In this document: piece after piece, positions 1-37,804 of the stretch | Position numbering within the stretch: the stretch's first letter is position 1 | Layout: every line of letters begins with the position of its first letter | Sequence record: SRR20825019_659 | Strand: one strand, 5' to 3' | Length of the DNA: 37,804 bases | The notes under the pieces: model-generated | Told to the model about the DNA's origin: nothing | Databases searched by the model: none | The model's input: only the letters and a program-made list of their open reading frames with translations | Position numbers and translations under genes: made by a program

Positions 1-603
1 CCGCTGTCCAATCTCGATGCCAAGCTGCGCAACGAGTTGCGCTTCGAGATCAAGAAGCTTCATCAGGACCTCGGTAACACGATGATCTATGTCACCCATG
101 ACCAAATCGAGGCGCTGACACTGGCCGACCGGATCGCGATCATGCGTGACGGCAGGATCCAGCAACTCGCCACCCCGCACGAGATCTATCATCGTCCGGC
201 CAATCTTTTCGTCGCCGGCTTTATCGGCGCGCCGGCGATGAATTTTCTGTCGGGTGAGATCAGCCTGGACGGCCAGAGGGCATTTTTTGAAAGCGACGGC
301 CTCAGGATCGACCTCGATGCCTATCCGTTCATGCGCCCGCCGCAAGCCGGTCCGGCAACACTCGGCTTCCGGCCCGAACATCTAGTGCCCGAAGATACAA
401 CCGGCGATCTGCCCACCCTGAACGCCACGGTCAGCGTTGTCGAACCCATGGGCGCCGATGCGGTGATCTGGATTGATTTTGCCGGCCAGACGCTGTCGCT
501 CAGGATCATGGGCGACACGCAGCTTGTACCTGGCGCGGCCATCGTGCCGGGAATCGACCTTGCCAAGGCGTCGCTTTTCGATGCCACCGGCGACCGCCTC
601 TGA
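1..603 (+). CDS. Sugar ABC transporter ATP-binding protein, MalK/UgpC family (5' end outside the window)
   Basis: Frame is open from base 1: [10 protein letters not shown] (D-loop region), YVTHDQIEA (H-switch), [16 protein letters not shown] and a C-terminal TOBE-like region. Confidence 0.93.
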
Positions 604-635
604 CGTCCACGTCTTGGAATACGGAAAGAACAGTC

Positions 636-2288
636 ATGTCTGCCACCGAATATGATGCGCTGGTGATCGGCTCCGGCGCAGCCGGGTGCTTTGCCGCCCG
701 TGAACTGACCCGTCAGGGGTTAACGGTCCTGCTGCTTGAGGCCGGGCCCGCGCTTTCGCCCAGGGATTTCGATCCAGCGCGCCGCAAGCCGCCGGCAAGC
801 GGCATCAATATATGGGAGCGCGCCCGCGCCACGCTCAAGGGCCAGCCGGTCCAGGCGCGGGCGGCGTTCTTCTCCGAACGTTTCGGCCATTTCTACGTTA
901 ATGACCGCGAAAACCCCTATACGACACCGAAAGACGCACCGTTTTTATGGATCCGCGGCCGCCAGAGCGGCGGCCGGCTGCACAGTTTCGGCCGTGTTCT
1001 GCTGCGCTGGACGGATGATGATTTCAAGATCAGGACACGCACCGGCAAGGGCGAGGACTGGCCGCTGAGCTATGCGGAACTGTCGCCTTTCTATGACGAG
1101 GTCGAAGCCTGCCTCGGTCTTTACGGCAACACCGACCATGTGGACACGATGCCGGACGGCGTCTATAGCCACGCGGCGCAACTGACACCGGCGGAGGAAC
1201 TGTTCCGCCAGTCCGTTGAAGGCCGCTGGCCGCAACGCCGCGTCACCTCCTGGCGCTATATCGCCCCCGATATCGAGCGCACGCCGAAGCCGTTGCGCGA
1301 GGCCATGGCCACCGGGCTTTTGACCATCCGCAATGACGCCGTGGTGCGCCGGATCGTGACGGATGCGGCAGGCCGGCGCGCCACGGGCGCCGAATTCGTC
1401 GACCGCAATAGCGGAAGGCCGGAAACGGCGCGGGCCAGTCTCGTGGTCGTTTCCGCCTCGCCGATCGAAAGTGTGCGCCTGCTGTTAAACTCCGCATCGG
1501 AAAAACATCCGGAAGGGCTCGGTAATTCGTCGGGCGTGCTGGGGCGCTACTTCATGGACCAGCTTCCATGCCTGGCCTTCGGATCGTTCGCAAAAGCAAG
1601 CGGCTGGGCGCAGGACACCGCCGCTCCGAAAGACCCGTTCTACGATCCCTCCGGCGGCATCTTCCTTCCGCGTTTCGGCCATGACGATGCCGGGCGGGAC
1701 GATTTTATCTATCAGGGCAGCATCGGCCGCGTGCCGGTGGCCGAAGACGCGCCGTCGCGTTTTTCCTTCTTCGGCTTCGGACGGATGCTGCCGCATGAGG
1801 ACAACCGGATCACGCTTGACCGGCGCAAGACCGATGCCTGGAAAATTCCCGTGCCGCATATCCGCTGCACCATGCACGAGGAGGAACGGACGCTGTTGAA
1901 AAAGCAGGAGGAGACCATCCTCAGCGTGATCGGGGAAACCGGCGGCTCGGTCGACTTCATCGGTTCGCCCAACGGCTTCCGGGAAATGGGACAGGGGGCC
2001 TTTCCCGATGCCGATCCCTTCAGCCGCTGGATGTTCCGCACTTGGTTTTCGAAAACCATGTGCATGGGGGCCGCGATACACGAATCCGGCGGCGCGCGCA
2101 TGGGCGAGGACAGCGCGCGTTCCGTTCTCGATCCCTTTAATCGCTCCTGGGACATTCCCAACATGATCGTCACCGACGCATCCTCCTTTCCCGGAAGCGG
2201 TGTTGCCGGAACGACGCTCACCCTTATGGCGATGACGGTTCGGGCCTGCCGCAGCCTTGCCGCCGATTATGCCGCGGGCAGGGTCTAG
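636..2288 (+). CDS. GMC family FAD-dependent oxidoreductase
   Basis: N-terminal VIGSGAAG FAD motif; LLLNS, GRYFMD; C-terminal IHESGGARMG and DAS motifs. Confidence 0.92.
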   Translation: MSATEYDALVIGSGAAGCFAARELTRQGLTVLLLEAGPALSPRDFDPARRKPPASGINIWERARATLKGQPVQARAAFFSERFGHFYVNDRENPYTTPKDAPFLWIRGRQSGGRLHSFGRVLLRWTDDDFKIRTRTGKGEDWPLSYAELSPFYDEVEACLGLYGNTDHVDTMPDGVYSHAAQLTPAEELFRQSVEGRWPQRRVTSWRYIAPDIERTPKPLREAMATGLLTIRNDAVVRRIVTDAAGRRATGAEFVDRNSGRPETARASLVVVSASPIESVRLLLNSASEKHPEGLGNSSGVLGRYFMDQLPCLAFGSFAKASGWAQDTAAPKDPFYDPSGGIFLPRFGHDDAGRDDFIYQGSIGRVPVAEDAPSRFSFFGFGRMLPHEDNRITLDRRKTDAWKIPVPHIRCTMHEEERTLLKKQEETILSVIGETGGSVDFIGSPNGFREMGQGAFPDADPFSRWMFRTWFSKTMCMGAAIHESGGARMGEDSARSVLDPFNRSWDIPNMIVTDASSFPGSGVAGTTLTLMAMTVRACRSLAADYAAGRV

Positions 2289-2291
2289 GCC

Positions 2292-3668
2292 ATGGAGCAT
2301 TCAACCTCCCCGGACCTGCGCGGAAAGGTCTTGCGCGCAACCTTCGCCCATGCGCCTGTCGAAGGCGAGATTGAAATTCTGGACGATGGCCTGCTCGATA
2401 TCGACGAAGACGGCGTCATCACATCCGTCGTCAGGCCGGGCGAGGCGGAATACGAGCCGCTTTTGAGATCGGCCACAAGGGCGGGGCGGCTGGAGCGTGC
2501 CGGCGGGCTGATCGTGCCCGGCTTTGTCGATCTTCACATTCACGCCCCGCAATATCCCCAGCTTGGCGCGGCGCTCGATGCCCCGCTGGAGGTCTGGCTC
2601 GGCAAATACACATTTCCACTGGAAGCGCGCTATGCCGACCTTGCCTTTGCCCGAAGGGTCTACGGCGTTCTTGTTGACGATCTGATCGCAAACGGCACGA
2701 CGACGGCGCTGATGTTCGCCACGATCCACGCCGATGCTACCCGGATTCTGGCCGATATCGCGCTTGAGAAGGGGCTGCGCGGCCTGATCGGCAAGGTCGC
2801 GATGGACGATCCCGCGACCTGTCCGCCGGAACTTCGGGATGCCTCCCCGGATGCGGCGATTGCCGGCACCCAAAGCGTGATCGACCATATTTTCAGCCAC
2901 CCCGACAATGCGGCCGGCCGGGTTTTGCCGGTCGTTACACCGCGGTTCATCCCGAGCTGCACCGATGCCGCGCTGGAAGGCCTCGGCGCGCTGGCCCAAA
3001 GCTGCGGCTGCCATGTTCAGACCCATTGCTCGGAAAGCGACTGGGCGCATGGCTATGTGCTGGAGCGGATGGGGCGCACCGATGCCGAGGCGCTTGATGG
3101 TTTCGGCCTCCTCGGCAGACGCTCTGTGCTTGCCCATGGCGGTTTTCTTACGGATGACGATATGGCGCTGGTCGCCAGGCGCGGCGGCGGAATTGCCCAT
3201 TGCCCGATCTCGAATGCCTATTTCGGCAATGCCGTGTTTCCCTTGCTCGCCGCGCTGAACAAGGGGCTTCATATCGGTCTGGGCACCGATATTTCCGGCG
3301 GTCCGATTTCATCGATCTTCGACGCCATGCGCATGAGTGTCGCCGCCGCGCGGATGCTGGAAGACGGTGTCGACCCGGCGCTTCCATCCGACCGGCGCGG
3401 GCGGCCACATTCGCGCATCGACTGGCAGACGGCATTTCATCTGGCAACGGCGGGCGGCGGAAAAACACTGGATCTGCCGGTTGGCCTGTTTGCCCCCGGC
3501 TATCGGTTCGACGCCCTCGTGCTCGACCCGCATGCCAAAGCCGGTTCGGTGCGGCTGTTCGATGCGCTTTCGCCGCAGGATGTTCTCGCCCGAACGGTCT
3601 ACAATGCCAACCGGCACAATATCGCCGGCGTGTTCATCGATGGCGTGGAGCGCAAAACCCCGGCGTGA
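2292..3668 (+). CDS. guaD: Guanine deaminase (amidohydrolase)
   Basis: PGFVDLHIHAPQY metal motif, VTPRFIPSCT, QTHCSE, HCPISN, GLGTDISGG; starts 3 bp after the GMC stop. Confidence 0.88.
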   Translation: MEHSTSPDLRGKVLRATFAHAPVEGEIEILDDGLLDIDEDGVITSVVRPGEAEYEPLLRSATRAGRLERAGGLIVPGFVDLHIHAPQYPQLGAALDAPLEVWLGKYTFPLEARYADLAFARRVYGVLVDDLIANGTTTALMFATIHADATRILADIALEKGLRGLIGKVAMDDPATCPPELRDASPDAAIAGTQSVIDHIFSHPDNAAGRVLPVVTPRFIPSCTDAALEGLGALAQSCGCHVQTHCSESDWAHGYVLERMGRTDAEALDGFGLLGRRSVLAHGGFLTDDDMALVARRGGGIAHCPISNAYFGNAVFPLLAALNKGLHIGLGTDISGGPISSIFDAMRMSVAAARMLEDGVDPALPSDRRGRPHSRIDWQTAFHLATAGGGKTLDLPVGLFAPGYRFDALVLDPHAKAGSVRLFDALSPQDVLARTVYNANRHNIAGVFIDGVERKTPA

Positions 3669-3868
3669 CGGCAGTCGCGCGGTATCTGCCTTCTCAAGGC
3701 GACACAAGCGGCAATCGAGGTCTGTGGTGGGTCCGGGGTTTGTCTGTTGTTGAGAGTTGTGGTCGGGCGCAGCAGGCCCCCAAACGTATAGTCCTTGATC
3801 ATCGCCCGCACACGGCAGTTGATCTTCCACTTCTGAAACGAAGGCCCGGTCGCTGAAGCTGCAGCGCC

Positions 3869-4776
3869 TCATGTTGATGCCATTCCGGTCTGGCATGTTT
3901 TAATGAATGCCCTCAGCGGGGCAGGTGTGAAGCGGCTTGGGTAATAGAGGTGGGCCCCTCTTGATCGCGCCACCAATCCGCAAGGACCGGAACAAGGGCA
4001 CCGGCGGAGAAGTCGTCTTCCAGCCAGTTGCGGAACGTCCCGACGATTCCCAACCCGGCCCGGGCGTAGCTCAGACCGGTGTTCATGGCGTTTACGCTGA
4101 TCGTGAGCCGCGTGACCGGTTCCACACGCATGGTTTTGTTCCCGTTTCCCAACCTCCATGGTAGGAGCGATCCCCCATGAAGCCGATAACGGATGGCATC
4201 GTGGAGTGTCAGCTCACCAGGGGTTCGCGGGCAGCCGCGTTCCTCGAGATAGGCGGGTGCCGCCGCCAGCGTGAGCTGCTGGAGACGCGGACCGATGGGA
4301 ACCGAGATCATGTCCTTTTCCAGGGACGCTCCATAACGGATCCCTGCGTCGCATCCCGATGCGACAATATCAACGAGATCGTTCTCCACGACGATTTCGA
4401 CTTCCACCTCCGGATGTTCGCGCTGAAACCTTGTGAGAAGAGGCGGCAGGATATCCGGCATGACCGCGCCGGGAACGTTCAGCTTCAACCGACCCCGTAC
4501 GCGATCCGTGGAGCTCGCCGCTTCCACGCAGGCTCGATCCATCTCCGCCAATAGCGGCGCGACACGGTCCGCCAGGGCTCGACCCTGTTCAGTTGCCCGG
4601 ACGCTTCGGGTTGTGCGTATAAGAAGCGGCACACCGAGTTCGGCCTCAATCCGCGAAACGGTGGTGCTGATCTTCGAAGGGGCGACGCCAAGATGCTTGG
4701 CTGCCGCACGGAAGCCCCCTTCATCCAGCACAGCCAGAAATACCGAGAGATCATTTGGGGAAACACTGTTCTTCAT
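3869..4776 (-). pseudogene. LysR family regulator with a single-base frameshift near the C-terminus
   Basis: LysR HTH (FRAAAKHLGVAPSKIS...LLIRTTRSV). The in-frame ORF stops at 3913, but the typical tail HLYYPSRFTPAPLRAFI lies in another frame ending at 3869; one extra C at ~3953 restores it. May be a sequencing error. Confidence 0.8.
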
Positions 4777-4898
4777 GGAGAACAACCTATTCCAAAAACT
4801 CCGGCTTATCAAAGCTCAAGAGAACAGCCATTTTGGTTTTTATCCTCACAAGCCGGCGGTTTGACCAGCCCCGGCGGAAAACTCCAGGAGACCAAACC

Positions 4899-5762
4899 GT
4901 GCTGATCGTTACAGGTGCCTCCGGCCAACTCGGCCGCAAGATCGTCCACAATCTATTGCTCCACACGCCCGCCGGACATATCGGTGTCAGCGTCCGCGAT
5001 CCGGCAAGGGGAGCAGATCTTTCGGCGCTTGGCGTGCGGGTCCGCCGGGGGGATTATGATGATCCAGAGAGCCTTCGCCATGCATGGGAGGGTGCAGAAC
5101 GTCTGCTGCTTGTTTCGTCAAATGCGGCGGCGACTGGCGGCGATCCGCTGAAGCAACATGCTACGGCGCTGGCCGAAGCGCGTCGAATTGGCGCGGAGCG
5201 GGTCCTCTACACCAGCCAGATGTCCAGTTCCTCAAGCTCTCGTTTCCCGCCTGGCCGGGCGCACGCCGCCGTTGAGACGATGTTGGCGGGTTCGGGTCTC
5301 GCCTGGATGGCCTTGCGCCACGGTTTCTATGCGGCAAGCGCGCTCATGATGAATGCCCGTGGCTTGAAAGCCGGGGCGCTGGCCGCGCCGCAGGATGGCA
5401 AAGTGGCCTGGACAACGCACGACGATCTGGCCGCGGTCGACGCCGCCCTGCTGGCCGGGTTCGACGTGATCGACGGCCCGACCCCGCCGCTTACAGGCGG
5501 CGAGGCTCTGGATCTTGCCGACCTCGCACAACTGGCGAGCGAGGCCACGGGAAAGCCGATTTCACGTACGGTCATCAGCGAGGAGGAAATGGAAGCGAAT
5601 GCCCGAAAGGGCAAAGTTCCCGAAGGCTCCATAGCGGTCGTGCTCGGTTACTTTCGCGCTGCTAGGGCGGGCGAGTTCGCAGCTGTCGATCCAACACTTG
5701 GCAGGATCCTGGATCGCGCGCCGGAGACTATGCGGTCCTTTATGAAGACGAATCTCGTCTGA
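4899..5762 (+). CDS. NmrA / atypical SDR NAD(P)-binding oxidoreductase
   Basis: GTG start after AGGAG; VTGASGQLG Rossmann motif, VRRGDYDD; divergent from the LysR gene. Confidence 0.88.
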   Translation: MLIVTGASGQLGRKIVHNLLLHTPAGHIGVSVRDPARGADLSALGVRVRRGDYDDPESLRHAWEGAERLLLVSSNAAATGGDPLKQHATALAEARRIGAERVLYTSQMSSSSSSRFPPGRAHAAVETMLAGSGLAWMALRHGFYAASALMMNARGLKAGALAAPQDGKVAWTTHDDLAAVDAALLAGFDVIDGPTPPLTGGEALDLADLAQLASEATGKPISRTVISEEEMEANARKGKVPEGSIAVVLGYFRAARAGEFAAVDPTLGRILDRAPETMRSFMKTNLV

Positions 5763-5909
5763 AGCGGTTTCCCGCATATCCCGGCCGCCAAACGAACGAC
5801 CGGTCCACCGGGTCGCCGTCGTCTTATACATCCCATACATGAGGTTGCTGCTCCCCTCGGCGGGTGAGACTATCCGCCGTGGTTTGTCGAAGACCTAAGG
5901 AGAGCAGCG

Positions 5910-6853
5910 ATGGAATATTACGTTGGATTGGACGTCAGCCTCAAGAGCACACATATCTGCGTTATGGACCTGGAACGGCAGGTGGTGTGGCGCGGGAGGG
6001 CGGATACGCAGCCGTTGATGATCGCGGAACGGCTGGCGAGATGGAAAGGTCATCTGGCGAAAGTCGGTCTTGAGACAGGTTCGATGACGCCTTGGCTCTA
6101 CCACGAACTGAAGGCTCTGGGGGTTCCTGTGGTCTGCATGGATGCGCGGCGCGCCGCGGACGCCGTGAAGGCTCGGCCTGAGAAGACGGACAAGGCGGAT
6201 GCGCAGGCGCTTGCCGAGATGCTGGCGAGCGGCTGGTATTCAACGGTTCATGTGAAGACAATGGAAAGCCACCGACTGAAGGCGCTGTTGGGAGCACGCG
6301 AGCAGTTGGTCAACGTGAAGCGCCAGTTTTACGGCCAGATCCGAGGGCTTTTGCGTCCGTTCGGCATCAAGATCTCGACACGCTTGTGCGGGTTGAGGCC
6401 GAATTGGTCGGCCTCGACAAGAAGGTGCGCCAGATTACTGCAGCATCGAAGCCATGCTGGCATCTGATGTCGGTGCCAGGTGTTGGGCCGCTGACCTCTC
6501 TGGCCTTCGTGGCGACGGTGGAAGACCCCGGGCGGTTTCGAACAGCCAGGTCCATCGGTTGCTATATCGGCCTGACGCCAAGGAGGTATCAATCCGGCGA
6601 TCGGGATGTGACAGGCTCGATCTCCAAGCAGGGCGACGAGATGTTGCGGCACTACCTGTATGAGGCGGCGGGCTGCCTGCTGACGACAGTGACCGCACCG
6701 TCCGCTCTGCGAAGCTGGGGTTTGAGGCTGGCCAGGCGGCTGGGTCCCAAGCGTGCACGGACGGCGGTCGCCCGCAAACTGGCGGTGCTGCCGCTTGGGC
6801 TTTGGAAAAGGGAGGATCATTTCCGCGCAGTGCCCGGCGGAAAGGCTTTTTAG
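5910..6853 (+). pseudogene. IS110 family transposase/recombinase, internally deleted and frameshifted at ~6375
   Basis: N-terminal half has GLDVS, GLETG, KTDKAD (DEDD); C-terminal half has SVPGVGP, IGLTPRRYQSG, GSISKQG, AVARKLA in a different frame. Confidence 0.9.
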
Positions 6854-7110
6854 AAACCGAGATCGAGAAGTTCGTTCGCAGGCAAATCCTCAGTGTCCAT
6901 GAGGTAAAGCGACCGGACCGGGAAGGACGAATGCGAGACAGTTGGATGCGGATCAAGGACCGCGTTTAATACACTGCATCGGCCCCTGTATGCGAAGCGA
7001 AAAGCCCTGGATAGTGGTGGCGGACAAGGACATGCCGCACACCGAAGAGAACCATGGGACGCTTGCTATGCTTCGACCGGATTGGACAAAGGAAAAGCGA
7101 ACAAAAATCT
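6854..7110 (+). ncRNA. Candidate bridge/seek RNA in the IS110 3' non-coding end
   Basis: About 260 nt non-coding segment inside the IS, with several short stems; AGAGAACCA (7046-7054) is identical to the right junction (7130-7138) and TATG (7067-7070) is complementary to core+left end CATA. Boundaries approximate. Confidence 0.6.
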
Positions 7111-7257
7111 TGACGCAGCAGCCAAATGTAGAGAACCAGCGCCCAACGTTCAGAACTCACGAGCCGATTTCGGCGGCGACGACAGGATCGCGATGTTGCC
7201 GGGGACAACGAAACTGCTTGCCACCGTTGGAAGCCTTCAGCCAATGCGAAGACTGCC

Positions 7258-8154
7258 TCACCGCAATGCCAAATCCCCGGTGAAGGATACCACACGCACG
7301 AACGCCCGTACGACCGGGCGCATGAACTTCGTAGATGGGTATGCCAGGAATACATCGGTCGGCTTTACCTCATAATCGGCCAGGACGCGCGCGAGACGTC
7401 CATCGGCCAGCTCATCGGCAACGAGGATCACCTGAACCGGACCGGCTCCGCGCCCTGCCAGCAAACTGGCCTTGATAACCTGCGCGTTGTTGGTTCTGAG
7501 TACGGGCTGGACTTGTACCTCGAAATTCGTATCGCCCTGGCAGACCGTGAGCGTGTCGCGCGGCGATAGAATAGTCGTCGTCGTGACGATGCCCATGGCC
7601 GAAAATCGCTCCAGACTGTCGATCGGCCCATTCCGTTGCAGGTATTCAGGGGAGGCCGCGAGGATGCGGCGTATCGAGCCTATCCGGCGGATAATCAACG
7701 CCTGACTTTCCGGCTTTCCATACCGCACTGCGAGGTCGAAATTTTCGTAGATCAAATCGACGTGGCGATTGTCGAGAACAAGGTCCACCACGACGGCCGG
7801 GTGCTCGTCCTGAAACTCCATCACCATACGGTGAAGATGCTCGGCTCCCAGACAGGAAGGCGCGTGTACTCTGAGCGTGCCTTCGACTTCTCCCATATCG
7901 CGGCGAACGCCCTCAATAGCGGCTTCTATGGAGGCCAGCGCTGTGCGGCTCGCTTCGTAGAGCGCCAGACCGTGGGCTGTCGGACGGACGGATCGCGATG
8001 AACGTTCCAGCAGGCGCGCACTGACGTGATGTTCAAGGTTGCGGAGGTGTTTGGTTACGGCTGGCTGCGATATGCCGAGGTCGCGGGCAGCGCCTGTCAT
8101 CGACCCCTTTTCCACGGTTCTGACGAAGGCGCGCAAGGCGGCGTTGATGTCCAT
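7258..8154 (-). CDS. LysR family transcriptional regulator
   Basis: MDINAALRAFVRTVEKGSMTGAARDLGISQPAVTK HTH; VDLIYENFDLAVR; AYPSTKFMRPVVRAFV. Start set at ATG 8154. Confidence 0.92.
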   Translation of the reverse strand: MDINAALRAFVRTVEKGSMTGAARDLGISQPAVTKHLRNLEHHVSARLLERSSRSVRPTAHGLALYEASRTALASIEAAIEGVRRDMGEVEGTLRVHAPSCLGAEHLHRMVMEFQDEHPAVVVDLVLDNRHVDLIYENFDLAVRYGKPESQALIIRRIGSIRRILAASPEYLQRNGPIDSLERFSAMGIVTTTTILSPRDTLTVCQGDTNFEVQVQPVLRTNNAQVIKASLLAGRGAGPVQVILVADELADGRLARVLADYEVKPTDVFLAYPSTKFMRPVVRAFVRVVSFTGDLALR

Positions 8155-8263
8155 ACATATCTCTTGGTTATGAGAAAAATCAAACCATAGCGAATAGACA
8201 TCATTCTCGCTACCTGTCTTATACCTGCAAACAACCATCATCGCCGAAGGAGTGAGTATTCAG

Positions 8264-8947
8264 ATGTCGATAAGCAGGCGTACTTTTATGATCGGATTTC
8301 CGCTGCTTGCAGGGGGCTGTACCTCTATTGAGTCTGCCGCAGTTGTTGAGCCGATTTCCAATATCCCCGCCAACAACGAAGCGTATCGGGCGATGTATGG
8401 CGAGATAACGACCGAACCATATCCGGTTCATGCGGTTGATGTTGAGAAAGTGGATCCGAAGTTCCTGCGGCAAGAAGTGTCCTATGCGACCGAATATGCG
8501 CCCGGAACCGTCGTCGTGGACCCCAATGAGCGTTTCCTCTACCTGGTTCGGGAAAATGGTCGCGCATTGCGCTATGGCGTCGGCGTCGGAAAAGTCGAGG
8601 CGTTTAATTTTCAGGGCGAGGCGACAATCGCCGCGAAAAAGGAATGGCCGGGGTGGAAACCCACGCCCGACATGATCGCCCGCGAGCCGGATCGCTACGG
8701 ACCGTTGAAGGACGGTTTGCCGGGCGGCGAGAAAAGTCCGCTCGGCCCTCGGGCGCTGTATCTTTTCCGCGACGGCTACGATACCTACTATCGCCTGCAT
8801 GGCACTGTCGAGCCATGGACGATCGGAACAAAGGTTTCGTCGGGCTGTGTCCGTTTGTTCAATCAGGACATCATTGATCTTTACGGTCGCGTTCCGGTGA
8901 GCTCCAAAGCTATTGTCCTGCCGGTCGTGGCCACAGCGACAACATAA
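8264..8947 (+). CDS. L,D-transpeptidase (YkuD/ErfK family), probable Tat lipoprotein
   Basis: SRRTFM twin-arginine motif and LAGGC lipobox; RYGVGVG, PLGPRALY; catalytic HGT...SSGCVR. Confidence 0.92.
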   Translation: MSISRRTFMIGFPLLAGGCTSIESAAVVEPISNIPANNEAYRAMYGEITTEPYPVHAVDVEKVDPKFLRQEVSYATEYAPGTVVVDPNERFLYLVRENGRALRYGVGVGKVEAFNFQGEATIAAKKEWPGWKPTPDMIAREPDRYGPLKDGLPGGEKSPLGPRALYLFRDGYDTYYRLHGTVEPWTIGTKVSSGCVRLFNQDIIDLYGRVPVSSKAIVLPVVATATT

Positions 8948-9048
8948 GAGGCCATCGTCAACGGCAAGCAAAACAACTCCGCCACATGCCCCGTTTGCTC
9001 GATGAGACCTTCAGGTGAAGAATGTAAGCGTTCTGCGCCAGTGAATTT

Positions 9049-9073
9049 GCACCAGAACCAAGGGTTCTGGTGC
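9049..9073. terminator. Hairpin between convergent genes (possible terminator)
   Basis: GCACCAGAACC-aag-GGTTCTGGTGC: perfect 11 bp stem, no clear U tract. Confidence 0.4.
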
Positions 9074-9169
9074 CGCGCACAGCCTATGGCTCTCCGCACC
9101 TTTGCCAATTGTGCTGAAGCGCACGCCGCGCCGGAAGAATAGCCCGCGCGGTCAGGGAGAGGTCATCTG

Positions 9170-9744
9170 TCATGCCAGTTCGGCAAAGATAGCATCGCCA
9201 CCTGCATAAATGGCATTGCTGTCGATGATCCGGCTGCCTCTGGTGTTCCTCACAACCAGTTGCGGCACACCGCGTATGCCGAGCGCATCCATTTCCTTGA
9301 GGGCTTTTGCAACCCGCCTGCCTTCGCCACGGCCGCCGCAATATCGGCCACGACCGCGGTACGCGACGTGTCCTTGCCATCGATATAGCGGGCGGTTTGT
9401 GCGGCATGAAGAAAGTGCGGTTCCAGCGCGGGATATTCCTGCCCGAGTGCCACAAGCGCGGCGGTCAATGCCCGCGAGGAGAACACCCCGTTGACAGCCA
9501 GAAGCACATTGGCGTGATAGGTCTCGGTAAAGGTCTGGCCGGTCAGCCGCGCGATGCGCTGATCGTTCGTCCATGCGTGATTGGCTATGGCAAAGATCGG
9601 ACGCGGGTCAACGAAAAGGCCGGTCGGCATCATCGTCAGCTGTCCGCCATGTGTCTCGGCAAGGCTAGCCAGCGCTGGCGCGGCGGCATAACACCAGCCG
9701 CACAGAGGATCGAAAAAATACAGCAGGTTGAATGTCTGGGTCAT
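9170..9744 (-). pseudogene. DsbA family (thioredoxin-fold) protein, frameshifted at ~9315
   Basis: YFFDPLCGWCY CxxC motif; the C-terminal LGIRGVPQLVV cis-Pro motif lies in another frame; RBS AAAGGA before ATG 9744. Confidence 0.8.
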
Positions 9745-9928
9745 GGAGTGTCCTTTCTTCGTCCGGGCGGATTCTCTGAGACAAAACACAATTCGGTGAG
9801 GCGAAATGTCGATAGCGGAACCTGCGGTGACAGCATTTTAAAAGTCGGTCAGGTCGCTATGTCATGATTTATGCGTTGCGCAGCCTGTGCTCACACGATT
9901 TGCCGGATTATTGTGAAGAATTGTGGCC

Positions 9929-11104
9929 TTATCGAACGCGTGGTTTCACCGCACCGGCAGCAAAAACGGCAACCATGAGCAGCGCCAGCACAACCAGCAT
10001 CGCGGCCCTCAGGCCATAATGCTCGCCCAGAAGCCCGAGGAAGGGCGGACCCACCAGAAAAGCGATATAGCCGCCAATGGTCACTGCTTTCACGCGTCCG
10101 GTGGCGTTGGGGCCGGAGCTTCCGGCCGCAGAGATTGCGACGGGAAAGCCCAGCGATGCGCCCAGTCCCCACAAGACAACGGCTGCTCCCGCCAGCGCCG
10201 GGTCATGGGAGAATATAACGAGGCACAGGCCGGCTGCACCGAGAACAGCGCTACCGCGAATGACATTGGTGCGACCGAAACGCCTGAGGAAGAACCCGCC
10301 GGAAAAACGGCCGACTGTCATGGCCGAGGCAAATCCGAGAAACACAAAGGACCCGGCGGCCTGGGAGAAATTGTGCTCGTCCACCATGAGGATCGGCAAC
10401 CAGTCATTGGCCGCGCCCTCTGCCAGGGCAACGGCAAGGATGATGAGGCCAATAAAGAACAGGCGCGGGTCACGCAGAAAGCGGTCATTTTGTGTGTCCG
10501 CAGGGTCGCTGCCGTCGTCGATGGTGGATGACTGCGCTGTGCCTGCGGGAATGAAACGGATGAAATAGAAGATCGCGGGAACGGTCAGAACTGCGACTGT
10601 TCCCAGGTGCCAGTGGACGGGCACTTCGACCGCCGTCATCGCAAACCCGACAAGCGCCCCGCAGACAGTGCCGAAACTGAAACACCCATGCAAAGCATGC
10701 ATGAAGGATGTTCCGCTCGCCTGTTCCACCGATGCGCCATCGATGTTGATCGCGATTTCGCCAAGTCCCATGCCCAGTCCGAAGAAAAACAGTCCGAGCG
10801 AGACCGGTGCAACCAGGCCGGAAGCGGCGCCAAACGCCATGGCAAGCAGGCCTGTCGGAATGAACACCGTGCCCAGAAGCGCGACGGTTTTTGTGCCGAA
10901 GCGGCTTACAAAAAAGCCTGCGATCAGAATGCCGGTCATCGAGCCGAGCGAAAGGCCCAGCAACACAAACCCCATTTCGGCAATCGATGCGCCGATATGG
11001 TCACGGATGGCCGGTGTCCGTGTAACCCAAGAGGCGATGGAGATGCCGGGAATGAAGAAAAATACAAAAAGCGCGAGCTGGCGTCTCTTGAGTTCGCTGG
11101 TCAT
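9929..11104 (-). CDS. MFS transporter (copy 1)
   Basis: 391 aa, about 12 hydrophobic segments; SWVTRTPAIR, EGAANDW, RRFGR; close paralog of 36512-37687. Confidence 0.92.
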   Translation of the reverse strand: MTSELKRRQLALFVFFFIPGISIASWVTRTPAIRDHIGASIAEMGFVLLGLSLGSMTGILIAGFFVSRFGTKTVALLGTVFIPTGLLAMAFGAASGLVAPVSLGLFFFGLGMGLGEIAINIDGASVEQASGTSFMHALHGCFSFGTVCGALVGFAMTAVEVPVHWHLGTVAVLTVPAIFYFIRFIPAGTAQSSTIDDGSDPADTQNDRFLRDPRLFFIGLIILAVALAEGAANDWLPILMVDEHNFSQAAGSFVFLGFASAMTVGRFSGGFFLRRFGRTNVIRGSAVLGAAGLCLVIFSHDPALAGAAVVLWGLGASLGFPVAISAAGSSGPNATGRVKAVTIGGYIAFLVGPPFLGLLGEHYGLRAAMLVVLALLMVAVFAAGAVKPRVR

Positions 11105-11144
11105 GAACCCCTGCATCCGATTTGGTCAATTGATCGAATCCGGC

Positions 11145-11173
11145 CTATAGGGGTATCGGCACAAGCGGTCAAA
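11145..11173 (-). promoter_or_regulatory. sigma70-type promoter of MFS copy 1
   Basis: TTTGAC-N17-CTATAG; identical hexamers and spacing precede the paralog. Confidence 0.7.
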
Positions 11174-11266
11174 CAAAATGTGTCAAAACAGATAGATAGA
11201 GTGGAGATACGTTTGCGCGAAACGTGGATTCTCTCAGGCGCCTTCTGTCTTGGGGCCGGTCGTGAG

Positions 11267-11456
11267 CCGCCGGGATGCTGAACGCCGACAAACATGGTGC
11301 GGCGGTCATGAACCTTGCCATGTGCACGGTCCCGGTTGCGGCCACGAGCCTGTGCCGCATGGCGACCACGTGGACTATCTGGTCGATTGGCACCTTCACC
11401 ACCCCCATGGCGATCATGGCGATGACCATGGCCCCCTCGAAGTGATCAGAAACTGA
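11267..11456 (+). pseudogene. 5'-truncated remnant of the His-rich metal-binding protein
   Basis: CGGHEPCHVHGPGCGHEPVPHGDHVDYLVDWHLHHPHGDHGDDHGPLEV matches the C-terminal repeat of 35533-35892; no N-terminal half and no convincing start. Confidence 0.8.
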
Positions 11457-11486
11457 GCCGGGTACGCCTGAATCTCCTATAAGTGC

Positions 11487-11521
11487 GGGAGCGCGCGCCG
11501 GTAATATCGGCGCGCGCTCCC
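11487..11521. terminator. Strong GC-rich hairpin between convergent units
   Basis: GGGAGCGCGCGCCG-gtaatat-CGGCGCGCGCTCCC: perfect 14 bp stem. Confidence 0.55.
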
Positions 11522-11599
11522 CTGATGGGTTCCGGGTCTGGCAATCGGGCATTTTCGCGGTCGCCATATGTTTTCATATGACGGCGAAAATGCGCTTGC

Positions 11600-12490
11600 T
11601 TACTTGGAGATCGCGTCGACGATCTGCCGGGTGTTGTATTCCATCAGCTTGATATAGGTCGGAGCGGGGCCATCGGCCTTTGACAGGGCTTCCGGATAGA
11701 GTTCGCCGCCCGGCTCTGCGCCGGTTGCCTTGGCGATCTGCTCGACAAGGCGGCCGTTGTTCGAGTTCTCGATAAAGTAGACCTTGACGCCGTCGGCCTT
11801 GATCTGGTCGATCAGCTGCGCAACGTCGGATGCCGACGGCTCGACCTCGGTGGACACGCCGAGCGGTGCCAGGAACGTTACGCCGTATTCCGCACCATAA
11901 TAACCAAATGCATCGTGGCTGGTCATGACCTTGCGCTTGTCCTGCGGCACGGCGCCGACTTCGGACTTGATCGATGCATCGAGGGCTTCGATCTTCGTGC
12001 GGTAGGCATCGGCGCTCGCCTTGATGTCGGCGGCGTCTTCCGGGTCGGCCTTGACGAGGGCGTCTTCGATATTGTCGATCCAGACGAGAACATTGGCGGC
12101 GCTGTTCCATACATGTGGGTCGGTGAGCTGCTCGCCGTCTTCTTCCATGGTGTGGGTCTTGATGCCCGTGGAAACGATCACCGGATCGACACCGCCGCCT
12201 GCCGCCTTGGCAAGGCGCTCGAACCAGCCTTCAAGGCCTTCGCCGCTCAAGAAGGTCGCCGCGGCCGCATTGATGGCCTTTGCATCATCGGGCGAGGGTT
12301 CATAGTCGTGGGGGTCGCCATTGGCCGGCACCAGGCTTTTCACGTTGACGTGGTCTCCGCCGACATTCTGCACGACATCGGCAAGAACGGTGAAGCTTGC
12401 CACCACATCGATTGTCTTGGCCGAGGCCGGCCCGAGCGTGGCAAGCAGCATGGCGGAGGAGCCCGCAAGCGTTACGAGGAAGCGTTTCAT
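11600..12490 (-). CDS. Zinc ABC transporter substrate-binding protein, cluster A-I (AztC/ZnuA/TroA-like)
   Basis: Signal peptide MKRFLVTL...ASA; VVASFTVLAD, DPHDYEP, DPHVW, TSHDAFGY; RBS AGGAG before ATG 12490. Confidence 0.9.
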   Translation of the reverse strand: MKRFLVTLAGSSAMLLATLGPASAKTIDVVASFTVLADVVQNVGGDHVNVKSLVPANGDPHDYEPSPDDAKAINAAAATFLSGEGLEGWFERLAKAAGGGVDPVIVSTGIKTHTMEEDGEQLTDPHVWNSAANVLVWIDNIEDALVKADPEDAADIKASADAYRTKIEALDASIKSEVGAVPQDKRKVMTSHDAFGYYGAEYGVTFLAPLGVSTEVEPSASDVAQLIDQIKADGVKVYFIENSNNGRLVEQIAKATGAEPGGELYPEALSKADGPAPTYIKLMEYNTRQIVDAISK

Positions 12491-12507
12491 AGAGTTCTCC
12501 TTGGGAT

Positions 12508-13380
12508 TCAACCCGCAAGATGCGGGCGGGGGATATACCGTCTCAATGCGCCGGACGGGCCCAGCAGCAGAGAGACGGCATAGATAAAGCTGGCGGTCAG
12601 AATGATCGTCGGGCCCGATGCAAAACCGAAATGGTAGGATACAAGCAGACCGACAAAGCCCGAGATGGCGGCACTGGTCGCAGCAATGGCAAACATCACC
12701 GGCAGCGTGCGCGCCCAGAGCTGGGCAATGGCGGCGGGCAGCATCATCATGCCAACGGCCATCAGCGTGCCAAGAGCCTGGAAGCCGGCAACGAGATTGA
12801 CCACCACCAGCAGCAGAAAGATAAAATGATAAAGCGGGCCGTAGCCGCCGACAGAACGCAGGAAACCGGGATCGAAGCACTCGGCGACAAGCGGGCGATA
12901 GACCAGCGCCAGCACGATCAGGGTGAAGGTGGCAATGGCGCCAACGAGGCAGATCGCCTGCGCGTCAATGGCAAGGATCGTGCCGAACAGGATATGCAGA
13001 AGATCGATGTTGGAGCCGCGCAGCGACACGATCAGCACACCGAGCGCCAGCGAGGTGAGGTAGAAGCTGGCAAAGCTCGCATCCTCCTTCAGCGATGTCG
13101 TGCGGCTGACAAGCCCGGACAGAAGCGCGACGCTCAAGCCCGCAACGAGGCCGCCAAGCCCCATGGCGAGCAACGACAGGCTTCCGGCAACCAGAAAGCC
13201 GATCGCAGCACCGGGCAGCACCGCATGGCTCATGGCATCGCCCATCAGGCTCATGCGCCGGAGCATTAAAAGCACACCCACCGGGCCGGAACCAAGGCCG
13301 AGTGCGATCGAACCGACAAGCGCCCGGCGCATGAAGCCGTATTCGGCAAAGGGATGGATAACGAGATCGTAAAGAACCAT
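12508..13380 (-). CDS. Metal ABC transporter permease (AztB/ZnuB-like)
   Basis: RRMSLMGDAMSHAVLPG, LLHILFG, FDP motifs; hydrophobic throughout. Confidence 0.92.
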   Translation of the reverse strand: MVLYDLVIHPFAEYGFMRRALVGSIALGLGSGPVGVLLMLRRMSLMGDAMSHAVLPGAAIGFLVAGSLSLLAMGLGGLVAGLSVALLSGLVSRTTSLKEDASFASFYLTSLALGVLIVSLRGSNIDLLHILFGTILAIDAQAICLVGAIATFTLIVLALVYRPLVAECFDPGFLRSVGGYGPLYHFIFLLLVVVNLVAGFQALGTLMAVGMMMLPAAIAQLWARTLPVMFAIAATSAAISGFVGLLVSYHFGFASGPTIILTASFIYAVSLLLGPSGALRRYIPRPHLAG

Positions 13381-14126
13381 CAGCGGGCCTCCGCCGTGCG
13401 CTGGCAGGTCTCGGCATCTTCATCCCAGGATTCGGCCATGGCGCGGGCTTTGAGAAGATTGCCGGGCGAAAGCGCGGTTTCCGTCGGGCCCCAGGCAACC
13501 GGCTCACGGGCAATCAGAAGTGTGTCGGGAAAATGCCTGCGGACCTGTTCGAAGTCATGCAGCACCGCAATCACCGTGCGGCCCTCGCCGTGCCAGCGCA
13601 ACACGATATCGAGAAGATCGCGGGTGGTCCGCGCATCGATTGCGGTAAAGGGCTCGTCCAGAATGATCATGCGAGAATCCTGCAACAGCAGCCGGGCAAA
13701 CAGGACGCGCTGAAACTGACCGGCGGAAAGCGCCCGGATCGACCGGCCTTCAAAGCCTTCAAGTCCGACAGCGGACAGGGCCGCTTTCGCGCGATCGGCA
13801 ATAGCCCGCGTGACGCCGCCAAAGGCGCCGATATGCTTCCATGCGCCCAGCATCACGGTATCGGCCACCGATAACGGAAAATGCCGGTCGATATCGGCGG
13901 CTTGCGGCAGATAGCCGATATCGCGCAGCGACAGCTTGCCGCGATCGATCTTGCCCTCAGCCGGGGAAAGCTCGCCCATCAGCGTTTTCACAAGCGTTGA
14001 TTTTCCCGCGCCGTTCGGCCCCGCAATCGCCGTGAGGCTGCCCGGCGCAAAACTGCCGGAAAGATGATGAACCGCCGGATGCCGGTCATAGGCAACGGTG
14101 ACATTGTCGAAACGGATGAGGCTCAT
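13380..14126 (-). CDS. Metal ABC transporter ATP-binding protein (AztA/ZnuC-like)
   Basis: GPNGAGKST, GYLPQ, LSAGQFQR, ILDEPF, VLHD; start at ATG 14126 overlaps the stop of the upstream small ORF. Confidence 0.92.
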   Translation of the reverse strand: MSLIRFDNVTVAYDRHPAVHHLSGSFAPGSLTAIAGPNGAGKSTLVKTLMGELSPAEGKIDRGKLSLRDIGYLPQAADIDRHFPLSVADTVMLGAWKHIGAFGGVTRAIADRAKAALSAVGLEGFEGRSIRALSAGQFQRVLFARLLLQDSRMIILDEPFTAIDARTTRDLLDIVLRWHGEGRTVIAVLHDFEQVRRHFPDTLLIAREPVAWGPTETALSPGNLLKARAMAESWDEDAETCQRTAEAR

Positions 14127-14248
14127 GGCAGCGACACCGCCCAGAAAATGGCGAGCCAAAGCAGGACGAGAATGACGGTAACGCCGCCAAGGCGCCCGAG
14201 AACCGGACGCGCCATCAGCGACGAGAGAAACGGATCAGTGGATTTCAA
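14123..14248 (-). CDS. Small single-TM protein (41 aa; not in the ORF track), first gene of the zinc ABC operon
   Basis: (M)KSTDPFLSSLMARPVLGRLGGVTVILVLLWLAIFWAVSLP*; ATGA overlap with the ATPase start; alternative ATG at 14215. Confidence 0.7.
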   Translation of the reverse strand: MKSTDPFLSSLMARPVLGRLGGVTVILVLLWLAIFWAVSLP

Positions 14249-14277
14249 CGGAAGTACTCAATTTGTGCCGGTCGACA

Positions 14278-14295
14278 TTAATGTTATAACATAAC
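14278..14295. promoter_or_regulatory. Zur box 1
   Basis: TTAATGTTATAACATAAC inside the near-palindrome TTAATGTTAT-AAC-ATAACGTTAA (14278-14300); CTTGAC -35 on the minus strand at 14320-14325. Confidence 0.85.
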
Positions 14296-14342
14296 GTTAA
14301 ATGCTTCTGTGATGTGCGTGTCAAGGTGATCAGTCAGATCTG

Positions 14343-14627
14343 CTAAAAATCGCCGGCAATGCCGACCGCATCGTAAATATCGCTGCGGCGAATATCGACA
14401 ATGGATTTGTGGATCGATAATTGCCGTGTTTCCTGCGGGCCTGCCATGACCAGAATGACGGTTTCCCTCGGCGGGCAGCCGGGGAGGTGGCAGGCGAGTT
14501 CATTGACCGACACGACGGTAGCGCGGTCAAGTGCCAGTATTTCGCGTGTCCACGCCTTGATCGACCGGGCACAGTCAACAACACTGGCGGATTTCGGAGC
14601 CAGAGGGTTCTGGAACGGCCTGCTCAA
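14343..14627 (-). CDS. Small conserved-looking protein with an ExxCxxPGCPPxET motif, coupled to the COG0523 gene
   Basis: 94 aa, NELACHLPGCPPRETVI; TTG start overlaps the GTPase stop (TTGA). Confidence 0.75.
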   Translation of the reverse strand: MSRPFQNPLAPKSASVVDCARSIKAWTREILALDRATVVSVNELACHLPGCPPRETVILVMAGPQETRQLSIHKSIVDIRRSDIYDAVGIAGDF

Positions 14628-15694
14628 GCGGATCTCCTTTGGTTCTTTCGCGACCGTGCCACCAGGACGCTGAACAGTTCGCGTATCGGTTTTTCGGGAA
14701 GGTCCATTCCGATGACGACAATACGGGTGCTGCGGTCGGCATCCGGCCAGTCAGCCAGGCGGTGCGTCGGGTCAAGGCGATGCTGGATGGCATGAACGAC
14801 CAGCGGTCGTTCCCGATCATCGCTCAGGGCCACGAGGCCCTTGATCCGCATCAGGCCGCTGTTTTTCGGGCTGACGATCACCTGAAGAAGAATGGCAAGG
14901 GCATCGGGATCAAGCGGCGTATCGCTTGAAAGGCAGAATGCCGCGATCTCGTCGCCGTGCCGGTTTGGGTCATGCGCGTGGGCGGGATGATCGGACAGCC
15001 TTTCCATCGCCAGCCAGCCGGTCACATCCTCGGGCTTGGTGGTGACAGAATATCGATTTGCGTCGAAGAGCGTGAAAAGGTCGAAAGCGGGTGCGTGGCG
15101 ATCGTGGAAACAGGCCGACGGATTGAGCACGCCAAGGGTTTGCGGCCAGTCATGCTTTTCTCCGGTGGCATCGGTTTTGGTCAGAACCACATGGTCGGCA
15201 AAGGCGAGTTGCTTCCAGCCTTCGATGAAACTGTCCAGTGTTGAGCGGCCATGGAGCACATCGAAGGTGGCGATGACACTTTGAAGGTAGAAGTGTCGGG
15301 CCACCACATGGTCGCGAAGTCCGAGTGCCGGTGCCCCGCCCGGAATGAGGCTGTTGATGATCGGCGCCGGATCCGCAAGGCCCGTGGTCTCTATGACGAC
15401 GCGCTCTATCGGCGGCACATCCCCCTTGATGCGGGCATCATGGAGTTCGAAAAGTGAAACGCGGATCTCACTTGTTGCTGTACAGCAAAGGCAGCCGGTC
15501 GTTGTGCGAAAATAACGCTCCGAACCGGTGCGCACCAGATCGTGATCGATGGCGATGGCGCCAAACTCGTTAATGATAACGGCGGTGTCGCGCATGCGCG
15601 GGTCAGCAACCAGATCATTGATGAGGGTCGTCTTCCCCGAGCCGAGAAACCCTGTCAGAAGCGTCACGGGAACGGGATCGTATTCAGTTTTCAA
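14624..15694 (-). CDS. COG0523 / CobW-family G3E GTPase (putative zinc metallochaperone) 1
   Basis: [32 protein letters not shown]; His-containing linker; C-terminal RIKG...VVIG domain. Confidence 0.92.
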   Translation of the reverse strand: MKTEYDPVPVTLLTGFLGSGKTTLINDLVADPRMRDTAVIINEFGAIAIDHDLVRTGSERYFRTTTGCLCCTATSEIRVSLFELHDARIKGDVPPIERVVIETTGLADPAPIINSLIPGGAPALGLRDHVVARHFYLQSVIATFDVLHGRSTLDSFIEGWKQLAFADHVVLTKTDATGEKHDWPQTLGVLNPSACFHDRHAPAFDLFTLFDANRYSVTTKPEDVTGWLAMERLSDHPAHAHDPNRHGDEIAAFCLSSDTPLDPDALAILLQVIVSPKNSGLMRIKGLVALSDDRERPLVVHAIQHRLDPTHRLADWPDADRSTRIVVIGMDLPEKPIRELFSVLVARSRKNQRRSA

Positions 15695-15821
15695 ATGCGC
15701 CTCGCACTCGTGGAGAAATCTGCGTTTTTACCGGTTTTGCGGAACCGGTCTCGGCTAGATGGATCTGGCAGGCCATTGACAGACAGCGGGTAAGCAATGC
15801 TAGGACAGTCGTCAAGGAATT

Positions 15822-15839
15822 GTTATGTTATCACATAAC
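15822..15839. promoter_or_regulatory. Zur box 2, between the divergent COG0523 genes
   Basis: GTTATGTTATCACATAAC, with inverted GTTATG/CATAAC arms. Confidence 0.85.
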
Positions 15840-15863
15840 TCATACAAAAAACGAGGCAAAATT

Positions 15864-16862
15864 ATGGTTGACGCTATGCCCGCAAAAACACCCGTTACCG
15901 TCCTGACGGGCTATCTCGGCTCGGGGAAGACGACGCTTCTCAACCGGATCCTGACGGAGCAGCACGGGAAGAAATTCGCTGTCATCGTCAATGAGTTCGG
16001 CGATGTCGGTATCGACAACGATCTTGTGGTCGATACCGATGAAGAAGTCTTCGAAATGAACAATGGCTGCATCTGCTGCACAGTGCGCGGCGACCTGATC
16101 CGCATTCTTGAAAGCCTGATGCGGCGGCGTGGCCGCTTCGACGGCATCCTGATCGAGACAACCGGTCTTGCGGACCCGGCGCCGGTGGCGCAAACCTTCT
16201 TCGTCGACGAGGATGTGCGTTCGAAGACCAGGCTGGATTCCATTATCACGCTCGTCGATGCGAAGCACTTTCTGGCCGAGTTCGACAAGGCGCATGAAGC
16301 GCAGGAACAGGTGGCCTTTGCCGACACCATCATCCTCAACAAGGTCGACCTTGTGGATGCGGACGCGCTGGCGCTTGCCGAAGAGCGCATCCGTCGGCTT
16401 AACCCGACGGCAAGCATTGTCAGATCGGAGCGCTGTGCCGTTGATATCGCGAGCCTTCTTGACCGCAACGCCTTTGATCTCGACCGGATCCTCGAGGTCG
16501 AGCCGGAATTTCTGGACGAGGAGCACGATCACGAGCATGACGATCATGTGAGCAGCTTTTCGCTGGTTGAAAGCGGTCCGATGGATCCGGCATCGTTCTT
16601 CCCCTGGCTTCAGGAAACCGTTCAGACGTTTGGCGTCGATATGCTGCGGATGAAGGGGATCATTGCCTTCGACGGCGATGACGAGCGCTATGTGGTGCAG
16701 GGTGTCCACATGTTGCTGGAGGGCGAGCACCAGCGCGCCTGGAAAGACGGCGAGGCCCGGACCACACGTCTGGTTTTCATTGGCCGCGACCTGCCGAAAG
16801 ACATCATAGCCGAAGGGTTCGCCAAATGCCGTGCCGCCAAAGCCGACGCTCTCCAGGCATAG
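15864..16862 (+). CDS. COG0523 / CobW-family G3E GTPase (putative zinc metallochaperone) 2
   Basis: [58 protein letters not shown]. Confidence 0.94.
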
Positions 16863-16935
16863 CTTTATTGAACGGCGGCGCAGATACCGTACGTGGGCGC
16901 GTCAGGCATTGCGGGAAAGCGCGAAGGAAAACCAT

Positions 16936-17394
16936 GTGACGAAAGATCTTTCCGGCCTGATGATGTCTGGCGTCGGTGAGCGATCGGAAGGACGGCGCGT
17001 GCCCGCCGGCCGTCTCGGCAAGAACGAGGCGCTTGTGCTTTCCGTGCTTCAAAAAGCGGATCGCCCGCTGGGAGCCTATGAGATCCTCGATGATCTCAGG
17101 GATGCCGGACTAAAGGCACCGCTCCAGATCTACCGTGCGCTCAAAAGATTGCAGGCAGCCGGACAGGTCCATCGCCTCGAGAGCCTCAACGCCTTTGTTT
17201 TCTGTCACCTTTCCTGTGCCGAGACGAGCCATCCGGAGAAAACCATTTTCATGATCTGCGACCGGTGCGGATATGTTTCGGAACTGCATGACGAAGCGGT
17301 TTTCTCTGCGCTGTCGGGCCATGCCCGGAAACGGTCATTCGCCATCGCCTCGACCATGATTGAATTGCACGGCGTCTGCGTGCGCTGTCTGTGA
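16936..17394 (+). CDS. zur: Fur-family zinc uptake regulator (alphaproteobacterial Zur type)
   Basis: PLGAYEILDDLR, APLQIYRAL, VHRLESLNAF, two CxxC motifs (CDRC, CVRC); GTG start after AAGGA (ATG 16960 is an alternative). Confidence 0.85.
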   Translation: MTKDLSGLMMSGVGERSEGRRVPAGRLGKNEALVLSVLQKADRPLGAYEILDDLRDAGLKAPLQIYRALKRLQAAGQVHRLESLNAFVFCHLSCAETSHPEKTIFMICDRCGYVSELHDEAVFSALSGHARKRSFAIASTMIELHGVCVRCL

Positions 17395-17405
17395 TCGCAA
17401 CATCG

Positions 17406-18191
17406 TTACTGAACGGCGGTATGCGGCATGATCCATGGTCTGCCGGTAACGGGATGCGGCGTGAGCGTGGCATTGACCTTGTACACCGCCTTCAAGCGTT
17501 CAGCCGTCAGCACGGTTTCCGGTGTTCCCTCGGCCACAAGAGATCCCTTTTTCAGCAGGCAGAGCCGGTCGCAGAACATGGCGGCGAGGCTGAGATCATG
17601 CAGTGCCGCGATCACCGTCACGCCGAGATCGCGCACAAACTCAAGAAGCTGGAGCTGGTGATGCAGGTCAAGATGATTTGTTGGCTCGTCCAGAACCAGA
17701 ACGGCCGGTTGCTGGACAAGCGCACGCGCCAGAAGAACCCGCTGCCGTTCGCCACCGGACAGTGAGCGGAAGGAACGGCTTTGAAAGGCTTCAAGCTCAA
17801 GCAGTTCGATGGCCGCCTCAATCAGCGCGCGGTCGTGTGGCGTGTCACCGGAAAACGCTGACCGGTGCGGGGTTCGTCCCATGGCGATCAGATCCCTGAC
17901 ATTCAGCGGGAAATCGCCCGGAACATTCTGCAGCACGGCACCCACATGGCGGGCCATCCAGCGGCGTGGCTTTCGCCAGGCATTTTCACCATTGATGCAT
18001 ACCGTCCCGCTTGTGGGCCGGTTGACGCCGTAGACGGTTCGCAACAGGCTCGACTTTCCAGCGCCGTTCGGGCCAAGCAATCCAAGGATTTCTCCCGGCT
18101 CGACCACCAATGACACGTTGTCTACGAGCACGTTGCCGGCGATGGCAAAGGAAACGGCTTCGAGGTGAAGTCTGCCTGCGCTGACTGTCAT
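17406..18191 (-). CDS. Metal-chelate (FecE/FepC-type) ABC ATP-binding protein
   Basis: GPNGAGKSS, MGRTPH, LSGGERQRV, LDEPTNHLD, LHDLSLA. Confidence 0.93.
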   Translation of the reverse strand: MTVSAGRLHLEAVSFAIAGNVLVDNVSLVVEPGEILGLLGPNGAGKSSLLRTVYGVNRPTSGTVCINGENAWRKPRRWMARHVGAVLQNVPGDFPLNVRDLIAMGRTPHRSAFSGDTPHDRALIEAAIELLELEAFQSRSFRSLSGGERQRVLLARALVQQPAVLVLDEPTNHLDLHHQLQLLEFVRDLGVTVIAALHDLSLAAMFCDRLCLLKKGSLVAEGTPETVLTAERLKAVYKVNATLTPHPVTGRPWIMPHTAVQ

Positions 18192-19357
18192 GACGCTTGC
18201 CCCCTGGCACTGGCATCCGCCATCAGCAGCCAGATGAAAAATGGTCCCCCCACGAGGGCGGTGACAATCCCCACCGGCAGTTCCAGCGGTGCGATGATCG
18301 AGCGCGCAACAAGATCTGCGCCAACGGTAAAGCCGGCGCCCAGCAAGGCTGCTGCGGGCAGCGCGCGCCGGTGATTGGTGCCGACGAGAAATCGAACCAT
18401 ATGCGGCATGATGAGGCCGACAAACCCGATAACCCCCGAAACCGATACGGTGATGCCGGTGAGCGCTGCGGCGAGCACAAACATCGACTTTCGAAATTTG
18501 CCCACATCAAGACCGAGGGCGTTTGCACCTTCGTCGCCGGCCAGCAGAAGATCAAGCCTGCGGGCTTGCAAAAGCATCAGTCCAAGGCCGGCCGCAAGGG
18601 CCGCAAGGGGGATCGGCAGAAGCTTCCACTGGGCAGTGCCAAAACCGCCAAGCGTCCAGAACAATACGCGGGAGGCCAGTTGAGGGTCAGGTGAGGTCAG
18701 CACCAGAAGACTGGTCACGGCGGAGAGCATGGAACTCATGGCGACGCCCCCCAGAATGAGCCTGGTCGGGGTCATTTGCCCGCCTGAGCGTGCAATCCAG
18801 AATACCACCACAAGGGTCAGTAGGGCACCGGCGAAGGCGGCAAGGTTAAGGGTGAACGCTCCAAGCCCGACCAGTCCCCAGCGCATGACGATCACAGCCC
18901 CGGTCGCAGCGCCGGACGACACGCCAAGAATGCTCGGGCTTGCAAGAGGATTTCGCACCAGCGCCTGTATCGCCATGCCGGTAACGGCAAGACAGGCACC
19001 GACCGAGGCCGCCATGAGGACGCGTGGCAGCCGCGCCTTCAGGATGATGGTTTCGTACGCGTCCCGCCAGTCCGGGGTGACAAGGGCGTCGCCGCCCATC
19101 GCATGCCCCAGAATCGAAACAGCCGTCCGTGATGGAATGCGCACGGAACCCAGCATCAGCCCGCCAAATGCTGCGGCAATGAGCAGGGCTGACATGATTG
19201 CCATGGCAAGGCCGTAACGCACGGAGGTTTCATCCGGCCGGATCGCGCTTGGTGAATTTGGCAACAGCGGCGTGCCGAAAGGTAGATCGTTGCGCAAAAC
19301 GGCGAGGAGCGCTTGCTTTCGCGCCGGGTCTGCCGCCTTTTGCGTCGGAGTGTGCAT
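18188..19357 (-). CDS. FecCD/BtuC-family ABC permease
   Basis: RLPR, RNPLASPSILGVSSGA, GVIGFVGLIMPH, ELPVGIVTALVGGPFF. Start position uncertain. Confidence 0.92.
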   Translation of the reverse strand: MHTPTQKAADPARKQALLAVLRNDLPFGTPLLPNSPSAIRPDETSVRYGLAMAIMSALLIAAAFGGLMLGSVRIPSRTAVSILGHAMGGDALVTPDWRDAYETIILKARLPRVLMAASVGACLAVTGMAIQALVRNPLASPSILGVSSGAATGAVIVMRWGLVGLGAFTLNLAAFAGALLTLVVVFWIARSGGQMTPTRLILGGVAMSSMLSAVTSLLVLTSPDPQLASRVLFWTLGGFGTAQWKLLPIPLAALAAGLGLMLLQARRLDLLLAGDEGANALGLDVGKFRKSMFVLAAALTGITVSVSGVIGFVGLIMPHMVRFLVGTNHRRALPAAALLGAGFTVGADLVARSIIAPLELPVGIVTALVGGPFFIWLLMADASARGQAS

Positions 19358-19393
19358 CTATGTAGACCTCATGACCCGAAAAGGCAGGGCTGT

Positions 19394-20398
19394 TTATTCC
19401 GCGAAGGCTTCGGGATGGAAAGCACGGGCCATCGTTTCAACGGCATCGATCGAGCTTGGTCCGGGCTGACCGCGAACGGAATCGATCATGACTAAATTTT
19501 CGCCTTTAATGGCCTGCACATCGGCGATGGTCGGGTTGGCCGTCAGAACGGCGATGCGTGCCGCACCAAGGTCGCGTTCCGGGTCGTCGACCACTTTGCC
19601 ACCGGCCGTGCCGGAATAGAAGACCACGATCTGCTGTGGGTTGCGGTCAGCGATCTGCTCCCATGAAACCTTGCCGTAGCGGTTGTCGATATCGGCGAAA
19701 ATGTTTTGCCCACCGGCGCGCGCAACCGCCTGGGACAACATGGTGTTGCCAAGCACCGCATTGGGTGCGGATTCCCCGCCGTTGAAGATGAAGACCGGCA
19801 CGGCCTCGGAACCCTCGAGTTTTGTCTCGACGGCCTTCAAGCGCTCGGAAATGCTGGCGATCAGTGCTTCGCCGCGGTCGGAAACACCGAAGATACCCGC
19901 TATCGATCGAATCTCGGCATAAAGGTCTTCAAACCCGAATTTCCCCAGATTGCAGCCCTCAGGGTTGAGGTGGGTGTTCATGCCCAGGTCATGAAGCTGG
20001 TCCCGGGTGTGGCGCGATTCACTGAAGCCATCGGGATAGCCGGCATAGACAAAGTCTGCCTTGGCATCGATCAGCTGTTCGGTGGTTGCCACCAGCGGGG
20101 AAAGGACAGGCACCTGCCCGTAGGCTTTCTCGTACCGGGGGCTGACCGTCAGTGCCGCCATATAAGAGGTTCCTGCCATATGGTCCTCAAGCCCAAGCGC
20201 CAGCATCATCTCAGTTGCATTGTTGCTGAGCGTGACCGCGTGTGCCGGGGGCGTCTCATACGTTGTCGTGTAGCCGCAGTTTTCGTCAATATAGGGATAT
20301 GCCGTGCTGTCGGCCAAAGCGGTCTCGGCAACCACGCCCGAGGCGAGGAAGATGGTAATAGCAGCCATGTGCTGCCATCTGAGGTCTGGAAAGGGCAT
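19394..20398 (-). CDS. Class III (siderophore/cobalamin-type) ABC substrate-binding protein
   Basis: Signal peptide; YPYIDENCG, TEMMLALGL, AGGQNIF, VSWEQI, AFHPEAF; RBS AGGAG. Confidence 0.9.
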   Translation of the reverse strand: MPFPDLRWQHMAAITIFLASGVVAETALADSTAYPYIDENCGYTTTYETPPAHAVTLSNNATEMMLALGLEDHMAGTSYMAALTVSPRYEKAYGQVPVLSPLVATTEQLIDAKADFVYAGYPDGFSESRHTRDQLHDLGMNTHLNPEGCNLGKFGFEDLYAEIRSIAGIFGVSDRGEALIASISERLKAVETKLEGSEAVPVFIFNGGESAPNAVLGNTMLSQAVARAGGQNIFADIDNRYGKVSWEQIADRNPQQIVVFYSGTAGGKVVDDPERDLGAARIAVLTANPTIADVQAIKGENLVMIDSVRGQPGPSSIDAVETMARAFHPEAFAE

Positions 20399-20428
20399 TC
20401 GGAAACTCCTTGAATTTAGACGCTTTGC

Positions 20429-21436
20429 TCAGGCTTCAATCGTCTGGTCGGAAAGGGCGGGCAGAACCTCCGCGGCAAAGCACTCCATGGCCGCAAGCGC
20501 CACATCATTGCCAAGCATGCTGTTGCCGCTGAAAAGGCAGCGCAGAGCCTGCACGCCTGTATCGCGGCGGAGCGCACGGATCTGCTCGACGCACATCTGT
20601 GGCGTTCCGAAAATCGTATAGCCGTCAATCATTTGTTGCTGGCTTCGTGGGTGCGGTGGCGGTGTCCCGCGCCTGCGGGCAAGATTGGCGCGCCGCTTAT
20701 TGAGCAGGTCCGTCAAAACCTCCAGCCGCTCTTCAGCTTCGGCGCGGCGCGGCGCGATTACGACATATCTGGACAGTGAAGAGGCCTTCAACGCATCCTT
20801 GTTACCGCCATGCCGGTCAAGCGCTTTTACGAATTCCGGCAACTGTCTGTTTTCATTCGGCTCAAGGCTCAACAGAAGCGGAAAGCCATTGGCTGCGGCC
20901 AGATCAATCGTTTCCCGGGAAACGCCTGCCACATAGATCGGCGGATGCGGCTTCTGCACAACCGGAGGGCCAACGCCGACGCTTTCGAAGCGCCATGTCG
21001 GGCCGTTGGCACAAACGGTTTCGTCTTTCCATGCAGCGAGCATGATTGCCAACGCTTCGGAAAAACGGGTTCGTGCGTCTTCGGGCGCAAGCTCAAGTGC
21101 CTTCAATGTTTGCGGGTCGGTGCCACGGCCAATGCCGATGTCAACGCGTCCATGGCTTTGAAAATCAAGCTGGGCAATCTGCTCGGCCAGCAGCAGCGGA
21201 TGATAAAGCGGCAGCACGAGGATGGAGGTTCCAAAACGAAGGCGTTGAGTGCGTGCAAGAATTTCGGCGCCCAGTATCAATGTTGAAGGGTAGGGTATGG
21301 CTTCCCGTTGAAAATGAAATTCGTTGAACCAGATGCCACCGAAGCCGAGCGTATCGGCACGCTCGACAAGAGCCATCAACGCACGATGATCCCCCATCCT
21401 TTCATCGCGGGAGAAACCGGCGAGATCAATGCGCAT
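20429..21436 (-). CDS. LLM class (luciferase-like) flavin-dependent monooxygenase
   Basis: ADTLGFGGIWFNEFHF, ARTQRLRFGT, HPLLLAEQIAQLD, GRVDIGIGRG, PVVQKPHPPIYVAG, FAAEVLP; RBS GGAGG. Confidence 0.92.
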   Translation of the reverse strand: MRIDLAGFSRDERMGDHRALMALVERADTLGFGGIWFNEFHFQREAIPYPSTLILGAEILARTQRLRFGTSILVLPLYHPLLLAEQIAQLDFQSHGRVDIGIGRGTDPQTLKALELAPEDARTRFSEALAIMLAAWKDETVCANGPTWRFESVGVGPPVVQKPHPPIYVAGVSRETIDLAAANGFPLLLSLEPNENRQLPEFVKALDRHGGNKDALKASSLSRYVVIAPRRAEAEERLEVLTDLLNKRRANLARRRGTPPPHPRSQQQMIDGYTIFGTPQMCVEQIRALRRDTGVQALRCLFSGNSMLGNDVALAAMECFAAEVLPALSDQTIEA

Positions 21437-21553
21437 GACCAGACCTCCATGGAAGGGAGGCTTTGAGCCCGAGGCGCCAGCGCTCCGCGTTGCCTGTCCG
21501 TTTGCACAATTTCTTTTCTGCCTGCTTTCGATTTGAACTGCGGCTGTTTTAAC

Positions 21554-21573
21554 TGTAATGATATATCATTACA
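21554..21573. promoter_or_regulatory. Zur box 3, upstream of the LLM-ABC operon
   Basis: Perfect 20 bp palindrome TGTAATGATATATCATTACA; its core 18-mer aligns with boxes 1 and 2. Confidence 0.8.
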
Positions 21574-21810
21574 ATAACCGGTAATGCAGTATCGATCCAT
21601 GAGGTGCGCTGCCCCCCCTGATGTGCGACCTGCATCGCAGATTTTGTGGTCGCCGCTCGAAGAATAGTCAGGGGGCGTGCTCACCTGAAGTCGAATACTA
21701 TGGAATGTCCTTTTTCCTTGTCGTATATGCATGTGCGGTCGAAAAACCGACATGCGCATCCGGTTTCCGAGCGTGTCACAAGAATAGTTGCAGCGTTGCT
21801 AATCGCGTGA

Positions 21811-21826
21811 GTTAAGAATATCTTAA
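21811..21826. promoter_or_regulatory. Candidate CtrA binding site upstream of the diguanylate cyclase
   Basis: GTTAA-GAATATC-TTAA is the reverse complement of TTAA-N7-TTAAC. Confidence 0.5.
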
Positions 21827-21865
21827 GTTCTAAATTCGATTGCGAAAAGGTTCTGGAGCAATGAC

Positions 21866-23288
21866 TTGCACCCCCGGATAAGCCTGCGCCAGATCGCGCT
21901 TGGCGTTTCTTTCTTTGTATTGGTCTTTCTGTCGGCCTGGATCAGCATCCAAACGCGGTCTATCGGAGGCGTGGCCGTTTTCTGGTTACCGAACGCGCTG
22001 CTTCTCGGTCTCTGGGTGCGGTTTCCGCATAGCCTGTCCATCCTTTCCATTTGCGGCGCAACGCTCGGCTATCTGACCGCGGATCTGTCCAACGGAACGG
22101 AGCTGGCCCTCTCGCTGGTTTTCACGTCCGCCAATTTTTTGAGTATCGGTATTGGCTATTTTCTGGTGGTGCGTATTCGTCGGCGTGAAATCGGCGTCGT
22201 CGATACGGTGATGATCCTGCAACTGTTTCTGGCTGTGCTGGGTGCCAGCGCCTTTGCGGCGCTGTTCGTGGCATCGGTCGGCCATCTGCTTTTTCACTGG
22301 TCTTTTATGCGCGGCTGGGCCCACTGGTTCGTGGCAGAATCCGTGAATTACGTGACCATATTACCGGTTCTGCTGGCCATTCCCGAAATCAACACATTGC
22401 AATGGCGGGTGTCTCTGCCGTTCAAAATCAATGCCGGTGATCGGCGATGCGCGGAAATACTGCCATTCGGCTGTCTGGTTGTCGTTGGTGTCCTGGCATT
22501 TTCAATCGGCGGTCCCGGAGCCATTGCCTTTCCGCTGCCGGCGCTGTTGTGGTGCGCGGTGACGTATGAACTGTTCACGGTTTCCGGCCTGATATTGCTC
22601 TTCGGAATCTGGTCTCAGCTCGGCATTACGATGGGCGTTTTTTTGCCAGTCCCCGAAGATGTGTCGCAGGATTATCTTCAGTTGTCTCTGCTTCTCGGCG
22701 TGGCGTTCATTGCCGTTTGCCCAACCATGCTTGTGGTGGTGATGCTGTCGCGCAACAGGCTGTTGGACGAACTCAAAATGCTGGCCTCTCGCGATACATT
22801 GAGCGAACTCAAAAACCGCCGCGCTTTTTTCGAGGAAGCTGCCGATCTGTCGGATGGTGCGAAGGTAAGCGGAGAGGCAATGAGTTTGCTCATGATCGAC
22901 ATCGACAATTTCAAGGGGATTCAATGACACCCATGGCCATCAGGCCGGTGACGAGGCCATTCGCCGCATCGCCAGAACGCTTGCGTGCGTAATCAGAGAG
23001 AGCGACATCCTCGCGCGCATGGGCGGCGAGGAATTCGCCATCCTTGCCTCCGGTTTGTCGCACGCCCAGCTCGAAGGTTTTGCGGAGCGGCTACGGCAGG
23101 CTTGCGCGCAGGCGACAGTCTGCCCAAACGGTGATCGTTTCAAGGTTACGGTGAGCATCGGAGCGATTCATGCCAGGCATTGCGATATCGAGATAGACAG
23201 GATGATCCATCTGGCTGACAGAGCGCTTTATGAGGCCAAACGATCTGGCCGCAACCAGGTCGTTCTTCAGACCGTCGATCAAGCCTGA
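21866..23288 (+). pseudogene. MASE1-type membrane sensor diguanylate cyclase, frameshifted at ~22920
   Basis: Multi-TM N-terminus (FWLPNA); removing one T gives DIDNFKGINDTHGHQAGD...RESDILARMGGEEF...ADRALYEAKRSGRN. Confidence 0.88.
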
Positions 23289-23311
23289 TCCGACGTGCTT
23301 GCCTTCTCTCT

Positions 23312-23455
23312 TTAGCTCGTCATCCCGGCGAAGCTCATCAACAGGCGCATGCCATAGGCGAAAACGGCCAGTGCCGCGACGCTGCCGGCCCAGATGGCAA
23401 CAAGCCATCCGAGCCGGCGCAGCCACGTACCGCGTCTTGTTTTTTGTGCCGTCAT
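23312..23455 (-). CDS. DUF2474-like small membrane protein (third gene of cio/cyd operons; not in the ORF track)
   Basis: MTAQKTRRGTWLRRLGWLVAIWAGSVAALAVFAYGMRLLMSFAGMTS*, 47 aa; TGATG overlap with cydB. Confidence 0.85.
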   Translation of the reverse strand: MTAQKTRRGTWLRRLGWLVAIWAGSVAALAVFAYGMRLLMSFAGMTS

Positions 23456-24462
23456 CAGTGATAGCCCTCACCTGCTTTCACCTTGCCGCGAAAAACATAA
23501 TAGGACCACGCGGTATAGGCGAGAATGAAGGGAATGATGAACAACGCGCCGACAAGCGCAAACCCCATGCTTTCCGGCGGTGATGCCGCCTGCCAGATGG
23601 AGACGCCCGGCGGAATGATGTTCGGCCACAGGCTGATGCCCAGCCCCGAATAGCCGACGAAAAGCAGAGACAGGGAGAGAATGAACGGCGCCGCCTGGCT
23701 TTCACCGGAAAGCGTTTTCAGCAACAGCCACGTTGCCAGCAGAACAAGCAATGGCACCGGCAGGAAGAAGATCATATCCGGCAGGGTGAACCAGCGCACG
23801 GCAATGGCCTGATGGGCCAACGGGGTCCACAGGCTCACAATCATGATCGTCACCAACAGGGTGATTGCAATCGGCCTGCCAAGCTGCCGCATCCGCCTTT
23901 GCAACGCGCCTTCGGTTTTCATCACGAGCCAGGTCGTGCCAAGAAGGGCATAGGCGACCACGAGCGCTGCGCCGGTAAACAGGCTGAACGGTGTGAGAAA
24001 GCCGAACACCCCGCCGTTATAGATACCGTTTTCAAGCGGAAACCCGTTGATGAAAGCGCCGAGCGCCACCCCTTGCGAAAACGTGGCGATATAGGACCCC
24101 CAGGCAAAGGCCTTGTCCCAGAAGGGCCGGTGCGCCTCATCCGCCTTGAAGCGGAATTCGAAGCCGACACCGCGCCAGATGAGACCTGCCAGCATCAGGA
24201 TTAGCGGGAAATAAAGCGCGCTCAGAATGGTGGCATAGGCCAGCGGAAACGCCGCCATCAGCCCGGCACCACCCAGCACCAGCCATGTTTCGTTGCCATC
24301 CCAGACCGGTGCCACGCTGTTGACCATCACATCCCGGTCCTCCCTGTCCTTCACGAAAGGAAAAAGAATGCCGATCCCGAGGTCGAAACCGTCCATGATG
24401 ACATACATCATCAGGCCGAAGCCGATAATGATCGCCCAAAGCAAAGGAAGATCAATTCCCAT
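23455..24462 (-). CDS. cydB: Cytochrome bd ubiquinol oxidase subunit II (CioB type)
   Basis: MDGFDLGIG, PVWDGNETWLV, FEFR, YYVFRGKV; start at MGIDLP. Confidence 0.95.
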   Translation of the reverse strand: MGIDLPLLWAIIIGFGLMMYVIMDGFDLGIGILFPFVKDREDRDVMVNSVAPVWDGNETWLVLGGAGLMAAFPLAYATILSALYFPLILMLAGLIWRGVGFEFRFKADEAHRPFWDKAFAWGSYIATFSQGVALGAFINGFPLENGIYNGGVFGFLTPFSLFTGAALVVAYALLGTTWLVMKTEGALQRRMRQLGRPIAITLLVTIMIVSLWTPLAHQAIAVRWFTLPDMIFFLPVPLLVLLATWLLLKTLSGESQAAPFILSLSLLFVGYSGLGISLWPNIIPPGVSIWQAASPPESMGFALVGALFIIPFILAYTAWSYYVFRGKVKAGEGYH

Positions 24463-24475
24463 AGTGCATTTCTCC

Positions 24476-25894
24476 TCAGTTGACAGTCGGGTCGGTGTGG
24501 TCGGGCGCCGCCGACAGCGGTCGCGCGGGACGTTTTCCTTGCCCGGTATCGTGCGGAGCGTCGTCATCCCCGCTCACAGTGGGGCCTTTGGCGACCAGCT
24601 TGAGCATATAGCTGACACCGGTTCCGAAGACGGCGAAATACATGACTATGAACATGACAAGCGTCGCCGACAGCGCAATCGCAGAATGGTTCGAAACCGC
24701 ATCCGATGTCCGCATCACGCCGTAAACCACCCAGGGTTGGCGACCGATTTCCGTTGTGTACCAGCCGGCGAGAATGGCAATCAGGCCGGATGGCCCCATC
24801 GCTGTGGCAAACCGCAGGAACAGGCGGTTCTCGTAGAGCTTCCCGCCCCGGCGCAACCACAATGCCCAGCCGCCTAGAAGCAGCATCAGCATGCCGAGGC
24901 CGACCATGATGCGGAACGACCAGAACACAACCGTCGCGTTGGGACGATCCTCCGGCGGATACGAACTGAGGCCGGGAAACTGGCCATCGAATGTGTGGGT
25001 GAGGATGATGCTGCCGAGATGGGGTATCTGGACCGCATATTTGGTTTCCTCCGCCTTCATGTCCGGCCAGCCAAACAGGTTCAGCGGCACACCCTTTTCG
25101 CCGGGTTCATTGCGCCAGTGACCTTCAATCGCAGCGATCTTGGCAGGCTGGTATTTCAGCGTGTTAAGGCCGTGCTGATCGCCGACGGCGATCTGGATCG
25201 GTGTTACGATCACCAGCATCCACATGGCCATGGAAAGCATCCTGCGCACATGTGCATCCTTGCGTCCGCGCAACAGATGCCAGGCTCCTGATGCGCCGAC
25301 GAACAGCGCTGTTGCCAGAAAGGCGGCAATGGTCATGTGCAAAAGGCGATACGGGAAGGACGGGTTGAAGATCACCTTCAGCCAGTCGACCGGAACAACA
25401 ACGTCATTGATGATTTCGAAGCCTTGCGGGGTCTGCATCCAGCTGTTCGACGCCAGTATCCAGGTTGCCGAAATCAGCGTACCGATCGCCACCATGATGG
25501 TTGCAAAGAAATGCAGCCCCGGCCCGACCCTGTTCCAGCCGAACAGCATGACGCCGAGGAAACCGGCCTCCAGAAAGAAGGCCGTCAGCACTTCATAGGC
25601 AAGCAGCGGCCCCGTGATCGATCCGGCAAAGGCGGAAAAATAACTCCAGTTGGTGCCGAACTGATAGGCCATGACCAGACCTGACACCACGCCCATGGCA
25701 AAGTTGACGGCAAAAATCTTCGACCAGAAGTGATAGAGGTCGCGGTAGACCGTATCTTTCTTCCACAGCCACAGGCCCTCCAGAACGGCCAGAAAACTGG
25801 CCAGGCCAATGGTAATCGCCGGGAAGATGATATGGAACGAAACGGTAAAACCGAACTGAATGCGTGCCAGTTCGAGAGCGGTTAATCCGAACAT
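24476..25894 (-). CDS. cydA: Cytochrome bd ubiquinol oxidase subunit I (CioA type, short Q-loop)
   Basis: FHIIFP, QFGTNW, FFLEAGF, NSWMQTP, QPAKIAAIEG, EIGRQPW. Confidence 0.95.
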   Translation of the reverse strand: MFGLTALELARIQFGFTVSFHIIFPAITIGLASFLAVLEGLWLWKKDTVYRDLYHFWSKIFAVNFAMGVVSGLVMAYQFGTNWSYFSAFAGSITGPLLAYEVLTAFFLEAGFLGVMLFGWNRVGPGLHFFATIMVAIGTLISATWILASNSWMQTPQGFEIINDVVVPVDWLKVIFNPSFPYRLLHMTIAAFLATALFVGASGAWHLLRGRKDAHVRRMLSMAMWMLVIVTPIQIAVGDQHGLNTLKYQPAKIAAIEGHWRNEPGEKGVPLNLFGWPDMKAEETKYAVQIPHLGSIILTHTFDGQFPGLSSYPPEDRPNATVVFWSFRIMVGLGMLMLLLGGWALWLRRGGKLYENRLFLRFATAMGPSGLIAILAGWYTTEIGRQPWVVYGVMRTSDAVSNHSAIALSATLVMFIVMYFAVFGTGVSYMLKLVAKGPTVSGDDDAPHDTGQGKRPARPLSAAPDHTDPTVN

Positions 25895-26886
25895 GTCGAA
25901 CCTTCCTCATCATGTGATGTGTTTTGCGATTCCGGCGGGAACGCCGACGGCGGATCCATTTGCAGATTGACCGCTGCCTTTCGCCGGGTGTCGACAGAAA
26001 GGCTGAAGATATCCGGGCGCGCATAATGGCCGGTCACATCGAGATCATACTTGCCACGGGCAATCAGACGTTTGTCGATTTCAGCTGTTTTGATCGCTTC
26101 ACCTGTAAAGTCAGGCTCGACAAGAACGTTTCCAAGCGGATCGACGATGCAGGAGCCGCCGCGGATCAAAACCGTGTCCGGCGCATTGCCGTGAACAGGA
26201 TTGTAATCCGGCGGGCCGTCGCCGCGGGTGAAATACTGACAGGCCGAAATGACAAAACACCGGCCCTCGATGGCGATGGTCTGCATGGTCGGCAGCCACG
26301 TGTCGCGATCATCGACCGTCGGCGCGCAATATAGCTCGACGCCTTGCGCATACATCGCCGTGCGCAGCAGCGGCATATAGTTTTCCCAGCAGATGACGCT
26401 GCCAATGCGCCCGATTGGCGTCTCGGCAACATCGATGGTGGAACCGTCTCCAAAGCCCCAGACGAGGCGTTCCAGCGCCGTCGGCATCAGCTTGCGGTGT
26501 TTCGAGATCAGCTTTCCGGATGGGGCGCCGGTGACGGTACTGCAATAAAGTGTTCCGCCCTCACGCTCGATAATGCCCACGACGAGGTAAACGCCATTGT
26601 CCCGCGCGATCTCGCCGATGCGCGTGGCTTCCGGACCGGGCAGATCGATGGCGCTTTCAAAATAGCGCCTGAACATCTCGCGTCCTTCCGGGCTTCGCAT
26701 TCCAAGCCGGGCACCGAAATCGAGGCCCTTTGGATAGCCGCCGACAAAGGCCTCGGGAAGGACAACAAGGTTGGCGCCCTGCGCAGCAGCATCCCGCACA
26801 AGCGCTTCCAGCTTGTCCATGGTTCCGGGTGTATCGAACAGCACAGGTGCGGCCTGAACCACGGCAGCTTTGATGATCTGGGACAT
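25882..26886 (-). CDS. Nitrilase (carbon-nitrogen hydrolase, NIT4 / beta-cyanoalanine nitrilase-like)
   Basis: Catalytic triad in PEAFVGGYP, HRKLMPT and ICWENYMP; GHYARPD; start MSQIIKAAVVQ. Confidence 0.92.
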   Translation of the reverse strand: MSQIIKAAVVQAAPVLFDTPGTMDKLEALVRDAAAQGANLVVLPEAFVGGYPKGLDFGARLGMRSPEGREMFRRYFESAIDLPGPEATRIGEIARDNGVYLVVGIIEREGGTLYCSTVTGAPSGKLISKHRKLMPTALERLVWGFGDGSTIDVAETPIGRIGSVICWENYMPLLRTAMYAQGVELYCAPTVDDRDTWLPTMQTIAIEGRCFVISACQYFTRGDGPPDYNPVHGNAPDTVLIRGGSCIVDPLGNVLVEPDFTGEAIKTAEIDKRLIARGKYDLDVTGHYARPDIFSLSVDTRRKAAVNLQMDPPSAFPPESQNTSHDEEGSTCSD

Positions 26887-26906
26887 CGGAGCAATCCTTG
26901 AACGTA

Positions 26907-28289
26907 TTACACAACGGCTTTGGTGCCGAGCGATGGTTGCGAGATCAGGTTGGCAAGAAGGGTCAGCCCGTCTTCCAGAACGCCGCGATCCGGCGCAACG
27001 CCCAAAGAAACCCGGACAGCCTCGATGGGGCGGGCAATGGTTGCAAAGGCCGCGGATGGAACGATCGCCACACCGGCGCGGTTTGCGTGTTCGGCAAAAT
27101 CGACGGCACGCCAGTGCGTGGGCAGCCGCAGCCAGAGGTGATGGCCATGAGGATCGGCATCGAAATGAAGCCCGGACAGCATCACGGCAGCGCGTTTTTG
27201 GCGCTCCGCATTCTCCGCCCGGATCAACCGTGCGATTTCCAGCAGCGTGCCATCGGCGATCCAGCGGCTTGCAAGAGCCGACATCAGCGGCGGGGCCATC
27301 AGCGTGGTGGCGCGCAGAACACCGGCAAGGCGCAGCGCCGCCGTGGCATCTGGGGCGGCGATATAAGCCACGCGAAGGGCAGGCGTGGCACATTTGGACA
27401 GCGTGGCAATGTGCCATGTTATCGCCGGTGCGAGTTCCGCCAGCGATACCGTCCGCGCTGCTGCCAGTGGTGCATAGGGATCATCCTCGATGATGACGAC
27501 ATCGTATTTGCGTGCGATCATCGCCAGCGACCGGCGGCGCGCCTCGGGAAGGGTTGCCGTCGTTGGATTGTCCATGCTCGGTATGACATAAAGCGCCTTT
27601 GGCCTGCGCTCGCGGCAGACACGTTCGAAGGCCTCTGGAACGATGCCTTGCTCATCCATTTCCAGTGGTTCCAGAGCAAGGCCTTTCTGGAAGGCGACGG
27701 CCTTGAGTCCGGGATAGGTCATCGCCCCGGCAGCCACGACATCGCCACGTCCAAGAAGCAGATCGAAGATTGCAAAAAGCGCCGATTGCGCGCCCCCGGC
27801 CACGATGACCCTTTCGGGCGACACCCCTTCGACCGCCGATGAAAGCCAGCCGGTTGCCGTCAGTCGATCCGGCCCGGACCCCGTGCTTTCCTGATAGTGC
27901 AGGTGGAGGAGCCCCTTCGACCCGCCGAGCGCATCGGCGACACCTTGCGAGAACATTTTCCGCAAATCCAGCGCGGCGGGCTGCGGCGGGATATTCATGC
28001 TGAGGTCAAGCAGTGATTGCGGTTGACCGGTCTCCGCGCTTTCCGGCGTTTCGCTGACAAAGGTGCCGCGCCCGGCCTGCGCCTCTACCAGACCGCGCCG
28101 CCGGGCCTCGTTGAAAGCCCGCGTAACGGTCGTCAGGTCAACGTCAAGCGTCTCGGCAATCGCGCGCTGGGCGGGCAGACGTTCCCCCGGGGCGACCCGA
28201 CCGCCGCGAATATCGGCCTCCAGAGCCTCGACAATGCCGAGATACTTCATTCTGGCATTGTCGGTCAGGTGCGGTTTCCACATATTCAT
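26907..28289 (-). CDS. MocR/GabR-family regulator (GntR wHTH + PLP aminotransferase domain)
   Basis: PGERLPAQR...[28 protein letters not shown]. Confidence 0.94.
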
Positions 28290-28298
28290 CTCTCGAAT

Positions 28299-28500
28299 TG
28301 AATGCCTTTATAGCATACAATTATATATTATGTATGCCCATGATTGAAAAGCAAAAAATGCATTTCTTCAGTTCCTGCTTGAATCCTGTACTGTTTATAG
28401 GCATATTCCGGGGCAACCGTCCCTGAGCCTTCCACCGGGCGGCGCCTTGATGTGACAGAAGGCGAGCATTGTATGGTTGTTATAAAACAAAAGCCATACA
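28299..28500. promoter_or_regulatory. Repeated TGTATG(C/G) motifs in the divergent mocR/hemA region (putative MocR operators)
   Basis: TGAATGC 28299, GCATACA 28313, TGTATGC 28331; TGTATGG 28470-N17-CCATACA 28494. Confidence 0.6.
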
Positions 28501-28552
28501 CTATGTGCAGTCGACCCGGCTCGGCCGATTGCCTGACAGTTCAGGTGTGCCT

Positions 28553-29779
28553 ATGAATTACAACGAACAATTCCATGCCCTTCTGGCCGAAATGAAGCTC
28601 GACGGTCGCTACCGGACCTTTGCCGAACTTGAGCGTCTTGCGGGCCAGTTCCCGACAGCCCTGTGTCACAGGGCCGACGGCACCACCCGAACCGTGACGG
28701 TATGGTGCAGCAACGACTATCTCGGCATGGGTCAAAATACGGATGTGCTTGATGCGATGCATGAAGCCATCGACCTTTGCGGGGCGGGAACAGGCGGAAC
28801 GCGAAACATATCCGGCACCAACAGCCGGCACATTGCGCTTGAAACCGAGCTTGCCGATCTGCATGGCAAGGAGACCGCACTGATCTTCACCTCCGGGTGG
28901 ATTTCCAATCTGGCAGCGCTGGGCACGCTGGGGCGTGTATTGCCCGATTGCGTCATCTTTTCCGATGCGCTCAACCATAACTCAATGATCGAGGGCATAA
29001 GACGCTCAGGTGCCGAAAAGCATATCTTCCGCCACAATGATGTTGCGCATCTGGACGAACTCATGGCCGGGATTGATCCGGACCGCCCGAAGATCGTGGC
29101 GTTTGAAAGCGTTTACAGCATGGACGGCGATATCGCACCGATAGCTGATATCTGCGACGTCGCCGACAAATACGGTGCGATCACCTATCTCGATGAGGTT
29201 CATGCCGTTGGCCTTTATGGCCCGGACGGCGGCGGCATTGCCGACCGTGAAGGGCTCTCCCATCGTCTGACGATCATCGAGGGTACGCTCGCCAAGGCGT
29301 TTGGCGTGATGGGCGGCTATGTCACGGGCCCGGCGCTGCTGATGGATGTCGTGCGCAGCATGGCTGACAGTTTCATCTTTACCACGTCGCTCTGTCCGCA
29401 TCTGGCAGCCGGTGCACTGGCGGCGATCCGCCATGTCCGGTCTCACCCGGAAGACCGCGCCCTGCAGGCTGAAAATGCGGCAAGGCTGAAGGCGATGTTG
29501 ATGGCAGCAGGCCTGCCGGTTCTCGATACGCCAAGCCATATCCTGCCCGTGATTGTCGGCGATGCGCATCTGTGTCGTCAAATCTGCGAACGGTTGCTGG
29601 ACGAGCACGATATCTATGTTCAGCCGATCAACTATCCAACGGTCGCACGCGGCCAGGAGCGGCTTCGCATCACCCCGACGCCATTCCACACCGAGGCGCA
29701 CATGCGCACGCTGGTCGATGCGCTTGTCGAAGCCGGGCAGGCGCTCGGCTGGTTCGACACTGCCCGCCAGGTCGCCTGA
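28553..29779 (+). CDS. hemA: 5-aminolevulinate synthase
   Basis: [53 protein letters not shown] (PLP lysine), [10 protein letters not shown]. Confidence 0.96.
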
Positions 29780-30194
29780 GGCTCCACGGTCTCGCAACCG
29801 ACTTCACAAGACAACACAAAGTGACAGGGTCAGAACGATGAATTGGGTTCCTATAGTCCTCATCATATTCAAGGTTGGCGTGTTGGGAACGGCGATGTTT
29901 TTCGCAATTAAATCGCACCGCGATGGCGAAAAGGAGCAAAAGCGACTGAGGGAAGCCAGCGCGCAGGAAACACCCGCTGAGAGTGCTTTTGATGCTTCAA
30001 CGCCTGACATAAAGGCCGACGGGTGACATCAAAATGAGCAGAACTGGCTGACTGCATGGCAAGGAGTGAGCGTTGAATTTCGCACCAGGCTGAATTTCCA
30101 ATCCGGCTCCGCCGGGCAGGCTTGGTCGTATGATGCGCTTGTCGAGACCGGGCAGGCGTTTGGCTGGCTCGACACTGCTCGCCAGGTCGGCTGA
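29717..30194 (+). repeat. 63 bp direct repeat of the hemA 3' end (29717-29779 and 30132-30194)
   Basis: 56/63 identical by manual alignment; both copies end in TGA. Confidence 0.9.
29838..30026 (+). CDS. Small single-TM hypothetical protein (62 aa)
   Basis: MNWVPIVLIIFKVGVLGTAMFFAIKSH followed by a charged tail. Confidence 0.65.
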   Translation: MNWVPIVLIIFKVGVLGTAMFFAIKSHRDGEKEQKRLREASAQETPAESAFDASTPDIKADG

Positions 30195-30214
30195 AATAGA
30201 TTGGACATCTGTTC

Positions 30215-30643
30215 ATGACAGAACGAAAAGATAAAAAGATGACTGAGACAAACGACGAATGGCCCTATCTCGAACCATGGCGCGTCGGCATCAAGGGGCG
30301 CTGTCCGCGATGCGGTGAGGGAAAAATGTTTTCCAGCTTTCTGAAGCTTGCGCCCAAATGCGATGTTTGCGGTCTCGACTATGCATTTGCCGATCCGGCG
30401 GACGGGCCGGCCTTTTTCGTGATCTGCTTTGGGTGTGTTCCAGCGATATTTTTCGCCGTCTGGGCCGAAGTGACCTTCCAGCCCTCGATGTGGTTTCACG
30501 TTCTGGTGTCAATGCCGGTCGTGCTGTTGTCGTGCATACCGCTGTTGCGGCCGCTGAAAGGGTGGCTGGTTGCCAGCCAGTTCCACCACAAGGCCGAAGA
30601 GGCAAAACTTGTCAGACCGGAGGAATGCGAGAGGCACCATTGA
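30215..30643 (+). CDS. DUF983 family membrane protein
   Basis: RCPRCGEG...CDVCGLD, DPADGPAFF, two TM segments, LRPLKGWLVASQF; alternative start 30239. Confidence 0.85.
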   Translation: MTERKDKKMTETNDEWPYLEPWRVGIKGRCPRCGEGKMFSSFLKLAPKCDVCGLDYAFADPADGPAFFVICFGCVPAIFFAVWAEVTFQPSMWFHVLVSMPVVLLSCIPLLRPLKGWLVASQFHHKAEEAKLVRPEECERHH

Positions 30644-30695
30644 TCATTGGTGTGAGGTCCGTTCACCGTCAAGGACGGGGGCCGTGTTGCGCGCA

Positions 30696-32279
30696 TCACG
30701 CTTCAGCGCGGACAGGCCCTGCATTGTCAAGAAACCGCGTCTGAAATACCTCCGCCAAGACCGGTTTGCCAAAAAGCCATCCCTGAGCTGAAAGATCTGG
30801 CCGCATGGTTTTCAGCCGGTTGACCTGCACCTCGGTCTCTACCCCTTCGCAGATCAGCATGACGTCCAGCGTCGAGGCTAAATCAAAGATATTACCGACA
30901 ATTGCACTGCCGACAGTCTCTCGATCAAGTGCCTGAATAAACATACGGTCGATCTTGATACCCGAGATCGGAAGTTCCGAAATATAGGACAGGCTCGAAT
31001 ATCCCGTACCGAAGTCATCAATGAAAATCCGGTACCCGCAATCGCGAAAAAGCGCCATCGAACAGGTCAGCGCCTCATGATTGGCGGTTGAGCGCTCGGT
31101 CAGTTCCAGTGCCACCTGCTTCGGAGCAACGCCCCGAAGCCTCGTTTCGTTCTGCAGAAACACCAGAAAGTCCGGATCGAGGATATCGGAGGCGATCACA
31201 TTGATGCTGATATAGAAATCCGGCCTCGCCTGAAGAGCATCCTGCATGGCTTCAAGGGCCATAGCGGTAACCTTGCGCGTGATCATGTTCCCGAAGCCCA
31301 TTTCTTCGGCAACGGCAATGAAACCGTCGGGGTAGATCCATCCGCCAGTGTCGTCGATCATACGAACAAGCGCCTCGGCGCCGGTCAGCATTCCGCTGTC
31401 CAGTTTAACGATCGGCTGATAGACCACGACAAGCCGGTTGGCCTTGATCGCATGTTTGAGCTTTTGCCGCCATGACAGTAGATGATTGCGATACCACAAG
31501 GCAGAACCACCGATTACACCGCCGCACACAGCCCCGGCAAACAGAAACACCCCGAGTTGAAAGACATATCCCCGGCTCAGAGCCGGCGGAGAATAACGGG
31601 CAACCAAGCATATGTCATAAGCATCACTGCAACGGGTGTAGAAACGATCATGTCCAGGCGAAAAGCCGTCGGTCGATTGCCCAAGCCGGGCCATCAGCCC
31701 TTCTGTTTCGCCAAAGCTTTGAAAGACATAATCACCGTCATGGGTGACAACCAGGGCACTGAAATCGTCATGATGCGGTTCAATCTGTTCGAAGGCAGCC
31801 GGTTCGGTAAACACCGCCGCCTGACCGTTCGCGGCGACATCGATCGGGATTCCGATCGGGAGAAAGCTGACCGTCTTTTTCCAGAATGCTGTCCCATTCA
31901 ACGTGTCGATACGGCTTGGCCGGGGCAACTGGCGCGGGGGCTGAAGAAAACCCCACATGGCCGTGCATAGCAGATTACCATCGACAATGCGGCCAACATC
32001 GCCCAGATACTGGGAGCGGAAGGCAAAAGTGCGCATCATCGCACGATCGGCATTGGAACAGACGATATTGGATGATGCGTTGAGCTGTTTGAGAACATCG
32101 GTTCCGTCGGCGGCAATCGTTACAGAGCGGTCGTAAATCTTCTCTCCGTATTGGACGATCTGATGATTGGCGCTGCTGGTGATAGCAATGAACTGAGCAA
32201 CAAACGTCAGCACTCCGCCCAGAATGGTACATACGGCTAAAAAGGTGATGTCACTTCGAGACAACCGTATAACATTCAA
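30696..32279 (-). CDS. CSS-domain EAL c-di-GMP phosphodiesterase
   Basis: TM-periplasmic-TM layout with cysteines in IVCSN and LLCTA; YQPIV, EALVR, ELTER, DDFGTGYSS, KIDR, EGVE, QGW. Confidence 0.92.
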   Translation of the reverse strand: MNVIRLSRSDITFLAVCTILGGVLTFVAQFIAITSSANHQIVQYGEKIYDRSVTIAADGTDVLKQLNASSNIVCSNADRAMMRTFAFRSQYLGDVGRIVDGNLLCTAMWGFLQPPRQLPRPSRIDTLNGTAFWKKTVSFLPIGIPIDVAANGQAAVFTEPAAFEQIEPHHDDFSALVVTHDGDYVFQSFGETEGLMARLGQSTDGFSPGHDRFYTRCSDAYDICLVARYSPPALSRGYVFQLGVFLFAGAVCGGVIGGSALWYRNHLLSWRQKLKHAIKANRLVVVYQPIVKLDSGMLTGAEALVRMIDDTGGWIYPDGFIAVAEEMGFGNMITRKVTAMALEAMQDALQARPDFYISINVIASDILDPDFLVFLQNETRLRGVAPKQVALELTERSTANHEALTCSMALFRDCGYRIFIDDFGTGYSSLSYISELPISGIKIDRMFIQALDRETVGSAIVGNIFDLASTLDVMLICEGVETEVQVNRLKTMRPDLSAQGWLFGKPVLAEVFQTRFLDNAGPVRAEA

Positions 32280-32544
32280 GCGCGTGGCTCCCTGCCTCCA
32301 TACGAAACGGTGTAAAAGTGATGCTCCCGACAGGATTTATATAGTAATCAGCATATTTGAGAAGTGATAAGTATTCGCCGGGCCTCAGTCTATGCCGAAT
32401 GTGTTATTTCGAACATAACCACTTTCGTCTCATTCCAGGGCTTCACGGCCCGCCATATCAGGTTCTGCAGCCGGGCAGTATCCGGCATATTGCGCCCCTT
32501 TGCGAAACGCCCCCGGATTGGCTCCGGGGGCCTCATCGGTTTGC

Positions 32545-33525
32545 CTACGGCTTCAGCATCACCTTGCCTGCACGACCCGGCGTGAGGCTTGCTTCCATCG
32601 CGTCTTTCGCGCTGTCGAGCGGGAAGACGCCGCCGGTTTCAAGCACCAGTTCGCCCTTTGCAGCGAGTGTGACCAGTTCGGTGATCAGGCGGATGCGGTT
32701 TTCGGCGTCCATTTCCGCACTGACGCGTGATCCCCAGAAACCCTTTATCGTGATTTGCTTCATGATTATGGCCCCCGATGACAGTGGCATCGGCGCCCCT
32801 GTGGCGGTGCCAAAAACCACCAGTTCACCATCGGCTGCCAGCAGATCGACCAGATCGGCGGAAATCTCGCCGCCGACGGAATCGATCGCCGAGATGGCGC
32901 GGCCTTCGCCGATGATTTTCCGCGCCTCGTCCTTCCAGCCATCGCCCGAGGTCGAGATCACATTGTCGATGCCCGCAGCGCTCAGTTCTGCGGCTGCCTC
33001 GTCGCGTCGCACCAGGTTCAGCAGATGAATGCCACGGGCTTTGGCCAGAATGGTCATGACGCGTCCGACAGCACCATTGGCAGCCGTCTGGATAATCCAG
33101 TCACCCTTGCCGGCCTTCAGCATATCCAGCATCGAAATGGCGGAGAACGGCATGGCAATCAACTGCGCGCCCATCTCATCCGAAATCTGTTCCGGCAGGG
33201 GCAGCAATCCGGCGGCAGGCGCTATGAAATGCGTGGCCCAGGTTCCGTGGACGCCTGCGGCGGCAACACGCTGCCCCATCAGCGCCTTATCGACGCCTTC
33301 GCCGACAGCGTCGACGACACCTGCGGCTTCCGATCCGCCGATCGCGCCGGGCAGGGGCGGCTTGTAGCCATAATCGCCGCGGATCGTCCAGAGATCGTGA
33401 TTGTGGATGGGCGACAGGAGCGTTGCAACGCGCACTTCGCCCGCACCGGGTTCCGGCAAGGCAACGTCACGCGTCTCGATAACGTCTTTCGGTTCGCCAA
33501 AAACGTTGTGTACTGCAGCTTTCAT
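32545..33525 (-). CDS. MDR-superfamily NADPH oxidoreductase (quinone/enoyl reductase-like)
   Basis: SPIHNHDLW, GSEAAGVVDAVG, AANGAVG, DSVGG, KGFW, GKVML; overlaps the TetR stop. Confidence 0.88.
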   Translation of the reverse strand: MKAAVHNVFGEPKDVIETRDVALPEPGAGEVRVATLLSPIHNHDLWTIRGDYGYKPPLPGAIGGSEAAGVVDAVGEGVDKALMGQRVAAAGVHGTWATHFIAPAAGLLPLPEQISDEMGAQLIAMPFSAISMLDMLKAGKGDWIIQTAANGAVGRVMTILAKARGIHLLNLVRRDEAAAELSAAGIDNVISTSGDGWKDEARKIIGEGRAISAIDSVGGEISADLVDLLAADGELVVFGTATGAPMPLSSGAIIMKQITIKGFWGSRVSAEMDAENRIRLITELVTLAAKGELVLETGGVFPLDSAKDAMEASLTPGRAGKVMLKP

Positions 33526-34136
33526 TGGTTTTCTCCTTTGCGCACGTCTTTGATCAGGCGTGCTTTGGTATCGTTCATTGCGCGCTCCAGCGGGCGTTGA
33601 TCATGGGCGAGTTTCGACAGGATCGCGGAGCCCAGCCACTCGGCATAGAGCGCTTCAGCCACCGCATCCGGATCGCTCTGCGGCAGAAGAGATCCGTCCA
33701 GAGCCCCCTCCCGCAGCAATTCCGCCAGCCTCGCGATCAAGATCTTCACGCCATCGTCAAGCACGTTGCGCATGGTCTCCGAGAGGTCGGCCACCTCGGC
33801 CCCCAGCTTGACCACGAGACAGGTGCTGACCAGCCCCGCCTGACGCTCCTGATCCAGCCAGGCCGCACAAAAGGCAATCAGCTTGTCTGCCCCCGTTGCG
33901 TCCAGTGCCATCAATGCATCGAGTCGCAACCGGTAGTCCGCTACGTAATCCTGCAACAGCGCTTCGCCGAACGCCTCCTTTGACGGGAAGTAATAGTAAA
34001 ATGACCCCTTCGGCACACCACAGGCCTTAAGGATCATGGACAACCCGACAGCACTGAAACCACCCTTTGTCACCAGCTGACGGCCGGTGGCGAGGATTTT
34101 CTGGCGGGTTTGATCAGATTTGCTTTGCTGTGTCAT
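33522..34136 (-). CDS. nemR: TetR family regulator, NemR-like
   Basis: GFSAVGLSMILKACGVPKGSFYYYFPSKEAFG; CLVVKLGAEVADLSE with the NemR-type sensing cysteine. Confidence 0.8.
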   Translation of the reverse strand: MTQQSKSDQTRQKILATGRQLVTKGGFSAVGLSMILKACGVPKGSFYYYFPSKEAFGEALLQDYVADYRLRLDALMALDATGADKLIAFCAAWLDQERQAGLVSTCLVVKLGAEVADLSETMRNVLDDGVKILIARLAELLREGALDGSLLPQSDPDAVAEALYAEWLGSAILSKLAHDQRPLERAMNDTKARLIKDVRKGENQ

Positions 34137-34143
34137 GCATACT

Positions 34144-34187
34144 ATATAGACCATAACCGACCGATCGTCTAGTAGTTGACCGGTCTA
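34144..34187 (-). promoter_or_regulatory. nemR promoter with tandem NemR-type operators
   Basis: CTAGAC(34172-34167)-N17-CTATAT(34149-34144), 7 nt before the ATG; TAGAC/GTCTA-type boxes at 34157-34171 and 34173-34187. Confidence 0.65.
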
Positions 34188-34392
34188 TTTTCTTGTTTGT
34201 CATCGAAGGTGAAAATCGCCTTTGAGGCACGCAACGTCGTTGAGAAGTCACCGAAGGCAAGGCGCGCCATATACCCCTTTTGAAATCGGTGTATGCGCGC
34301 GGCCTGTCTGTCTTGCGATCCGACCCGCATGCAGGCAGGATGCCTTTTAATGATATAAACGGGCATTGCCCCGACGCCGAAGAGGATGCGTA

Positions 34393-35253
34393 ATGTCTAT
34401 TCCGCTGATCAAGAGTACAAAGCCGATGCCCGACCACGGCCATGAAAAGGCCTTCGAGCCATCCCCCCTTTCTCTTCGGATGTTCACGGTCGACAAAACC
34501 GACCTTGACGGCTCCGATTACGCGGATGCCTACCGGGGAGACCGCTGGAAGATACTGGTTGTCGGATCGGATCAACAATATCTGGAAATGGCCAATGGCA
34601 CTTACTTTTCGACCGGCAACCACCCTGTCGAAACCCTCGTGCCGATGTATCACATGGAAAAGGCCGGTTTCGGCTTTGACGTCGCAACGCTATCCGGCGA
34701 CCCCGTGAAATTCGAGCATTGGGCGATGCCGTCGAAAGATGAGGCCATCAAGGAATTTCACCAACGGCACCTTGCCGACTTCGAAGCGCCGAAGGCCCTT
34801 GCGCGTGTGGTCGAGGAGCAGCTTGGTCCCGACAGTGACTACATCGGCGTCTTCATTCCCGGCGGACACGGCGCATTGATGGGCCTGCCGGAGAGCGCGG
34901 CCATGAAGGCGGTGCTGGAATGGGCGGCGGAATACGACAAGTTCGTCATTTCACTGTGCCACGGTCCGGCAGCATTTCTGGCGCTTGGAAACAACAATCC
35001 GTTCCGCGGCAGGAAGATCTGTGCGTTTTCCGATTTCGTGGACGCCCACACCCCGCGCATCGGATACATGCCGGGAAAACTCACCTGGAAATTCGGCGAA
35101 GAACTCGCAGCGCAGGGCTTTGTTATCACCAACAAGCTGATCAGTGGCGCAACCTGCATGGATGGCAGAATGCTAACCGGCGACAGCCCGCTGGCGAGCA
35201 GCGCGCTCGGCAAACTGGCAGGCCGGGAACTGCTGAAAGCGGTAAACGGCTGA
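34393..35253 (+). CDS. hchA: Hsp31 glyoxalase III / protein deglycase (DJ-1/PfpI superfamily)
   Basis: FSTGNHPVETL, KFEHWAMP, FIPGGHGA, SLCHGPAA, GYMPG, LTGDSPLA; RBS GAGGA. Confidence 0.92.
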   Translation: MSIPLIKSTKPMPDHGHEKAFEPSPLSLRMFTVDKTDLDGSDYADAYRGDRWKILVVGSDQQYLEMANGTYFSTGNHPVETLVPMYHMEKAGFGFDVATLSGDPVKFEHWAMPSKDEAIKEFHQRHLADFEAPKALARVVEEQLGPDSDYIGVFIPGGHGALMGLPESAAMKAVLEWAAEYDKFVISLCHGPAAFLALGNNNPFRGRKICAFSDFVDAHTPRIGYMPGKLTWKFGEELAAQGFVITNKLISGATCMDGRMLTGDSPLASSALGKLAGRELLKAVNG

Positions 35254-35532
35254 TCTTGCAAAAGCCTTCGAGGCTGCCAAGCCCTGTAACCGGTTTGGCA
35301 AACGCCGATACCGGACTTTGCGTCGAGGCATCCTTGCAAAAACAGAAAAGCCGATCAGCTTTGGTGACTGCGTATTCGTTCTCACACAATGCCGCAGTTT
35401 TCCAGCACGTTCCTTCTCCATGTCAGGGCTGTGGCTCCGGTGACAGTTCCGGATAATACGGAGCAGATTATCAATGCGCGATCAGGCACAAGGACGGTGT
35501 GCCTGGTTCACAAGAGCCGAGACACTTTCTGT

Positions 35533-35892
35533 TCAGCCATTGACCACATCAATCGGGCCATGGTCGTCACAATGATCGCCATGGGGATAATGAAGGTGGC
35601 CATCGACGAGATAGTCGATATGGTCACCGTGCGGCACGGCTTCATGACCGCATCCGGGACCATGAACATGGCCGGGCTCGTGACCCGCGCAACGATGATC
35701 CGGTGTGCAGCGGTCCGGATTTTTGTCGCTGACCTCAATCACATGTTCATCGACATGATCGTGATGGGGATGATGGAGATGTCCGTCATGCAGGTAGTCG
35801 ACATGATCGCCGTGCCGCACGGCGGTATGGCCGCATCCGGGGCCATGCTCATGGTCGTGGTTTTCATGGTGAGGCTGATTGCAATTGGTCAT
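35533..35892 (-). CDS. His/Cys-rich two-repeat putative metal-binding protein (119 aa)
   Basis: 28 His and 6 Cys; two repeats of HxHGPGCGHxAVxHGDH(V/I)DYLxDGHLHxPHxDHxDxH. Confidence 0.85.
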   Translation of the reverse strand: MTNCNQPHHENHDHEHGPGCGHTAVRHGDHVDYLHDGHLHHPHHDHVDEHVIEVSDKNPDRCTPDHRCAGHEPGHVHGPGCGHEAVPHGDHIDYLVDGHLHYPHGDHCDDHGPIDVVNG

Positions 35893-35924
35893 TCTCGTTT
35901 CCTTCCCTTCCCTGTGAGTTGGCT

Positions 35925-36224
35925 TCAATGGGGTTCATGTGCATGTTCGATGGCATTTTCGATCAGGTTCATCACATGCAGGTCGGCAATCGCGTAGATC
36001 GAAAACCGACCTTCCCGCCGCCGCCTGACGAGACGGGCGTGCAACAGGACCTTCAGCCGTGCCGAAACCGTTCCGATCTTTTCGTTCTCAATCTCCGAGA
36101 GTTCGCCGACACTGCGATCCTTTTGCGAAAGGATGACGAGTGTATTGAGCCTCGCCGGGTCTGACAAAGCCCTGAACATCTCTGCAACCTCTTCCAAAGC
36201 AGCGTATTCCGGATGATCCCTCAC
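35925..36224 (-). CDS. ArsR/SmtB family metal-sensing repressor with an alpha5 site
   Basis: FRALSDPARL, SVGELS, RREGR; C-terminal D-L-H-x10-H-x2-E alpha5 ligand pattern. Confidence 0.9.
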   Translation of the reverse strand: MRDHPEYAALEEVAEMFRALSDPARLNTLVILSQKDRSVGELSEIENEKIGTVSARLKVLLHARLVRRRREGRFSIYAIADLHVMNLIENAIEHAHEPH

Positions 36225-36240
36225 GTTAACTCCATCAATC

Positions 36241-36279
36241 TATAGTTCTATAGAATATAATAATATCACCGCATGTCAA
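36241..36279 (-). promoter_or_regulatory. Promoter/operator of the ArsR + His-rich operon
   Basis: TTGACA(36279-36274)-N16-TATTCT(36257-36252), overlapped by the palindrome TTCTATAGAA (36246-36255). Confidence 0.6.
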
Positions 36280-36445
36280 CCGGCAATTCAAGATTTCAGG
36301 CTGCGGCCGATACGGGTGAAGCTGCCGAAGCACACACCGACCCCTTGCATGGATGGAAGCGTCCTCTTCCGTATTGCATTATCTCTCGCCGGTAAAACCG
36401 CTCCACGCCCTTCCGAGCGCCGCTCAAAAGTGTGAACGTAATCCG

Positions 36446-36474
36446 TTTGACGCTCCCGATGCTTTTGTCTATAG
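36446..36474 (+). promoter_or_regulatory. sigma70-type promoter of MFS copy 2
   Basis: TTTGAC-N17-CTATAG, conserved with copy 1. Confidence 0.7.
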
Positions 36475-36511
36475 GCCGAACTCCTGACATTCGAAGACAT
36501 GAAATCCATAC

Positions 36512-37687
36512 ATGACCAGCGAACTCAAACGGCGGCAGCTTGCGCTGTTCGTATTCTTTTTCATCCCCGGCCTCGCCATCGCTTCGTGGGTGACACGCAC
36601 ACCAGCCATTCGTGATCGCATCGGCGCATCGATTGCCGAGATGGGTTTTGTATTGCTCGGCCTGTCGGTCGGATCGATGACCGGTATTCTGATTGCGGGT
36701 TTCCTTGTCAGCCGACTGGGTACAAAGGCTGTCGCGCTTGTTGGAACGGTGCTTATTCCGGTGGGCCTGTGTGTCATGGCACTTGGAACGGCCACGGAAC
36801 TGGTGCCGATCGTGGCACTCGGACTTTATTTTTTCGGACTGGGCATGGGCCTCGGCGAAATCGCCATCAACATTGATGGCGCGGCGGTGGAACAGGCCAG
36901 CGGAACATCCTTCATGCATGCTTTGCACGGATGTTTCAGTTTCGGAACCGTCTGCGGGGCGATCGTCGGTTTCGCGGCAACGGCTATTCAGCTTCCCGTG
37001 GTTTGGCATCTCGGACTGATCACATGTCTGACGGTTCCCGCGATTGTCTATTTCATCCGCTTCATACCGGCAGGCACGGCCAAATCCGCCGTTCGCAACC
37101 GGCATGATGCCCCCGATCCGGTTGAAAATGACCCGTTTCTGCGCGATCCGCGCCTGCTGTTCATCGGCCTGATCATTCTTGCCGTGGCGCTTGCCGAAGG
37201 TGCGGCCAATGACTGGCTGCCAATCCTGATGGTGGATGAACATCATTTTTCACAGGCAGCCGGTTCATTTGTATTTCTGGGCTTTGCCTCGGCGATGACG
37301 GTGGGCCGTTTCACCGGTGGCTTCTTTCTCAAACGGTTCGGCCGTACCAATGTCATTCGCGCCAGCGCGGTCCTGGGTGCAGCCGGGCTGAGCCTCGTGA
37401 TCTTTGCGCATAACCCGGTTCTGGCAGGGACTGCTGTGGTGCTCTGGGGACTGGGGGCTTCACTCGGCTTTCCCGTTGCGATTTCGGCAGCGGGCAGTTC
37501 CGGGCCAAACGCCACAGGCCGGGTGAAAGCGGTGACGATCGGCGGCTACATCGCCTTTCTGGTTGGACCGCCCTTTCTGGGCCTGCTGGGTGAACATTAT
37601 GGCCTGCGAAGCGCCATGCTGGTGGTTCTGGCTTTCCTGATGATTGCCGTTATGGCAGCCGGTGCGGTGAATCCACGATCAGGCTGA
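36512..37687 (+). CDS. MFS transporter (copy 2)
   Basis: 391 aa, collinear with and highly similar to 9929-11104. Confidence 0.92.
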   Translation: MTSELKRRQLALFVFFFIPGLAIASWVTRTPAIRDRIGASIAEMGFVLLGLSVGSMTGILIAGFLVSRLGTKAVALVGTVLIPVGLCVMALGTATELVPIVALGLYFFGLGMGLGEIAINIDGAAVEQASGTSFMHALHGCFSFGTVCGAIVGFAATAIQLPVVWHLGLITCLTVPAIVYFIRFIPAGTAKSAVRNRHDAPDPVENDPFLRDPRLLFIGLIILAVALAEGAANDWLPILMVDEHHFSQAAGSFVFLGFASAMTVGRFTGGFFLKRFGRTNVIRASAVLGAAGLSLVIFAHNPVLAGTAVVLWGLGASLGFPVAISAAGSSGPNATGRVKAVTIGGYIAFLVGPPFLGLLGEHYGLRSAMLVVLAFLMIAVMAAGAVNPRSG

Positions 37688-37804
37688 TCACCCGGAATCG
37701 CTCGAACCGCCTAGATGTGGAGCCTCAAGAGGTTATCCCGGTCAAGACCGAGGCTACTGATGGGTGTTTTTGAATTTATACCGGCATGCGGACGGTGCCA
37801 ATTG

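Follow-up and report, generated by a model that had tools for sequence, protein, structure and literature searches.

A defective IS1111-type insertion sequence with a predicted guide RNA, from a family that inserts at the tips of IS630-family elements

The DNA analysed here, referred to as the window, is a stretch of 37,804 nucleotides from sequence record SRR20825019_659. At positions 5826-7135 it contains a defective insertion sequence of the IS1111 type, 1310 bp long, whose extent was delimited by the block of sequence common to all relatives and by intact paralogous targets. This element and all features described below lie on the plus strand unless stated otherwise. Open reading frames and Pfam profiles identified 5910-6853 as an IS110-family transposase gene that is split over two frames. 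The N-terminal, DEDD/RuvC-like part of the protein is encoded at 5910-6380 (PF01548, E 1.9e-16, matched in the ORF 5910-6467) and the C-terminal part at 6386-6853 (PF02371, E 4.5e-24), and both profile scores were above the Pfam cut-off. The two domains are in different frames because of an internal deletion of 91 bp. In alignments to intact relatives, which encode a transposase of 344 amino acids, element positions 1-558 and 548-1313 corresponded to positions 1-558 and 639-1403, respectively. The frame-shifting junction is located at 6373-6383, and the edges of the deletion are short repeats at about these same positions. An undeleted form with approximately 86 extra bases at the junction was present in contigs of the public runs X4 and X18. 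To the right of the element lies a relic of an IS630-family transposase gene on the minus strand (7165-7224; local tblastn, 20 amino acids, 60% identity, E 1e-4).

As described by Siddiquee et al. 2024 (PMC11187229), IS1111 transposases carry the motif GL-P----S(T)G in the C-terminal domain, the longer non-coding region of these elements sits downstream of the transposase gene, and their subterminal inverted repeats of 7-17 bp are usually followed outwards by extensions of 7 and 3 (or 6 and 3) bp. The translation of the ORF 6386-6853 contains GLTPRRYQSG, which fits this motif, and the non-coding sequence measures 282 nt downstream of the gene (6854-7135) and 84 nt upstream of it (5826-5909). 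Subterminal inverted repeats were found at 5836-5851 (TACATGAGGTTGCTGC) and 7115-7130 (GCAGCAGCCAAATGTA), each matching the reverse complement of the other at 13 of 16 positions, with terminal extensions of 10 and 5 bp outside them, compared with the 7 and 3 (or 6 and 3) bp of the elements described in that paper. An earlier note on this DNA had assigned the element to the IS110 family, IS1111 type, and the Pfam domains, the long 3' non-coding region, the subterminal repeats and the GLTPRRYQSG motif all bear this out. The copy at 5826-7135 is thus a defective, non-autonomous one: its gene is broken, and its ends and the gene for a 3' RNA look intact.

Relatives of the element were collected from plasmids (8 records at 80-90% identity), from species genomes (19 loci) and from metagenomes (310 relatives, reduced to a retained set of 80 with protein identities of 94-42%). 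All copies in the 53-94% group had a common block that opened with ATACATCC, at the position of 5826, and closed with ATGTA(G/A)AGAA, at the position of 7135. Six copies at six sites in a single metagenome-assembled genome, five of them 100% identical and the sixth 99.78%, all shared exactly ATACATCC...AGAGAACCA. A near-identical copy at a different site in a lake metagenome (run X4) was preceded, immediately before 5826, by the flank ...CCACTTA.

The boundaries were placed by means of paralogous targets in relatives, and not at the locus in the window itself. In one case the host was identified by its transposase ORFs as an IS630-family element. The occupied tip of this host reads ...ggcTA, followed by the element (ATACATCC...AGAGAA) and then by CCAGCTTGCGG, and an uninterrupted paralog in the same genome, 99.8% identical to it, reads ...catcaTA|CCAGCTTGCGG. 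The other terminal repeat of the host ends in ...CCGG|TA. A second case was seen in Pannonibacter, where the element is followed on its right by a miniature inverted-repeat element (MITE), a repeat some 100 nt long with at least 40 copies. Ten of these copies were fetched; two were occupied and eight were uninterrupted, and among the eight ATACATCC was found in none, seven started with CCA and five were preceded by TA. All nine intact targets, one IS630 paralog and eight MITEs, read TA, GA or AA followed by CCA or CGG and were without ATACATCC. The left terminal extension ATACATCCCA (5826-5835), which occurs in every copy across 39 distinct sites and in 0 of the 9 intact targets, therefore belongs to the element, and the CCA at 7136-7138 belongs to the target. 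An orthologous empty site for the window locus itself was also sought. In the plasmid collection the left flank had no match and the right flank matched only LysR-gene look-alikes; in the family around G002 none of 401 genomes spans the site; and the public runs contained no joints, X1 holding the whole occupied stretch and X3 two contigs with no cover to the left of 5974. For a Mesorhizobium relic (L018), 121 genomes were searched and none yielded a clean empty site. At this Mesorhizobium relic, a 297-bp repeat begins 26 nt beyond the element.

These boundaries differ from those proposed earlier, in which the element extended from 5836 to 7136 (or 7138), with CA as a duplicated core, insertion sites of the form TACATCC-CA-N (TACATCC-CA-GCGCC as the empty target at this locus), AGAGAAC-CA-TACAT as the circle junction, and AGAGAAC plus CA and TATG as the left and right donor guides in the RNA. 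The strings on which that model was built are all present where they were quoted, by direct reading of the sequence: AGAGAACCA at 7046-7054 and 7130-7138, TATG at 7067-7070, CATA at 5834-5837 and TACACTGCA at 6970-6978. The misplacement of the ends is understandable, since the left end contains two copies of ATACAT and CCA stands at 5833-5835 as well as at 7136-7138. Both repetitions speak for the model (the repeated CA being in fact CCA), as does the presence of ATACATCC before CA in every copy, which is how a very specific left target would appear, and in other subfamilies the segment of the left end that is copied in the RNA abuts the inverted repeat, like the second ATACAT here. The intact targets argue against it, since all nine pass from TA, GA or AA to CCA or CGG with no ATACATCC, and the TA that stands before ATACATCC at 26 of the 39 sites can be the IS630 duplication only if the element brought ATACATCC with it. 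Moreover, TATG is not conserved; the relatives have TTAGCC, TTAATC, TGAAGC or nothing in its place, and a 4-nt match between TATG and CATA is trivial. The ends of the element are consistent among relatives, but with conservation starting at 5826 and the right boundary lying after 7135 they are not the ends, and CA is not the core, that had been given, and the proposed circle junction and empty target are likewise rejected, intact targets reading TA|CCA(A/G)C. Taken as a whole, we consider the earlier model highly improbable.

The target of the family was derived by tallying the distinct flanks, 39 on the left and 33 on the right, which gave the consensus C-T-A|C-C-A-R-C. On the left, T was found at position -2 in 36 of 39 flanks and A at -1 in 27 of 39, and 13 of the 39 had no TA; on the right, C occupied +1 in 33 of 33 flanks and CCA was present in 25 of 33. 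The left half of the target is barely specified (2 nt). Of 31 right flanks, 11 contained an IS630-type transposase gene, in either orientation. Insertions of the family lie between TA and CCA(A/G)C, at the ends of IS630-family elements and of their short non-autonomous derivatives (MITEs). The dinucleotide TA is the target duplication of the IS630 family, and this accounts for the TA at the insertion site. The insertion point is the junction between the TA duplication of the IS630 element and the first bases of its terminal repeat, with no dinucleotide being duplicated by the incoming element. Comparison of occupied with intact paralogous targets showed a specific target used in one orientation and no target duplication, in keeping with an IS1111 element. 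The opposite end of the IS630 hosts showed no reverse copy of the left extension (GGATGTAT). A search of the literature for IS1111 together with IS630 and "inverted repeat" returned nothing about such targeting, as judged by titles and the openings of abstracts.

In the window, the left half of the target is TT (5824-5825), where the family consensus is C-T-A, and the right half is CCAGC (7136-7140), beginning with CCA as the intact targets do. DNA look-alikes of the relic in the right flank sit within IS630-type genes of other genomes, and by its spacing, judged by eye, the CCA at 7136-7138 corresponds, on the reverse strand, to the tryptophan codon of the conserved stretch NPVENLW. On this reading by eye, the copy in the window therefore appears to occupy an internal IS630 look-alike site, TT|CCAGC. 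A protein-coding target, with W-D-V-L read across the site, was dropped, as the flanks share nothing beyond. The annotation of this part of the window is accordingly that of a dead element, with corrected ends, lying within the relic of another insertion sequence.

The earlier note had also proposed that the 3' non-coding region encodes a structured RNA, and here the comparison of relatives agrees with it. A fold was derived from an alignment of 25 distinct 3' regions, and the core of the predicted bridge RNA or seekRNA spans 6924-7078 (covariance-model match of 152 bits, the window copy being part of the model's own alignment). In the predicted RNA, of about 6925-7070, a helix P1 (6925-6935 with 6975-6984; 9 pairs, 7 of them changed on both sides) encloses a first loop containing hairpin P2 (6947-6951 with 6960-6964; 5 pairs, 3 changed on both sides), and a second internal loop would hold hairpin P3 (7015-7022 with 7036-7044; 8 pairs, 5 changed on both sides). 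Over P1-P3, 96.9% of the cells in the 25-sequence alignment were paired and 15 of 22 pairs were compensatory, which none of 500 shuffles reached, and controls with slid partners gave 26-54% pairing. This covariation points to a structured RNA with internal loops of the kind known as bridge RNA or seekRNA. The covariance model returned 53 matches in 54 sources, including families at 42-48% transposase identity, and in the alignment fitted to the model 96.4% of cells were paired and 13 of 20 pairs were compensatory. Building such a model, which had been suggested as a check, thus recovers the RNA in relatives down to approximately 42% transposase identity. An outer helix around loop 2 appeared in single-sequence folds only; a column-wise search for it gave a run of only 4 bp, because the alignment is poor there. 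The stem formerly drawn between CGAAG (7043-7047) and CTTCG (7071-7075) is absent from the consensus fold, and its 3' arm falls in a region that is unalignable outside the closest clade.

A matching Rfam family was not found at E values up to 1, and a search for a complete or canonical promoter in the integrated state found none. Both results would suit a 3' region that works only as DNA, supplying transposase-binding sites and parts of a promoter, with no functional RNA. The base-pair covariation of P1-P3 is, however, expected for an RNA and not for DNA sites, and the known family is described as making such RNAs from the same region (PMC11187229; PMC11208160), so that a role in DNA alone seems very unlikely indeed. 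Contigs from an RNA library (X18) covered parts of a relative at 90-95% identity, among them 6547 to about 7001, with nothing beyond; in a type of library where DNA is possible, this is at most a weak hint of a transcript. A -35-like TTGACG at 7110-7115 had been noted earlier; all 25 close relatives in the alignment have CTTGAC unchanged, and most families at greater distance have it too, by eye. By analogy with other IS1111 elements, for which a -35 in the right end has been described (PMC11187229), its invariance in the close family is in line with a promoter formed across a junction. From the corrected ends, a circle junction reading ...ATGTAGAGAA|ATACATCCCATACATG is predicted.

Both internal loops of the predicted RNA contain strands that resemble guides. 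In loop 1, the 5' strand GUUGG (6941-6945) is antisense to the right half of the target, CCA(A/G)C, with G:U pairing needed for the CCAGC in the window. This strand covaries with the flank across subfamilies, in which CCCAGACCG occurs with CGGTCTGGG, GCAGACCG with CGGTCTGC, GAGGCUG with CAGCCTC, AGAGCCCG with CGGGCTCT and GCGG with CCGC. The correspondence across subfamilies was reached in 0 of 5000 position-restricted permutations, relatedness being uncontrolled; in the close family the match between guide and flank was marginal over permuted pairs (p 0.066 for strict pairing and 0.045 with wobble). A longest-common-substring comparison of the flank with the whole RNA region was uninformative, with 5.30 for cognate and 5.03 for non-cognate pairs. 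After GUUGG come one or two U residues able to pair with the element's final A.

The 3' strand of loop 1, UUUAAUACA (6965-6973), is collinear with the left junction, as a sense copy of the flank consensus TA followed by ATACA of the element. Cognate left ends matched the RNA better than swapped ones (0 of 3000 permutations, relatedness again uncontrolled), and other subfamilies carry sense copies of 7-10 nt of their own left ends, for example TTTCACACAT and TTTCCACCT, and also ACACCACAT. Of the left target half this strand matches only TA; for the antisense strand of the right half, the comparison across subfamilies gives good support. The string TACACTGCA, tentatively taken before as a left target guide with core, is divided in the fold: the loop strand UUUAAUACAC includes its first half, and CUGCA, its second half, forms the 3' arm of P1. 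A search for a strand antisense to the left end, which would serve as a right donor guide of the IS621 style, gave only the 5-nt match GGAUG/CATCC, which is lost in other subfamilies.

In loop 2, the 3' strand (7046-7054) repeats the right end of the element in sense orientation, as AGAGAA, and continues with CCA. At 7047 in the RNA and 7131 in the right end, all 47 distinct elements compared were concordant (39 G/G, 8 A/A and 0 discordant), and two separate lineages show A/A. Within the 37.8-kb window AGAGAACCA has 2 matches where 0.20 are expected, and 1 of 100 shuffles reaches 2. Exact 9-nt repeats are common in this 1.6-kb stretch, with five pairs among the 20 families listed, and the match therefore gains its weight from conservation. 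The CC(A) after AGAGAA is constant in subfamilies with a different right flank and so is probably structural and not a guide; in single-sequence folds, this CC pairs with the GG at 7009-7010. The CCA of the 9-nt string, being target DNA at the right junction, may be identical to the flank here by chance. Of the 9-nt copy of the right junction that the earlier note had described, A(G/A)AGAA thus stands as a sense copy that covaries with the end, and the CCA does not.

AGAGAAC-C is almost unchanged over 42-94% transposase identity, and CCA keeps its sequence even next to altered flanks; a motif with a structural role, or one recognised by protein, would show this pattern more readily than a programmable guide. 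Both copies of the ends are also sense-oriented. Conceivably, then, AGAGAA(C) and the left-end copies do not pair as guides but are motifs that the transposase binds in the DNA as well as in the RNA, or are left over from duplication of the ends. Pairing is at least as good a fit, though, to the G-to-A change made jointly in two lineages and to the left-end copies, which differ by subfamily (ATACA, TTTCACACAT, TTTCCACCT, ACACCACAT); the neighbouring antisense strand clearly tracks the variable flanks, and pairing of the RNA with DNA has been shown by experiment, according to the published descriptions, for IS621 and IS1111 elements (PMC11208160; PMC11187229). We therefore regard bound motifs or relics as an unlikely explanation of the copies. 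An IS1111 copy with its own guide RNA, the corrected ends and a target at the tips of IS630 elements and MITEs is the best explanation of the whole, and one in which we have good, if incomplete, confidence. The ends, the target, the fold and three strands that covary in the manner of guides are shown by the sequence comparisons; production of the RNA, its binding to the transposase and its pairing with DNA are inferred, as is the step at which each strand would act. The element is a further, defective member of the known RNA-guided IS110/IS1111 kind, and the idea of a guide RNA put forward in the earlier note was right in outline, with its anatomy now corrected.

RNA-guided IS110/IS1111 recombinases are genome-writing tools in development, and their mechanism is understood mostly from IS621, the IS1111 branch being less understood. 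The present family offers a clean natural data set, with dozens of sites, intact target repeats and relatives at 42-94% transposase identity, from which the choice of IS630 tips as targets, the copies of the element's ends in the RNA and the apparent lack of a shared core can be read from sequence. As far as they are described in PMC11187229, the seekRNA elements ISEc11, ISKpn4, ISPst6 and ISPa11 share with it the DEDD transposase, the GL-P----SG motif, the downstream non-coding region, the subterminal repeats with extensions, and site- and orientation-specific insertion with no target duplication, and in their RNAs, too, the strand complementary to the top strand of the target lies 5' of the sense strand. 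They differ in their targets, which are not IS630-type tips, and, in a comparison based on the text descriptions of published seekRNAs, in that the sense strand here runs into the element's own left end and not into the target. The bridge RNA of IS621, as described in PMC11208160 and PMC11208158, likewise contains a pair of internal loops that each surround a hairpin; one guide, in sense orientation, corresponds to the left half of the donor and another, antisense, to the right half of the target. It also offers a likeness to the handshake guide, in that the 1-2 bases after the antisense guide are complementary to the donor end (UU versus AA). Unlike the RNA of IS621, the RNA here is 3' of the gene and has its guides in the reverse order, and the antisense guide for the right half of the donor described for IS621 was not identified in it (PMC11208160; PMC11208158).

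A further difference from IS621, as described in the same two papers, is that no CT-like core dinucleotide is present, donor and target sharing at most one base, A. Occupied and empty sites allow an overlap of at most 1 nt (A), and 12 of the 39 sites are without even that A. The sense strands of the RNA are collinear with the integrated junctions, TA plus ATACA on the left and AGAGAA plus C(CA) on the right, and the antisense strand reads the right junction as AA|CCAAC. One possibility, which we put forward tentatively and consider rather unlikely, is that the guide RNA in this IS1111 lineage is laid out by junction and not by substrate, with no shared core dinucleotide. Were this so, the layout would fit a single exact cut per strand, such as transfer of one strand followed by copying, or the RNA would be best matched to the integrated element and would serve excision as much as insertion; either logic would differ from the core-based double exchange of IS621. 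The family resembles other IS110/IS1111 elements that home to a conserved sequence in mobile DNA of another kind, and it is set apart from them by its site, a TA|CCA junction that may lie at either tip of an IS630-family element or MITE.

The 5' leader of the element, an IS1111-type insertion sequence, contains an inverted repeat at the ribosome-binding site. Its arms, GCTGCTCCCCT at 5847-5857 and AGGAGAGCAGC at 5898-5908, allow part of the left subterminal repeat to pair with the ribosome-binding site directly 5' of the transposase ATG at 5910. Both arms are conserved in every relative listed in the comparison, and in some of these relatives the sequence GCTGCTCTCC makes the pairing of the inverted repeat perfect. 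In transcripts reading through into the element, this pairing may mask the ribosome-binding site. The same leader also contains a terminator-like hairpin at 5858-5879, consisting of nine pairs followed by TGGTTTGT; one such site is no more than shuffled sequences predict.

The window copy is flanked by the relic of an IS630-family transposase gene. The right part of this relic (7165-7224, minus strand) matches the PGNI.IL..PPKS stretch of the IS630-family transposase. On the other side, the left flank (about 5790-5825), judged by eye, resembles the stretch YEDIVD...WR of the same protein family, and about 45 nucleotides of the IS630-family gene appear, by the same visual comparison, to be absent at the point of insertion.

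Flanks were also compared among loci carrying relatives of the element. L129 has the same left flank as L010, and its right flank is the opposite terminal repeat of the IS630 element present in L011, a combination suggestive of either a rearrangement or a variant in the assembly. Nested insertion sequences were observed on two plasmids. The copy at L003, on plasmid pAtS4c of Allorhizobium ampelinum S4, is missing the left end and is positioned after another IS110-family gene. On pTiB230/85 (L079), two genes come after the host IS630 element, namely a second IS110-family gene, which is unrelated, and an IS5 gene.

One identical relic of the element was found at seven loci (L018-L024), each in the genome of a different Mesorhizobium species, and additional Mesorhizobium genomes contain a stretch identical to it. 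In this relic (2417-2993 of L018), the N-terminal 149 codons are fused to a tandemly duplicated right end, and a 297-bp repeat that is common in Mesorhizobium begins 26 nucleotides downstream. Right-end variants were seen among other relatives. The final 35 or so bases of the element are duplicated in tandem at L132, and at L123, L125/L162 and L130 an insertion of other DNA separates the RNA gene from the element's right end.

What the first reader, a model, noticed from the sequence alone, without database searches (positions are those of the whole stretch)
17406..21573. Zur-boxed operon pairing a luciferase-like monooxygenase with a siderophore-type ABC importer: candidate zinc-chelate piracy and oxidative release system
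Seen: a perfect palindrome TGTAATGATATATCATTACA, matching the two other Zur boxes here, lies ~120 bp upstream of a four-gene operon (LLM monooxygenase, class III binding protein, FecCD permease, FecE-type ATPase). The operon has no metallophore synthesis gene, TonB receptor or flavin reductase. Known: class III/FecCD importers carry chelated metals or cofactors, and some LLM-superfamily enzymes (NtaA, EmoA) oxidatively cleave the chelators NTA and EDTA. Inference: under zinc starvation this operon imports a foreign Zn-chelate and the LLM enzyme destroys the ligand to free the metal. I know of no characterised system of this composition. The LLM has EFHF where the family usually has EHH, hinting at a distinct subfamily. 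Alternative: the binding protein's YPxxxxNCG motif recalls the proposed actinobacterial F420-0 importers, so the cargo could be a flavin/deazaflavin cofactor.
Basis: partly seen in the sequence, partly recalled or inferred. Interest (0 to 1): 0.85.

Follow-up and report, generated by a model that had tools for sequence, protein, structure and literature searches.

The report
Zinc-switched cobalt-type importer with oxygenase
A four-gene metal-uptake operon that in most related bacteria is switched by vitamin B12 is here wired to the zinc sensor instead, which suggests an uptake route for organically bound cobalt or zinc that has not been characterised.

Summary
A perfect 20-nt palindrome (21554-21573) lies 117 nt upstream of a minus-strand operon: luciferase-like monooxygenase (LLM), class III binding protein (SBP), FecCD permease, ATPase. 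Its core matches the two other Zur-type boxes in the window and the znuA/znuC operators of related genera. The operon sits in a znuCBA, 2x COG0523, zur island.

The same module occurs in other Alphaproteobacteria. Of 39 operons with readable upstream DNA, 32 sit behind a cobalamin riboswitch (6 of these also carry a Zur-like box). Three carry a Zur box only (this window and two MAGs), and 4 carry neither. The SBP's nearest characterised relative is CbtJ of the S. meliloti cobalt importer CbtJKL (27% identity, shared YPxxxENCG motif). It does not resemble the BtuF-like SBPs of the same genomes. In Caulobacter the LLM follows a riboswitch-controlled siderophore-type TonB receptor.

Best reading: a cobalt-regulon importer of a chelated divalent metal, rewired to Zur for zinc, with the LLM acting on the organic ligand. 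Cargo and LLM chemistry are inferred, not shown. The F420/flavin alternative is weak. It is a new variant of a known kind.

The parts
21554..21573 (.). Perfect 20-nt palindrome, putative Zur operator of the LLM operon
   Evidence: unique in the window. Core ATGATA|TATCAT and flanks TGTA../..TACA match the consensus of the znu, COG0523 and zur boxes in the window and in related genomes.
20429..21436 (-). Luciferase-like monooxygenase (335 aa), first gene of the operon
   Evidence: PF00296 171.3 bits; below the cutoff of every NCBIfam LLM subfamily; conserved family with a WFNEFHF motif. AF2 pLDDT 87.8; nearest folds are LuxA-like FMN monooxygenases.
19394..20398 (-). Class III (Peripla_BP_2) substrate-binding protein with an N-terminal signal-like segment
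   Evidence: 27% identity to CbtJ, E 8e-28, with shared YPxxxENCG and a second Cys. E 0.40 against a BtuF-like SBP; 75% mean column identity among 18 orthologues.
18188..19357 (-). FecCD-family permease
   Evidence: PF01032 309.7 bits; 40% identity to S. meliloti CbtK.
17406..18191 (-). ABC ATPase; 4-nt overlap with the permease gene
   Evidence: 43% identity to CbtL.
16831..17394 (+). zur (the real start is probably near 16960); convergent with the ATPase gene, stops 11 nt apart
   Evidence: FUR family. NF008646 Zur is the best hit (84 bits, below cutoff 167)..
15825..16862 (+). COG0523 (CobW/ZigA-like) GTPase upstream of zur; likely start at 15864
15823..15838 (.). Zur-type box between the two divergent COG0523 genes
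14624..15694 (-). Second COG0523 GTPase
14279..14294 (.). Zur-type box upstream of znuC
11600..14159 (-). znuC (13380-14159), znuB (12508-13380), znuA (11600 to about 12500)
   Evidence: ABC_tran, ABC-3 and ZnuA domains.

Best explanation
The operon encodes a Zur-repressed type-II ABC importer of the CbtJ / EitA / 'TIGR03868-like' binding-protein family, with a cytoplasmic flavin-dependent LLM enzyme as its first gene.

When zinc is replete, Zn-Zur sits on the palindrome and blocks transcription. Under zinc starvation the four genes are made. The SBP then captures a small organic complex of a divalent metal in the periplasm, the FecCD/ATPase pair pumps it in, and the LLM modifies the organic ligand so that the metal is released.

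The module is ancestrally part of the cobalamin regulon, where it most likely supplies cobalt. In this lineage the riboswitch has been replaced by a Zur operator, so the same machinery serves zinc acquisition alongside ZnuABC.

Shown here: gene content, the operator match, conservation of the module, and the split between riboswitch and Zur control among relatives. Inferred: repression by Zur, the chelated nature of the cargo, zinc as the metal carried here, and the LLM's action on the ligand.
For: 1. Operator. The perfect palindrome shares its even-spaced core with the boxes at znuC and COG0523/zur in the window and with the znuA/znuC operators of Nitratireductor and Pelagibacterium. In genome G003 the pattern WATGWTATMWCATW has 3 sites, all beside zinc genes (COG0523; zur; ZIP/amidohydrolase). 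The reversed control pattern had 0 hits in all 5 genomes searched.

2. Family and regulation. 18 of 41 genome loci carry LLM-SBP-FecCD-ATPase. Of 39 type-1 operons with readable upstream DNA, 32 have RF00174 (6 also have a conserved Zur-like box), 3 have a Zur box only, and 4 have neither. On the LLM tree the Zur-only forms (window; L006+L007) are not sisters, so the switch happened at least twice.

3. Metal rather than B12.
- The SBP matches the cobalt importer's CbtJ (E 8e-28, shared motif) but not the riboswitch-controlled BtuF-like SBP of G001 (E 0.40).
- G001 already has riboswitch-controlled BtuB-like TBDR+SBP+FecCD+ATPase, HupE and CbtA. G003 lacks CbiC and keeps its BtuB-like system and metE under riboswitches, yet puts the LLM operon under Zur.

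4. Chelate rather than free ion.
- The LLM is also linked to ferrichrome/BtuF-like ABC systems (13 loci). In three loci it follows a riboswitch-controlled TonB receptor; the one examined with NCBIfam (Caulobacter, L028) hits only the siderophore-receptor model, not BtuB.
- Foldseek neighbours of the SBP include chelate binders such as the CeuE Ni-His complex.

5. Same cargo class under both regulators. There are 0 columns where the three Zur-only SBPs share a residue that is absent from the riboswitch-only SBPs.

6. Inference: Zn(II) is redox-inert, so keeping the LLM in Zur-only operons argues that it acts on the ligand and not on the metal.
Against: - No expression, binding or transport data exist; no RNA run holds the stretch.
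- CbtJKL is reported to move Co(II) without any LLM (review PMC7689651, passages read). S. meliloti has no LLM at that locus, and 4 metagenome operons have a riboswitch directly before the SBP with no LLM. The LLM is therefore dispensable for transport.
- The LLM also occurs without a nearby transporter: inside a cob biosynthesis cluster (L013) and near methylmalonyl-CoA mutase (L039). That fits a role in corrinoid metabolism.
- Identity to CbtJKL is only 27/40/43%.
- No sigma-70-like promoter was found around the box.
- The box half-sites also resemble a classical Fur box with one extra central base (recalled, not tested).
- All five related genomes checked have 2-3 ZnuA-family SBPs, so any zinc role is auxiliary.
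- No genome is held for the window, so its B12 status is unknown.
Confidence: 0.45

Rival explanations
1. Corrinoid salvage. The importer brings in cobalamin or an incomplete corrinoid, and the LLM processes it, for example by reducing it or removing a ligand. Zur control here serves zinc sparing, by favouring B12-dependent enzymes when zinc is short.
For: Riboswitch control in 32 of 39 operons. The LLM lies inside a cob cluster in L013 and near methylmalonyl-CoA mutase in L039. In Caulobacter a zinc-requiring MetE rises in a zur mutant (PMC4176598, passage read), so a zinc-methionine-B12 link exists.
Against: The SBP shows no BLASTP similarity to the BtuF-like SBP of G001 (E 0.40), scores 39 bits against a cutoff of 234 on the BtuF model, and BtuF ranks only 23rd and 39th by fold. 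G001 and G003 already have riboswitch-controlled BtuB-like systems. G003, which lacks CbiC, puts those under B12 control but the LLM operon under Zur. The LLM-linked TonB receptor of Caulobacter is siderophore-type, not BtuB-type.
Confidence: 0.15
2. Free-ion importer. Like CbtJKL as published, the transporter carries unchelated Co2+/Zn2+, and the LLM has a separate cytoplasmic job unrelated to releasing the cargo.
For: CbtJKL is described as a Co(II) importer (PMC7689651, PMC11009365, passages read). Some operons lack the LLM. The SBP has many invariant His/Asp/Glu residues.
Against: The LLM is the first gene in most type-1 operons. It is also tied to two other chelate-type uptake systems: ferrichrome-like ABC importers and a siderophore-type TonB receptor. 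Class III SBPs with solved ligands bind chelates, haem, B12 or oxyanions (titles).
Confidence: 0.15
3. Cobalt for zinc. The cargo is cobalt even here, and zinc-starved cells import cobalt to substitute for zinc in some enzymes.
For: No SBP residue separates Zur-type from riboswitch-type proteins. The nearest characterised relative is a cobalt importer.
Against: G003 lacks CbiC and so has little known use for cobalt. Co/Zn replacement is recalled from phytoplankton work only.
Confidence: 0.08
4. The palindrome is bound by another Fur-family regulator (Fur/Mur type), or it regulates a different gene, so the operon is not zinc-responsive.
For: Half-sites TAATGAT/ATCATTA resemble the classical Fur box (recalled). 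The two other boxes in the window have T where this one has A at the +/-3 positions. No promoter was predicted.
Against: The central spacing is the same even spacing as the znu/zur boxes. A/T variation at +/-3 also occurs in the boxes beside ZIP/amidohydrolase in G003 and in the Nitratireductor LLM boxes. The divergent GGDEF gene is split and about 290 nt away. In L006/L007 the operon lies next to zur and COG0523 behind a canonical box.
Confidence: 0.07
5. Flavin/deazaflavin (F420-0-like) cofactor import for the LLM: the first reader's alternative.
For: The best NCBIfam hits of the three transporter proteins are the putative F420-0 ABC models, and the LLM's best hit is an F420-type LLM subfamily.
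Against: All of these scores are below cutoff (143.7/392.4, 261.4/437.35, 290.2/372.4, 105.4/166.9). CbtJ, a cobalt protein, scores higher on the same SBP model (182.7). CofH reached its cutoff in 0 of 5 related genomes. Relatives use cobalamin riboswitches, not FMN riboswitches. The nearest LLM folds are FMN luciferases.
Confidence: 0.03

Closest known systems
CbtJKL cobalt ABC importer of Sinorhizobium meliloti (pSymB)
   Same: Peripla_BP_2 SBP + FecCD permease + ATPase. The SBP shares the N-terminal YPxxxENCG motif and a second Cys. Relatives of the window operon are controlled by a cobalamin riboswitch, as cbtJKL is.
   Different: Only 27/40/43% identity. The window has no riboswitch and a Zur box instead. 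An LLM gene leads the operon, and S. meliloti has none at cbtJKL. The original paper (PMC3165532) is not held; I saw only two reviews' passages.
COG0523 family split: CobW (B12 riboswitch, cobalt) versus Zur-regulated zinc paralogues
   Same: One protein family placed under either a B12 riboswitch or Zur according to the metal it serves (PMC2770081, passages read). Both kinds of context recur here.
   Different: That precedent concerns a GTPase chaperone. Here the same swap affects a whole importer-plus-enzyme operon, and in L006/L007 a DUF1636 ferredoxin-like gene as well.
Zur-regulated metallophore importers (staphylopine Cnt, pseudopaline, and FecCD-type systems of Pseudomonas); recalled, not searched here
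   Same: Zinc-starvation-induced uptake of a chelated metal; staphylopine-type ligands also carry cobalt and nickel.
   Different: Those loci encode ligand synthesis and/or other transporter classes and have no LLM. Here there are no synthesis genes, and the family is mostly B12-regulated.
EDTA/NTA monooxygenases EmoA and NtaA with their chelate uptake system; recalled
   Same: An LLM-superfamily enzyme that destroys a metal chelator after ABC import. This is the mechanistic analogy.
   Different: The window LLM is a 335-aa LuxA-like enzyme. No such monooxygenase appears among the 30 PDB sequence hits or the Foldseek matches listed through rank 50. No flavin reductase partner was found nearby.
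Helicobacter pylori CeuE (Ni-His complex)
   Same: A class III SBP that binds a simple metal-amino-acid complex (PDB 4ls3 title, rank 27). This is a precedent for non-siderophore chelate cargo.
   Different: Low identity (17%), a nickel system, and no LLM.

Membership tests
Zur regulon (Fur-family operator) | Palindromic operator matching the lineage's Zur boxes | tested here: met
   the core ATG[T/A]TA|TA[A/T]CAT and the TGTA/TACA flanks are shared with the znuC and COG0523/zur boxes here and with the znuA/znuC boxes of Nitratireductor and Pelagibacterium.
Zur regulon (Fur-family operator) | Operator overlaps a promoter of the regulated operon | tested here: inconclusive
   The box lies 117 nt upstream of the ATG. 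The sigma-70 consensus scan found no promoter in 21380-21900.
Zur regulon (Fur-family operator) | Zinc- and Zur-dependent repression | not testable with these tools
   No RNA run holds the stretch; EMSA and qPCR are needed.
CbtJKL-type cobalt ABC importer | Peripla_BP_2 SBP + FecCD permease + ABC ATPase | tested here: met
CbtJKL-type cobalt ABC importer | Orthology to S. meliloti CbtJ/K/L | tested here: inconclusive
   27/40/43% identity. E 8e-28 with a shared motif. Both proteins hit EitA and TIGR03868 below cutoff. Same subfamily neighbourhood, not shown to be orthologous.
CbtJKL-type cobalt ABC importer | Cobalamin riboswitch in the leader | tested here: not met
   None in the window; present in 32 of 39 related operons.
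BtuFCD vitamin B12 importer | BtuF-like binding protein | tested here: not met
   BtuF model 39.4 bits against cutoff 234. E 0.40 against the BtuF-like SBP of G001.
Putative F420-0 ABC transporter (TIGR03868/03869/03873) | Scores above the curated cutoffs | tested here: not met
   143.7/392.4, 261.4/437.35, 290.2/372.4.
Putative F420-0 ABC transporter (TIGR03868/03869/03873) | Host lineage makes or uses F420 | tested here: not met
   CofH (TIGR03551) reached its cutoff in 0 of 5 genomes carrying the operon. The window's own genome is not held.
Luciferase-like monooxygenase superfamily (PF00296) | Domain match above the gathering score | tested here: met
   171.3 bits against 27.9. TIM-barrel model, pLDDT 87.8, nearest to LuxA-like enzymes.
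NtaA/EmoA-type chelator monooxygenases | Membership of that LLM subfamily, plus a flavin reductase partner | tested here: not met
   Not among the 25 NCBIfam families shown of 27. Not among the 30 PDB sequence hits or the Foldseek matches listed through rank 50. No flavin reductase among the ORFs scanned.

The most novel reading that the evidence does not exclude
Alphaproteobacteria have an uncharacterised uptake route for organically complexed cobalt and zinc. It comprises a CbtJ-like ABC importer (in some genomes a siderophore-type TonB receptor), a dedicated LuxA-like flavin monooxygenase and sometimes a DUF1636 ferredoxin. The enzyme dismantles the foreign ligand in the cytoplasm to free the metal. 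Evolution moves the module between a cobalamin riboswitch and Zur according to which metal the cell needs. This would be the first ligand-destroying metal-release enzyme for natural cobalt or zinc chelates, and a handle on the unidentified strong cobalt and zinc ligands of sea water.
Probability: 0.25. Interest if true: 0.85.

Novelty: new variant of a known kind. Interest (0 to 1): 0.62.

Why it matters
- How bacteria take up cobalt and zinc that are bound to organic ligands is largely unknown. The review read here states that no cobalt-specific outer-membrane receptor has been confirmed (PMC7689651).
- This module is conserved and uncharacterised. All database names for the LLM are generic.
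- Its repeated switching between a B12 riboswitch and Zur is a natural experiment that points to a shared Co/Zn cargo class.
- It supplies concrete reagents for ligand fishing and enzyme assays: an unusually conserved SBP and a distinct LLM subfamily.
- Three full-text searches linking LLMs with cobalamin riboswitches or with Zur found nothing relevant.

Tried and rejected
- F420/flavin import: models below cutoff and CofH absent.
- LLM as a BluB substitute: BluB is present over cutoff in G001 and G002, which also carry the LLM, and absent over cutoff in G003-G005. Not informative.
- Expression: no RNA holder is listed for the stretch.
- Wider survey: 0 of 400 other genomes drawn from the class of G001 had the LLM at E<=1e-50, but only 5 candidates per genome were scored.
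- Plasmid collection: no near-identical DNA. Protein hits were all below 60% identity.
- Homology of the window leader to the Nitratireductor leaders: nothing beyond the box itself.
- Conserved fifth gene downstream of the ATPase: none in 13 loci.
- Zur-type-specific SBP residues: none. The window alone differs at 5 otherwise invariant columns: N82A, I85V, E113K, R143H, P295Q.
- Foldseek on the SBP and LLM models: general class only. ESM Atlas: generic LLM clusters.
- Earlier scan notes: nothing.
- Papers: the CbtJKL paper PMC3165532 is not held. The supplementary Zur-site and riboswitch tables of PMC2770081 could not be seen and may list this operon type.
- The box-like site in Pelagibacterium (L044/L055) lies beside transposase-like and AraC-like genes, with no zinc gene.

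Full report
**1. What is in the window**

The palindrome TGTAATGATATATCATTACA is at 21554-21573. It is the only match in the window with up to 3 mismatches, and 0 of 100 shuffles gave any match. A degenerate search for its core finds three sites: 14279-14294, 15823-15838 and 21556-21571. That is 5 strand-matches against 0.22 expected, and no shuffle reached 5.

The operon is on the minus strand:
- LLM, 21436-20429 (PF00296, 171 bits)
- Peripla_BP_2 binding protein (SBP), 20398-19394
- FecCD permease, 19357-18188
- ABC ATPase, 18191-17406

The gaps are 30 nt and 36 nt, followed by a 4-nt overlap. GGAGG lies 7 nt before the LLM start, and the box ends 117 nt upstream of it.

The operon closes a zinc island. 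The island holds znuC-znuB-znuA (14159-11600, minus strand) behind the 14279 box. It also holds two divergent COG0523 GTPase genes around the 15823 box. zur lies after the plus-strand COG0523 gene and is convergent with the ATPase gene.

The divergent MASE1-GGDEF gene starts about 290 nt from the palindrome. It is split: GGDEF profile positions 1-46 end one ORF, and positions 79-161 sit in another. No Rfam family matches anywhere in the window.

**2. Is the box a Zur box?**

Aligned centre to centre, the boxes all share ATG[T/A]TA|TA[A/T]CAT, mostly with TGTA/TACA-like flanks. The set comprises:
- the three window boxes
- the znuA/znuC intergenic boxes of two Nitratireductor genomes and one Pelagibacterium genome
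- the boxes of genome G003 beside a COG0523 gene, beside zur, and between a ZIP transporter gene and an amidohydrolase gene

The pattern WATGWTATMWCATW was searched in five whole genomes. It hit 3 sites in G003 (all next to zinc genes) and 1 each in G001 and G004. It hit none in G002 and G005, and the reversed control pattern hit none in any genome.

Published Rhizobiales Zur boxes are described as short palindromes, but their sequences are in figures I could not read (PMC7029138 and PMC12183173, passages). The half-sites also recall a classical Fur box with one extra central base. That is my recollection, so I keep a small rival for another Fur-family regulator.

**3. The same operon elsewhere**

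A scan of species-representative genomes with the LLM gave 41 loci. By tblastn with the window's proteins:
- 18 loci have LLM-SBP-FecCD-ATPase, with the SBP 61-75% identical to the window's.
- 13 loci have a different SBP-FecCD-ATPase set followed by the LLM.
- 4 loci have a convergent transporter.
- 2 loci have a divergent transporter.
- 1 locus (L005) has the LLM behind a riboswitch with no type-1 SBP found.
- 2 loci have no transporter.
- 1 locus (L041) is a distant relative.

Rfam was run over all 41 loci and found a cobalamin riboswitch (RF00174) in 35. In 31 it lies on the same strand directly upstream of the LLM-bearing operon. The six loci without one are L006, L007, L012, L016, L039 and L041.

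Other arrangements seen:
- L006 and L007 (two MAGs) have zur and a COG0523 gene divergent from box, DUF1636, LLM, SBP, FecCD, ATPase.
- Four Nitratireductor loci have both a riboswitch and a conserved box (ATGTTATA[T/C]CAT) between the aptamer and the start codon.

A metagenome scan with the SBP alignment added 23 loci. I built a local nhmmer profile from 20 riboswitches. It recovered every held-out Rfam hit and gave no hit in the seven riboswitch-free sources. It found a riboswitch in 18 of the 23 loci. Three of the other five have too little upstream DNA to judge. Two more loci showed the dual arrangement.

The tally, counting the window, covers 39 type-1 operons with readable upstream DNA. 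These loci were not de-replicated.

| Upstream control | Operons |
|---|---|
| Cobalamin riboswitch (6 of these also carry a Zur-like box) | 32 |
| Zur box only | 3 |
| Neither | 4 |

On an LLM tree the window falls in a well-supported 12-row clade with Nitratireductor, Rhodobacterales and L006/L007. The Zur-only forms are not sisters, so the switch happened more than once.

**4. Cobalt or B12?**

The S. meliloti cobalt importer cbtJKL was located on pSymB behind its riboswitch.

The binding protein points to cobalt:
- The window SBP aligns to CbtJ over 338 residues (27% identity, E 8e-28).
- CbtJ hits the same NCBIfam models as the window SBP, EitA and TIGR03868, and scores higher on both.
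- The window SBP has no significant BLASTP match (E 0.40) to the BtuF-like SBP of the riboswitch-controlled TonB-receptor operon in Nitratireductor G001.

The related genomes already cover B12 and cobalt ions by other means:
- G001 has five riboswitches. They precede cobW-cobN-cobG-cobH, HupE-cobU-cobO, CbtA, a BtuB-like receptor with its ABC system, and the LLM operon.
- The LLM module is therefore additional to both a B12 importer and cobalt-ion transporters in that genome.
- G003 carries the Zur-only form and has no CbiC. Its two riboswitches precede a BtuB-like uptake operon and metE.
- So G003 keeps B12 uptake under B12 control while the LLM operon is under Zur.
- CbiC is present in 8 of 10 operon-bearing genomes tested.

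**5. Chelate or free ion, and what the LLM does**

The LLM family is well defined:
- WFNEFHF and 57 other columns are invariant among 27 members.
- Every database name for it is generic.
- It falls below the cutoff of every NCBIfam LLM subfamily.
- Its model folds like the LuxA-type FMN monooxygenases and not like the larger NTA/EDTA enzymes.

The LLM travels with three kinds of uptake machinery:
- the CbtJ-like ABC system
- a ferrichrome/BtuF-like ABC system
- in Caulobacter and Brevundimonas, a riboswitch-controlled TonB receptor. Only the Caulobacter receptor (L028) was run against NCBIfam; its sole hit at the threshold used (E <= 1e-10) is the siderophore-receptor model.

TonB receptors and ferrichrome-type SBPs carry chelates. 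That favours an organic cobalt complex over a free ion.

The SBP is unusually conserved, with 75% mean column identity across orders. No position separates the Zur-type from the riboswitch-type proteins. The cargo class is therefore probably the same under both regulators.

Zinc is redox-inert. Keeping the LLM in the Zur-only operons therefore suggests that it acts on the ligand. This last step is inference.

Evidence on the other side:
- The LLM is missing from some riboswitch-SBP operons, and in L095 a DUF1636 gene takes its place.
- The LLM lies inside a cob cluster in L013 and near methylmalonyl-CoA mutase in L039.
- These observations keep a corrinoid-processing role alive.

DUF1636 is a thioredoxin-like [2Fe-2S] ferredoxin relative (PMC4520260, section read). 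It leads a riboswitch-controlled cob operon in Phaeobacter (bioRxiv 10.64898/2025.12.19.695462, passage read). DUF1636 therefore joins COG0523 and this operon as a third element found under both regulators.

**6. Verdict**

The zinc-chelate idea survives in modified form. This is a cobalt-regulon, CbtJ-like importer with an accessory LLM, and in this lineage it is placed under Zur.

No paper in the library links LLMs with cobalamin riboswitches or with Zur. The swap parallels the known CobW versus Zur-regulated split in COG0523 (PMC2770081, passages read).

It is a new variant of a known kind. Cargo, metal and enzyme chemistry remain to be shown. No genome is held for the window and no RNA data exist. 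I therefore could not check regulation or the host's B12 status.

Noticed in passing
window 21866-23288: The divergent MASE1-GGDEF diguanylate cyclase gene is split. One ORF ends after GGDEF profile positions 1-46, and a separate ORF (23019-23288) holds positions 79-161. It is probably a frameshifted or partly deleted pseudogene.
   Followed up: partly
window 14624-16862: Two COG0523 (CobW/ZigA-like) GTPase genes diverge from a single Zur-type box, and zur follows the plus-strand copy. A small ORF (14330-14584) between the minus-strand copy and znuC has no family.
   Followed up: partly
window 5910-6467: An IS110-family transposase fragment (DEDD_Tnp_IS110) lies about 5 kb from the zinc island.
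   Followed up: no
L028, L036 and L037 (Caulobacter, Brevundimonas): The two Brevundimonas loci (L036, L037) hold three cobalamin riboswitches within about 8 kb: before a TonB receptor followed by the LLM, before the minus-strand uptake operon, and before cobW. In Caulobacter (L028) Rfam found two (before the siderophore-type TonB receptor followed by the LLM, and before cobW), and the minus-strand operon there is CbtA-SBP-FecCD-ATPase. These look like cobalt-supply islands with a receptor that does not resemble BtuB (tested for L028 only).
   Followed up: partly
L012 (Mesobaculum littorinae): The operon appears degraded. The LLM, permease and ATPase matches are fragmented, the SBP frame holds a stop codon, and no riboswitch or box is found.
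   Followed up: partly
L006 6368-6832, L007, L095 820-1206: A DUF1636 (thioredoxin-like ferredoxin) gene precedes the LLM in the two Zur-type MAG operons. In one riboswitch-type metagenome operon it replaces the LLM.
   Followed up: partly
L086 3-1420; G004 contig C12: znuB/znuA genes lie directly upstream of a riboswitch-controlled LLM operon (L086). In Pelagibacterium, znuA lies about 3 kb from a riboswitch-cobW-cobN cluster. Zinc and cobalt gene sets are repeatedly neighbours.
   Followed up: no
G004 and G005 (whole genomes behind L017 and L010): Both genomes have CbiC, so they make the corrin ring, but neither has a BluB match above cutoff. Their source of the lower ligand is unclear.
   Followed up: no
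L079 4501-6459: Two tandem SBP genes (71% and 53% identical to the window SBP) follow the LLM. Neither a riboswitch nor a Zur box was found upstream.
   Followed up: no
window SBP residues 82, 85, 113, 143, 295: The window's SBP alone differs at five columns that are invariant in the other 17 orthologues: N82A, I85V, E113K, R143H, P295Q. This may be drift on a long branch or a shift in ligand preference.
   Followed up: no
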